From positions 62,001-126,000 of the forward strand of contig JBEWZL010000294.1 in NCBI GenBank assembly GCA_045837725.1: a DNA stretch of 64,000 bases. The letters are read 5' to 3'. Below, in pieces: positions 1 through 64,000 of this stretch. Made by a program: the position numbers and the translations under genes. The notes under the pieces were generated by a model. That model ran no database searches, was not told where the DNA came from, and saw only the letters and a list, made by a program, of their open reading frames with translations. Numbering within the stretch: position 1 is the first letter of the stretch; every line of letters starts with the position of its first letter. This stretch comes from Vermamoeba vermiformis. Taxonomy: Eukaryota.

Positions 1-1
1 C

Positions 2-315
2 CCTGTTCCCGCCTTTACTCCTAAGGTACGTTGTCTTGTCCATTTTTTTTTCGGCGCGGATCTTGCCATCATTTTTATTTATCCTGTTTGCCTCTTAATT
101 ATTAGGAGATTGTTGTACCTCTTCCTTGGTTAATAGCATGCCGCAGAAAATTCTATTAAAAATCACAAAGAGACGTTCCTATCTTTGAGACGGATGTGTT
201 CGAAACCGGAACTAACGATTTTTCGTAATAGGGCAAGTACCAAGGCAAGCTCCTCGGTGTTGACACCAACCAAAACCCTATTGTATGCTTCCAATTCCAA
301 TACGATTTGGAATAA
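2..315 (+). CDS. 3' end of an ML-domain (NPC2/PG-PI transfer-like) lipid-binding protein, partial
   Basis: Exon 2-25 (PVPAFTPK), GT-AG intron 26-231, then exon 232-315 (GKYQGKLLGVDTNQNPIVCFQFQYDLE*). Resembles the PxxxPxGxY...C C-terminus of ML domains. Confidence 0.6.
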
Positions 316-647
316 ACTAAAGCTCCTCCAATAGAGTAAAGCTAGCTTAATAATACACGTGCACTTTTTGATCGCTTTATCATCAGTACTTATTATTGGT
401 CATACTTAACAACACCAGATCAAATATAAGCCACAGGAATCAATTTTATTTGAGCTAAAAATTGATTGTTCGGAAAGTGTAACGGGATGTGGTTCGAAGC
501 CATTTTAATGAGGAACATAATCATCTATATAGCGTGCGTATAAAGTAGTATCATATTCAAAGGTTAAGGTGTTTATTTTAAAGAAATTTATATATCGAAG
601 TATTTACACTGACGGATCTACTATCAGTTTCCTATTAACAGCTTCAT

Positions 648-2309
648 CTAGTGCGAGACCTTGTTCAAGAATGCAGCAGCGAATGATTGCACGAAGCGAG
701 GCAAGATGTTAATTAAGAACGGCGAGACTGCGTTGGAAGGGTGATCGGCAATGACGACCTTAATGTTGTGCATTAGGCCATTGAAACCCATCTCGGCGAC
801 TGTCTCCGCGGTAACGACATTGCCTATAGTAAGGATGATTATTAGGAGAGCATTTTCGGCGAAATAATGAGGATTAAACAGATCTGCTCGCAACAGCGCC
901 AATTTTGTTTGGAATATTCTCGGTAATATCTACGTAAATCAAGTACATAATAACAACGACGTACCGTATTTAAATAAGGCAGATTTCTCGTTGCCAGCAA
1001 GGCGAGCAAACTCGGATTCAGTGGGACCAGGAGCCAACAGACTTACATGGACGCCAGTACCCATGCACTCGCTAATATTTACCATATTAGTACATCAAAT
1101 GACGCGCTATCGAGAGCGGAACAGTTTTAAAGCGATGGATACTGCTTTCGACTGCCGATCTGAAAAGTACTTACTGCCAGAGTGCTTCAGAGAAAGAAAG
1201 AACGTATGCCTTAGTAGCGTAGTAGCTAGCCATGCCAGGTCCTATCGATTATACTCATTAAATAACGTTCTGCATGCAGATCCAGCTCGTTACAAACCTG
1301 GGAAATAGCCAGCAGTGCTTCCAATGTTCAAAATACCGCCAGATTTCTTCTCCAACATGGCGGGCAAGAACAATGAGGTCAATTGAGTCAATGAAGTCAC
1401 GTTTAAGGTGCACATATCGGCTTGTGTTTTTTGATCGGTCTCTGAAAACAAATCCGCTTAGAAATCACTTCATCATCGCTTTATGTAATATTAATTACCT
1501 GCAATCTTCTTAGAAGCGCCAGATCCGGCTATAAAATAGAAAACAACGCATTAGATAAAGAATAAAATTTAAGGTGCTGGATCTCGTACCATTATTAACT
1601 AAAACATCGATATGGTAACCGCGTTTAGTGACTTCTTCGAAGAGTGTTTGAGCAGAAGCGGTATTGGAGAGATCGGCAGCGATGTAATCGACCTTCTTGT
1701 TGAATCCAGGCACGGCCTTCTTCATCTTGTCCGCAGCCTCGCGCAACTTGTCTTCAGAACGGGAAACGAGCAGCAAATTATATCCGTGTTGAGCGAAGAC
1801 CTTGGCAAGTGCAAGACCTATAATGTTATGTATTTAGCCTTCGGAAATCATTTCAAAAAAATTAACAATTTTGGATTTGATTTTGCAAACGCATAAAACG
1901 GATTAATTATCGGTCAATAATATCCGATTTTGTTTACCTATGCCGGTTGATGCCCCAGTAATCAATGCGGTTTGATCCGTGGTTACTTTGAAGTCCTTTT
2001 TAATGAATCTGACGGGAGCTTGTACCAAGAGAAGTGCAATCAAGCCTAAAAATTATCATAATTAACGTGGTGCTATATATAATAAGATTCTTGCGTTTTT
2101 TTTTTCACAAACAATTTTAGGTCCCGATCTAAAATTGCGAACCCAAAATCTATCTATAATAAGTAAATTAGACTATCAATATTACCTAAAAGACCAAACC
2201 AGAACCAAAAGCCGCCATATCCGGTAAAAATCAGCTTAATAAGGCCCCACAAAAGGCTGAAAGAGGATGCGACGATCCCGACTTCGTTAAACAAACCAAC
2301 TGTAACCAT
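648..2309 (-). CDS. Short-chain dehydrogenase/reductase with an N-terminal hydrophobic segment, multi-exon
   Basis: Spliced translation contains TALITGASTGIG (Rossmann TGxxxGIG), IDVLVNNAG, catalytic YYATKAYVLSFSEAL (YxxxK) and PGPTESEF. ATG at 2309, TAG at 648-650. Confidence 0.85.
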
Positions 2310-3122
2310 TGTTGTCGTGTTGTAGCTTGTTTAAATATTGATTAATACTAAAAAACTTAAAAACTTCTTTAGACCCGGGTCAGGGCTTTATTTGGCGGAG
2401 AAATGGGTAATTTGACGGAGGCGCGGAAGCGAAGGAAAACAAACGCCGCTTAGGCACAACACCACAAATGATAATAATTTATTGCATTAGGCATCTTAAT
2501 ATATCAGCAAAGAACGGGGTAAAGCTGAATGGAACACCGATTTCAAGTTCAGTAACTCGAGGTAAGTGAAACTGGACGTGTTTCAATTATTAATACCAAT
2601 TCAAATAATTATGTATGTGCATCTAACGCTGTCTAAATTTCATTCAGTTGAACTATTGATGATTTAATTATTTTAAATTTTTTTTTCAAATATTAATTGT
2701 AACCTGATCTTTAAGCTGCAGTATTTTAGATCACAATGCCTATAATAAGCAAGTACGAGTTAATTGTCCCTCAGATTTGCTTTCTCTTCTGCAGATGCTT
2801 CGTAAACACCTCTGATTGTATTGTACCGTGCTTTCTGCCTGCACTTCTTGCATTTCTGCCTTTAAAGCCTAGTATTGTATGATGAGGGTTACTGTAGCAT
2901 GGCTGGTACGTACGAAAAGATGAAACTATTTTGAACTGTGTTCCTCTAGAGAAATCGTCCGGATCCCTCGTGGAACCAAAAATAATTTGTTCAAGAATGA
3001 GTGATTCGCCTTTCATTGTGAAACAAATAAGGCTCAGCACGGAGAGATGTCATAAATTGATATGTATTTCGGAAATAGTTATCACTGGCCACGTGGGTCT
3101 TTGACCAAATCTTTTCATAAGT

Positions 3123-3714
3123 ATGCTCGTTTTAGGCGCAGTTTGTTCCATTTATTTCCAAATCGTTATATACACTACAACACTAGTCATGCACGGAGCT
3201 ATAGCCGCACTTCAGATCACCAAACAAAATCTAGCCAAACTACTCTTCGGCCTATCTTTCGTCCCATCGCTAGGCATCGCCTCGATTCTACTCCGCTCGT
3301 CATTTGGTTATAGTATGTGGCGTATAATGTTAACTGTTATGGCCGGATGCGCTCCTGCAGCTTTTCTGGTACGTGGATTTTTCAGATCAACCAGCACTTC
3401 GCAACGGAGGCATGAAGAAGCTTTATTTTGGCGCGAATTAATACCTTGTCTCATCGGTAAGCCATAATAATATGAAATATGCACTTCTTGAAACACTACT
3501 AATTGCGATTTATATTAAAGTTCCGATCGTGTTATGTTTTGCCGTCGATACCAAACCTTTTTACATTTTTGGAAGGCTAATACAAGCCGCATCACTATGG
3601 ATGTATATTGCATGTATTATATCTCAATTGTTAATAATTCAAACTGCGAATAATTGTTTGCCGGATCCTCATTGCGAAGATCTGCCCTCGAAAGAGGAAA
3701 TAAAGCGACTTTAA
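3123..3714 (+). CDS. Hypothetical multi-pass membrane protein fragments; structure unresolved
   Basis: Two adjacent hydrophobic ORFs (3123-3467 and 3472-3714). No recognised motif and no clean spliced model. Confidence 0.25.
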
Positions 3715-3970
3715 TACCACGATATAATTATAATCTATGTGCTATTGATTATCCGAATATTGAAACATTCCCAAGCGTCATTCATCGCTGCCAGTCAAGT
3801 TTGTCAGCGGGATATTAATATTGGGTCCCAATTACCATATATGGAAAGTGCAACCGGACAAAAACGGCGAGTTACCGCTCTATGATTAGGTACATATCTA
3901 TTCACGTATTATTGTGACGAATCATTATTTACATTATTAACAACATTTTCTACAATTTCAAGTGCCGGAT

Positions 3971-4984
3971 CTAGCGACACCGCATGAGCGTTACAATGAT
4001 GAGTGCGCCGAAGAATTGCAATTCAGTGAAGCCACGTTGAGGCCATGGAATGAGACTAGTGAGTTCAATCTTCCTGTTCACCGCAGATCTGCGCATCGTA
4101 TCTAACAGCATGAGGTTCAATACGGGTAAGCAGAAATACGCCACGTTTGTGAGGAGTTGGTAGAAAAATCTGCCATCGCTAATGTATTGTAATATTATGG
4201 ACCAATCTAGCATCAATATGTTGATAAGAACTGCTGCTGATAAGATCTGGATCCGTTTTCGACAGAATCCATCGTGACAGACCGCGTTGAATAGGCCAGT
4301 TGGAAAAGCATATGAGCTTAATAGATGATTATATGTGAATACTAAGACGAGTTGGCCAATGAATTCGAAGCATTGCACGCTGTACGGATGTGTAACGATA
4401 GTGCCGATCGCGACCATTGCAATTATGATATAGCCAGCCACTTGATTCTTCAAATCGTTCTCTAATAGGACTTTGCTTAATAGTATATTGATGAAAAATA
4501 TTGCGCAAAGGACTATCCAAGGAACCCATTCGTGAAACAAATCCACTATGACAGGCATCCGTGACAGGTCATAACATAGAACTGGCGCGAGAAGGTAAAA
4601 TAACACGCGAAAGAGATCGCTGTTCAAGGGCAGTGCGGCTAATGCACGGAATAACGTTAGTAAAGCTGTCATATCTTCCGGATGTGAAGCCCGAAACTTA
4701 CAAAAATAAGGTGTTCTATTAATAGGACGACATAATATCAGCTTTGTGTGCGCTGCATTTGTTATGTAATCGCTCAAATCAAAGATTATCTCGCAGACTG
4801 CGCGCGGATCCTCGGTCCAACGCTCACTTCGCGCATCAAATCTGAGCGAACAATAGAACTCCGGGGCCGCACTGATATTCGTTGTAAAAGTGCCCAGCAG
4901 ACTTAACTTCTGGGCGGTAGATTTGACCATATACTTGCTATCGTAAAAATGCATTAGATACTGGAAGGGGGCGATGTTCCGCAA
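3971..4984 (-). CDS. Hypothetical protein with several C-terminal transmembrane-like segments; 5' end unresolved
   Basis: 337-codon open frame in AT-rich DNA with several hydrophobic stretches. Exon-like pieces lie upstream (about 5010-5310), but I could not join them in phase. Confidence 0.45.
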   Translation of the reverse strand: MRNIAPFQYLMHFYDSKYMVKSTAQKLSLLGTFTTNISAAPEFYCSLRFDARSERWTEDPRAVCEIIFDLSDYITNAAHTKLILCRPINRTPYFCKFRASHPEDMTALLTLFRALAALPLNSDLFRVLFYLLAPVLCYDLSRMPVIVDLFHEWVPWIVLCAIFFINILLSKVLLENDLKNQVAGYIIIAMVAIGTIVTHPYSVQCFEFIGQLVLVFTYNHLLSSYAFPTGLFNAVCHDGFCRKRIQILSAAVLINILMLDWSIILQYISDGRFFYQLLTNVAYFCLPVLNLMLLDTMRRSAVNRKIELTSLIPWPQRGFTELQFFGALIIVTLMRCR

Positions 4985-6068
4985 GAGAAATGAAGAATTG
5001 ACGTCTTACTTTTCAGCAAGATTATGGATGCGCCTAAGACCGCTCATAGTGTAAGACTTTAATTCTAATAGCTCTCTATTGTATCTTTCGGCCAACGCAA
5101 AATCGTGCAATCGCCGATCGAGTGGATACGACTCCTGAAATTCGATTGTGGTTAAATGATTTGTTTATAGGTGATTTAATCGTAATGTTGCATAGTAAAT
5201 ACCTCGTAGTCTTTCCAAGCTGCAGGACCGACCTCAAATTCATCGGAAGTGATGCCATCCGAAAGTGTCATTCTGACAATTGCTCCATTTAGTTTTTTCG
5301 AAGTCAATATATCTAAATGATAAAGAAATACCGTTTAATCGTATTTTCAAGGATTATTTTCTTCATTGCACGCTTATTTGCGAAATTCAGCCAATATTTG
5401 CTAACTAAACGGCATTCGTAGCTGCCGCGGGCGTCTACGAACGATAAAATATGTTCCATAATTTCCTGTGATGTATATAATCAGTAAGACGTTCTTTAAA
5501 TCGATGACATCATGTTCCGTAAAGGATGTGCATCTCGTTTCCGAGTTTTCTTTACAATTCTCCTTTCGCTGGCTTACCGCAGGCATGATTCCATCGATTA
5601 AGCTTTCGCTAGGGGTAGCTTCGAAGGTCATCGACTTTTTCTGCGTTGTTTTGAGGGTATGCACGCAGATGCAGCCAATAAGACCGAGGAACGCAAGACA
5701 AATCCATAACATCTCGATATTATTTCAATTGTGGTCCTCTTTTGCGAAGAGGTATATAAATAAGCGTAAACCACAAAAGAATTTAGGTGAGTTTTCCCTT
5801 TGTCGTTCATGAAAATCGTCCTGTCGAATCTTTTCACCGGGATCTATATTTAAGACCTGTCAAAACTACCAACAGCACGGAATGAGATGTGTCTTGCTTC
5901 ATTTCTGTTCCTTTATTCGTTCCGGCTGAGTTTCCGCTTGCCTCCCAATTTTTTTGTTTTTTTTTTCGGTCACCCGATGTATTGCGCTATCGTTCAGAAC
6001 AAGCACCACAAACGCGTAGTTTGTTCAGTTAGTATTAGTATAACGGCACATAGGACCCATTGTTAAGT

Positions 6069-8097
6069 ATGCCAGAGCTTCCGGAAGGTAAGAGCAGCGT
6101 TTATCTTGCAAGATCGTGCTGGATCTGCGCAGTACAGCAAGTACTAACAACCTTATGTTAATTAGTGGAAAGAGCACGCGCTTACATTCACGACCATTGT
6201 GTGGGGAAAAAGGTCGTTAATGTAGAGGTGGTAAGTAGATCCGGAGAAAAACTAATTTTTAAAATTACACAGACCCCAATTAATTAACATAAATACTCTA
6301 CAACTAACCGTACACTATCGGTGTATTTATTTAAATTGGTATTAAATCATAATCAAGCAAAGAAATTCTAAGAAATAAATTTAGGCTCAAGACACCATAG
6401 TCTACGACGGTATCGCTCCAGATGCATTCGCTGCGCAATTAAAAGAAAGGACATTTAAGGACACTAAGCGGAGAGGCAAACACTTTTGGGTGGTGCTTGA
6501 TGAAGGACCACATCCGCTGTTTCATCTTGGCATGACCGGCAAATTTGTCGTAAGAACTACCTCTATCACTATCTAATACCTATATGATGTATATTAATAG
6601 TATAATAGGTTCGTAGTCCCGACGGCGTGTTCTTAAAAGCAGAAATGAAGCGTGCAATCTTCGAGGAAAAAGCGGCTCAGATTAAAGTGACCGAAATTAA
6701 AGTGACTAAGGAGACCGAGACGAATAATAACAATACGAATAATAATACGAATGTTAAAAAAGAGAATAGTGGCGATGAGAATAAGAATAGTGAAAGTGAT
6801 GAGAAGTTTGAAATGAGTGTCGATGAAGATTTTGAGAAGCCACGAGGCGACGAGAAAAAGAAGCCTAAGAATAACAAGGACAAAAAGAACAACACTAATA
6901 CTAAGAAAGATAAAGCAGAAAAAGAAGAGAATAAAAAGAAGAAGAAAAATTCGAAGAAAAAAAAGAAAAATGAAACTGACGCTGAAGACGAGTCCAATGA
7001 AGGTGAAGCAGTGATTATAACTGAGACTGAATGGCCTCCTCGATGGCACAAATTACTCGTTGAATTTGACGACGGTACTAAAATGGCGTTCTCGGATCCA
7101 AGAAGGTAATTTGGCTGTTCACTGAACCGTTCTTTCACTGAACTAAGAATACTTTGACTTCATTGACCGTTGATTTAGACTCGGAAGAATTCGAGTCAGA
7201 GCAGATCCAGCGACAGAAGAGCCAATCAAAAGCCTCGGCTACGATCCGATCCTTGATGAAATTGATGATGAAGCGTTCAACGCGATGGTTTTGAAAAGAA
7301 AAGCGCCTATTAAAGCTCTATTATTAGACCAAACTGTCTTTGCAGGTGTTGGCAACTGGATCGCGGACGAGGTATACCAATAACACATATTTCCTTTTAA
7401 GGAAAATACTTATCCGTTTCCTTTTTAGGTGCTGTACCAATCGTCAATTCACCCCGCAAGACCGTCGAACACTTTAACGACCGAAGAACTAGCGCGGCTG
7501 AAGACACATGTCAAAGATGTCATTCAGACAGCTGTCAATGTCGGTGCGGATTGGCGACAGTTCCCGAAGACGTGGCTGTTTCATTTCCGCTGGGACAAGG
7601 CCAAGAAGAATAAAAAGCACGTGACAGGGACTGGCGAGGCCATTGAATTTGTCACCGTTGGCGGAAGAACTTCCGCTGTCGTTGTTTCGAAGCAGATCCC
7701 GCCAGCCGATTACGATGTAAGAGTATTCATACTGTCATATACATTATACTAATACTATTAATATAGCCTAATAAGAAGAAGAAAGGCAAAAAGAGAAAAA
7801 AATCTGAAAGTGACAGCGACGACGAGGTGTCATCAGAGAGCAGCGAGCCACCGAAGAAAAAACAAAAGAGAACAAGTGCTGCGAGCAAAAAGGACAACAA
7901 AAAAGAGAAAAAAGAAACGAAGAATAAGGGTAAGACCAAAAAATCAATCGGGAAGAAGAAAAAGAGCAAAAAGTAAGTGGATGTGCCTGGATGAACATCA
8001 AATGGAGTACCTGATTCTAATAATGGCTTGTATTATTATTAATAGGGGCCTATCATTATCGTCGAGTTCTGATTCAGAAAGTGATTTTGAAGGCTAA
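6069..8097 (+). CDS. mutM: Formamidopyrimidine-DNA glycosylase (Fpg/MutM, plant/fungal zincless-finger type)
   Basis: N-terminal MPELPEVE across an intron, RRGKHFW, HLGMTG, FSDPRRLGRIR, H2TH motif IKALLLDQTVFAGVGNWIADEVLY, and TVGGRTSAVV, followed by a K/S/D-rich tail. Confidence 0.92.
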
Positions 8098-8899
8098 AGC
8101 AAGTTCGAGTTTCTAGGAGCTTCATACGAATCGGTTGTTAGTTATAGCTAATAAAAGACTGTGGCTCATGCGTCATAGACAAATAGGGAAATTTACTTAA
8201 TTAGGAAATATTTTAGATGAGTTCATTTATGAGTTTTATTTACTCGTCAGTTAAATTCACCAAAGCATAAAAATAAATTTTTGAGCGTTGGAATTATTAT
8301 CGAATAGATATTTAATCATGGAACAACTAAACGTAGCCGATTGGAAAACTAAAATCAAAGAAGCGATCCCGAAAGTCGCATTCGTTGCAACATGCGTGCC
8401 TGCTTTACTTCAACTTCGAAGATTCAAAGGAGTCGATTCTAGTACTTACGTAAGCTATTCTGGTGGTCTACCACTCTCTTTTCGCTCAGCAAGTCGATTC
8501 TTCTGCATCGGATTCCTAGCTCGAACCTTCATCGAGAAAGGAGCCGATAACCTCTGCAAGAAAAACCTCCTTCGAAGATGTTTAATAACACTACGCTGAT
8601 GACTTGGACCGCAACCAACAGCATTGCTTTCGGATTCCATCCGGCGATCGGATTCGCAGCTGTCACTACAGCCGGCTGTGAAGCTGCTCGAGCATACATT
8701 TATGGAGTTAAGAAAGTATATCAAGGCAACTAATATCTATTAGTAGTATGCCGCCTAATTTAACTGGCATTCGAAAAGACAGAAATTCATTAAAAAAAAT
8801 TGTAATTCGTGATAAGTAATAAAAAACGTTTCATATGCATAATATCAAGTGTTAATCAAACAAAAAACTAAGTTTTTACCAGTTCTAAAACTATCGTAT

Positions 8900-11320
8900 C
8901 TAAACACGAGCAAACTCGATCCAGTTGAAGTTCATCACGTCAGGAATTCCAACGCGTGAGTTACTCGCGCATGCTGGTGAGTTGGCCCAAGAGAAGACCT
9001 GGCAAAGAAAATAATAATTAGAACGGGACACGACGTGAGTTACATATAGCAACACTTACCGGCTGTTGATCGTGAGTAGGACCGCTCTATATAATAACAA
9101 TAGGCTTAGTATCGCTATTGGCGTTAAAAAATATTGAATTTTTAACGTACTTGAGCCATGATCGTCATGTCTCTGATGGTCTCATGTGACACGGCCTTGG
9201 AGTCGTATCCACCCATGCAATCAGGCTTCTGTAGGTACAGTTAGTATATAGGTCCCTAGTAGTATCTATAGTTAACATACGGTTGGTTCCAAATCGAATC
9301 GTGAAGAGATCTGGTTGCCTGGATCTCCCAACGAGTACGAGTCCTTCTGCCAGTTGTTGTATCTCAAGATCTTTTGGATGTCATTCAAGCCTTGAACCTT
9401 CGATTGATCGCGACGGAAGATGTTGGCGCGAGGGTAAAAGTCGTAAGCCATGTGAGGCGAACGTGCCACGATGTCATTCCCTAAAGTGTCAAAGTGTCAA
9501 AAATTGAACGCGTTTGTGACACTAGAACTAGTCGAATACTTACATCCGATGCGTGCACGCACTTCAGGGAAGAAAGGAATGTTGTAGCTGGGCCAGTAAC
9601 CGAATCTGAGGACATCAGTCTTGTCGGCTGACTGGATGTAGCCAGGGATCTGTTCGGCAATCCACAAAAGGTTATCCTTCAACGGAGCGTTGGGTTCGAA
9701 GAGCTTGTAGTCCACAACCATCCACTACAATACGAGTCAATATACGTAAATACGGACTTTTGTGCAAGTACCTGATTGTTGTAGGTGCCGCTGTTGTACT
9801 TGGAGAACACTTCGACCCATTGTTTGCCGTTGTTGGCCATACGATTGGCAACCATCACGCGCATCCAGCTGAAGAGTGAGCGAGGAGTAATCACATCGTA
9901 AATTGACATGTTGACGACAGACAACGAAGTTTCGATGACGTTCAGACCACTAGTTTGACAACATTAGTTCAATGACACGTGTCAAATGTCAAACTGCGTA
10001 CCTGTTCGTAATGTAGAAGTCGTCGATGGACGCCAAGGCAGCAGGGTAGGACGAGAACGAGACTTGACTGGAGGACGTGAAGGGGTCGTTGAGAGGCAAG
10101 TCGTAGTGTTTCATGATGCGCAACATGAACGAGTAGGTCCACCATGCAGTGTGGCCTGAGAACATGGCACTCAAGTCACCAGTCACTTTGATCAGTGCTG
10201 AGCAATGGCCGTTCAAGCCCATGTACCGGGTCAGTTCGTGATCCGTCATCGAGTTGAAGTCTGGGCGGTCCTTTCTGCATTTGCAAATAGCATCATATTA
10301 ATATAACGATATATTATATTACTGAATAGTGGTCTACAACGTACTTGTTGACGACGTTCTTGAGATCAAGCATGTCGCCCCAACTGCCCAAAATGTACAT
10401 ATCAATCAAGCTCATAGAGCTAGCACTGACGCTGTTATAGCCCGCAGATAGACCCTCGAGCTGAGCAAGAACGAATGAGACCTATACGAGTATATTAATC
10501 GACAATACTACTGATTTTTAATGGCGCAAACTCACGTGTCTCCAGTACGGATCTGCTGAGTTTTTGTTGGCTTCATTCTTCAACCAAGTATATTGGTCCT
10601 TAAAAAATTGTGCCATGGGAGCATATGCGTCCTATGAATAAATTTTAGTGTCGGTTGAAATGATCGTAAAGGAAATCTGGATTTGGTAAATCCGGATCTT
10701 TGTAAAATGGATTAGAACTTACAGATTTCTTGAAGAAAATTGACCAACAATTGATTTTGTGTTGCGCAATGCGCTTGGCAGTCAAAACACCTTCGAGGTA
10801 ACCAGCGGCATAAGATTGGACTTTATCGGCCGAGAGCACGTTGCTGTGGACGTACAAACGACTCCAACCAGTGCTATTAATCTCGTCATAATAGTAGCCC
10901 CATGCAGCTATATTAAAATTGATTTAATTATGAGCTTGTCGTTGAAAACTCAGTTCGTGATTTTTCACTTTTTAATAATCTTCGTCTAATCATTATAATT
11001 TAATTGCAATAATATTCAGATATGGACGAATTATTATTTTATCGCTATATATATTTATAAGGCTTTTATCTTTGCTTACCTCCGTTTGTGTCAACCACTT
11101 GAGGAGTGAAAGTGTAGGAATTCGACGAAGCGGAGTAATAGATCGTGCCAGATAATGTCTCGCTACAATAATAAATATTTATTAGAATATTATCATTATA
11201 TTTGGTCGCAATTTCGATTTCCGTCTCTTGATCAAACAAACAAATTGGTCAATAATCTTACTCGGCAGCAACCAACGACAAAGCAATAAGCACCACGTTT
11301 ATAAATAACAGGCCCTTCAT
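8900..11320 (-). CDS. Phospholipase B-like protein (PLBD/Ntn-hydrolase family), secreted or lysosomal
   Basis: Signal peptide MKGLLFINVVLIALSLVAA, YAAGYLEGVLT, GHCSALIK (N-terminal nucleophile Cys), FSSYP, SIDDFY, NSGTYNNQW, EQIPG, WPSYNIP, RYNNW, MNFNW*. Confidence 0.92.
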
Positions 11321-11464
11321 TTGTGGTGGCACGTTGATTCGATCTGCGATAAAGAAAAAGCTCGCGCAATTTCTAAAACCACGTGCGACCGATCAATGCA
11401 ACACAACAGCAAAATTAACCTTATAATTATAAAATATATATCATAAGCACGATCGCCATTAACT

Positions 11465-13633
11465 ATGACGACGTTGAAGGGTCCTAGTGCGATCCTGTAT
11501 TGGTGCAAAGAAAACACGAAAGGATATCAAGGCGTGGATGTGACTGATTTTGGTCAATCATGGAAAGACGGATTAGGTATAGTTAAATATAGCAATTAAT
11601 AATCGATGCACGTAAATCGTAATTGTTTTAAAACGAGATCTGACTTCACGAAAAATAATATATTCTAAAATTAGCGTTAAAAAGCGATTTATCTTTAAAT
11701 CATTTTATACACTATTATACTAGTATTAATATTTATATTTAAGCAATGTGCGCATTATTGCATAAATTTCATCCAGACAAAATTCCATTTGATACGCTAT
11801 CAGCCGCAGATCCGAAGAAAAACTATGACTTAGGTAATTAATAGCATATTATAATTATATAGGTCTTAAATTTCAATCTAATAACTCAACGGAATAACTT
11901 AATTTTATCGCATCAGCTTTCGACGTGGCCGAACAGCTTGGTGTGCCTAAACTCTTAGAAGCAGAAGATATGATGATAGAACCATATCCAGACGTATGTA
12001 TAATACTATTAATGCTATTTAAGCTTATATTAACGAGTTTGAATTTTGGATTTAGCGTCAGTCGCTGATCGTGTATTTGACGGAGGTTTATCAGCGCTTA
12101 ACAGGTGCTACTCCTGTATCAGGACTAGGCTCTAGTAGATCTTCGACAGAATTACCGACCATTACCGAGTCGTAAGTAATCAACCTTTAAATAAGTATTT
12201 TATTAATTTTTTTGATTGCAGATCCAGCGTTGAAAGTTCACCGCGCATTGAAATTAATAGTACAGCTGTTATTGAGACCCCAGCCTTGACTGCCCCCGTT
12301 GAAGTACCATCGGAGATTCGTAAAAGTGGATCTTCGCCTGACATCCAAACACCAACGGTCATTTTGCCTGAGACTTTTTTGGCTAGAGGACCTTCTAGGG
12401 AACGCATGGGCCATGTTAGAAGCTATTCTCAGGGTAAAGTAAGTATTTGAACCCATGCAGATCCAATTTCATGGATTATTTTTTTTTCAATCTCGCGCAC
12501 GAGATTAACGCTATTTCAATATAGATGTTGACGCAGACAGAACAAGAAGAGTTATTTAAGCAGCGCGAGAAGGAGGCTAAAGAGGCGTTGGCCTTTGAAG
12601 AAGAAATGGCACGAAAGAAAGCGCAATGGAAAAATCAAGCGCCAGAGCCACAAGCCAATCCGAGAAAATTAATTCGCCGCGTGACTGGCACTGTAGAAGA
12701 GTGGCAAAGTAAAGCCAAGAAAATGCAAGAAAAATTTGGTGGACCGGAGTTAGGACAGTCATCTCCGCGAGCAGGTGACTTGTAAGCATTGCCGAGACAT
12801 TAGTAGTGCATTATATGAGCTCATATTTATATTTTAGACACAATCTGGCAAGCCTTAAAGATCCCCCGAGAAGTGTTACTCAACCGATAATTACGCTTAA
12901 AGATTCAGTTACGACTTCAGTGATGACTACAGGGGACGAACAGATCACGAAAAAAGTCGAAGAAATTTCAAAAGAAGTTGATGGCAAAGAGACATTGCAT
13001 ATTACTAAGACCGAGGTTAAAGAACAGCACTTTAATAATCATATTGATAAGCCAACAATCCCAGCAATTGAAAAATTATCGGGAGCTGGATCTCATAATA
13101 CTAGTTCTACGAATAGTACTGCTAATAGTACTTCATCTAGTGCTAATAATAGTGCAGTACCTAGCAGATCCAGCAGCGCCGTTCATAGTCGCAACAATAG
13201 CAGCGAGTTTTATATGCCCGAGCTAAGTTTCGATAGAAATCTTACGCCGCGAAGTGACTCGTGGAAACAAGAACAAAATGCGCGCAAGAGAATGATAGAA
13301 GAAAAAGATCGCGAGGACGAAGAATTTATTAAACAATTGCGATTGGAGCGAGAAGATCGCGAACGAAAGAAGAAAGACATGAAGGATAAATTGAGGCCTA
13401 GAAAAGCAGAGAAAATCAAAGCCGAACCAGAAAAGCCAGTCGCTACTATTGAAGTTAATGCAGCTCCTGTGGTGCCTCCAGTTCAAGTTCCAAGAACGGC
13501 GGATGTGGCTCCGCCCGTCGCGCCGAAAGTTATCTCTGCTAGTAGCAATGGTATTGTAATAGTGCTCAGTCCGAAGACTGTGGCTATTATAATTGTAGTT
13601 TTAGTTGTTTTATTATATTTACTCTTCAAATAA
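11465..13633 (+). CDS. Single calponin-homology-domain protein with coiled coils and a C-terminal transmembrane anchor
   Basis: AILYWCKENTKGYQGVDVTDFGQSWKDGL-AMCALLHKFHPDKIPF...AFDVAEQLGVPKLLEAEDM (MICAL/EHBP1/smoothelin-type CH), E/K/R-rich helices, terminal VAIIIVVLVVLLYLLFK*. Confidence 0.85.
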
Positions 13634-13715
13634 AAACCGCGGAGGATCCGATCGAAAAATTTCAGCTTTTTACTCTGCCTATTTACAAGTTATAAATATT
13701 ATTCTAGTACATGCA

Positions 13716-15727
13716 TTAATTTCCTTTTGAGGCTACTAAATACACTAGAACAATGCGCCAGAATATTAAAGTACCAAATAAGAAAATACAATACACGATA
13801 AATGAGACTAAGGGTCTTTTCTTAATGAACTTTGTGAAGCCCAAGCCCTATTTTAATACAACATAAGTACCATATTATTATATTATAGTATTGGACTTAC
13901 GATTGCTATGCCTGCTAGAACAGATCCGACGAGGTACGAGTACCAAGGTGCTGCAGGAGGTACTGCCAATGCGCCGTGGCTAATAGGACTCCTGACGCAT
14001 GTAAAGCTATAGTGGAACAATAGACTAGGCAAGATCATGCTATAATAGTTGTTAGAACAAAATTTTTAGCGGATGTAGATCTCGTACCCAAAAACACCAG
14101 CAAACTTCTTCCAGAACTGAATAGGCTTTAGAATGAATAGCACTCCAATCACCATTGATATGGTAAAGCCAACGCCCATAATAATCCAATTAGCGTTGCC
14201 CATTGAAGTCATCGAGATGATCTGTTACAAAAATAAGTTTATCAATTTTATTTCTGAGAACAAAAAATAGAATTAATTTGTTAATTACCTTATCGGCATC
14301 AGTAGCGTAACACTGTTGAAGCTTGCCGCACGATCCACAGCCCGATTTATCGAGTTGATACAACGACCAGCCGAGAGTACACGTGACGATGCCCTAAATA
14401 GGCAAGTCAATTCATTGCACTAATTCTCGTTCATGAACCGTCAAATCTTACCATAATCACACCGCCAACACAATCAGATGGATAGTGCACGCCTAATTGG
14501 ACCTAAAAAAATTGACTTTCAGACCACATTTCCTAATATGGAAATCTAGATCCAGTGCTTACTCTAGCGTACGCAACTAATGCTGTCAACCCGACAGTGA
14601 GGAGTACTGTCCACCATTCAATCGACATGTCTGTAAAGTGCTCAGTAACTACTACTACGATGTAACTAAACACCACTGCACTCGTCACTAAAACAGACCA
14701 TTAGTTATCGTTCTATAAATAGATCACGTGATCATCTTTGCAGAAATTATTGCAAACGTACCTCCACGTGACGGAAATGACGAAGTTTTGTCGCGTTTGC
14801 GTTCTTGTGCCCGATATATCATGTACGGTCTGTACCGCCATATAAATCTCTTAGGAATCTAAAAGTATCAAGATTGTTATTGCTATATATAGTAATAATG
14901 ACCAAATATGGTAACCTACTTGAGATAAAGTTGCCAGCACGAGTGCTAAATAACCAATTTGAATTGAAAGTGCATCGAGACCAATCATCAATAGCGCAAA
15001 GGGTGCTGCTATAATTAGCTCCAGTGCCACCATGCCTATATATGGTAATATTAGTACCGATAAAGTTCGTCTCGTCCGCTCCAAGCGGAATTTGCAGCGA
15101 GAAAAAATTGTTGCAAAGTTGGATTCGATGATAGATTTTAATTGACGTGATCTCTATAGTGCCATTACGTACCAGTAAATAATAGACTAATATATTTAGC
15201 TGCTTTGCCGTCAATTTTTTGAGTCCAACGAATCAAAGTCCCATCAAAAGTCCACAACGCATCGTCCCACGATTTAGGCCAGATCCAAAGAACTAACAGG
15301 TCATTATTATTGTTAGCAATAGTGTGACTAGTATAAATTGTTAAATAATTTCGTTCCTATTTTTATTTGAGACTATTTGTGATTTATTTAGCGGATCGCG
15401 AAATATGAAATTCTGTAATTAATGAGAATAATAGTCGTTACATCGAATTATTTAATACCGATGTGATCAATTAATATTAATAAAATTGACATTAATTTTG
15501 ATAAATAGGTGTTTCTGAAATTACGTACATCTCTTGTTTGGCGGTTTAACTTTATATGAAAATGGTTGAAATCCATCATTAGATGAAGTTAATGAAGCGT
15601 GTTGATTAATTTCAGCAGTCGACTCAATTGAGGAAGTAGAATCCAACCAGCTCGGACCTAGATCCCGCTCTGGTTTGCCTTCTTCAATTATGTCCTCTTC
15701 TTGTAAATTACTATATGCTCGTGACAT
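13716..15727 (-). CDS. PAP2-superfamily (lipid phosphate phosphatase-like) multi-pass membrane protein
   Basis: Spliced motifs C1 KRFIWRYRP (Kx6RP), C2-like SSFPSRG and C3 ARVQLGVHYPSD; several transmembrane segments; TAA at 13716-13718. Confidence 0.8.
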
Positions 15728-15744
15728 TATTAATAAATAATAAA

Positions 15745-15942
15745 TAATATTTACAAATAAATAAATAATTGACGGAAATCTTTAATTGGACTCTCGAAGC
15801 TGGATCTTGCTTAGCTTCTCTATCACTCCAATTATGTTACGATTTCCGTAGTTGCTTGCAGTATTGCGTTCTTCTCCGTTGAAGAAAAAGGGTCAGATCA
15901 AAATGCCTAAAAAAGTTGCAGCAAAGCACGTGCTCCGTTCAT
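15745..15942. repeat. Duplicated block A, copy 1 (upstream region of the PAP2 gene)
   Basis: Aligns by eye with 19925-20119 through aataaataattga.ggaaatctttaattg, gctggatcttgcttagc, gcagtattgcgttcttct, gttgaagaaaaagggtcagatcaaaa and ccgttcat. Confidence 0.9.
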
Positions 15943-16589
15943 TCAGATTGCGAGCATGCACCTTAACTGCGCTACGAGATGAGTGACACGAGGGTCGCGA
16001 TAGCAGAAGGGGTTACAAGGACGTTGGCACTAACGAGCGGCCGCGATCTGGCGACGATACCAATTACCACATCGAATACAGCTTCTTTCAAATGTACCTT
16101 GCGTCAGTTTCAATCAAGCTGCAATTCTGCCGTCTTATTTTGACGTTTTTCGTTCGGCGCAATGCATTGAGTATCGAGCATAATGCTGATCGATCTTCAT
16201 ATTGTAAACCAGATTGATTTTTAAAAATCGTTTGTTTATATTCCTGCTATGCCTTGTAATGTAAGTCAATATTCAGCTACGCAATTAATTTTAAAAACTC
16301 AACTTAGAAATATTTTTTATTTTCAGAACTAAATCCGTCCTCAGCTTGTTGCACGAAACCAATCATACGAACAACGTCTAAGAGCTCTATGTAGTGCTCT
16401 CAAATCGTCGATTTTCTTATGTGCTCCTCTGACGACAGACAAGGCACGGATCAGGACATCCAACTGCGGTTCTGGCTAACTTGTTCAGTCATTAGTGCGA
16501 CGTAAGAATAGTATGCGTAAGGGACTCCTATCTGACGTAAGTAATACATCAACTTCGATCGGCCGTATTAATGATTCTTGTAGTCCACT

Positions 16590-17445
16590 TTGCGGCACAT
16601 TTGCTAGGCTCGATGTGCGTTCGATAGCAGCACAGAGCTCGGGGCCGAGGAGCTAAGAGCTGAAAGCAGAATTGATAGTACTAGCAACGCACTTAGACTC
16701 CGTGCAGGTGTTGCTCGAAAAGTCCTCGTGCGCGCCGTGTCACAAGCACTGCGAACCACTCAGTCTTGTAGTCTCGTCGCCGCACAAACAATGGACATGC
16801 AAGAACAGCCAATACAGCACCGTTGTCGAAACAATACCTTTTCCCGCAACTTTCAAGGATGGTGCAACAAACAGCTAAAGGTGCATACAACGATGATGTG
16901 TCGTGGCCCGAGTACGCATTCAGTTATGATCTATGACTGCATCCACCCGAAGTAAGCCGAGCGTAGCTCGTTGTTGATAGTTATCGATTGTTAAATTGTC
17001 TCGAAGGTTGTAATCCCGATGGCGCGGCTAATCATTTGGATCTCTTTGCTGGACAAAGTCACAATGTCCTTCACTTCAGTGGGACTTTTAAATGACGGGC
17101 AAGTCATTGCGTTGAGCAGTCGTAGTGAGTCACCTCACCACTGCGCAGCGTCACATGGCATTCGCAAGCAAAGAACACATGGACAGCACGCCCCACCCCA
17201 CGCTGGTTGCAATCGTATGCACGTGCTAAACAGATCGCTGCCAAGAGCTCACCGTGCATGCGCAATCGACCCCACGTGGCGGACCTCATTTCCACCACAC
17301 AACACTCATCAAGGGCACTGCTGCCACACAATCACGTGCTCACGTGCGCTACTCGGCCTTCAATATTCCGTGCAAAGAAGTCAATCGCACGCACCCTTTG
17401 GTACTAAAATAGGCACTACTGACGGGTGCACCTACTCTGCCAATG
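16590..17445. repeat. Duplicated degenerate block B, copy 1 (possible decayed coding or mobile-element relic)
   Basis: Shares gcgttcgatagcagc...ctcggggccgag, tccgtgcaggt.ttgctc.aa.agtcctcgt, tagtctcgtcgc, cacaaacaa and actgacgggtg with 20250-20970. Confidence 0.7.
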
Positions 17446-17558
17446 ACTGGTACCTCTGACAGCAGATCTGCATGCAATGGTAAAGATCCTTCCAGTTTAT
17501 TTAACTTATTCAGAATTAGTACAAAACATTTCTAACTCTTAATGTGTTTGTAGGAGAA

Positions 17559-19909
17559 TTAGTTATTGTCAGGCGGAAGCGATGCAATTTGATTAACAGT
17601 GAGGCCATAATAGCGTGCAAGGCAAGGTTTGTGGACCACAATGAGATTGCTGGGCCAGGCAATGTACTCTGGCTTGGGCATATTGGTGATTGTTTTGTTG
17701 GTGATGAACACGTAGATTATCTCATATTCTGCTTCCCATTGTTGCAAAAGTTCTGCTGTACTACTCAACCACTGGAGAACAGTTTGCCAAGGAATGGTTT
17801 TGCTTTTTTGGCCTTCCTTATCATTTGCTTGCAAACCATGGTTCAGCTGCTTCACAAATTTTATCTTGTTCTGCAGTCTCGTTAGTTAATTTTATGGTAT
17901 GCTTATGTACACATACATTTTTGTTTGAAGTGTATGCTGACTTTATATCAACCATTGGATTGCCATCTGCACATTGCACAACAGCATTCATGAAGCTAAT
18001 TTTGTGATCACCAAGTAGAACTGTGTCCTGTGCCAAACTTAATTTCAGTATCTCAGTAAACTAACCACTTACTTGCACATCACTTTTCTTGTCTCTTGAC
18101 AAGTATTGGCTGCTCTCTTTGCAGTAATGCTTGTCTGTCAACCTCAGCACATGCATGCCCAAATCAGCTGGAAACAGAGCTCCTGCATACAGCTCTTGGA
18201 GCAACACTTCATATCTTTTGCTTGTCTTCTGAAAAGATGTGACACGTACAACCTGAATTTACTGGTCAATATGATTATTTGACAGCAGAAATCTTACTTC
18301 AAGATGGGCTTCAAGCTCTGCAAGGTGCTGCCAATAAAAGGGAACACCCGGAACAGGCAATAAGTGTGTGCTAATGATGGCTTTTGGGAGGTGAAGTAGA
18401 ATGGTCCTCAGGATGGGATATGGCAATAGAAAACAACCTCCTTCATGGAAAACAACTCCTTGAATTTCAAGTTGGTGCTGCTCTGCCATGCTCAATACCC
18501 TTCTAGTGATTGGCTGCCCAGACAAAATGAGGTAGAGAAAGGTCACCATTGAAGGTAACTCAGTCACATTGAGCAATCCTTTAGCCTACAAAAATGTAAT
18601 GTAATGTAAGACATGCATAAGCTGTTTAATAAACAACATACCAAGTAATGTGCACTGATCATTTCAAAGGCCTTTTCAGCAATATCTTTTGCCATATCAT
18701 TTGTGAGATTCTTCTCTGTCATGTAACTCTGACAGGCCTCCATAAGATGTTTTAAGCACTTTGGTATTCGTCCTAGTAATTTCAAAGTGCTGTCAAATAT
18801 CTTGTTGTGTAGCCAAGACTGATTAGTAGGATAGATTGAGGTGAAAATATTTTTGATTCCTTCAGCAGACAACAGATGCACAGCTCCAAGAAAATATCTA
18901 TAACCTGTAGCAACAAACTCAGATTGCAAGGATGCAAGAGTAGTTCCACAGATTACAGGCAATAGAGCTACTCTGTGGGCAGCAGCCAGATTTTGCTTTG
19001 CACTTCCTTTTGCAGCCAAACCAGATTGTGTTTGCAGATGTTTTGATCGATGAGGCTTTGTTGTGTCACACATGTAACGACCAATAGTAGCTAACATGTC
19101 ATTGAAAAAGCACTTGCCTATCGATGGAATGTAGTTGATGTCATCCATAACCAAAACCATGTTGACAATACTGGGATCAGGCCCTTCTAATTGTTTTCTC
19201 CATTCATAGAATGCTGCCATTACTTCTTCAAATCCAAACACTTCTTCAGCATACTGGCCATTCAAGTAGCTAATCAACTCTGCTGTGGAACAACCAAAGA
19301 GCAACCTTGCAGCTACTCTGAGTCCAAGCATGTGAGAGGGATACTTTGACTCCACAGCAGGCTGTATTACATCACCATTGCTGAAATCAATCTGAACACA
19401 GTATGTTTCATTTGGATACTTCTGTTCAATGCTGTGTAAGATCTCCTCACTCAGACGTGATTTGCCAGAGCCAGAGCCAGCAAGTATTGCATAAAAACAG
19501 TGCTTTTGCTTTGACTTTGATTTAATGTTCTCTCTATTAATTCGAAGAGCTTCGAGCGATTTCTCAATTTCATCATTTCGCTCTTGGAGGGGCATCTCAC
19601 TTGTTTGCAACATTAACAATGATAAAAATTGGTTAATAACTTACAATTCATCCTTAAATATCAGTTGTTTATGAACAGAAGTCATTTTTTGATAACAGTC
19701 CAAACATTCCAAAATAAATTCAACTTTTTCATGGAAGTCCAAACTGTGACTCTTGAGTGCTAAGATCTCTGCAAGTCTTCCTGGTGTCATTGTGGTGAGT
19801 GATGAACCTCGATCAACGAGTGGATTCAGCAATTGATCTGCAAATTTTTAGAAACATGAAGAAAACTGGTCTGGATTTGGAACTAATTACCATGGGCATT
19901 CTTTTCCAT
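17559..19909 (-). CDS. Crinkler-related (CR) P-loop NTPase with a C-terminal restriction-endonuclease-like domain, about 7 exons
   Basis: Walker A ILAGSGSGKSR, IDFSNG, LGLRVAARLLFG, Walker B VLVMDDIN, PVICGT and LGRIPKCL. The C-terminus has WQHLAELEAH, ADGNPMVD...FVKQLNH, YVFITNK and NLIVV...LARYYG. All introns splice in frame from the ATG at 19909. Family call is from recalled motif patterns. Confidence 0.75.
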
Positions 19910-19924
19910 GTTTATTATTGGTAA

Positions 19925-20119
19925 ATTATAAATAATAAATAATAAATAATTGATGGAAATCTTTAATTGTACTTTCAAAGCTGGATCTTGCTTAGCACTC
20001 AATCGCTTCAATAATATTCGTAATTATGTAGTCACTGCAGTATTGCGTTCTTCTGTTGAAGAAAAAGGGTCAGATCAAAACGCCGAAAAAAGTTGCCGCA
20101 AAGCCCGGGTTCCGTTCAT
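19925..20119. repeat. Duplicated block A, copy 2 (upstream region of the CR NTPase gene)
   Basis: Direct-orientation homologue of 15745-15942, lying immediately upstream of the ATG at 19909. Confidence 0.9.
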
Positions 20120-20249
20120 GAACGATAAAAGCCAATACATCACATGAACTTAGTAACTATTGAGTATAAGAATATTTGTTTATCAATGACTCACTTGAGG
20201 GGCATTAGTGTTCTCAGCTGAGGCGGAGATGCTGTTAAGTCACACCACT

Positions 20250-20970
20250 TCGAGGCTTATTGCTACGGGTGCCGAGGCTCGACGCGCGTTCGATAGCAGC
20301 TCGGGGCCGAGAAGGTAGGAGCTGAGGCAGAACTGATAGGACTGGCTCTTAGAGTCCGTGCAGGTATTGCTCAAACAGTCCTCGTTCATCTCCGATATGA
20401 CATTGGCACAGCAGAATGAACCACCGCCATCGATATCCGTCTTGTCTCATTTTGGTCTCGACTCAGTTCTTAGTCTCGTCGCTGCATGTTGCCACAAACA
20501 AGAGCACGCAAAAGAACCGCCGAGACAGTCCTCTGTCGTTCGCGGGACAAGGCTTCTTCCAGCCACACTTGGCACGTGCAGCCGAGACGAGTGGCACAAA
20601 GAAGAGGTGCTAGGGCCACTGCAATCACATTCATCTTGATCAAGCCATAGCGAGCACTTCAACTCCACGATGTTGTTGCCCTTCCAAGTCTTGAACAGTA
20701 TTTGTTGCGCGACACGATCACTTCGTCTTGCACTTTGTCTGCTGCACGTAGAGTTCAACCAGAGCGCGCAACACTGTAACCATTTGTTTGCCGTCCTTCA
20801 TATCGGACAATTTAGCGATCAAGTCCTTAAACAACTTCCGTTGCTGTTGGCTGCGTTCATGCGCACATATTGCAGGGCTCGTGCGGCGTATTTAGCGTGC
20901 GTACGCTACAGGCCGCGCGAACACTTACTGCTTCTGCACGTCACTGACGGGTGATTAGTCTCGCCAATAT
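20250..20970. repeat. Duplicated degenerate block B, copy 2
   Basis: Direct-orientation homologue of 16590-17445 with indels. Minus-strand remnants read RGLFEQYLHGL* here and RGLFEQHLHGV* in copy 1. Confidence 0.7.
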
Positions 20971-21558
20971 GAGCACAGAACTATGTGACTTACTTAACGA
21001 GATCTGTGTTGAGCGATTTTCCGTACCAATCACTTTGCCGATGTTTGTCAACAAGCGCACGTGGCAACTAACTCGATCGGCTACGACAAATTGTTATCCT
21101 GGCAAATATTTTATTATTAGACATATTTATTAATTTCATGGTATTGTATGCAGCATACAAACCAAATTGTCGTTAATATTTTTTTGGTTAAATTAACATT
21201 AATAGTACCAAAATTCAATAATATTATCCAACGATATTACAAATATATTATAATTAATAGTCGATTAAATTTGTGACGTAGGAATATCATAGGTCAGAGA
21301 TCTGTCATTTGAAGGCTAGATCCGTTAAACTTAACTTACAACGCATATTATAAGTCCACTTACCATATAATGATTCCTTTTGATTGAAAAAGAGTTTGAT
21401 ACGGTTGGGGTACTCGTGCTTCAAATTCGGTCGGTAAGAAAAAAGGGCGAAAGAACCAAAATTATCTCGTGTTTGCGTTAGATAACACGTGTCACGTGTA
21501 TATATTATAAAGCTCGTGTTAGCGAAGGTTTCATAATTACTGGAATTTATTGCTTGAC

Positions 21559-23883
21559 ATGGATCTACAGAAACCACTTTGGTTCGAAGCAATTTCGAAA
21601 GGAAATATTGAAGAGGTCAGAAAAATATTGGAGAAAAACATTGCAATCATTGACGTTTGCGATGTAAGTATAGAAACGTATCTAATAATTCATTCTCGCT
21701 TTGCCACGCTTACTAATATTATTTTATGCTATAGTGGGTAATTAATATCAATTTAAACGCTATATTTAATTAGTTAACTAATTTTTGGTGGCTTGCTTGT
21801 CCGATCCAATTTTTAGTGGGTAAGTTCACGAGAAATTCGCATTATAATCGACTTCTAACTTTATGAATTATTAGCAAGTACGTATAGGAATAGGCGGACG
21901 ATAAAACCATACTAATTAGATTACTTTCCATTTTTGTGACACGTGCAGGACGTAAGTTTGCTGGATCTTTCTCGAAACTTCGCAACCAATTAAAATTATT
22001 TATAGACAGGATTGCATTTAGCTGTATTTCGACAAAATAAGCATCTAGTTGAACTTCTACTTCGGCACGGTGCGGATGTAACTCTGAAAGTACGAGAGAA
22101 GAACCCTTAAAGATCTTACTAACATCGATTTTTTTATTTAGAACGTAAGTCATAGAAGAATAACGATGTAGGTTACTAATATTAATGGCTTTTTCCTTTT
22201 GTGTATCTTTACAGCGCGTAAGTTTTACACGTGTTGACCACCGACTTTACTAACCAATGACGCAGGATGTAAGTTTCAGATACACTTCGTGATCAGTCCT
22301 CACACATAAATAGGGAGTAAGTATATAATAATGCTATAATAAGTCGTGTATGCTAATTAGCTTTTCAGAATACTGCGTTAGAAGCTGCGAAGAAACGAGG
22401 GTACGATGACATCGTGGCGGCGTTTGAATTAAAGTAAGATGAATAGAAATAATATAAATCCGTACTAATATCTATTATGAAGCCCTGGTAAAGTCAAAGT
22501 TATCGTTCCTACCCTCGAAAAGCAAGTTGTGGATCTGGTGACAGCGAAGAATTGGCAGGACTTTGCAAGTCTTATTCTCGATCACCCGAGCTTGCCCGTG
22601 CACGGGATTATCAAAGACAAGTTCCCCTTGTCAATTAGAACACACGCACTGCAAATCGTTGTTTCGTCTTTGCGTCAATTCAACGACGGCGCGTCACATC
22701 AAGAGGGTATTTTGACCGAGAAATCTGCGCTATTACAGAAGACACTACGTGAGCTACACACAACAAAAGAAGAGTACTTGATGAAAATCAAGGCCATCGA
22801 GGATGAAATTACACAGGTGCAACAAAACTTTAAAGATACGCAGGCAAAGTGGTCGGATTTGAAGATTGAAAGCAAAGAAGTGGCCGCCAACTTGACTAAG
22901 ATTGAAGAAATATTCAAACAACAGCAATCAGCCGTACGAGAGCTTGAAGAGACCTTAAAGAAAAATTATACTCAGTGGAGCGTGGCGGATGTAGTTCGGA
23001 TCTTAGAAGAACTTGATTTGGGTGCTTATATCAACGCATTTGAAAGTAATAATATTACCGGCGCGTTCCTACCGCGCCTAAAGTCCAAGATGCTCGTAGA
23101 GAAGCTCGGCATGTCATTCAAAGAGGCCAAAAAACTTTCAAAAGCAATGTTCTTCCTTCAAAAGGGCGTTAGTATTCATAGCGAGCCTAGAGGAGTATTA
23201 ACATGGACTACTGAAGATGTTTGCCATTGGTTAAGCGAAACAAAATCCGCGCATCTGGTTGACAAATTCAAAGCAAAAGAAGTAGTTACAAATCTAAATA
23301 TTAGATGCGAGACCGTCGTGCTAATAATTTTTTAGGTAACTGGCGTAGAATTGGCGTTTTTGGATGATTACGACGTGAGCCACGTGTTGCAGATCGGTAA
23401 CTTGGGCGATGAAATTCATTTAATCGAAACGACTGAAGCATTAAGAGCTCAATTAAATGAAGAATATGTCGCTAAGCCTGAAGAAATTAAGGTAAGAGAC
23501 TTACATTGAGAGTTGAATCCGCGTCGGAATCAGATGCGCTTTCCATCAGCTTAGTTTTCTACAATACTAATATGACATGCTTCATATACTCATAGACTAC
23601 GCCTATCGAGCATAAGATCGATGAAGAGCTCGTACAGAAAGTCAAACGGCTCACGATCGAGCCTCCCGCCGACTTCTTGTGTCCTATCACTCAGGAAATT
23701 ATGCTCGACCCTGTAATAGCGAGCGATGGGCATACTTATGAACGAAGAGCTATTGAGAAGTGGTTCCAAGAACATAACTCCTCACCATTGACGAGCCAAC
23801 AGCTAGAAAATCGAAATCTGCTTCCCTCGCATACGTTGAAGCGAATAATACGTGAATTCATTGATAATAATCAACCTAAATAA
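21559..23883 (+). CDS. Ankyrin-repeat / coiled-coil / tandem SAM / U-box protein (putative E3 ubiquitin ligase) with eight 3-nt micro-exons
   Basis: Spliced: MDLQKPLWFEAISKGNIEEVRKILEKNIAIIDVCD-W-W-Q-D-TGLHLAVFRQNKHLVELLLRHGADVTLK-N-R-D-G-NTALEAAKKRGYDDIVAAFE. SAM motifs WSVADVVRIL..YINAFESNNITG and WTTEDVCHWL..KFKAKEVTG. U-box PPADFLCPITQEIMLDPVIASDGHTYERRAIEKW..SPLT. Confidence 0.9.
21735..21951 (+). other. Micro-exon run 1: four single-codon exons TGG (21735-37), TGG (21817-19), CAA (21875-77), GAC (21949-51)
   Basis: Contexts atag|TGG|gtaatt, ttag|TGG|gtaagt, ttag|CAA|gtacgt and gcag|GAC|gtaagt, with CTAAY branch points upstream. Confidence 0.82.
22142..22316 (+). other. Micro-exon run 2: four single-codon exons AAC (22142-44), CGC (22215-17), GAT (22266-68), GGA (22314-16)
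   Basis: Contexts ttag|AAC|gtaagt, acag|CGC|gtaagt, gcag|GAT|gtaagt and atag|GGA|gtaagt. TACTAAC/TACTAAT branch points precede the first three. Together they give the ankyrin loop K-NRDG-NTAL. Confidence 0.88.
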
Positions 23884-24465
23884 TATTTCGAGTATTAGAT
23901 TGATTAATTATAAAGATTGAAAGCTTTAACAAAGAAACGCGGGATCGGAACGTTTTTTCTTTGTAGTAGCTTGGCGTTAATGACTGTAAGTCCGCAAATC
24001 GCTTTAAATATTACCTAAACATTCTATTAATCGCAGCATCAGTAATACAGAGCTTAATAGAAGGCGGGAACAGTCGCATCTGAAGCATCCGGCCACTGAT
24101 CTGCATGAAGCAACCAAGTACTCGTGGTAACGTTCAAAATAACAGAACAGTATCTTTTAGCGCCATATAGTCTATTAAAAACGGATAGAAAACTGTTTTT
24201 CCTTTTTAGGAAGGTCAAGAATTCTGTAAATCGATGAAACGGTCGAATTTCCATGCGCGCCTAAAAAAACCCGCCACATATTATGTTCGTTATTGTTCGA
24301 CATATTGCCCGCTCAAAAAAATTTGTTTTAGTATTATTTGTTCGTAGCGAATAATAGCACACGAGGGCTTTAGGGCAACTTAAAGAATCCGTTTGACACA
24401 CGCGATCTTGGCTTGCCTAGACTACATCCAGCTTTAAACAATTAAAAATCATCAAAAATATAATA

Positions 24466-24948
24466 ATGGCGTCGCAAGGAAGCCGAGAATCAACAATCCC
24501 AAGCCCTAAGATCCCTAAAATGACATGGAAGAAGCGCTTCAAGAGGAATCAGGAAGATGAGCCCGCCTCTGTCATCGTTAGCGATGCAAGCTGCCACAGC
24601 GAAAATCAACAATTATCTACACTACGAGTACCGCTCGAATTAATCGAAAATCACTCGAGAAGCGCCAATACAGCTTCATCAAAGAACTACATGCGGATTA
24701 ACAATATCCTCTGCTCACCCAACAAAACCAATACCATCCTATCACCATCTTTTTGTAAAATACAAGCGAAACCAACCCAAAGTCCCGCCAATCCACCCGC
24801 CCAAGCACCGATCAGAAAACGAAAATTAGAAGAGTTCCTCGGCAATAGCTCCGGTCAAGTAATGCAGAATTTTAAAATAAGGAAGATGGACAATAGCAAG
24901 GTACCTCCTCGACCTGATGTAAAGAATGCGCTCACTTTCGTTTTTTAA
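24466..24948 (+). CDS. Hypothetical 160-aa S/P/K-rich protein, intronless, with a possible NLS (RKRK)
   Basis: ATG follows an A-rich leader like other genes here; open frame of 160 codons; no recognised domain. Confidence 0.5.
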   Translation: MASQGSRESTIPSPKIPKMTWKKRFKRNQEDEPASVIVSDASCHSENQQLSTLRVPLELIENHSRSANTASSKNYMRINNILCSPNKTNTILSPSFCKIQAKPTQSPANPPAQAPIRKRKLEEFLGNSSGQVMQNFKIRKMDNSKVPPRPDVKNALTFVF

Positions 24949-25683
24949 ATGTATAATAGCTTCAACCCAATATAAATCCCACCCAACCATGTAATATTAA
25001 AACTAATACCGTATATTTATTTTTGGTACGCGATATTATAATTTTGCTAACGGCTGCTTCGAAATATACGTTATATAACGACTGGATCTAATCGCGGGCT
25101 TTTTTTGCAATAAACATGGCGCGCAAATAATTTTATCGTTATATTTCATCTTATTCATTAGTAGACCACACTTGCTGTGATATTAATAGGTCGTAGCGTT
25201 GATAACCATCTACATAGATTGATGATTGCAATATTTTGTTGGGCTGGCATCTGGATCGAGGTTGCGTTGACGAGACTTGAGCTTGTTCGCAGCTCTTATT
25301 ATTAATTTCACGTACGTATTATGTGAGTGCACGTTAGATTGTTAATTTTACTTGGTTCAGGTAGCAAGGTGAGTTTATCGTTTTAATCTACCAAAAAAAT
25401 ATTTAAAAAATTAGTCTGCTTCTATTCGTTAAAATTAATGATCTACATATCGTCTAGCATCTGAATATAAGTGAATAAAATTAATTTAGAAAAAAAATTT
25501 TCATCTGGTATCGCGGGAAACATCTACACATGTTTGGATTTCACAGCCAAATAGAATAATAAAAAGTTAATTATATTAATATGAGACATTTGTTTAGCTC
25601 GGATTACTTTCGGAAAGCCTATTTCATTGTTGTAATCATTTTTAAAACAACATTCGTTTTGTAACCGTCACCACAAGTCAAAC

Positions 25684-29326
<3,643 letters not shown>

Positions 29327-29603
29327 GGATCCGCCGAGATCTTTTTTGTCTGCGTTAACGCACCACATACGATAATAAATTATGCCAGTCCAATCTGTAC
29401 ACAACGAGATATATTAATTACTATATTAGGAAGTGAAGACCGATAAATTTTTTTCGCGCCGTTGTTATTTTCATTCTTTCTTTTGCTTTGAAACACCACA
29501 AGAGGTAAGTATTGCTCCTCTTATTTGTAAAACTTGTATTTTATAACGATTTTCTTGTTTAAATCTATTATTTGTAAACGGTGTACTGATACCTTACTTT
29601 TAG

Positions 29604-30336
29604 ATGCTCCGCACTATTGTTGTACTTTTGGCCCTTGCTGCCTGCGCTTTGGCTCAATACGAATGCCCTGCGCCTAGCTTGAACGATTGCGTCTATGCTT
29701 CTGCTACGGATTTGAGCACAGCAACAGCTACCGTTTATTTCACCTACCCTTCTTACGATCCTCCTTGCATCATCGTTAGCGTCGGCCAAAAGGTCACTTT
29801 CAACGGCTCTTTCGATGGTCACCCTTTGCAACCTGGTGTCGCCAACAGTAAGTATGAGGATGTGGGATCAAAAATTCATTTTAACAAACTTTTGAATATT
29901 CTCATTTTATAACCATTGAGTTCGCTATTATGTTGCAACGACTAATGAACCCTTTTAAATTTGTTTTCAATATTTAACGCATTTTACAGATACGGATGTG
30001 GTCCCCAGCGGCGACACCACCAGTCCCTTCTACATTTCCCCCGATATGATCGTTGATACTGGTGACACTTACACCTACACTTTCAACGCCGCTGGTGCTT
30101 TCCCTTACTACTGCCAGATCACCGGCCACGCTACATCTGGTATGCGCGGAGTTGTGTACGTCGGCAATGGTTGCATCGCTCCTCCTATGGCCCCCGTTGC
30201 CGCCCCTGTTGCCTCACCTGTTGCCCCTGTCGCTGCACCCAAGGCTGCCCCTGTTGCTAGGACTCCCGCTAAGTCAGATGCCGCCAAGTTGGTCTTTTCC
30301 GCTGCTGCCGTCGTAGTTGGCGCTGCTCTCTTGTAA
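29604..30336 (+). CDS. Secreted, probably GPI-anchored cupredoxin (type-1 copper) protein
   Basis: Signal peptide, GHPLQPG and YYCQITGHATSGMRG (H/C/H/M ligands), an A/P-rich stalk and a hydrophobic C-terminus. One coding intron plus an apparent 5'-UTR intron ending just before the ATG. Confidence 0.85.
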
Positions 30337-30489
30337 AGCTATTATACGCTATAAGTCGTATAATAGTTGCCATTACCAAAATAAAAATATTATTCGCGAA
30401 GTTGGATTTCGTACTGAACTAACTCTCGGTACTATGCTGAGGGTATCTTGATTGCTATCAAGCTATTTACTCGATATTATTCATCTAAA

Positions 30490-31742
30490 CTACAATCCAA
30501 ACATTCTGTCTTTCCATTCAATAGCGAAATAACTAGAATAGGATCCGTTTGGTTAGATCCAAAAAAAATTATGATTAAAAAGACTTACGGCTTAGCTATA
30601 TGTAGCTTCAGATAGGTATCTTGGTGTCTAATGTAAAATGCGCCTTCATAAACCTCTAACAAAGCATCCAGGAGATCCAAGAACTTCATGTCTCTTACCC
30701 TCGCTTCGAGCAGCTCAAAAAATGAGTCGACGTTTATCCGCTCGCCTATATCTCCATAATAATCGACTATATGAGGCTCATCGTAGGTATAGAAGTTGAC
30801 AAAGTTGGACTTGGCACTCATAACATTAAGCGGTACTTGTAGATCTGCATTAACATTAATTACAATTAATTGGTCGTATAGTAGCATAATTCCATATGGA
30901 TGCAACGATATTGTGCTTAATTAAGATCATTAATTATCTCATCTAGCTGACTTACTGAAGGACAAATAATTAATGGCTTCCCAAACAAAATCCATGCACG
31001 TATATGAGCTGATATATTGAAGCGTGATCGATTCATGATTATAGACGTTAAATAGATTGTAATAAGAGTGCGTAGAGTTCACTTTGCTCAAGTATCTTTC
31101 GACCCATTGTTGGTGTTGCGATCCAGTGCTTTCAGCGAGTAATTGGACTTCGCTGTGCCAGTAGTCATAATAAATGTCTTTGTATATGAATACTCCGCCT
31201 GTTAATTTTGTGACAGAATGTTAGATCTGTGGACTCGATCGGCAGTTTGAAACATCATTTACGTAAATAATTTAAATTATACCTTGGTTCTTCCACGTTA
31301 ATATCGCACTTCCATTATTAAGTATTTTTACGCCTAAATGATGAGCATTAGCAAAGATACTAAGTGACATCTCAACTTCACATTGACATTTTGCAGCTTA
31401 CCTGGAATAAAATCGCTCCATACATTATGTAACGCATCTAAATTAACTGTGTATCTATATCCTGTATTTCTGCGAATAAACTAAGCTTAATTGGTCAAAA
31501 ATATTTTTCAAACTTTCGACTTACAAATTAACAATGCCAATTCCGCTGTGATATAGATTCCAATACGATAATATATTAGAAAACTCCCATTCCATTAGGG
31601 GCCCAACGAGATAATAATATTGGATGCGATCTGAAGGACTTGCTTTTGGAATATCTTTCCAATCCATCGGATTCCATACCCAAGGACCGCCTGCCCAACA
31701 AATAGGCAGTAAGACACCTATTATTACGAGCAGCGACTTCAT
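30490..31742 (-). CDS. CLN5-like lysosomal protein (permuted NlpC/P60 fold)
   Basis: Signal peptide, LYHSGIGIVN (His), WKNQGG, and NSTHSYYNLFNV...SYTCMDFVW (Cys), ending KPYFAIEW. The motif order matches CLN5 (HDAIGF, WCNQG, SYDCSKFV) as recalled. Confidence 0.7.
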
Positions 31743-32115
31743 TTGTTGTGTTGTTCGTTGCAAGATCGAGAACGATAACACGAACATTCATTTCACTTTT
31801 CGCTCAATGTGCAACTAGTAGCCCTGCGAAGATTCACCCTGCGAAGAACAAATATGTCGGCAACGTGCCTAATATCAGTCGTAGTTCTATCACTGTTGAA
31901 ATGTCTTATATTTTCAAGTCTCAGTCTTCGGCTGTAGCCCTGATAAATGTTTATGCGAAGGGTAGCAAGATTCTGTGCACCACATTAGCATAGGACAAGT
32001 GGATTCAAGTTCGGTCCAAATCTCGGCGATTTTGGACACAATTTGACATGACAGCTGTCGCAAATAAAAAGGTTAATTTTTGACAGTCATTATAAATCAG
32101 TTAATTAAAGAAGAC

Positions 32116-33829
32116 ATGCACCGCTTACTATTGCTTACCTGCTTTTTGGTTTGTTGTTGGATCGTTTCGGCTGATCTCACGTTAGAAGTTCTCGATCCGT
32201 CCTTTGCCTATCCTGCCGGAGCCAGATGGTAAGCGTAGTAGTATAATTGCTATACATTGCTTATCCAAATATAGTTTGGACGGTTCTCCTGCGTCGTTCC
32301 ACTTTGAGCAAGGTAAGCAAGACAACAAGATCTGAAATAAATCTGAATCACTCTCCAGGCAGCGAAACGAAGAAATGGGTGCTTTATATGCAAGGTGGTG
32401 GTAGCTGCGACAACGAACAAGACTGCCTTTCCCGTGCTAACGTAATTAATTAATGGCGTAAACTCGTTATAGCTTATTAATGTTCTCAGGATACTCTTGG
32501 ATCGTCGAATAACCAGCCCGGTTCGATACAAATGAAGAACTTAGCGTCCAACAATCCTGTTGTCAATCCTGTGAGTCAATTTATGCTACTTAATTCCCAC
32601 AGCAGTAACTTACCTAAATAACAGGGTTTTTGGAACTGGACGCACGTTCAATTCGACTACTGCAGTGGTGACAGATGGGCTGGCACTCGTGTCAATGCTT
32701 CCGCTGACTCATGGGGATTGTACTTTGCTGGGCACTTCAACTTCAAAGCAATTCTCGAACGTAAGTTTGTTGTTTTACAATGACGAGGTGGATCTGGCGT
32801 AAAAAACAAGAAGTTAATGATTATCAAACAGATTTGATTATTAAGTATCGTCTGGACCAAGCTACGGATATCTTATTTTACGGAACTAGTGCTGGTGCGA
32901 TTGGTGCGATGAACAATATCGATTACTTGAACATGGTACGCGTGACACGTGTCAAGTTGGGAATTCGTTTAATACCTTCTAACTGCACCTTCGTACAGAG
33001 ACTGCCAACGCCTAAGATCTCGTTATGTATGAACGGTGGCTGGGGCGTGGACTTCTATCCAGCATGGAGCGGACCTGGTGTTGGAGGCGAAGTTGACACC
33101 ATCACCACGCTCTACAAAGGCCACGTCAATGCAGACTGCGCTGCTGCCAATCCCACCAACCTCACCATGTGCATCTTCCCGCGCTATGTCTTCGCGTACA
33201 TTCCGAACAGAGTCTTCATTGTGAACTCGTTGATTGACTTGGTGCAAATGGCGACACTTGGATTCCAAGAGACAAACGTCACTTCGCCCGGTGGTGACAC
33301 GTACCTCGTCTCATTGGGCGAATACACCAAGCTGTCCATTCTCACCGAGTACACGCGAGATCCACGTGTCGATGGACTCTTCATCACGACCTGTCCCTAC
33401 CACGTCCAGACAAACAATGTCGTGCAAGGAGTGCTGCCCAATGTCGCTGCAGGCAAATGGTACTACAGACCCAAGAACGCGAGCACGCCTGCTGTCAACT
33501 ACGACAACTGTGCCATTGACTCGGTCGTGGCACTCTTGAAAGCGAATATCACGCTCTTCGATGACTGTCAAGCACTGATGAAATTCTGCGTTAAGAACAA
33601 CGGTAGTTCATCGGGGGCATTCGAAGCTGCGTTCAATGGCGCCATTGATACCGAATCCAGTCCAGATTCAAGTCCCGCAAGCGTAGAAAATGTGCCAACC
33701 TCTCCCGAGGGTGATAAAGCTGCTACCAGCACTGCTAATATTAATGTTAATATTAATATTAATAATTATTTGCTAGTGGTTGCTGTGCTTATTAATACAC
33801 TCGCAATTAGCTTTTTGCAAAATTACTAA
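32116..33829 (+). CDS. Pectin acetylesterase/Notum-family hydrolase, copy 1 (signal peptide, GPI-like tail)
   Basis: CLDGSP, KWVLYMQGGGSC, LGSS, NPGFWNWTHV..DYCSGD, YFAGH, GTSAGAIG (nucleophile Ser), NSLID and TTCPYH. Confidence 0.88.
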
Positions 33830-34291
33830 TTATAAATAAATATTAATAGTCCTCCATTATACGAAATGTCTGTGATTATATGTTTTAATATTAAATTAAG
33901 TGGCTATACTTCTTTGATCCAAATGATTATTCACCTGGCACGTTGAACATCTCTGCGACTCGTCCCAAGAAAATACCTTCAACGAATATAGTCGCTACAA
34001 AGCAAATCTGAGAAATGTCTTTCGCCTCGACGTCGCAGCTGTGCTTGTTTGAAAAACGGAATCAATTACGGCTGAAACGAAAGCAGCCCGAGTCTGGACC
34101 CACCAGCTAAAAATACCCACGGGACAGGACTGTCCAATCCAGTCTGAAAGTATTAAAATCGAATTCGCCAACAACGAGACTAATGGACCCAAATCTTGTC
34201 CAAATTTCCTTATATGGACGACAGCTGTCACAAATAAAATCGGTTTCAACCAAACAAACGTAATTATTGCAAAATTCGTTAAGCATTTAAC

Positions 34292-35895
34292 ATGAAGCTC
34301 TTACTGTCAATATCGTGCATTTTATTGTGCTGCTGGCTCGTTTCGGCAGATCTGACATTGGAAGTTTTGGACGAGACTTTCGCTAATCAAGCAGGAGCTA
34401 GATGGTAAGTGCCATTCATTTGATTCTATTGAGCTAAATTATATTATTCTAGCTTGGACGGCTCTCCTGGTTCATTTCACTTCGAGCAAGGTAAGTAAAC
34501 TGTTCGATCTGCCGAAATAATTCAACTTTTGTCCAGGCGCCGAAACTAAGAAATGGATTCTATATATGGAAGGTGGCGGTAGTTGTGCGACGGAACAAGA
34601 TTGCTCAGCGCGTGCACAGGTAGATTCAAAATCAGTTCGCTCGACCAAACGAAAATAGTAAATCCTGTAAGTCACAATATCAGCACACGTTCCGTGAGTG
34701 GATGTACTTACCGATCAGAAACAGGGTTTTTGGAACTGGACGCACGTTCGACTCGACTACTGCAGTGGTGACAGATGGGCTGGTACTCGTGTCAATGCTT
34801 CAGCTGACAGTTGGGGCTTTTACTTTGCTGGTCACGTCATCTTCAAAACAATTCTTGAACGTATGTTTGGACAGCTGGATCGAACCATAGCTATTATAGT
34901 TAACGCTTCTATCACTAGATTTGATCACTAAGTACCAACTCGACCAAGCTACTGAGATTTTGTTCCACGGAGGTAGCGCTGGTGCTCTTGGAGTGATGAG
35001 CAATGTTGACTATTTGAACAAAGTACGTGACACGTGTCATATCATAACTAACTCGAACCCAAAATCTAACGATGTCTTCGTGCAGAGACTGTCGGGCCCT
35101 AAGATCTCGCTTGGTATGAACTCTGGCTGGGGTGTTGACTTCACTCCAGCGTGGAGCGGACCAGGTGTTCAAGGTGTGATTGACACAGTGCTCAATCTCT
35201 ATCAAGGACACGTCAACGAAGACTGCGCTGCTGCCAATGCCAACAACGTGTCAATGTGCATCTTCCCGCGCTATGTCTTCGCGTACATTCCGAACCGCAT
35301 CTTCATTTTGAACTCGTTGATTGACGCGGTCCAACTGGCCATCCTTGGCTTCCAAAACTCTAATGTTTTCTCACCTGGTGGCAACACTTACGTCGTCTCG
35401 CTAGGCGAATACACCAAGCTCTCCGTTCTCGTACATTACACGCGAGATCCACACGCCAATGGACTGTTCATCACGACTTGTCCCTACCACGGCATTGACA
35501 TGGCCATCAACGGTGTGTTGCCCAACATTGCCTTTGCGGACTGGTACTACAGACCTACGACCTCGCCAACACCTGCTGTCACCTACGACAACTGTGTCGT
35601 TGACTCGGTCGTGGCACTCTTGAAGGCCAATGCCTCATTGTTGAACGACTGTCCGACTCTGATGCAGCTGTGCACCAAGGACAGTTCGCCCAATGCCTTC
35701 GAACAAGTGTTCAATAGCACGCCTTTGCCGAGCGAACCAAGTGCGCCAAGCGCATCCGTGCCTCTAACGGCCGACACACCGGTGGTCTCGAGCCCAAACA
35801 ACGTACCTAAAGGCAAATCATCGACTGGTACCTCTGCGGCTCGTTCTTTCAGTTTTGGAGCTGTGATTGTTGCGCTCTTGCCGATAATCTTGTAA
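34292..35895 (+). pseudogene. Pectin acetylesterase/Notum-family copy 2, with exon 4 largely deleted
   Basis: Same motifs as copies 1 and 3 (GGSAGALG, TTCPYH). The exon encoding LGSS...NDPVVNP is reduced to aatcct|gtaag at 34661-34671. Confidence 0.6.
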
Positions 35896-36337
35896 AATCA
35901 ATTAATAATCCACCATTATAAATATTTTCTTGTTAAAATTATTGCCCACACGTGTGTATACGGGAATTTATTAATAATTTTGATTAAATTATTAAAAAAA
36001 TAATTATGAGAAGCTCTACGCAAGAAACTATCGTAATCTAAGCTCTCTTTTAAAATCATACCTTGTTATCTTCCTACGGCATGTAACCGTTACATAGTAC
36101 CTCCGCCTGTCGATCCGGTTCCGATCATGTTAACTTCTAAACAGATCCGGCTGTTAATATGACCCCATACAAGATTTGATAACAACGAGACGAGACAAGA
36201 GGACTCAAGTTTGGTCCTACCTCTACAAGTTTGGTCAGAAAATCTATTTGGACAGAATTTGCGTCCACGACAAGACACCTGTCCAAAACTATAAATAAGA
36301 TGCTCCGAGCTCATTTGAATTATAGTTTAACGACAAG

Positions 36338-38010
36338 ATGCAACGCCTAATTTCGCTTGTATGCGTTTTATTGTGCTGCTGGCTCGTTTCGGCAGATCTG
36401 ACTTTGGAAGTTTTAAACACGACCTTCGCTAATCAAGTGGGAGCCAGATGGTACGTGTTTGTAGTTCTATTATTAATATCCTCCATAGTACTAAGTGATA
36501 TACAGTTTGGACGGGTCTCCTGGTTCATTCCACTTTGAGCAAGGTAAAGAAAGCGAAATAAAATTTACGATCCAAGCCTAAAATTGATTCTCTAGGTGCT
36601 GAGACTAAGAAATGGGTAATTTATGTGGAAGGTGGTGGTAGCTGCGAAACACAGAAAGATTGCACAGCTCGTTCTAAGGTAAATAAAGCTCCAGTTCGGA
36701 ATGGACCCAAAACTAACATCCATCACCTAAGACCAATCTCGGCTCATCTTTGAACCAATCATTTGTTATCACCGGTACCGACTCTGTGGTCTCAAATGAT
36801 CCTGTCGTCAATCCTGTAAGTAACTTCACTAACTTGTTGTTTTGGATGTACCTCACCTCCGTTTCAGGGTTTTTGGAACTGGACGCGCGTTCGACTCGAC
36901 TACTGCAGTGGTGACAGATGGGCTGGTACTCGTGTCAATGCCTCTACTGCCAGCTGGGGCTTTTACTTCGCTGGTCACGCCATTTTCAAAGGCATTATTG
37001 ACCGTATGTTTCAACGACCGTAGCTAACTTTAGCAGTCATTGTTAATCGTTGCATTTGTAGATTTGATTAACAAGTACCACCTCGATCAAGCTTCTGAGA
37101 TTTTGGTCCACGGAGGCAGTGCTGGTGCTTACGGTGCAATGACCAACATCGACTATATGAACGCAGTACGTGACACGTGTCATTCTTATTAATTCTTTGA
37201 ATTCGGCCTAACTCTGTATTTGCGTAGAGACTGCCGGGCCCTAAGATCTCACTTGCTATGAACTCTGGCTGGGCTGTTGACTTCTATCCTCCATGGTCCG
37301 GACCTGGTGTCGATGGTGAGACCCAAGTAGCCGTCCAATTGTACCAATCATACATCAACCAAGACTGCGCTACTGCCAATCCCAATAACTTGACCATGTG
37401 CTTCTTCCCGCGCTATGTCTTTGCGTACATTCCGAACAGAGTCTTCGTTCTCAACTCGCTGCTGGACAAGGTCGAGTTGGCCACTCTCGGCTTCCCCGAT
37501 ACTGATCTCTTCGCGCCCAATGCCAGCAACTACCTCGTTGCACTGGGAAACTACGCCAAGCTGTCCATTCTCACCGAGTACACGCGAGATCCACGTGTCG
37601 ATGGACTCTTCATCACGACCTGTCCCTATCACGGCATTGACATGGCGATTCAAGGAGTGCTGCCCAACGTTGCTGAAGCTAACTGGTACTACAGACCTAA
37701 GAACTCGAGCACGCCTGCTGTCAACTACGACAACTGTGCCATTGACTCGGTCTTGGCACTTTTGAAAGCTAACACTTCCCTCTCAAATGACTGTCCGACA
37801 CTGATGCAGCTGTGCACGAAGAATGGCAATGGCAACACGCCCAATGCTTTCGAGGCAGTGTTCAACAGCGCTGCTTCAGTCGTGAATGCATCTGACGCAC
37901 CCAGTAGCGTCACCAACGAACCGATGGATAACGCTACTGCTAGTTCTGCTAATGTTGTTAATTCTTTGAGTGTTATGGCTGTTATTATGATCGCGGCAAG
38001 CTTAGTGTAA
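36338..38010 (+). CDS. Pectin acetylesterase/Notum-family hydrolase, copy 3
   Basis: CLDGSP, EGGGSC, LGSS, DYCSGD, GGSAGAYG, NSLLD and TTCPYH; intron positions are shared with copy 1. Confidence 0.88.
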
Positions 38011-38398
38011 AAGTAAATTTTTTTTTAAATTATAATTTAGAAGTCATTTACTGCAATTATAAGCGCGTTTAAAGATTCAACTATTGCTTTAGGAATAACT
38101 AAGCAACTTAATTTTCTTTATTTGTGCAGATGTGGAAAGTAAATCCGGAAACAGAGGAAAATATCCTACTTGCTTACCAATCTACGAAGCGGAGCACCGT
38201 CATAATTTAGAGAGTACCACAATATGCCATCTCTCGGTTCAAACGTGCTATCGCAGTTGCGCATTAGAAGGTCCTAGTGCCTTCGAATCAGTTCTCCACC
38301 CTGCTCGAAACTACTAGCAACACTTGCAAACATTTAAATAGCTGCTTCTTCCCGAACATTCTCATCGTCAATTAAATTCGACACCACAAACTTCCCGA

Positions 38399-38923
38399 AT
38401 GTCCACAACAACCAAAAAAGGTCTGATCGTAATCGACATCCAAAACGATTACTTTCCAGAAGGAAAATTTCCTCTTTGGAACACGGATGCAACGTTGAGC
38501 AACACTGAGGCTGCTATAAAGAAGGCCCACGAGCACCAAGTACCGGTTATCGTCGTGCAACACATCGCTAAAGGTCAAGGAGGTCCTTTCTTCAATGAAG
38601 GCACCGACGGAGCTGCCGTTCACGAACGAATCAAAGCCGCCGCCCCCGACGCACCTGTTGTCGTCAAGGAATTCGCTGACAGCTTCCATCAAACGACTTT
38701 GGATGCGACCCTCCAAAAGTTGGGAGTGACCGATCTGTTAGTCTGCGGTATGATGACCCAGAACTGCGTCACGCATACATCAATTTCAAAGGCAGCTGAG
38801 AAGTACCAGTCCGTCACTGTTTTGGCTGATTGCTGCACCTCTATCAACGAGCCCATTCACAACATTGCATTGCACGGCATGTCTACTCGCGTCGCATTGA
38901 AACCTTTCAACGAAGCCTTGTAG
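38399..38923 (+). CDS. Isochorismatase-like cysteine hydrolase, intronless
   Basis: LIVIDIQNDYF (Asp), VVVKEFADSF (Lys) and GMMTQNCV (Cys) form the catalytic triad motifs. Confidence 0.92.
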   Translation: MSTTTKKGLIVIDIQNDYFPEGKFPLWNTDATLSNTEAAIKKAHEHQVPVIVVQHIAKGQGGPFFNEGTDGAAVHERIKAAAPDAPVVVKEFADSFHQTTLDATLQKLGVTDLLVCGMMTQNCVTHTSISKAAEKYQSVTVLADCCTSINEPIHNIALHGMSTRVALKPFNEAL

Positions 38924-39043
38924 AATCCAATTTTATATATTATGACGTACTTAGTTCCTCTCAGACGTCTCACTAAGTAAAGAATTCACTATTTACATAT
39001 CCACAAGTTTGATGTTTAAATTTTTCAGGCTTTTATTTCGTCT

Positions 39044-42000
39044 TTATTCCCAGTAATTATGACCAGTCTTTTGTTTCTTTCGCTTTTGCAGTTCTTCGAA
39101 TTTAGCTGCGGAATCAAAAATGTCTGTACTGCTCGAAGTTTCAATATCGCGTTTGAGGTGATTCATCGCGGCCTTATTAAAGCCAATAATATCTTTAACT
39201 CTTTGCAATTGTTTTCTCGTGTTTTCTTTCAACGAGTGCAAGGTGTCTAAGAGCGACTTGGTCGATGAGATCTGGCTGTTGTGTGTTTTCACCAAGAAAA
39301 AGATGCAACGAGCACACAACTCGATGTGCTTGCCGGCAAGAACCCATTCATTCAAGAATCGCAAAAGGTCTATAATCAGATCATTAGTAATCGCAAAAGC
39401 ACAAGCACAATTTGTGAAAGAAAAAGTTTTTCTGCAGATCCGCTGTTCATACCTGTAACTCGAGTGAACGTCAACATTAACAAGGCCTCTTCAAGCTCCG
39501 CGGAACGAATAGATCGCACGACACTGAGGACGTACTCAGAAGGTGATTGACCTTTGAGATCTTGGTGCGGTACTGGCGGTGGCAACAAGGGCTGGTTTTG
39601 TGCCTTCAATTTGGCGATTTCTTCTTTGGACTGACATTTTGACACGTGTCAAACAACATGTACCAGCGTATTTTAAATGATAGGAGTACTTACCATGCGC
39701 TTCTCGGCTTCAACAAGGGCTTGTTGATAATCCTTGGCATTTTGCAATTCTTTGCTGGCAATGGCCAAGGCCTCCATGAGCCGTTCAGCAGATTTGACGG
39801 ACTCCAAAGTCTGCACGCTAGCTTTGCCGACCTCTTCTTTCTATTGACACAAACAGCATTAGCACAAGCACTAATATAACAGCCCTAATAAAGTAATATA
39901 TCCTTGCCTCTTCCTTCTGATATCTGTCCTCGTCTTCAAGTGTCGCGTCCCACATTTCTTCGCGCTCTTGTTCGCGCTCAGAGTCCAACACCATTTGTTC
40001 GTTAGTTCGTTCCCAAAGCTAGATTTCACCGTCAGTCACGTGCTTAAGTCGTACAAGTGTCACAAATGCAACGTACCCTGATCGATCGGTCAGCAGCGCC
40101 AGTGAACAACATGTCACCCTGCGAGCTGAGTGCCATGGCCCAGACCTTGTCGTGATGTCCCTCGAGTGTGTGAATCAACTCCCACTTGTCGCCGTCCCAG
40201 TACTTGACAACACCGTCTTTGCCGCACGAGAAGAAGTAATGTGTCTGCGGCACAAACAACACTTGGGTCACGGCGTCGTCGTGTGCAAAGATAGATTTGT
40301 GACAGTCACCAAAGTCCATGCCCCAAATTTTGATGTCTTTGTCCGCGCTGCCCGTGATAATCAACGCGTTGTCGTCTGAAATGTCCAGCGAGTTGACTGG
40401 AAGCTAAAAATAGGAATTAGATCGATATTTCCTTATTTGGAAATTAAGCGTCGGTGTAGTATATACCTTATGACCAAATAAGGATAAGTAGAATTTCATC
40501 GAGTCTGCAAAGTAAATCTTGACAGTGCTGTCCAAGAGCGAGACAGCCACGTATTTGCCATCGCGACTGAACTTGGCGCACAGAACTTCAGCACTCATTT
40601 CAACAGTCTGGCTCGAGTTGATCGACAGCCGCTTGTTGCCTTTGTTTTCTTCGTCGTTGACCAGTTCAAAGTCCCACATTTTGAGGGTCTTGTCGGAACT
40701 GCCCGAAATGAATCCCGTTTGATCGGGCCTGTGCAATCACTGTTAGCCATTGACCGTGGGTGCCGAGCAGTGGTGGTACGTACTTGAGTGTGAGCGACCA
40801 GACTGGACCTGCGTGTGCATCCACGACCTCGAGACACCGCGCGGACTGCAAGTCATAGATCTCAATCTTGCCCGTCTTCGTGCCAATCACCACGTGACGG
40901 TCGCCAGGCACGAACAGACCGCAGATACCGTAACCTGATTCAATCGTACGAATACACGTGCGTGTGTTGACGTTCCAAACTTTCAGCAGATCTGCCATGA
41001 AAAAATTAGTTTTGATCGATGAGAAGATATTGCTGTATTAGGCAAGTGGACTGTATAGTATACTTACCGCGTGAAGTTGACAGCAACATCTCGTCAGCGG
41101 AGCTCAGCGCCAATGAGCGAATGTCAGCACGGTGACCAGGGGACTCTAATGAGGACAACTTTTCAAAGGCCTTATCGCCCTGTTGATACAACTCGATGGT
41201 ATTGTCGACTGAGGCCACGAGGAACTAAGCAGTCGTGAGGTCAGTTACCATATTAGGAAATATTGAGGGACGGAAAGAATGTCCAAACTGACCTCCTTGG
41301 ATTCACCCGTGTGCGGGAAACAGAATGATTGGATTTTGTGCGGCGTTCTCAGAATTCCTTTCACTGAAAATTCCTCTCTTGCAGTCAGCTCGACAGTAAT
41401 TTCTAAAAATGGATAAAATTAGTAACGAAGAAATAGTTAAAATTTTTTGTAAGCAGCTGGATCTTACCACTATCATCAGCTTCACCAGCTTGTTTTCGCT
41501 TTTCTTCTTCTTTTTTCTTTCTATTTCTCAATTTTTTGTTGATTTTTTCTTGGTCATTCACGCGATAGAATTCAATGCTCTTGCCTGTCAAAAAAATAGT
41601 TAGATCTCGTTGCTGTAACGACTTTAAGTACTATAATAATCATACCTGCTGCTTGACAAGCGATATAAGTCGAATCTGCGTTAAATCTAAGCAAAGATCC
41701 GCGTTCTTTAGCTTTTCTATCGAGATTTCCGAAATGAACCAATCTCGGCTCAGTTTCTTGCAATAAATCCTCGATGCCATTAGTATCAGTAGTAACACCG
41801 TCCATCTGTAATAATTAATTAATATTATTCATTTGGCTAGAAATAAATTCAACGATTATTTTTCCTTACCTTTTCTCCATCCGCTTTATGATCCGATCCA
41901 TTAGTAGAGGTCGACTTATTATTAATCTTAGCTTCTATCTCTTCCATAGAAGCAACTTTATACACGCGGATCCATTGATCTACAGCCACGGTAGCTAATC

Positions 42001-42968
42001 TAGTCTCATCTGCGTTGACATCAAAGCTCCAAATTTCGCTGCGGTGTCCAATGACTGTTTGTACGCAGTGTTGGGTCTGTAAGTCCCATACTTTGAGAAA
42101 AGTATCTTTCGAGGACGAGACTAGGGCTTTTGTTTGTTCCAAAAACTTCAAATCTGTAATGGCGTTCTTGTGGCCTCGAAGTCTATTCGAAATCGTTATT
42201 ATCAATGCCTTTAATTAAATATATTCCCCTCTAATATATGAACATTCAAATAAGGGCGGTTTATTGAATAAATTTTCTCGATCGCGATCCGTTATTACTT
42301 CCAATAATTTTTACACGATTATTATTGTCGTAATTATTGTATAAATAATATATAGAATAAAAATACAATAATGTGGCAATTAAAATAATGATTATTGTTT
42401 TGGATCGGATCGAGCGTTGTTAATTTAATTTTGTAATTACCTGTATAGACCAGTCTCAGCGACTATATCCCAAACAACTATATCTGTGTCTTTAGAGCCC
42501 GATGCTAATAGAGAACCAGACTTGTTGAAACATAACGCTGTAATCTCAGATCTGTGACCCTTGAAAGTCGATTTTATCTTGTTATCTGTCAAGCTCCAAA
42601 TTTTAATCGAGCCGTCAGAGTATCTAGATTATATATTATAATTAGTAAGCGTATTATTTATATTTTTAGATTTAATTATGAATTTCTGTCTCGCGATCGC
42701 GATTTGGATTTGACGCTTACCCAGCGGCTAATTGCTTCTTATTAGGACTAAGACATAGATGTGTGACTATAGATTGTTTTTTTCTATCAGGATTGTCTTC
42801 TTTCAATACTGTTTGAACAACGCCTCGCCGTATGCTCCAGATCAAGATTTGTTCCAAAGCAGCGCTAATAACTAATTTGCCGGTGCCATCGAATATAACA
42901 TTGCAAGGCAAGGTATTAATAAGACCAAAGCTGGCCTTATTCGCGTAACGCTGATAAATCTTCACCAT
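39044..42968 (-). CDS. WDR3: WD-repeat SSU processome protein WDR3/UTP12/Dip2
   Basis: MVKIYQRY N-terminus, many GH..WD repeats, [45 protein letters not shown], and C-terminal Utp12 domain LEEALLMLTF...DIIGFNKAAM. Confidence 0.93.
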
Positions 42969-43401
42969 TGTGTGCGATCCGACCCAAAAATATTAAAAAT
43001 GACATTACAAACAGCTGCAGGTCCATTTGAACATATAAACGTGGGTCCCAACAGGTCAATAGCTATAGTTTTATCCGACATAATCAGTGTTATAGTTCTG
43101 CAATCAAGATTCGAATGAAAGAAATTTTCGGAAAAGATCCGCCCTCGAATATCGCTAAATGACCCAATAACGAAAAATATTTAATCTTTTATATCCATTT
43201 GTTCATTTTACGGCAAAGCGGAGCTGGAGCAGTTTGCAGACTCGGAGATCTAAAGTCACGTGCCAGCGTAACAACTTTTTTAAGTTTGGGACCAATGCGG
43301 ATTTCACTCGTTAGGTTCCCGCACACATCAGTCAGCACAAGCAGTTGTACATATATATTGTTTCATGCACTTGTAAATAACTGAGGCAGATCCACCGTGC
43401 A

Positions 43402-45611
43402 ATGTCTAGCGCAAATTATTACCACGTTCTTGGCGTTGCTCAAGACGCAACTGCAGAGCAAATTAAATCAGCGTATAGGTATATATATTTCCTAGCATCA
43501 TATTCAATTTTAAACTGTTTTGATTGCGGATTTCAAAATGAATTAATTCTGTTTAATAGGAAACTAGCTGTAAAATATCACCCGGATAAAAATCCCGATG
43601 GAGAAGAAACAGTAAGCATATTTAAAAATAATAGGAATTATTTTCAGGTTATGTGACGGAGAATCTTTTTGTTTCCTTCGGATCTTCACAGCGGGAATAA
43701 TCTTGATACCATTTAAACGCCTATTAATAATACAATAATGTATATCATATTGATAAGATAATTTTAACGCGAAGGATCAACGTCTTATTGAAGTTATAAA
43801 TGTCATTTTTAGATCGCATCCAGAATTCTTTTTGTTCCGCTCATATACCGCTAAAACAATTCTTGAAATACTTAATACTAACATTCTATGTAGTTTAAGC
43901 AAATTACAAAGGCCTACAGCACGTTATCTGACCCTCGTCGGCGGATGGTGTACGATCAGTTCGGTGAAGAAGCAGCGCAGAAGCATGAACAAGCTGAGAC
44001 CGTGCAATATCAACGCGCCACTGACCAAGAAGTCTGGGGCCAATGGCTCACATTCATATTGCAGTACGCTGCCTGTTTATTTTTTGATTGGCTGTTCTCG
44101 ATCCCGCTCGAATGGTAAGTCAATTAGGAACCATGAAAATTGTATAGGGATAGTATATATACATTACAATCACTATAATTTGTCGTTAGAATAACTGCCC
44201 GTAAATATTTCGGGTCGCGTAATAAGTTTTTTAACGAGTTTTTTATCCGTGAACGAAAAATGACCCGAATTTAATCAAATACACTATCCATCATGACTTT
44301 ATTATAGATATATGACATATACTTATGAAAATACGATACTAATTAGTTTTTTCGGGATCTAGGTTGATTGCGGGCTATTACACGATTTCAGCAGCATTTA
44401 ATTCAAACACGAATCAAAAGAGCTATTTGATCATTTTATTCGGCTTGAATTTTGTGTTTTATTTCTTAATTTCGTACGAGCACCGCGCTATTATCGCCAA
44501 TTTAATGTTATTGGCTGCTGCGTTGACCAACGTCAATACTTACGTAAGTTTCGAGGCTAATAAGGTACTAATAGTGTTTATATTAACATTTGTGTATTAG
44601 AGAAAATATACTGACTCGTCATTTGGCATTTGGGTCGTTTTGGCAGGTACGATAAAAAAGCAAAATATTATTTCCTTTTATGGTAATTAACGTCATTTTA
44701 TTACTAGCCATCGAATTGTTTGTTCGAAATGTGCCGCAACGGTGGACGATCTTAGCAGTGAATGCTATGGCTTTATCCGTCCTGTCTATTGCTAACTCCG
44801 CATTTTTCTTCAAACTTTATTTCGTCATTGAGGTACGTCGCTAAATTAATCATAAAATTTTTATTAAATAATAATAATGTTATATTTGCAGCCTAAACCA
44901 TCCAAACTGCTCAAACTTGTCAGAATTGCTTGGAAACCCTTGGGCAAGTTGTTCGACTCGTTCAATTCATTTCCAATCCTGTCCTTGCTGCTCTTTGTGC
45001 CTGTTTGGATCGTGGACAGAGTGTTTGGCTTCAACATTGAATGGACAGTATTTCCTTTTTTGGGCATCGCTCAGACAGTAGTAATGTTGGTCACGGGAAA
45101 TATCAAGGGCTCGCTACTCTCAGCAGTCATTTCTGAAGTGGTCGCGGCTGTCATTTATTACTTGGTCCCGGCCTTTATCTTCCCCACACTAGTCAATAGC
45201 GTTATATATTTGTGGGTCTTGTGGGCCGTGTACTTGATCCAGTGCGTCACGAAGATTGAAGAAGCAAAAGAAAAGCTGAAAAAAGACAAAGAAAGCGGCA
45301 AAACTGACGTCTCGGAGAAAGATATTACCATAGACACTACAGTAAGCAAGAGCTACTATATTGTTTTCTTGTTTTACGTAATCTACGATCTGCTCATCCG
45401 AACGACTTACTCGGCGGAATGGTACAAACTTGGTGCGCATACAGTAGCCTGGTCGTTGCCCTTATTACCTCTATTTGTTGGATTTATTGAAGATATGTTG
45501 AGCGATTTGAAGAAGAAATCAAATGGCGAAGAATCAAACGAGAAAGAAAATAGCGGTGGATCTCGATCTACTGTCGCTGAAGATAATAATTCAACGACGA
45601 CTTCAAACTAA
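43402..45611 (+). CDS. DnaJ-domain multi-pass membrane protein
   Basis: NYYHVLGV...IKSAYRKLAVKYHPDKNP...FKQITKAYSTLSDPRRRMVYD, followed by many hydrophobic segments. Confidence 0.85.
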
Positions 45612-45757
45612 CATAAAACAACCTTTTAATTGTACACAGTTCCTATCAACATTGTTGTTTACAAGCGCAGAAATAGTTGCAAAGAATAGATCAAGGTCAA
45701 GTAAGCAAAATTTTGATTTATTTCGCTTGAATTAGTTAAAAATAATTACTACAATGT

Positions 45758-46612
45758 TTAATGATTGGCAGGCACACTGTCGTCGAAGTTAGTTGAGTAC
45801 ATAATGTCCTTGTACTGCTCCCATTCAGTCGTCAATTTGTTGAAGTGCTGCAAGAGCCATTGATGCGAATCTCCGCCAATAGGAATGTGTACGGGAGGAT
45901 TTTCTAGCGCAAGAACCTTTTCAATGGCGATGGCAAACTTGACCGGATCTCCAGGCTGTTTGTCCTTGTGCCCCGCCATGCCAGCCAAAGCTTGCTTAAC
46001 GACTTCGTAGTCTTTAATATCTTCTCCTTTCGGGAACGTAGCGTTGTCTGCTAGTTTAGTTCTGAACAGCCCAGTCTCAACGATTGTGACACGAATGCCA
46101 ATCGGAGCCACTTCCGCTGCGAGGGCCTCAGAAAAACCACTTAGTGCGTGCTTGCTAGCGCAGTAGAATGAGATGGCGGGGATGGATACCATGCCCAGTG
46201 TCGAGCTTATTTGAATAATTCTGCCGCTGCGTTGTTTGCGCATGATAGGCAGGACTGCTTGGGTCATGAACACAGCGCCAAAGAAGTTGGTGTCGAACAG
46301 TTTGCGGATCTCTTCTTCTTTGGAATTCTCGACTGCATTGGCAATAGAGAATGCAGCGTTGTTGATGAGTACGTCGATACGACCAAATTTTTCAAGCGTT
46401 TTGGTAATGGCGTTGTTGATTGAAGTTTTGTCGCTCACATCCAGCGATAAGGCAAGACCAGTTTGAGGAAATCTTCGTTCAAAATCTGCGACTTTAGACA
46501 CGTCTCTAGCTGTAGCTACTACGTGCTGTCCTACGGTCAAAAAGTGTTCTGCGAGTGAATAGCCCAGACCACTAGAGCATCCGGTAATAAGAATGACTTG
46601 CTTCGCTGACAT
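45758..46612 (-). CDS. Classical short-chain dehydrogenase/reductase, intronless
   Basis: ITGCSSGLG, GRIDVLINNA, IIQISS, YCASK and ETGLFRT. Confidence 0.93.
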   Translation of the reverse strand: MSAKQVILITGCSSGLGYSLAEHFLTVGQHVVATARDVSKVADFERRFPQTGLALSLDVSDKTSINNAITKTLEKFGRIDVLINNAAFSIANAVENSKEEEIRKLFDTNFFGAVFMTQAVLPIMRKQRSGRIIQISSTLGMVSIPAISFYCASKHALSGFSEALAAEVAPIGIRVTIVETGLFRTKLADNATFPKGEDIKDYEVVKQALAGMAGHKDKQPGDPVKFAIAIEKVLALENPPVHIPIGGDSHQWLLQHFNKLTTEWEQYKDIMYSTNFDDSVPANH

Positions 46613-46958
46613 TTCGATTTGTTATTTAGCTTTGTTGATTTGTTTGTTAATGAAACAATACTATTATGACTTGCATTTATATTGTACTGTCCGGCAAAAA
46701 GGATAGCAGGTTCCGTTTCACCGGTGCCAGGAGAAACGGAAAAATCACACTTGGTCAGCTTTTTTCCGAGATCTTCGGACATTCCATTTTGAACGTATTA
46801 AACATATGGCCTGCTACGTCCTATTTACAGATCAGATCAGAGAAATCGATTCTGTCGTGCCAGTTTCGCCCTAAACCTTGTATGGTACAAATTTGCTCAC
46901 CGTAAAAGCTACCGAACACCATAGTCCTAATAACAGGCGCAGGTCATGGTTTTATTTC

Positions 46959-49176
46959 TTAGAAATAATCAGCCGAGCGTTCAGCACTCAACGACACGGC
47001 CTTCAAGTTCTGCAAGATAGCGTAGTCTCGTTCATTTGTCAGCTCTGCTTCACGTGCTTCTAATTGGCCGCGCTTCTTAGTGAGTTCAGCATTCACTGCT
47101 GGGGGCAAATTGATTCGTCTGCAAATACAAGTACGGATCAGTTTTGGATCTCGGCTGGATCAACAGTTGTTCAAGGACTTACTTCAGCGTCAGATTAGCC
47201 AGTATCTCCAACACACCCTCGACAGTCATAGCAGGACAGCCGAATATATCGAGTGTGTTCAAATTCTGACAATGTGCCGCTACGTGATGCAAGGTCTCGT
47301 CGCTCAACAGCACGCACTGCTCAATGTGCAAGTCCATCAGATCTGGCAAACCTAAACAAGAGAATTCATAAGACTACATCATCTAATATTAACTAGTACC
47401 TTTTAGCACTGCCTCCATGCCCGCATCCGTTACATTGGTGTTCTTGTACAGATCCAGCGCTCGGACTGATTTGCAAGCCTTGGCAATACGATGCAAACTG
47501 ATTATAATATTAGCAAGTGATGTAGGTGATTATATTAATGGTCTTACGTAACATCGGTGATATTAACGCGATACAAGTTCATATTCAAGATATTTCGGCC
47601 CACGTTCGGATTCTGCAACACTTCAAACGCCGCGTCATTGATGCTCGTTTGTGCAAATGCCACTGAAATCAATTTGTGACAGTTGTTCAACAGCTCTGAG
47701 ACACCTACATTGATCGGTTAGAAAGTTGGCTCAAGTGTCAAAAAATGACATTGACACGTGTCACATAAGCTACGTACTCGCGTCAGTAATGGCTGAATTA
47801 TCGGCAAAGTCAATGCGCATCAAATTCTTGGAGCAATTTTGAGCCACTGCAAATATAGCTTGGTCGGACAAGAGCGGCAATCCAGCCAGGCCAACTAATT
47901 GAAGAACAATCAGACTCAAACACTCTTCTCAAGCACAGTGGTCACTTACGTGTGGTTAATTGTTTGCATCCGCGAGTCAATTCGATGATCGCCTGGTCGT
48001 TGACCTTCTCCGACGAAGACAAGAAGATGTGTTCCAAGTTCTTGCAGTACTTTGACATGGCTACAATGCCCACTTCATCCAACAACGGACAATTGGACAG
48101 ATTGCATCGCACGAGGCGAGTCAAATGAGGTGCTGCAGCTGCGACACTAAACAACGTGAGGGATGAGTTACTGATATGAGACTAAGGACAACGTACTCTT
48201 TGCTCGTCAAAGTGACGCATGAAAACAAATTGACATCTTCCACGGCATCGCAAGTCTGCAAGAACTCGCTGACGGACTGACCCTCGAGCTGCAAATAAGA
48301 CAGATGAGTACTCGTTCATGAATGATCAAAGAACTCGCGACGAACCTGAGGACAGCGTAACAATGACACTGTATGCAACTTTGACGGATGCACTTTTACA
48401 TCTGTCACATTTTGAATTTTCTTCAATGACTTGCATTCTGACGCGTCCAACATGACCAAATTAGGTGCATCTAAAATAAGCTCGTTGAAATTGCACGTGA
48501 CATTCAACATTAGCGTTTTAAGCGAATCGTTCTTAATCAGAAGAGACCCTAGTATAGTATAAGTATAGTAACAATAATATAGACCAATTTTACCCTTGAT
48601 TTCAGAGCATCGCTCCACGTGCAACTCTTCCAAATGTTTGCACGCTTGTACGAAGGGTGCGATGGACTGCTCGGTAAGTCTTGAACAATAGGACACATCT
48701 ACTCGACGCAGCGAAGGGCAGCCTTTGGCTATTTCAAGTAGGATCTCGTCGGTGACTCTGAAACATCCGCGTAGTGAGAGATCTTGGATGTGACTGCCAT
48801 ATTTTGCAATAATACGCAGAGCTTTAGGATCAATATGTGCGTGATTTTCAATATGAAACGTTGTTAAAGGATGACTTTTCAATAACAACGACAGATTGTG
48901 CTCGTTAGCGAGTCTTCTGCGGATTAAATATTGTAACATCATTTGGCACAATTCCTAGTAATATATGACGTCATTAATTTTGATAAAATTGAATTACGTG
49001 GTAGATTCTAAATATCGAAATTGAAAGATTTTTGTTTGTCCAATAAATCGTCTTACCTCCGGTAAACCAGTTGTATTCTGATCTAATAATTTATCCGAAT
49101 TTTTTCCAATGCATTCGAAGCATTTTTCTTTCAGATTCGCTGTTAAGGTAAATGATCTGTTTGCTCGAGCGTTCAT
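46959..49176 (-). CDS. Leucine-rich-repeat protein (cysteine-containing, FBXL/AMN1-like repeats)
   Basis: Repeated LxLxxCxxITD units (LSLRGCFRVTD, VDVSYCSRLTE, CNLSNCPLLDE, LHIEQCVLLSD); TAA at 46959-46961; start inferred at 49176. Confidence 0.8.
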
Positions 49177-49361
49177 TGTCGAGCGGTATGTCTCCAAACT
49201 ACTAAATAAGTGGGATAGATTATGTGGTAATAATCTCAAACTGAATCAGCAATAAAGCGCGGAGTTTGTTTGCTTTGCTTCCTTTTGCCGCCTTTTTACG
49301 TTCCAAAATTTTGAAATGCATTTCGCTTTTGAGTCGATTATTCAAACCACAAGTCAACAGA

Positions 49362-51368
49362 ATGGATCTCTTTGGTCTATTAATACACGTTAAGCATCCT
49401 AGCGTTGACGGAAAATACTTAAAGCTTCGTAGAGACAACGTTGTTGGAAGGTAACGGTCGACAAGATCACCGATGCGAATCCGTCTCTGACGCAATTTAT
49501 TTATTAAATAGTGGTAATGGCTCGAACATTCGTATAACTAGCTTAAAATTGGACGCTACTCACTTCAGAATTGCATTTGATTCTAAAAATCAGGTAAGCA
49601 AAAATGACCGAAAAAATAATTCTATATTGCTTTATCTTACAAATAAGGACTATTATGCACCCTTTAAATAATACCATAAACAATTAAATAATATTTTATT
49701 TCTAGAGCTTTATCAAAACACTTTGTGGCGAAGGTTTCGAACCACCTTTATTGAACGGAAAGTAAGTCATTATTCGTTGCTATATATTTAATTCAGCTTT
49801 AAATATCAACCTATATTAACTATTAATATTTAAGGCCGGTACCTGCAGACAAGTTGACGCCGATCAGCCACTTAGACATTATCAAAGTCAACAACGTTTC
49901 ATTCCGTTTCGAAGAAGGTAATTAATCGCGAATATACTTGCCATCTACTATATAAGATGCTAATTATAATGCTTTAGCGGCGATGTTGGACGCAGCAGAT
50001 CCGCGTCGAGTAATGAGCCCTGCGAGCAACAAGACATCACAGACGATTGAACTGTCGCCGTTGAAAGAGCAGCCTGACGCACGTGGCAAGAAACGATCGA
50101 TCGACAATGTGGCGCAAGAAGACACCAACACACGTGTCACAGAGTCACCTGTCAAGAAATTGAAGGCCAGCCACGACAAGACCCCGTCATCGCCTGTCAA
50201 TAACAACAACAATAACAACAACAGAGACGAGGACAAAGAGGAACAAAAGAGCCACGACGAGAGCGAAGATAAGATGGAAGAGGACGAGAAGGTCAAAGAG
50301 TCCGTAGAAGAAGAGGAACACAAATCTGAACACGAAGACAAAGAGGAGAAAGAAGAAAAGAGCGAAGACACAATTAAATCTGCGCCGCAAGACCAAGATG
50401 AAGATGAAGCTAAGAGCGAAGAAGAACAAAAAGAAGAGAAGAAAAAGAACGTCATTAAGACACCTGTCAAAACTTACAGCAGGAAGAGCACGAGTAATTT
50501 GAGCAGTGCTAGCAACAAATCCGCAAAGAGCACGAACAAAAACACGCAGAAATCTGTTGAAGAAAGCGAAGACGAACAGTCGGAAGAGAATGTCGAACAG
50601 AAAAACGAACGCAAAGGCAAGAAACAAGAGTCGCCAGCACAGAGCGAAGAGGAAGAAAAGAGCGCCGAAGAGGAGTCTGAAAAGGAAAACAAGAACAAAA
50701 AACACGGCAAAAAGAACAACAAGAATAAGAAGAACAAAGACGAGAGTGAAAAGTCCGAGGAGGAGTCTGTTGAGGACAAGAAAAAGGCTAATAATAAGAA
50801 CAATAAGCGCAATAAGAATAAGAAGACTAAAGATGAGAGCGAAGAAGAACAGTCCGAGCAGTCAGAATCAGCCGAAGACACGAAGAAAACGAACAAAAAT
50901 ACCAAGAAGAATAACAAACAGAAGAAACAAGAGTCTTCAGCGAGCAGTCAAGAAGAAGAACAGTCCTCGGCTGAAGAAAAAGAAGAGTCAGAGCAAGAAG
51001 AAGAACAGCCCAAGAACAACAAAAAGAACATGAAGAAAACTAACGGCAAGACGAACAAAAAAACTAAAGCCAAAGCCATGAACAAAAAACAAGCGGCCAA
51101 GAAAGTCGTCGAAGAGTCGAGTGGCGAGGACGAAGAGAATGACGCGAGCGAGGAACAGAGCGAGAGTGACAAGGAGAATGAGAAGCCGTCCAAGAACAAC
51201 AAGAAAAACAACACGAACAATAAGAAGGCAGGTACCAAGGTCTCGCCCGAGAAATCAAAAGACAAGAAGTTAGAGTTCGCGTGGGAGTCAAGAACATTTG
51301 CGAAGTATTGGAAACCCACTGTCTCGCGACGAACACGACAAAAACGTGCCTCGACCAAGTACAATTAG
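49362..51368 (+). CDS. Degenerate N-terminal FHA domain followed by a long E/K/N/S-rich disordered region
   Basis: Four short exons splice to MDLFGLLIHVKHPSVDGKYLKLRRDNVVGSGNGSNIRI..LDATHFRI...PPLLNGKPV...ISHLDIIKVNNVSFRFE, then join the 49983-51368 ORF in frame. Confidence 0.75.
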
Positions 51369-51560
51369 AGCGCTGACATAACGATCGTTATTATCATTGT
51401 AATTTAGTATTCTGCTTGTGGATTCTTGTCGGTATTAAACTTTATTATTTGAATCTAATTAGCCCTATAGCGGTGTTCAATAACTCGAGTTTATTCGTTA
51501 ATATGTTACAGTTTTTGTTTTGTTTTTCATGTTTGCAAGAAAAATGAATTTATAAATGGT

Positions 51561-54500
51561 TTAATCCCATTCACTGGCCGTGGCTTGAGGCTGTTCATAA
51601 GGTCTGTCCCATGAACTCGACGCCCAGCTCGAGCCTCCAGTATCACGTGACCGATAGTCATCACGACCGTTGTCCCTTCGACCGCCTCGATAATCTCCGC
51701 CACTGTGAAATCAAGTTAACAATCTGTTTGACACGTGTCAAAGTGAGTGTTCGACTTACCGATTGTAGTTGTCACGACGAGGGCCGCGAGGGTCAGTACG
51801 GCGTCGATCAGCAGGTGTAGCACGCGTGTCCCAATCGTTGCTGCCATAGCCACCGTCCCACTCGTTGTGCGGGGCCACAGGAGGAGCACCGGAACTCGTG
51901 GTAGGTCGCTTCTTCTGCGGGATTGGATCGTTGAAGTGACGCTTGAACCAGCCGACCAATTGATCGGGGTCTTTGAAAATCTTCTCGCGGAACTTGAAGC
52001 CCTCGGGGGTCAGGCCGATCGGCTCCTTTCGCAGCGAGTTGTTGGGAATGTAATAAATGACAAAACTGCCAGGGTTCTTGTAGTTCAGTCCAATCAGATA
52101 GGGAATGCGTTGAGGGTTGTTTTGCTTCTCTTCACGCAAGGCCTGTTCGATGGTGGTCTGATCGCCCTCCTTGTACTTGTTGTAGCTCACCATGTCGTTG
52201 GCATTCATCGCCATCGGATCGACAAAAGTGATGAACAACTCGTTCAAGTCTTCAAATGATCGACCCTCAATGGTGAGTTTCTTGCCTAACGTGTACGCGT
52301 TCTCCTTGCCCTCTTCCCTCACTTCGATGTTAGCGTAAAGACCGCCGTAGAACTTCCAAGTGATGGTCAAGTAGTTCGGGCCGCGACTTGACGGACGAAT
52401 CAAGTACTCGCCAGGCTCTTTGTCGGCCAAGTACTTAACGGCCTCTTCGTGAGTGATGTTCTTGAAGAACGGGTGTGCCACTGCACGGTGGTAAAATCGC
52501 GGCTTGCGGGCTTGAGCGCGCTTCTCTCGTGCAATTGCCTCGTCTTCAGCTGTTTGCATGTCAGAAGCACGTGTTGTGAGCACGACAAAGAATCGCTCTT
52601 TGTTGATCTCCTTGATCTTGGCTTGAATGGTCGAGCCTTGCATCTCTTCTTTGATGCGCGGCCAGTCATTGTTCCAGTCAAGGCCGCGGCGGTTGTCCGT
52701 GAACAACGAAACAGGAATCAAACCTGTCAGACCGTTGTCAAGAGCCACACGCACACCTTTCTCGCCAACATCGAGCACACGCACACTGACAATCTGACCC
52801 ACGGCCAAACTGTCACCAGACTCTCCAGTCAACAAGTCAAACACCTCTTCGAAAGTAGGATCGGCGTAAGGTTGTCTGCAGTCTAAGAAGGGAGCGTGGA
52901 ACTCTTCCTTCATGCGCTTGAGGGTCTCCAACTTCTTGGCTTGGAACTCTTCTTCCAAGTATTGCGCGCACATCACCAAGTCAATGTCGTCAAGCTTGGC
53001 AGGATCATCGACCAACTTGCGCACGTAATCAATGTTGTCGTCACCTTCACGCTCAGCGTCAATGGCGTCACGAGCAATCTTTTGAGCCAACTCGTAGTCG
53101 TCAGGATGAATGCGCATGTTGTCCAAAAAGTCTCCATCCTCGTTCTCTTCAGTGGTGTGGAAAATTCTCAAAAATGCCACGCAGTTGGTGTAAACACAAG
53201 AGTTCTGGCCAAGGACTTTTTGCAAGTCTTTACGGGATCTAATACGACCGCGCAAACCTTGCAACAAAGCTTGAGCTTTACGAGGACCTAGACCGCAGAC
53301 GAATTGCAGCAGAGGTTCAGTCCACTTGTGGTCCAAGACTCGGTTGATTTCAACACCAACAGAGTTGACAACAGCCAAGAACGGTCGCTCCAGACGTGCC
53401 AAGAGTTGATCTCTCGGGACCAATTCCTTCAAGGCGTGCAATGGCAGCGACGCAATTTCATTGTCTTGATTGCAGAGACCTGCAATTTCAGGCAACGGGT
53501 CCAACAGTCGTCGTGCAATTGACACAGCACGCAAGAGTCCAGAAGGATAGCCAGGGAACTCGTCTTTAGCTCGCTTCGAGTTAGCGTAGATGCGTGCAAT
53601 ATTGCTGTCAATGAATGTGATTGGCTTGGGCTTGAAGCTGTCATCCTCATCGCGCAACGATTGCATGCAACGTTCAATAAGTGTGTACAGGGTGCGAGTG
53701 CTGTAGCCGTCAGTACCCAACACCACAGCTGTCGGGTTGTGTTGACGAATAAATCTAGGTCAAGGTTAGTTAACTGTGATTAAACGGCTTCAATTAATAG
53801 AACTTACTCGGAAAGTCTCGTGGCTTCAGCATCACCAGCACGAGTGCTCGAAAGAATGTTGAACGACTCTTGAGCCTGCAGTTCACCTTCAGAGTCAATA
53901 AAAGCGGCGTAAGTAGGCTCTTCAAATCTGCCCCAAGAGAAGCCAATAATTGTGACTTCGGCATCCGTATCAACAGGTGCTGGCGCGTCCCATTCATCAG
54001 CGGGCTTGGGAGTAGGTGGTTGATAAGGTCCTTTCAATAACAACTTCTCCAAGTTCTGAGCGCACACCTTAGCGACATATTGAGTTGCTTCACGCTTCAG
54101 TTTTTCTTCGAGCTGAGCAGTCAAAAACTTGAAAATCTCGTCTTTGAGGTCATTCACAATCTTTCGACGAATTTCGTTCCACTTGCGTGCAACAGTGCTT
54201 GTGCTGTCGCTGAAGAAGAACTTCTCGATGTCGTAAGTCATGTCTGCCACCACTTGCTCGGGTAACTTGATCTCGTATGTAATTAATCCTTCGCGCTTGG
54301 CTTTGGTAATCTGCAAATAGAGTTCTGACGCGGAAAGTTCAACGATCATCTTGTCATGAATACCCTTCACAGCCTAAAATAGAAATTAGATCCGTGCATC
54401 CAATGCATATATCAGGTTAGAACTTACTCTAAGAGGGTGGAACTCATCGTTCAACTCTCGTCTGCCGTTAGCCGTCAACTCCGTGGAGATGACTGACTCC

Positions 54501-56851
54501 AGCCAAAATTTACCTCGGAAGAATCGTCGAACACGAGGATCAATGGTCAGTTCTTTGACGTACATAAACTGAGCAGCTGTATAATGGATTAGCACGTGAT
54601 GTTGTCAACTTAATTACAAAAGGTACTTACCCTTCAAGACTGACTCAGTAGTCGAAAAATCAGCAGAAATGTAACGCTCAGCAACTTCATCAGGATCGCT
54701 AGGATCGTCTTGCACAGGTGTCTTCACCACACTTTCGACACTGCTGCCGAACTCCTTCGGTGTGATTCCAAAGTGCTGCAATTAAGAACTTAGTAATAGA
54801 ACAATGGAAAGAATAGTGTGCGTTTGTAGGTGTTAAGTGCAATTTGAATCAGTAAATAAGTCGTCAACAACGTGTTTAATCTGATCGGACAATAGAACGC
54901 ATCATTTTAATTGCGAAAATATAAAAGTAAAAGAACTCAGAATCAGTACGTACCTTCAAGAAATTTCGAATGCCTGCTTTTTTGCACAACGTGTATGCGT
55001 CACGCTTAACAGGTCGTTTGTACTTAGAACCACCCTTTTGAACAATTTCGTCGTAATGGTGAAACACGAAGCAATCGTGGAAGTCGTTCAAATCTTCTTC
55101 GTTCTGTGTAAATTCAATCTCAACAACATTTTCACGATCAGCTGCGCGAATGTCATCATCGACAGGGTCCTACAAAATATCTCCATTAGCACTCATTGTA
55201 CTTTATTATTCGATCGCTAAACTTACGTGTTCGTGTGCTTGATAGACTTGCGTCAAGCTCTCCTTTCTGCTCTGCAAATAGAACCATTTCTCATCCAAGT
55301 CAAATATCTCCCACAAGTGCGAGGCCTCAAGTTCAGGTACCCAGTAGTCTCGACGATAATTCAAAATGAACGGAATTTCCATTCTGTTGACGAGCAAGTT
55401 TCGCAATACGTTTGCGATCTTGGGCACGACCTTTTCAGACTCGAGTCCTTCAGGGAGTGTCAAAAACTTGTGAATCCACGTGGCTTCATTGACGAGGTCA
55501 CGCTCTTCGGGGATTGGTCGGTTAGGGAACCTCAATTGCAATCGTTCAGGCACGTCAGTTGTTTTGATTGCCTCGTCTTTGCGCGTGATGTATCGCTCTT
55601 CTAATACTGCCGGCTCGAATTCTTTTCTGTACGCAGCGTATTGATCTTCTTCATCACCCACTGGTTCTTCCTCCTAAATTCATTCGTTAGCAATGCAATT
55701 GACATTATTAAGGTGATTTGCATTAGCATCGCCAATGAGACTATCAATGTGCAATTGTGCGATAGTAATTCATGAAAATAATCGCAAAAAAATTGTTGAA
55801 AATGACATACCTCGACGGGGGCCAAGAACATATTCTCATCGATGTCCTCACCGAAGACTTCACGCGCTGCTTGCATTTGCATCGCAGTCACGCCAGTCAT
55901 ATCACCGGCCGTACGTCTCTTCTTTCTTCGACGGCGAACCGGTTGGCCATCTGCATCTACGTCTCCAACGATAAAGTCATCGAGCTCGTCCTCATCTGAA
56001 TAGAACTCATCCTCTTCTTCCTCAATCATATCCCTGATTCTGTCCTCGCGAGTGATGTCAATGGAGTCGCTGGGATCAAAGTCTGACTGGCGGCGCATCT
56101 GAGGTCGTTCTTGAGCAGGGCGAGGTTCCCTCACTGGTCGTGGAGCAGAAAATGGTTTCTCCTCTAAACAGTATGTTAATATCCGTCGTAATTACAATGA
56201 TATTGTAGCTTTGAGGCAGATTTGCCCACAAACTTTTTCGATATTTGTAAAAATACGACATAATTCAGAAATTAACTGAAAAATCAATTATTCGTTATAA
56301 TAGCAATTTGTGAATAATAAACTAGTTAATTAATATTTTTACCTTCTAAGCTGCCTTCGTCAAACCGAATTTCATCGTCAAAAAGTATAGGCTCTGCCAC
56401 GGCTTCTGCATCATTATCTCCACGTACTAATCTCCTAAATTTTCTAGGTTGTGCTTTGGCTCTATTCACGCGCATGCCAGTATTTTCCTCGATGAGATCC
56501 AAATCGGAGTCGTCTAACGTGCGAATCTCCTTGTGCTTTCGCTTATGACCTCTCTTTTTCTTCTTGGGCATTGCTTCGCCCTCATCAGCCTCAGGGACTA
56601 CGAAGTCATCATATTTATACGCGTCAATGTCCTCGCCACCTTCGCCGCTGTCTGATCCTGAAGCATCATTGTTATCTCCCTCATCCTGTGATTTCTCTTC
56701 TACATCATCAATTTCATCACGACCATCACCTTCTACAATAATACGGCCATTAGACAATTTTTAAATAATTATTAAAATATTTTTCTAAGTCAGTAAATTG
56801 CAGATTTCACTAGTTATCACGCTGGGAACGAGTAGTACCATTATCGGACAT
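51561..56851 (-). CDS. SPT6: Transcription elongation factor SPT6
   Basis: Acidic N-terminus (LDDSDLDLIEENTG), FEP..LEERY..D.IK.TDVPERLQ, YqgF/HhH region (AVSIARRLLDPL, LQFVCGLGPRKA, LDNMRIHPDDY), S1 domain and tandem SH2 (IRPSSRG..LTITWK, NPQRIPY). Confidence 0.96.
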
Positions 56852-57698
56852 TTTGGTAGTTATGTGGCTCGTGTGGTTATGGTTATGGAAGACAAAAGAT
56901 AAATGAAGATCAACACTCGCAACGAACAGCCCGATCAACCAGGGCAAAATTGACCTTGCGCAACAATTGCAGCCACAATGACCTTAGCTACCCACACAGC
57001 TACCACAACGCAGCGCAGAATAGTTGCTGAAAGTTCTGAGACTTGCAATGTCAATTCGGAAAAGCGCGGGATGGAGGATTGGACGCTTTGATGCAACAAG
57101 TTATTCTCGAATTGACCACAGCCGAGAAATTGGATCTACAATTATGATTCTATTTTGTTATATCAAGGAAGAGTCTTAATTATTAGTAACCGCAACGGGC
57201 AAGGCAGATACAGATTTATTTGAGTATTTTACCGTTATCTCGAATAATTAATCTATACTCCGTAAGTGTATGAATTCGCATTATTAACCATGTCGAGCGA
57301 CACACTGCGGTCAATTTCTACCACACGACAATTGAAGAAATGCGAATCTGCATCATCCAGTTGCAGATTGTCAGACAACACAGCAAATAGTCTCTAACCG
57401 CTAACCACGACCAGAATCAAGCCCACGTGGCGCGAGAACCAGAAGTCAACAGAACCGCGTCCGGGAACCTTCCCGGTTGTAAGTTTCCGCCAGCATCTAG
57501 AAGTTTACAATCCTTCCAACACGCTTCTGCGCACAAATTCCAAACCCCTAATTAGGCAATGGGTCCGAACTGCCAAAATATAAATATCGTGACCGTACGC
57601 TAGTTCCTTTCATCAACCAAACAACAAACAACAGCTCAAGAACAAATAAGTTCTTCTCTTCGCTAGACTAACTACATCTACCAACAACACTACCAAAC

Positions 57699-58710
57699 AT
57701 GTCTCAAAAGACCGTCATCTTAGTTACTGGTGCTAATGGCAACACTGGCAAGGCTGTCGCTCAACATCTCTTGAAGAGAGCTGATCGTGACCACTACATC
57801 GTCAAGGTTGGCGCTCGATCCGAAGACAAAGTTGCGGATTTAGTCAAACTCGGCGCTCAATTCGTCAAGGTCGACTTCTCCGATCCCGAAAGCCTTCGTG
57901 CTGCTACTAAGGGCGTGGACCGAGCTTGGGCCACCGCACCCAACCCCACCAAGCAACAAAAAGAAAATGATCGAATCCACCTCGTCAACAACTTCATTGA
58001 CGCCGCCAAAGAAGCTGGTGTTAAATACTTTTTGTTCGGATCTGTTCTCGGAGCTCGTAAGTATCGAAATATCTAACTTTAAGACCGTTCTTTCAATTCT
58101 AACAATCCTCAGAATACGAAGCCGTCACTTTTGCTCGCGAATTCAGAATTGCTGAAAAGAAATTGGAAGCCACTGGCATTGCTTACACTCACTTGCGCAT
58201 GGCTGCATTCCAAGTAAGTACTAGCATATGACTTATCTAACCGCAACAAATGACTAACGTTACAATCTTCAGGAAAACTACTTGGGTCAAAAAGACAACA
58301 TTGCCAAGGGTTTCATTGCCGAGCCTTTGGGACAAGGTGCTTATTGCCCCGTGTCTATTGAAGACGTCGGTATTGCTGCCGCTGAATTGTTGTTGAATCC
58401 TCACCCTCACTTGAACAAGGCCTACGACTTGACTGGTCCCAAGGCCCTCTCTGGTGTTCAACTCGCGCACAGACTCAGCAAGGTCGTGGGTCACAAGGTC
58501 AACTTCGTCAGTGCTGACCCCGAGCAGACCTATCAATTCTTGAGCCAGTTCATGGCCGAGTACCAAGCCAAGGGCATGCTCGAGCTGTACAACTTGTTCT
58601 CCAGCGGCATCGCCAAGACACCGAGCACTGACTTCACTTTGATCACTGGTCGCACTGGCACTCGATTCTACAACAGAATGAAGCAGTTGAAGGCTTGGGG
58701 TGCTTTGTAA
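57699..58710 (+). CDS. NmrA-like atypical SDR / NAD(P)-binding protein
   Basis: ILVTGANGNTG, FIDAAKEAGVK, YTHLR, VSIEDVG and YDLTGP; two introns. Confidence 0.9.
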
Positions 58711-58800
58711 ATTACTCCAAAATTAAAAATACTCGCAATGTAAATAAAACTAACAATTTATAACACATCTGGTCTGTTATTATTTTACCGCGAGGGCACG

Positions 58801-60686
58801 TTAGAAGTCAACGAATGCCCATTGATCTGCCTTGACTTCAGGACAGAGCCAGTTGTGCATGTAATACTCGAACAGACCTGGCTCGAGACCCATGCACAAA
58901 TTACTCTCTGTTAGTTTGGCGTGCTCCATAATATCTACGAATACAACGAGGTCTTCTCCTTGCTGAAATTAAGTTAATATGAGATATTGTCCCTTAAGCA
59001 ATTGGAAATTCTGTCGCTACTTACGCGCTTAGCGATGGTCAATAGTGACTCTAACAGGGCATTGACAGGTGTCTTCGAGGCAATAAAGTATTGAATAAAC
59101 ACCGAATTGATGGTTTTGTAGCGAGGATGAGACAGCACTCTCTTTGGGGTTGAATAAAATGAGAACAGATCCGTGATTTGTTTTGTTGCCGGATCCTCCA
59201 CCACGTAAGTAGTAAGAAGCTTCTCGCGCGTCGCAAAGTGGTGTTTAAATTCCCCAAATGAGAGTGCTGGGGCCACAGCAAATCTAGCCAAATAGTTCGT
59301 CACAAAGGTATAACATTGAGGCAGATCTGCTTCAGTCAAGGGCCGCAATCCTGTCACTTTGACGATCTAAAGCTAACATTAACTCACGCACACATAAATA
59401 ATTGCATAAAAGAACTTACCGGTTCAGGCTTAGCGACTGGCGGTGAACCACGCGGGTTGCAGAAACCAATTTCAGCCATCTTAGGGAAGTCAAAAATGAG
59501 TCCGTACATTCTATTAAATCACTATTAGTTGTGTCACCAATTAAACTAATTCGAGGTGCGTGTGCCGTACCTGGATTCACAGACGCGGAAAAAGTCCGGT
59601 TTGTTGACACCGAGCACGAAGAGCCCTTGTTGCGCGAGTTTAGAGTTCAATGACAAGCGGCGCACGAGTTCTTTCACGATCACTTTGGCCAGCTTTTTGC
59701 CGCGCAGCTTTTGATGCACACCTAACAGCTTGACGTGGTAGAGTGGCACGACCCTAATAGGCATTATTATTAATACTTCAGTTGTGCTACGTTATTGCAG
59801 CTATCATACTTGTTATAAACGCGCAGTACCATGGGCACGGCGGCAATAAATGCGACTAATTTGTGCGTGGCTTCGACTTCAACGGCAACATAGACTGGTT
59901 CAAAGCCTGGGAACGTGTCTTTGGCGTCATCACTGCCGACGAGTGTCCATTTGAGGAACTCTTTGGTGTGATGTTCGCGGAACACGTGATCGGGGTCTTC
60001 AGTGTTATTCGCGTCTAAAAACTCGAACAACTCATCGACCTGCATTGTTGTTAAGATCAGATCCGCTATTATTACTCTCAACAATATTGTCTTGTTCGTA
60101 ATGTAGTAAAATCAACTAGTGCTTACATGAGCAGGAATGTTCATATCTAATTTAAGCCAAGCAAATCCCTTGGGCAAGTTGTAACTGGTCTTGCGGACTG
60201 GTTGTTCAATGATGGGCATGTCCGTTGCACCATCGCCTAATAATTTAGTTGGATTTTTAATACATCGAATAGGTAGATCTTATTAATGTACCTTCAGGGA
60301 GTTCGACTGATTTCTCAACAGGCTTCCAGAACAAATTTTTTCGCGAGGCAAAGAGACGATCGACAACATTGCGCCAAGTAAGTGATGAATCGATTGGCAC
60401 GTGACTCTCCGCCAAGTGTGGTGATATTTTTTTGACTACAAGATGGCAGAAAGGCTCATCGAGATGGTTCTGTTCAAGCAAGATTAAAATTAAATTGAAA
60501 AATTTTCAAATAAATAATAAATGCAACTGATATTTAATATCCTCTATTGTAGCATTCTCGTCGCTATATAGTGCATTTTGTTACCTTCCAATTTTTGCAA
60601 ACTTGACGTAGAGTTGAAATTGCGTGCAGATCATAAAACGCAGCTGATCTGAGGAAGAATTGAGGAGGGAGCTCCGCTAAAGACAT
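58801..60686 (-). CDS. F-box-like N-terminus fused to a divergent N-myristoyltransferase-like protein
   Basis: Exon 1 MSLAELPPQFFLRSAAFYDLHAISTLRQVCKNWK. NMT-like segments YNLPKGFAW, ELFEFLDANNTED..FRE..KEFLKW, LVAFIAAVP, LGVHQKLRGKKLA..VKELVRR, GLRP, TYVVED...ITDLFSFYS and YYMHNW. Confidence 0.82.
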
Positions 60687-60856
60687 TCTTGAGTATTTTT
60701 ACTAATCCGAATGATCTAAGGAGCGTGTATGCACGTTCAAAGTCACAATTAAAATGACAAAAATAGACAACACGTAATTAGGTTTCAAATTTTTAATTAC
60801 ATTAATGTACAATAGTAACCACTAACTATAAGAGAGTAGTAGTAGTTGGTTTTCTT

Positions 60857-61725
60857 TTAGTTCAAATCGAACAACAAGAATTCAGCAGGTCCTTCGCCAG
60901 TACTCTCGATGACAAGGTCTTCTACGGCTCTTTCGATGAATGCGCCGTCACCTTCTTTCAGTTCTACACCGTTGAGTTTAAGAGCAGAGTTGGCCTTGGT
61001 TTGGATTAAGTGCAAGTAGCCGTAACGAGTAGCAGGCAGTTTGTACGAGACCTTGTTGTCTTTCTCTAATATAGAGGCGTATACTTTGCTGTCTTGATTG
61101 ACCTTAATGGAGTTTTCTTCGCTCTGAGCAAAACAATTTGGATTAGCATCGAAGTTTACTCCGATCGGATCTGAAGCGCTTACGTTGGGTGAGACGATTA
61201 AGCGCAGTTTGTTCTTCTTTTCTTCGTCACTGAAGTGCTTGGTAGTATAAGCGGGTTTCAATCCGTTTCGGCTCGGTTCAATCCAGACTTGAATAAAATG
61301 AACCCAATCTTTGTCGGATCCGTTGAATTCTGAATGGAAAATACCAGAGCCTGCACTAGTGAACTGCACATCACCCCTCTTAATAAGTTCTTTGTTCTTC
61401 ATGCTGTCTTGATGAGCTAAAGCTCCACTAACGACGTACGAGAAAATTTCAGCGTCTTCGTGAGGATGGGCACCGAATCCTTTGCTCGCTTTATAACATA
61501 AATTATTAATAATTGTCGAATGTACGAAATTGATTGAAGGGAGCTTTTGATTGAGCGCCGGTACTTACGTGAAACTCGATCTTCGTTAATGACAGCCAAG
61601 CTTCTATAACCGGGGAATCTTCGGTCGTAGTAGCTAGCAAATGAGAATGTATGATAAGAGTCGAGCCAGCCATGATTAGCGTGACCTCGATCTTCAGATT
61701 TGCGAACAATAATTTGAGCAGACAT
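60857..61725 (-). CDS. Pirin-family (YhhW-like) bicupin
   Basis: [65 protein letters not shown] and EFLLFDL. Confidence 0.93.
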
Positions 61726-62221
61726 GTGTTTGTTGTTTGTAGTTATTGAGTTGTGTGTTGTGTTGTGTTTAATTAATTGTTGAAGTGGAATGAAAGATAA
61801 GGCGCGACAATGGTTTTTATAGTTTTTTGGATTGAAATCTTCCAGAATCCATCCAGTAGATCACGACAAAAACAACAACCTTCCAGAAAGATGACACCGT
61901 CGTATACGACGTGCAGTTATTCTGCTACTATTTGTAGAAGCCGAAGGTCCTGAAAGGAATGCTTTGGATCATCCGCAACGATTTCACGTATCAAGATAAA
62001 GATTATGCCGGCTGCATACTTGAACTTAAGTGTTCTTAGGTACTGCTTTTGATTGATGTTGCATGTTTGTGCTTGTTTGTGTCTTGCGTAGAAGATAATC
62101 GCTCGCTTTTGAACGTAAAAAGAACAAAAGTGCGCGTTGATTTTGTAAATAATATTGTATTTATATTTTTATGATAGTAACATCGGGTTGCATTACGCTA
62201 GAATAAATTCTTCAGAAGTTT

Positions 62222-63818
62222 TTACAAGATCTTCTTGCTGTCTTCTCTTCGCTTCTTGACAAAGACGTAGCCAGCGTAGACGAAGGCTTCGACGATCAAC
62301 AAGTAGAGCCACGACCACGAGAACGAAGACGAGGATTGGACATCAACGCCACGGTTTTGGTTTTGTTGGGCAACCATGCGAACTTCATTCTTGGCAGCCT
62401 GGAAGACAAAATATGAGTAAAGGTACAACGATTCGAACAGACGATCAATAACACGTACTTCAACACCAGTTCTGAGTTGATCAACAGTGGACATGAGAGT
62501 GCGCAAAGAGACCTTGAGCTCTTGCATCTCACGGGACATGTCTTGGTGGTTCGATGAGACCTTGTTTTGCACGCCGAGAACGTCGTTCCTAATGTACAAC
62601 ACGCGATTAATATCGATCATTGATTAATGGCTGTGTGAACTTACTTCAATTGGGCAACGATGCCATCATTGCTGCCAGTGCGGCCTGTCAAAAACAATTA
62701 GTAACATGGTAAGTTTGACGCGTGTCAAGGCAAGACTTACATGCAGCTACATCAGACTTGGTAGCCAAGCCCAAGACGTCAGCCTTGGTGGCCAAGCTGC
62801 TGAGATCAGGACTGCCGTAAGCATTGCCGCGGTTGCCAGAGGCCATGGCGTTGATCAAAGCATCGAGCTTGTTCTCAAGAGCTGAGTTGCCAGGCTGTTG
62901 TTGCTGTTGCTGAGTGTGCTGTTGGTTGAATTGTTGTTGTTGCTGCTGTTGTTGCTGTTGTTGTTGGTTTTGTTGTTCTTGAGTAGCACGAGCACGTTCT
63001 TGTTCCTCTTGACGTTGCTTCTCTTGTTGAGCCAACAATTCAGCTTGGGCACGCTCTTGTTGCAAACGTTGTTCGTCTCTGTTGCGGTCGAGCTCACGTT
63101 GACGTTCAGCAGCTTGTTGAGTCTCGCGGTCCTGATCTTCACCCCAGACTTGAGCGCGGTTGTTGACGTTAGGGTCTTGCATGGCGAGTCTGTAAGTGAC
63201 GAAGCTGTAGACGTCGTGGTTGTCAAACAAATCACCAGTCTCAGCAGTAACACCGAAGTAGCCGAGACGAGGCAACTCGAGGTACAAAGGTTCAGGGTTA
63301 CACACAGTCCACTTGCGGTGTTCTTCGAAGACTTGACCGCTGGTGTCGTACGAGACTTGGAGGCGCTTGTTGAAGTAAGCGACCTTCAATTTAATAGGGA
63401 TTTGACCGCGGAAGTTAACTTGACATGAGGCCAATTCAACATTTTTGCCGTCTTGGTTCTTGTCGTAGCTGCGAGTACCGTCGTTCAACACGATCTGGAT
63501 GCGAGGATTGTCGCGCTGCAACGCGATTAATATTGATCATAGTAGTATATGAGAATGTATGCTCACCTTGTTGTCGTTGTCAAAGGTGTCCAAGATCACA
63601 CCCAAGCCAGTCCACTGATCTTTGTTGCCAAAAATAGGACCAGGTTGCGAACGCTCCTTAGTGAACCAAACAGCCATACCTTCGTGCAGCATATTAGAAT
63701 CGTGTTTAATAGCAAATATAAGATCCTATTGTACTTACCGTCGGCACCCAAACGAGCAGGTGAGTCGGGATTGGGAGAAACACGAAGTTCGGTCAAAACC
63801 AACCAGTCAGAGTAGCTG
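62222..63818 (-). CDS. L-type lectin cargo receptor (ERGIC-53/VIP36-like); 5' part lies beyond the window
   Basis: GADG.A.WF, GLGVILDTFDND, YFGVTAETGDLFDNHDV, poly-Q/coiled-coil stalk, a transmembrane segment and tail ending SKKIL*. Confidence 0.88.
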
Positions 63819-64000
63819 TTGGGCTACACAGAGTGTTAGAACATGATTTTCAGGTATTTTGATTGAAGCAATGATAGTTACTGGACCTTAATTCAATTTA
63901 GGAAAAATTTCTTGAAGAGTCAACGGGATGACGTGGATTTGAATTTCAATAAATAGGCATAATAGCAAATATCGAATAATACGATTATAAAAATACTTAC

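What the first reader, a model, noticed from the sequence alone, without database searches (positions are those of the whole stretch)
21559..22433. Ankyrin binding loops spelled out one codon per exon: two runs of four consecutive 3-nt micro-exons
Seen: what looks like two long introns holds eight AG|NNN|GT units: TGG 21735, TGG 21817, CAA 21875, GAC 21949, then AAC 22142, CGC 22215, GAT 22266, GGA 22314. They are separated by 45-79 nt introns with strong donors (six of eight gtaagt) and mostly clear CTAAY/TACTAAC branch points. Including all of them gives D-WWQD-TGLH and K-NRDG-NTAL, which fit the ankyrin D/N-x-x-G-x-T spacing. The second repeat comes to exactly 33 aa (28-codon exon + 4 micro-exons + 1). 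Established: the D-x-x-G-x hairpin carries variable target-contacting residues of ankyrin repeats, among those randomised in DARPins. Inference: every exon is phase 0 and one codon long, so any skipping pattern stays in frame (up to 2^8 patterns), and single residues could be swapped between paralogues by intronic recombination. This would be a residue-resolution diversification system for a recognition surface. I do not know of a described system with chains of single-codon exons mapped onto ankyrin loops. I saw no such runs in other genes of the window.
Basis: partly seen in the sequence, partly recalled or inferred. Interest (0 to 1): 0.95.

Follow-up and report, generated by a model that had tools for sequence, protein, structure and literature searches.

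The report
Eight single-codon exons in ankyrin loops
A gene of an unidentified microbial eukaryote really does spell out two ankyrin-repeat loops one codon per exon, but the eight codons are conserved between species, so this is an extreme, old gene structure and not a way of varying the protein.

Summary
All eight AG|NNN|GT units lie at the stated coordinates, separated by 45-79 nt introns. Splicing them in gives a 506-codon frame that aligns without gaps to a 506-aa homologue, P0001, which carries WWQD and NRDG at the same places. A contig identical to the window in run X1 is spliced exactly at CGC^GAT and GGA^AAT. RNA reads of a relative contain TGG TGG CAA GAA and AAC CGT GAT GGC. Two metagenome contigs of a species about 60% identical in protein have the same ten introns and eight 3-nt exons, with only synonymous codon changes.

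The diversification idea is not supported: the residues are conserved in all four sources, no skipped forms were seen, and no paralogue family was found.

My reading is that these are constitutive single-codon exons, with each short intron recognised on its own and neighbouring introns removed one after another. They look like an old local multiplication of introns in an Ank-coiled-coil-SAM-SAM-U-box gene.

Single 3-nt exons, and pairs of adjacent micro-exons, are in print. My searches found no runs of four. I class it as a new variant of a known kind, of moderate to high interest.

The parts
21559..23883 (+). Whole gene: 14 exons and 13 introns, 506 codons plus TAA. Encodes three ankyrin repeats, a coiled coil, two SAM domains and a U-box.
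   Evidence: tblastn of P0001; spliced model aligns to P0001 without gaps, 371 of 506 identical; Pfam on P0001 and on the long exon
21559..21663 (+). Exon 1, 35 codons from ATG to ..DVCD; the donor GTAAGT follows
21735..21737 (+). Micro-exon TGG (W36)
   Evidence: AG|TGG|GTAATT. Same codon and position in L001/L002. W36 in P0001. TGG TGG in the relative's RNA.
21817..21819 (+). Micro-exon TGG (W37)
   Evidence: AG|TGG|GTAAGT; conserved in L001/L002, P0001 and the relative's RNA
21875..21877 (+). Micro-exon CAA (Q38)
   Evidence: AG|CAA|GTACGT. The same codon, and the donor GTACGTATA, are present in L001.
21949..21951 (+). Micro-exon GAC (D39)
   Evidence: AG|GAC|GTAAGT. GAT in L001 (synonymous); GAA (E) in the relative's RNA.
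22006..22089 (+). Exon 6, 28 codons: the helices of the middle ankyrin repeat (TGLH ... GADVTLK)
22142..22144 (+). Micro-exon AAC (N68)
   Evidence: AG|AAC|GTAAGT; AAC in L001 and in the relative's RNA
22215..22217 (+). Micro-exon CGC (R69)
   Evidence: The X1 contig joins 22217 directly to 22266 with GT..AG ends. CGT in L001 and in the relative's RNA (synonymous).
22266..22268 (+). Micro-exon GAT (D70)
   Evidence: Acceptor side of the X1 joint 22217>22266; GAT in L001 and in the relative's RNA
22314..22316 (+). Micro-exon GGA (G71)
   Evidence: The X1 contig joins 22316 directly to 22369 with GT..AG ends. GGA in L001; GGC in the relative's RNA (synonymous).
22369..22433 (+). Exon 11, 65 nt (NTALEAAKKRGYDD..), ending in phase 2
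   Evidence: X1 joint 22433>22483
21777..21809 (+). Block conserved between species inside intron 2, running from the branch point to near the 3' splice site upstream of the second TGG. Its role is unknown.
   Evidence: Intron 2 is 78% identical to its L001 orthologue (z 6.5). The other ten introns are 56-73% identical (z 0.8-3.3). There is no significant fold, no Rfam match and no other copy in the window.
22483..23281 (+). Exon 12, 799 nt: coiled coil and first SAM domain
   Evidence: Pfam SAM_1/SAM_2; tblastn. Borders read.
23336..23491 (+). Exon 13: rest of the second SAM domain and a linker
23596..23883 (+). Exon 14: U-box and the TAA stop
   Evidence: 86% identical to P0001 residues 412-506; U-box PF04564 in P0001, E 2.5e-20; stop read

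Best explanation
The eight 3-nt units are constitutive single-codon exons. The gene encodes a protein with three ankyrin repeats, a coiled coil, two SAM domains and a U-box, so it is probably an E3 ubiquitin ligase. The micro-exons encode the two inter-repeat hairpin loops, WWQD and NRDG.

Shown: the units are in frame, conserved, and present in transcripts. Two of the ten introns are seen spliced exactly at micro-exon borders in the window's own organism.

Inferred, mechanism: each 45-79 nt intron carries its own donor, CTAAY-like branch point and acceptor, and is recognised as a unit (intron definition). A 3' splice site and the next 5' splice site lie only 3 nt apart. Neighbouring introns therefore cannot be engaged at once and must be removed one after another. 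After each removal the codon becomes the end of a longer exon.

Inferred, origin: an old, local multiplication of phase-0 introns in an ankyrin loop, probably before the repeat unit itself was duplicated. Four of the five intron positions are shared between the two arrays. It has been kept since at least the split of two species about 60% identical in protein. It is not a device for varying the protein.
For: Coordinates, splice signals and intron lengths are as described.

The clustering is far beyond chance. In L001, 6 of 7 AGNNNGTRNGT matches lie in the arrays, against 0.81 expected.

With the micro-exons the product is 506 aa and aligns to P0001 without gaps, 371 of 506 identical. Without them it is 498 aa with 10 gap columns. 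tblastn leaves exactly P0001 residues 36-39 and 68-72 uncovered, both in the window and in L001.

An X1 contig with 0 mismatches covers 22180-22217 | 22266-22316 | 22369-22433 | 22483-22537. Its three joints all have GT..AG ends. Introns 8, 10 and 11 are removed, intron 9 is retained, and the 3' end of intron 7 is retained. This alternating pattern fits removal of non-neighbouring introns first, but it is a single contig.

In three RNA runs of a relative, the read ends that run past the exon borders give TGG TGG CAA GAA followed by ACA, and AAC CGT GAT GGC followed by AAT.

L001 and L002 have the same ten introns and eight codons, with synonymous differences only.

The Pfam Ank register places the codons in the hairpin.

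Introns are otherwise sparse. The rest of this gene has 3, and the SPT6 gene in the window has about 3 in more than 4 kb. The chance that 10 of 13 introns fall in two 13-nt stretches is about 6e-16.

Retention of any array intron is disruptive. Nine of the ten hold an in-frame stop, and the tenth shifts the frame.
Against: In the window's own organism only 2 of the 10 array introns were seen spliced. The only X1 contig over array 1 (21542-21802) is unspliced, and no fully spliced transcript was recovered.

X1 is labelled RNA only as a guess.

P0001 comes from an 1800-nt contig that I could not read. It may be a transcript or an intronless gene, so it shows the residues but not the splicing.

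The relative's reads are 85-95% alike and shallow (27-37 reads per run). One consensus had agreement of only 0.59, so minor isoforms could be hidden.

The origin by duplication is weakly supported. The best paralogous intron pair is L3-L9 (z 6.5). The mean z on the register-matched diagonal is 1.45, against -0.17 to 0.73 on the other diagonals. The window's own introns 3 and 9 are not alike.

No genome is held, so I cannot say whether such arrays are common in this organism.
Confidence: 0.82

Rival explanations
1. The phase-0 single-codon exons are skipped in many combinations, or exchanged between paralogues by recombination in the introns, so that the ankyrin binding loops vary residue by residue.
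For: All ten array introns are phase 0 and every micro-exon is 3 nt, so any skipping pattern stays in frame. Read depth was too low to exclude rare isoforms.
Against: WWQD/WWQE and NRDG are conserved in all four sources, with synonymous codon changes, which indicates purifying selection. The read consensus in all three RNA runs holds all four codons of each array. No direct joints 21663>22006 or 22089>22369 were listed. No paralogues were found. In one search the next-best hit of 120 listed has 41% identity over 45% of the query. In one search only P0241 and P0242, of 150 listed, match outside the ankyrin part. There is no second such locus in the window. Dropping a residue from a 33-residue ankyrin repeat would be expected to damage the fold (inference).
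Confidence: 0.05
2. The arrays are kept because they act as a splicing gate. Ten tightly packed introns that must be removed in turn slow or limit mRNA maturation (detained introns), which makes expression depend on spliceosome capacity or on a factor binding the conserved block in intron 2. This does not exclude the best explanation.
For: The only same-organism contigs are unspliced or half spliced. All ten introns are kept in both species, and one intron has a conserved branch-point-to-acceptor block. Retention of any array intron stops or shifts the frame. In plants, the introns flanking micro-exons are reported to be removed consecutively, with the upstream intron detained (PMC8831610, passages read).
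Against: The three ordinary introns of the gene are conserved as well, so conservation may only reflect slow intron turnover. The evidence is two low-depth contigs from one run. The block has no significant fold and no Rfam match. No expression data across conditions are available.
Confidence: 0.2
3. The two arrays arose independently, by repeated intron gain at a hotspot in each loop. They are not copies made when one ankyrin repeat already carrying an array was duplicated.
For: The arrays are offset by one codon relative to the repeat register: after positions 32, 33, 1, 2, 3 versus 31, 32, 33, 1, 2. Intron lengths do not match between arrays. In the window, paralogous introns are not significantly alike.
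Against: Four of the five positions coincide. The best paralogous match, L3-L9, and the highest diagonal mean are the register-matched ones. No known mechanism of intron gain targets successive codon boundaries (recalled, not tested).
Confidence: 0.25
4. The units are chance AG..GT pairs inside two long introns of 342 and 279 nt, and the protein of this organism lacks the eight residues.
For: Ordinary introns of 135-175 nt exist in the window, so long introns are possible. Array 1 was not seen spliced in the same organism.
Against: X1 joints lie exactly at two micro-exon borders. The eight codons and their splice signals are conserved in L001/L002 while the intron sequence has diverged. The eight residues are present in P0001 and in the relative's RNA. 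The alignment is gapless only with them. The clustering statistics argue the same way.
Confidence: 0.02

Closest known systems
Constitutive ultra-short micro-exons. Examples: the conserved 3-base exon of human MAP4K5 (PMC8632122, search listing only); the 3-bp exons of RPS24 (PMC12207440, PMC11162997, abstracts) and of Drosophila homothorax (PMC7392893, abstract); the 1-nt exons of Arabidopsis APC11 and VPS55 (PMC8831610, passages read); the 1-nt exon of Fusarium CYP621A (PMC12940212, abstract).
   Same: Canonical GT-AG introns on both sides. The exon is needed to keep a conserved motif and the frame, is conserved between species, and is missed by gene finders.
   Different: Those are single exons, or a 3-nt exon beside longer ones. 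Here four 3-nt exons follow each other directly, twice in one gene, separated by introns of only 45-79 nt.
Adjacent plant micro-exons. A 5-nt and a 12-nt exon lie in the Peptidase M1 gene, where a 108-bp coding region spans five exons. The source interprets this as gradual intronization (PMC11096116, passages read; PMC8831610).
   Same: A local crowding of introns in a short conserved coding stretch. Inclusion is constitutive and the structure is old and conserved. The flanking introns are reported to be removed consecutively.
   Different: Two micro-exons rather than four. Their sizes are not all 3 nt, and they are not at repeated positions of a repeat protein. Plant introns are longer.
Micro-exon genes (MEGs) of Schistosoma (PMC10526429 abstract: exons of 3-81 bp, introns up to 5 kb; PMC10399815 abstract: high variability and alternatively spliced isoforms). 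Also the aphid bicycle genes (10.1101/2021.09.24.461719, listing only).
   Same: Runs of short symmetric exons whose skipping keeps the frame.
   Different: By recollection, most of a MEG coding sequence is micro-exons, and MEGs encode secreted, fast-evolving, multi-copy proteins with observed isoform variation. Here only 24 of 1518 coding nt are micro-exons, the residues are conserved, no isoforms or paralogues were seen, and the introns are very short.
Recursive splicing at ratchet points, and fungal stwintrons (PMC6224609, PMC5639578, PMC9024468; abstracts only).
   Same: A long non-coding interval is removed in several successive splicing reactions. A 5' splice site is used only after the upstream reaction has taken place.
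   Different: Recursive sites leave nothing in the mRNA, and stwintrons interrupt a splice signal. Here each step leaves one codon in the mRNA and every intron has complete signals of its own.

Membership tests
Ankyrin repeat (Pfam PF00023 / PF12796) | Sequence match above Pfam's gathering score | tested here: met
   P0001 scores Ank_2 42.2 bits (cut-off 27.3), Ank 36.2 (21.1) and Ank_4 39.0 (22.7). The window's spliced product is 371 of 506 identical to P0001 without gaps. The window's spliced protein itself was not sent to Pfam because it is a joined sequence.
Ankyrin repeat (Pfam PF00023 / PF12796) | 33-residue period with the hairpin D/N-x-x-G-x-T ahead of helix 1 | tested here: met
   T40 and T73 are 33 residues apart. 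NRDG-N-T fits the motif, and WWQD-T has the same spacing. The AF2 single-sequence model puts residues 36-39 and 68-71 between helix pairs, but it is of low confidence (mean pLDDT 44).
Constitutive micro-exon (3 nt or less) flanked by spliceosomal introns | Canonical GT..AG introns on both sides, each with its own branch point | tested here: met
   All ten introns begin GTA and end AG. Most have CTAAY 15-35 nt upstream of the AG; introns 5 and 9 have weaker candidates.
Constitutive micro-exon (3 nt or less) flanked by spliceosomal introns | The exon is present in transcripts | tested here: met
   X1 joints at 22217>22266 and 22316>22369. All eight codons are in the read consensus of a relative. 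For six micro-exons the evidence is indirect, coming from relatives only.
Constitutive micro-exon (3 nt or less) flanked by spliceosomal introns | Conserved between species | tested here: met
   Same positions and same amino acids in L001/L002.
Schistosoma-type micro-exon gene (MEG) variation system | Alternative inclusion of micro-exons giving protein variants | tested here: not met
   No skipped joints were listed, and the read consensus holds all the codons. Depth was low, so rare forms are not excluded.
Schistosoma-type micro-exon gene (MEG) variation system | Fast-evolving multi-copy family | tested here: not met
   Loop residues are identical or conservative in four sources. No paralogues appear among the 120 and 150 listed hits. 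The organism's genome could not be scanned.
Schistosoma-type micro-exon gene (MEG) variation system | Most of the coding sequence made of micro-exons; secreted product | tested here: not met
   Only 24 of 1518 coding nt are micro-exons. The Ank, SAM and U-box domains point to a cytosolic protein. A signal peptide was not tested.
Introner / introner-like element introns | Many near-identical intron copies in the genome | tested here: inconclusive
   The array introns have no copies elsewhere in the 64-kb window and show no strong similarity to each other. The whole genome was not available.
Recursive splice sites / stwintrons | A zero-length exon (AG|GT juxtaposed), or an intron nested in a splice signal | tested here: not met
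   Three nucleotides remain in the mRNA at every step, and each intron has complete signals.
U-box E3 ligase | U-box domain above the Pfam threshold | tested here: met
   PF04564 scores 72.8 bits (cut-off 21.4) in P0001 residues 435-504. The window's exon 14 is 86% identical over P0001 residues 412-506. Ligase activity was not tested.

The most novel reading that the evidence does not exclude
Runs of single-codon exons are a distinct, heritable gene architecture made by a codon-stepped local multiplication of introns, for example re-insertion or tandem copying of an intron 3 nt from its parent. They are then kept because obligatory one-after-another removal of ten packed introns gates mRNA maturation, with the conserved branch-point-to-acceptor block of intron 2 as a control element. 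If so, this lineage would offer a natural system to study how introns are born next to each other and how a spliceosome handles exons far below any known size limit in series.
Probability: 0.2. Interest if true: 0.8.

Novelty: new variant of a known kind. Interest (0 to 1): 0.62.

Why it matters
The locus shows that a spliceosome can assemble a reading frame from four successive 3-nt exons, twice in one gene, and that this arrangement can persist over long evolutionary time. Ten of the gene's 13 introns sit within 24 coding nucleotides, in a genome where introns are otherwise sparse.

This pattern is hard to reconcile with random intron gain. It makes local intron multiplication, and the order of removal of abutting introns, directly testable.

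It is also a warning for annotation. Standard gene finders and spliced aligners would call two long introns and deliver an ankyrin domain lacking eight conserved residues. Here tblastn skipped exactly these residues.

It does not provide a new mechanism of protein diversification.

Tried and rejected
1. Whole-genome scan for more arrays: no genome is held for this window.

2. RNA holders: no listed holder of the stretch is on record as RNA. X1 is RNA only by guess. X16-18 turned out to be a relative, 85-95% alike.

3. More orthologues. The metagenome scan gave only L001 and L002. Genome contigs and viral contigs gave none. The word-based search with the ankyrin part gave only generic ankyrin proteins after P0001. 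In the exhaustive search only P0241 and P0242, of the 150 listed, match outside the ankyrin part, and both are fragments of the middle of the protein.

4. Taxon. The atlas search gave no lineage. The best named SPT6 relative is Balamuthia at 37%, with animals and plants at 32-36%. Rfam found nothing in the window. The organism stays unidentified.

5. Other micro-exon runs in the window. A crude intron finder and the pattern scans gave no second run. The candidate at 26399 is an ordinary exon end.

6. Introner-type origin: no intron copies elsewhere in the window.

7. Hairpin in the conserved block of intron 2: not significant (z -0.3 in the window, -1.5 in L001). No Rfam match.

8. Structure. 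The AF2 model of P0001 without an alignment was poor (mean pLDDT 44) and was used only for loop and helix positions. No fold search was made.

9. Earlier notes of this scan held nothing on this genome or on look-alikes.

10. Literature: searches found no description of runs of 3-nt exons. Supplementary files were not consulted and could hold such cases.
Full report
**1. What is in the sequence**

An ATG lies at 21559 on the + strand. It opens a 35-codon exon that ends at 21663 before GTAAGT.

Between 21664 and 22005 there are four AG|NNN|GT units: TGG 21735-37, TGG 21817-19, CAA 21875-77 and GAC 21949-51. A 28-codon exon follows at 22006-22089.

Four more units lie beyond it: AAC 22142-44, CGC 22215-17, GAT 22266-68 and GGA 22314-16. 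Then comes a 65-nt exon at 22369-22433.

The ten introns measure 71, 79, 55, 71, 54, 52, 70, 48, 45 and 52 nt. All begin with GTA and end with AG. Most have a CTAAY-type branch point; introns 5 and 9 have weaker candidates.

**2. More than chance**

| Pattern | Source | Matches | Expected | In the arrays |
|---|---|---|---|---|
| AGNNNGTAAGT | window | 13 | 1.78 (largest 6 of 100 shuffles) | 6 of 13 (21815-22322) |
| AGNNNGTRNGT | window | 25 | 11.2 | 7 of 25 |
| AGNNNGTRNGT | L001 | 7 | 0.81 | 6 of 7 |

A Poisson estimate for 7 matches in 508 nt is about 2e-9. It is about 5e-8 after allowing for 25 anchor positions.

No second run exists in the window. The candidate at 26399 is an ordinary exon end.

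**3. The gene**

Guided by P0001 and by reading the borders, the gene has 14 exons over 21559-23883. It has three ordinary introns: 22434-22482, 23282-23335 and 23492-23595.

The spliced frame is 1518 nt plus TAA. Its 506 residues align to the 506-aa P0001 without a single gap, 371 of 506 identical. Without the micro-exons the product is 498 aa and the alignment needs 10 gap columns.

tblastn left exactly P0001 residues 36-39 and 68-72 uncovered, both in the window and in L001.

Pfam finds ankyrin repeats, two SAM domains and a U-box in P0001, and SAM in the window's long exon. The product is therefore probably a U-box E3 ligase with a small ankyrin head. Ligase activity is inferred.

**4. Transcript evidence (the only lay allowed)**

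Run X1 is RNA only by guess. It gave two contigs with no mismatch to the window.

- One covers 22180-22217 | 22266-22316 | 22369-22433 | 22483-22537. Its three joints all have GT..AG ends. Splicing therefore takes place exactly at CGC^GAT and GGA^AAT in the window's own organism. The 45-nt intron between GAT and GGA, and the end of the intron before CGC, are still present in this contig.
- The other contig, 21542-21802, is unspliced.

Three RNA-seq runs, X16-18, carry the same species label but are only 85-95% alike. They gave 27, 37 and 31 laid reads. The parts of these reads that run past the exon borders read:

- ..GAC TGG TGG CAA GAA ACA.. (X18, agreement 0.92)
- ..AAG AAC CGT GAT GGC, directly before AAT (agreement 0.87 in X16, 0.90 in X18 and 0.59 in X17)

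All eight codons are therefore in the relative's mRNA. No direct joints 21663>22006 or 22089>22369 were listed.

Limits: only 2 of the 10 array introns were seen spliced in the same organism. Depth was low, and minor isoforms could be missed.

**5. Conservation**

P0001 was the one hit of the first protein search. It is 68% identical over the long exon and comes from an 1800-nt contig, so it is a transcript or an intron-less gene. It has WWQD and NRDG at the two sites.

The single metagenome scan gave L001 and L002. These are nearly identical to each other and 60% identical to the window in the long exon.

Both carry the same architecture: TGG, TGG, CAA, GAT and AAC, CGT, GAT, GGA. Each is flanked by AG and GT, with introns of 59, 77, 62, 76, 41, 48, 73, 47, 48 and 53 nt.

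| Source | Loop 1 | Loop 2 |
|---|---|---|
| Window | WWQD | NRDG |
| P0001 | WWQD | NRDG |
| L001 / L002 | WWQD | NRDG |
| Relative's RNA (X16-18) | WWQE | NRDG |

Codon differences are synonymous (GAC/GAT, CGC/CGT, GGA/GGC), apart from D to E.

The intron sequences have diverged to background: 56-73% identity, z 0.8-3.3 against shuffles. The exception is intron 2, at 78% and z 6.5.

**6. Where the codons sit in the repeat**

The Pfam Ank model aligns P0001 residues 39-68 to model positions 3-32. It follows that:

- Array 1 encodes repeat positions 33, 1, 2, 3, with introns after positions 32, 33, 1, 2, 3.
- Array 2 encodes positions 32, 33, 1, 2, with introns after positions 31, 32, 33, 1, 2.

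Four of the five intron positions are shared, and the arrays are offset by one codon. In the coding sequence they lie 96 nt apart rather than 99.

A single-sequence AF2 model of P0001 was poor (mean pLDDT 44). It does put residues 36-39 and 68-71 between helix pairs.

That these hairpin positions include those randomised in designed ankyrin proteins is recalled, not tested.

**7. The diversification idea**

It is formally true that every skipping pattern stays in frame, because all ten introns are phase 0. The evidence points the other way:

- The residues are conserved across four sources.
- The codon changes are synonymous.
- The read consensus includes all the codons.
- No paralogue was found. 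Of the 120 hits listed, the best after P0001 itself is a generic ankyrin protein at 41% identity over 45% of the query. Of the 150 listed, only P0241 and P0242 match outside the ankyrin part.

**8. How it most likely works (inference)**

Each short intron has complete signals and is recognised on its own. A 3' splice site and the next 5' splice site are 3 nt apart, so two neighbouring introns cannot be engaged at the same time.

They must therefore be removed in turn. The codon joins a growing exon after each step.

The half-spliced X1 contig has introns 8, 10 and 11 removed and introns 7 and 9 retained. This fits removal of non-neighbours first, but it is one contig.

For plant micro-exons, consecutive removal of the two flanking introns has been reported (PMC8831610, passages read).

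Retention of any array intron is disruptive. Nine of the ten carry an in-frame stop, and intron 1 (71 nt) shifts the frame.

**9. Origin (inference, weaker)**

Introns are sparse elsewhere. This gene has three outside the arrays. SPT6 in the window has about three, of 135-175 nt where read, in more than 4 kb.

Ten of 13 introns falling in two 13-nt stretches has a chance of about 6e-16.

The shared register suggests that an array existed before the ankyrin unit was duplicated. Support from sequence is weak:

- The best paralogous pair is L3-L9, a register-matched pair, with z 6.5 and a 22-nt block.
- The register-matched diagonal has the highest mean z, 1.45 against -0.17 to 0.73.
- The window's own introns 3 and 9 are not alike.

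The array introns have no copies elsewhere in the window, so nothing points to an introner-type element. The genome could not be scanned.

**10. The organism**

It is not identified. The best named SPT6 relative is Balamuthia at 37% identity, with animals and plants at 32-36% and an unnamed protein at 48%. The atlas and Rfam searches gave nothing useful.

It looks like a deep-branching microbial eukaryote.

**11. Comparison with what is known**

- Single 3-nt exons are in print: MAP4K5, RPS24 and Drosophila homothorax (listing and abstracts).
- So are 1-nt exons (passages; abstract).
- So is a pair of adjacent plant micro-exons, 5 and 12 nt, within five exons spanning 108 bp.
- Micro-exon gene families that vary by exon skipping are known (abstracts).
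- A 2026 preprint reports conserved branch-point-to-acceptor regions upstream of neural micro-exons (10.64898/2026.01.16.699960, abstract). This parallels the intron 2 block.

None of my seven literature searches found runs of consecutive 3-nt exons. Supplements were not consulted.

**12. Verdict**

The architecture is real, old and extreme. The diversification reading is not supported.

I class it as a new variant of a known kind, with interest 0.62.

Noticed in passing
window 21777-21809 (intron 2); L001 about 1636-1670: Intron 2 is the only intron of the gene clearly conserved between the two species. A block of about 33 nt runs from the branch point to near the acceptor upstream of the second TGG micro-exon. 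It contains TGGTGGC, the same letters as the spliced start of the first array. The distance from branch point to acceptor is about 35 nt, longer than in the neighbouring introns.
   Followed up: partly
L001 introns 3 and 9 (about 1715-1739 and 2147-2171): The 3' ends of these two introns share a 22-nt block with two small gaps (z 6.5). They occupy the same position of the ankyrin register in the two arrays. The window's own introns 3 and 9 do not share it. The motif CCAATTAA also occurs in window intron 5 and may be a variant branch-point context.
   Followed up: partly
window 22180-22537 (X1 contig): The partly spliced transcript has alternate introns removed: introns 8, 10 and 11 are out, introns 7 and 9 are still in. 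The only contig over array 1 is unspliced. This hints that these introns are removed slowly.
   Followed up: no
window 32765-33829 and 34900-35895, + strand: Two neighbouring open frames both match Pfam pectinacetylesterase (PF03283, E 4e-11 and 2e-12). This is probably a tandem gene pair.
   Followed up: no
window 51987-56026, - strand: SPT6 gene with very long exons and only about three ordinary introns. The best named relative is Balamuthia at 37% identity, so the organism is far from any named genome in the search.
   Followed up: partly
window 49956-51368 and 6609-7109, + strand: Long open frames rich in K, E, N and S, with runs of asparagine and no Pfam match for 49956-51368 (6609-7109 was not scanned). 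They account for the strong AT skew at 50-52 kb and 6-8 kb.
   Followed up: no
P0001: The source names this Ank-SAM-U-box protein 'gas vesicle protein'. That does not fit any of its Pfam domains and looks like a misannotation.
   Followed up: no
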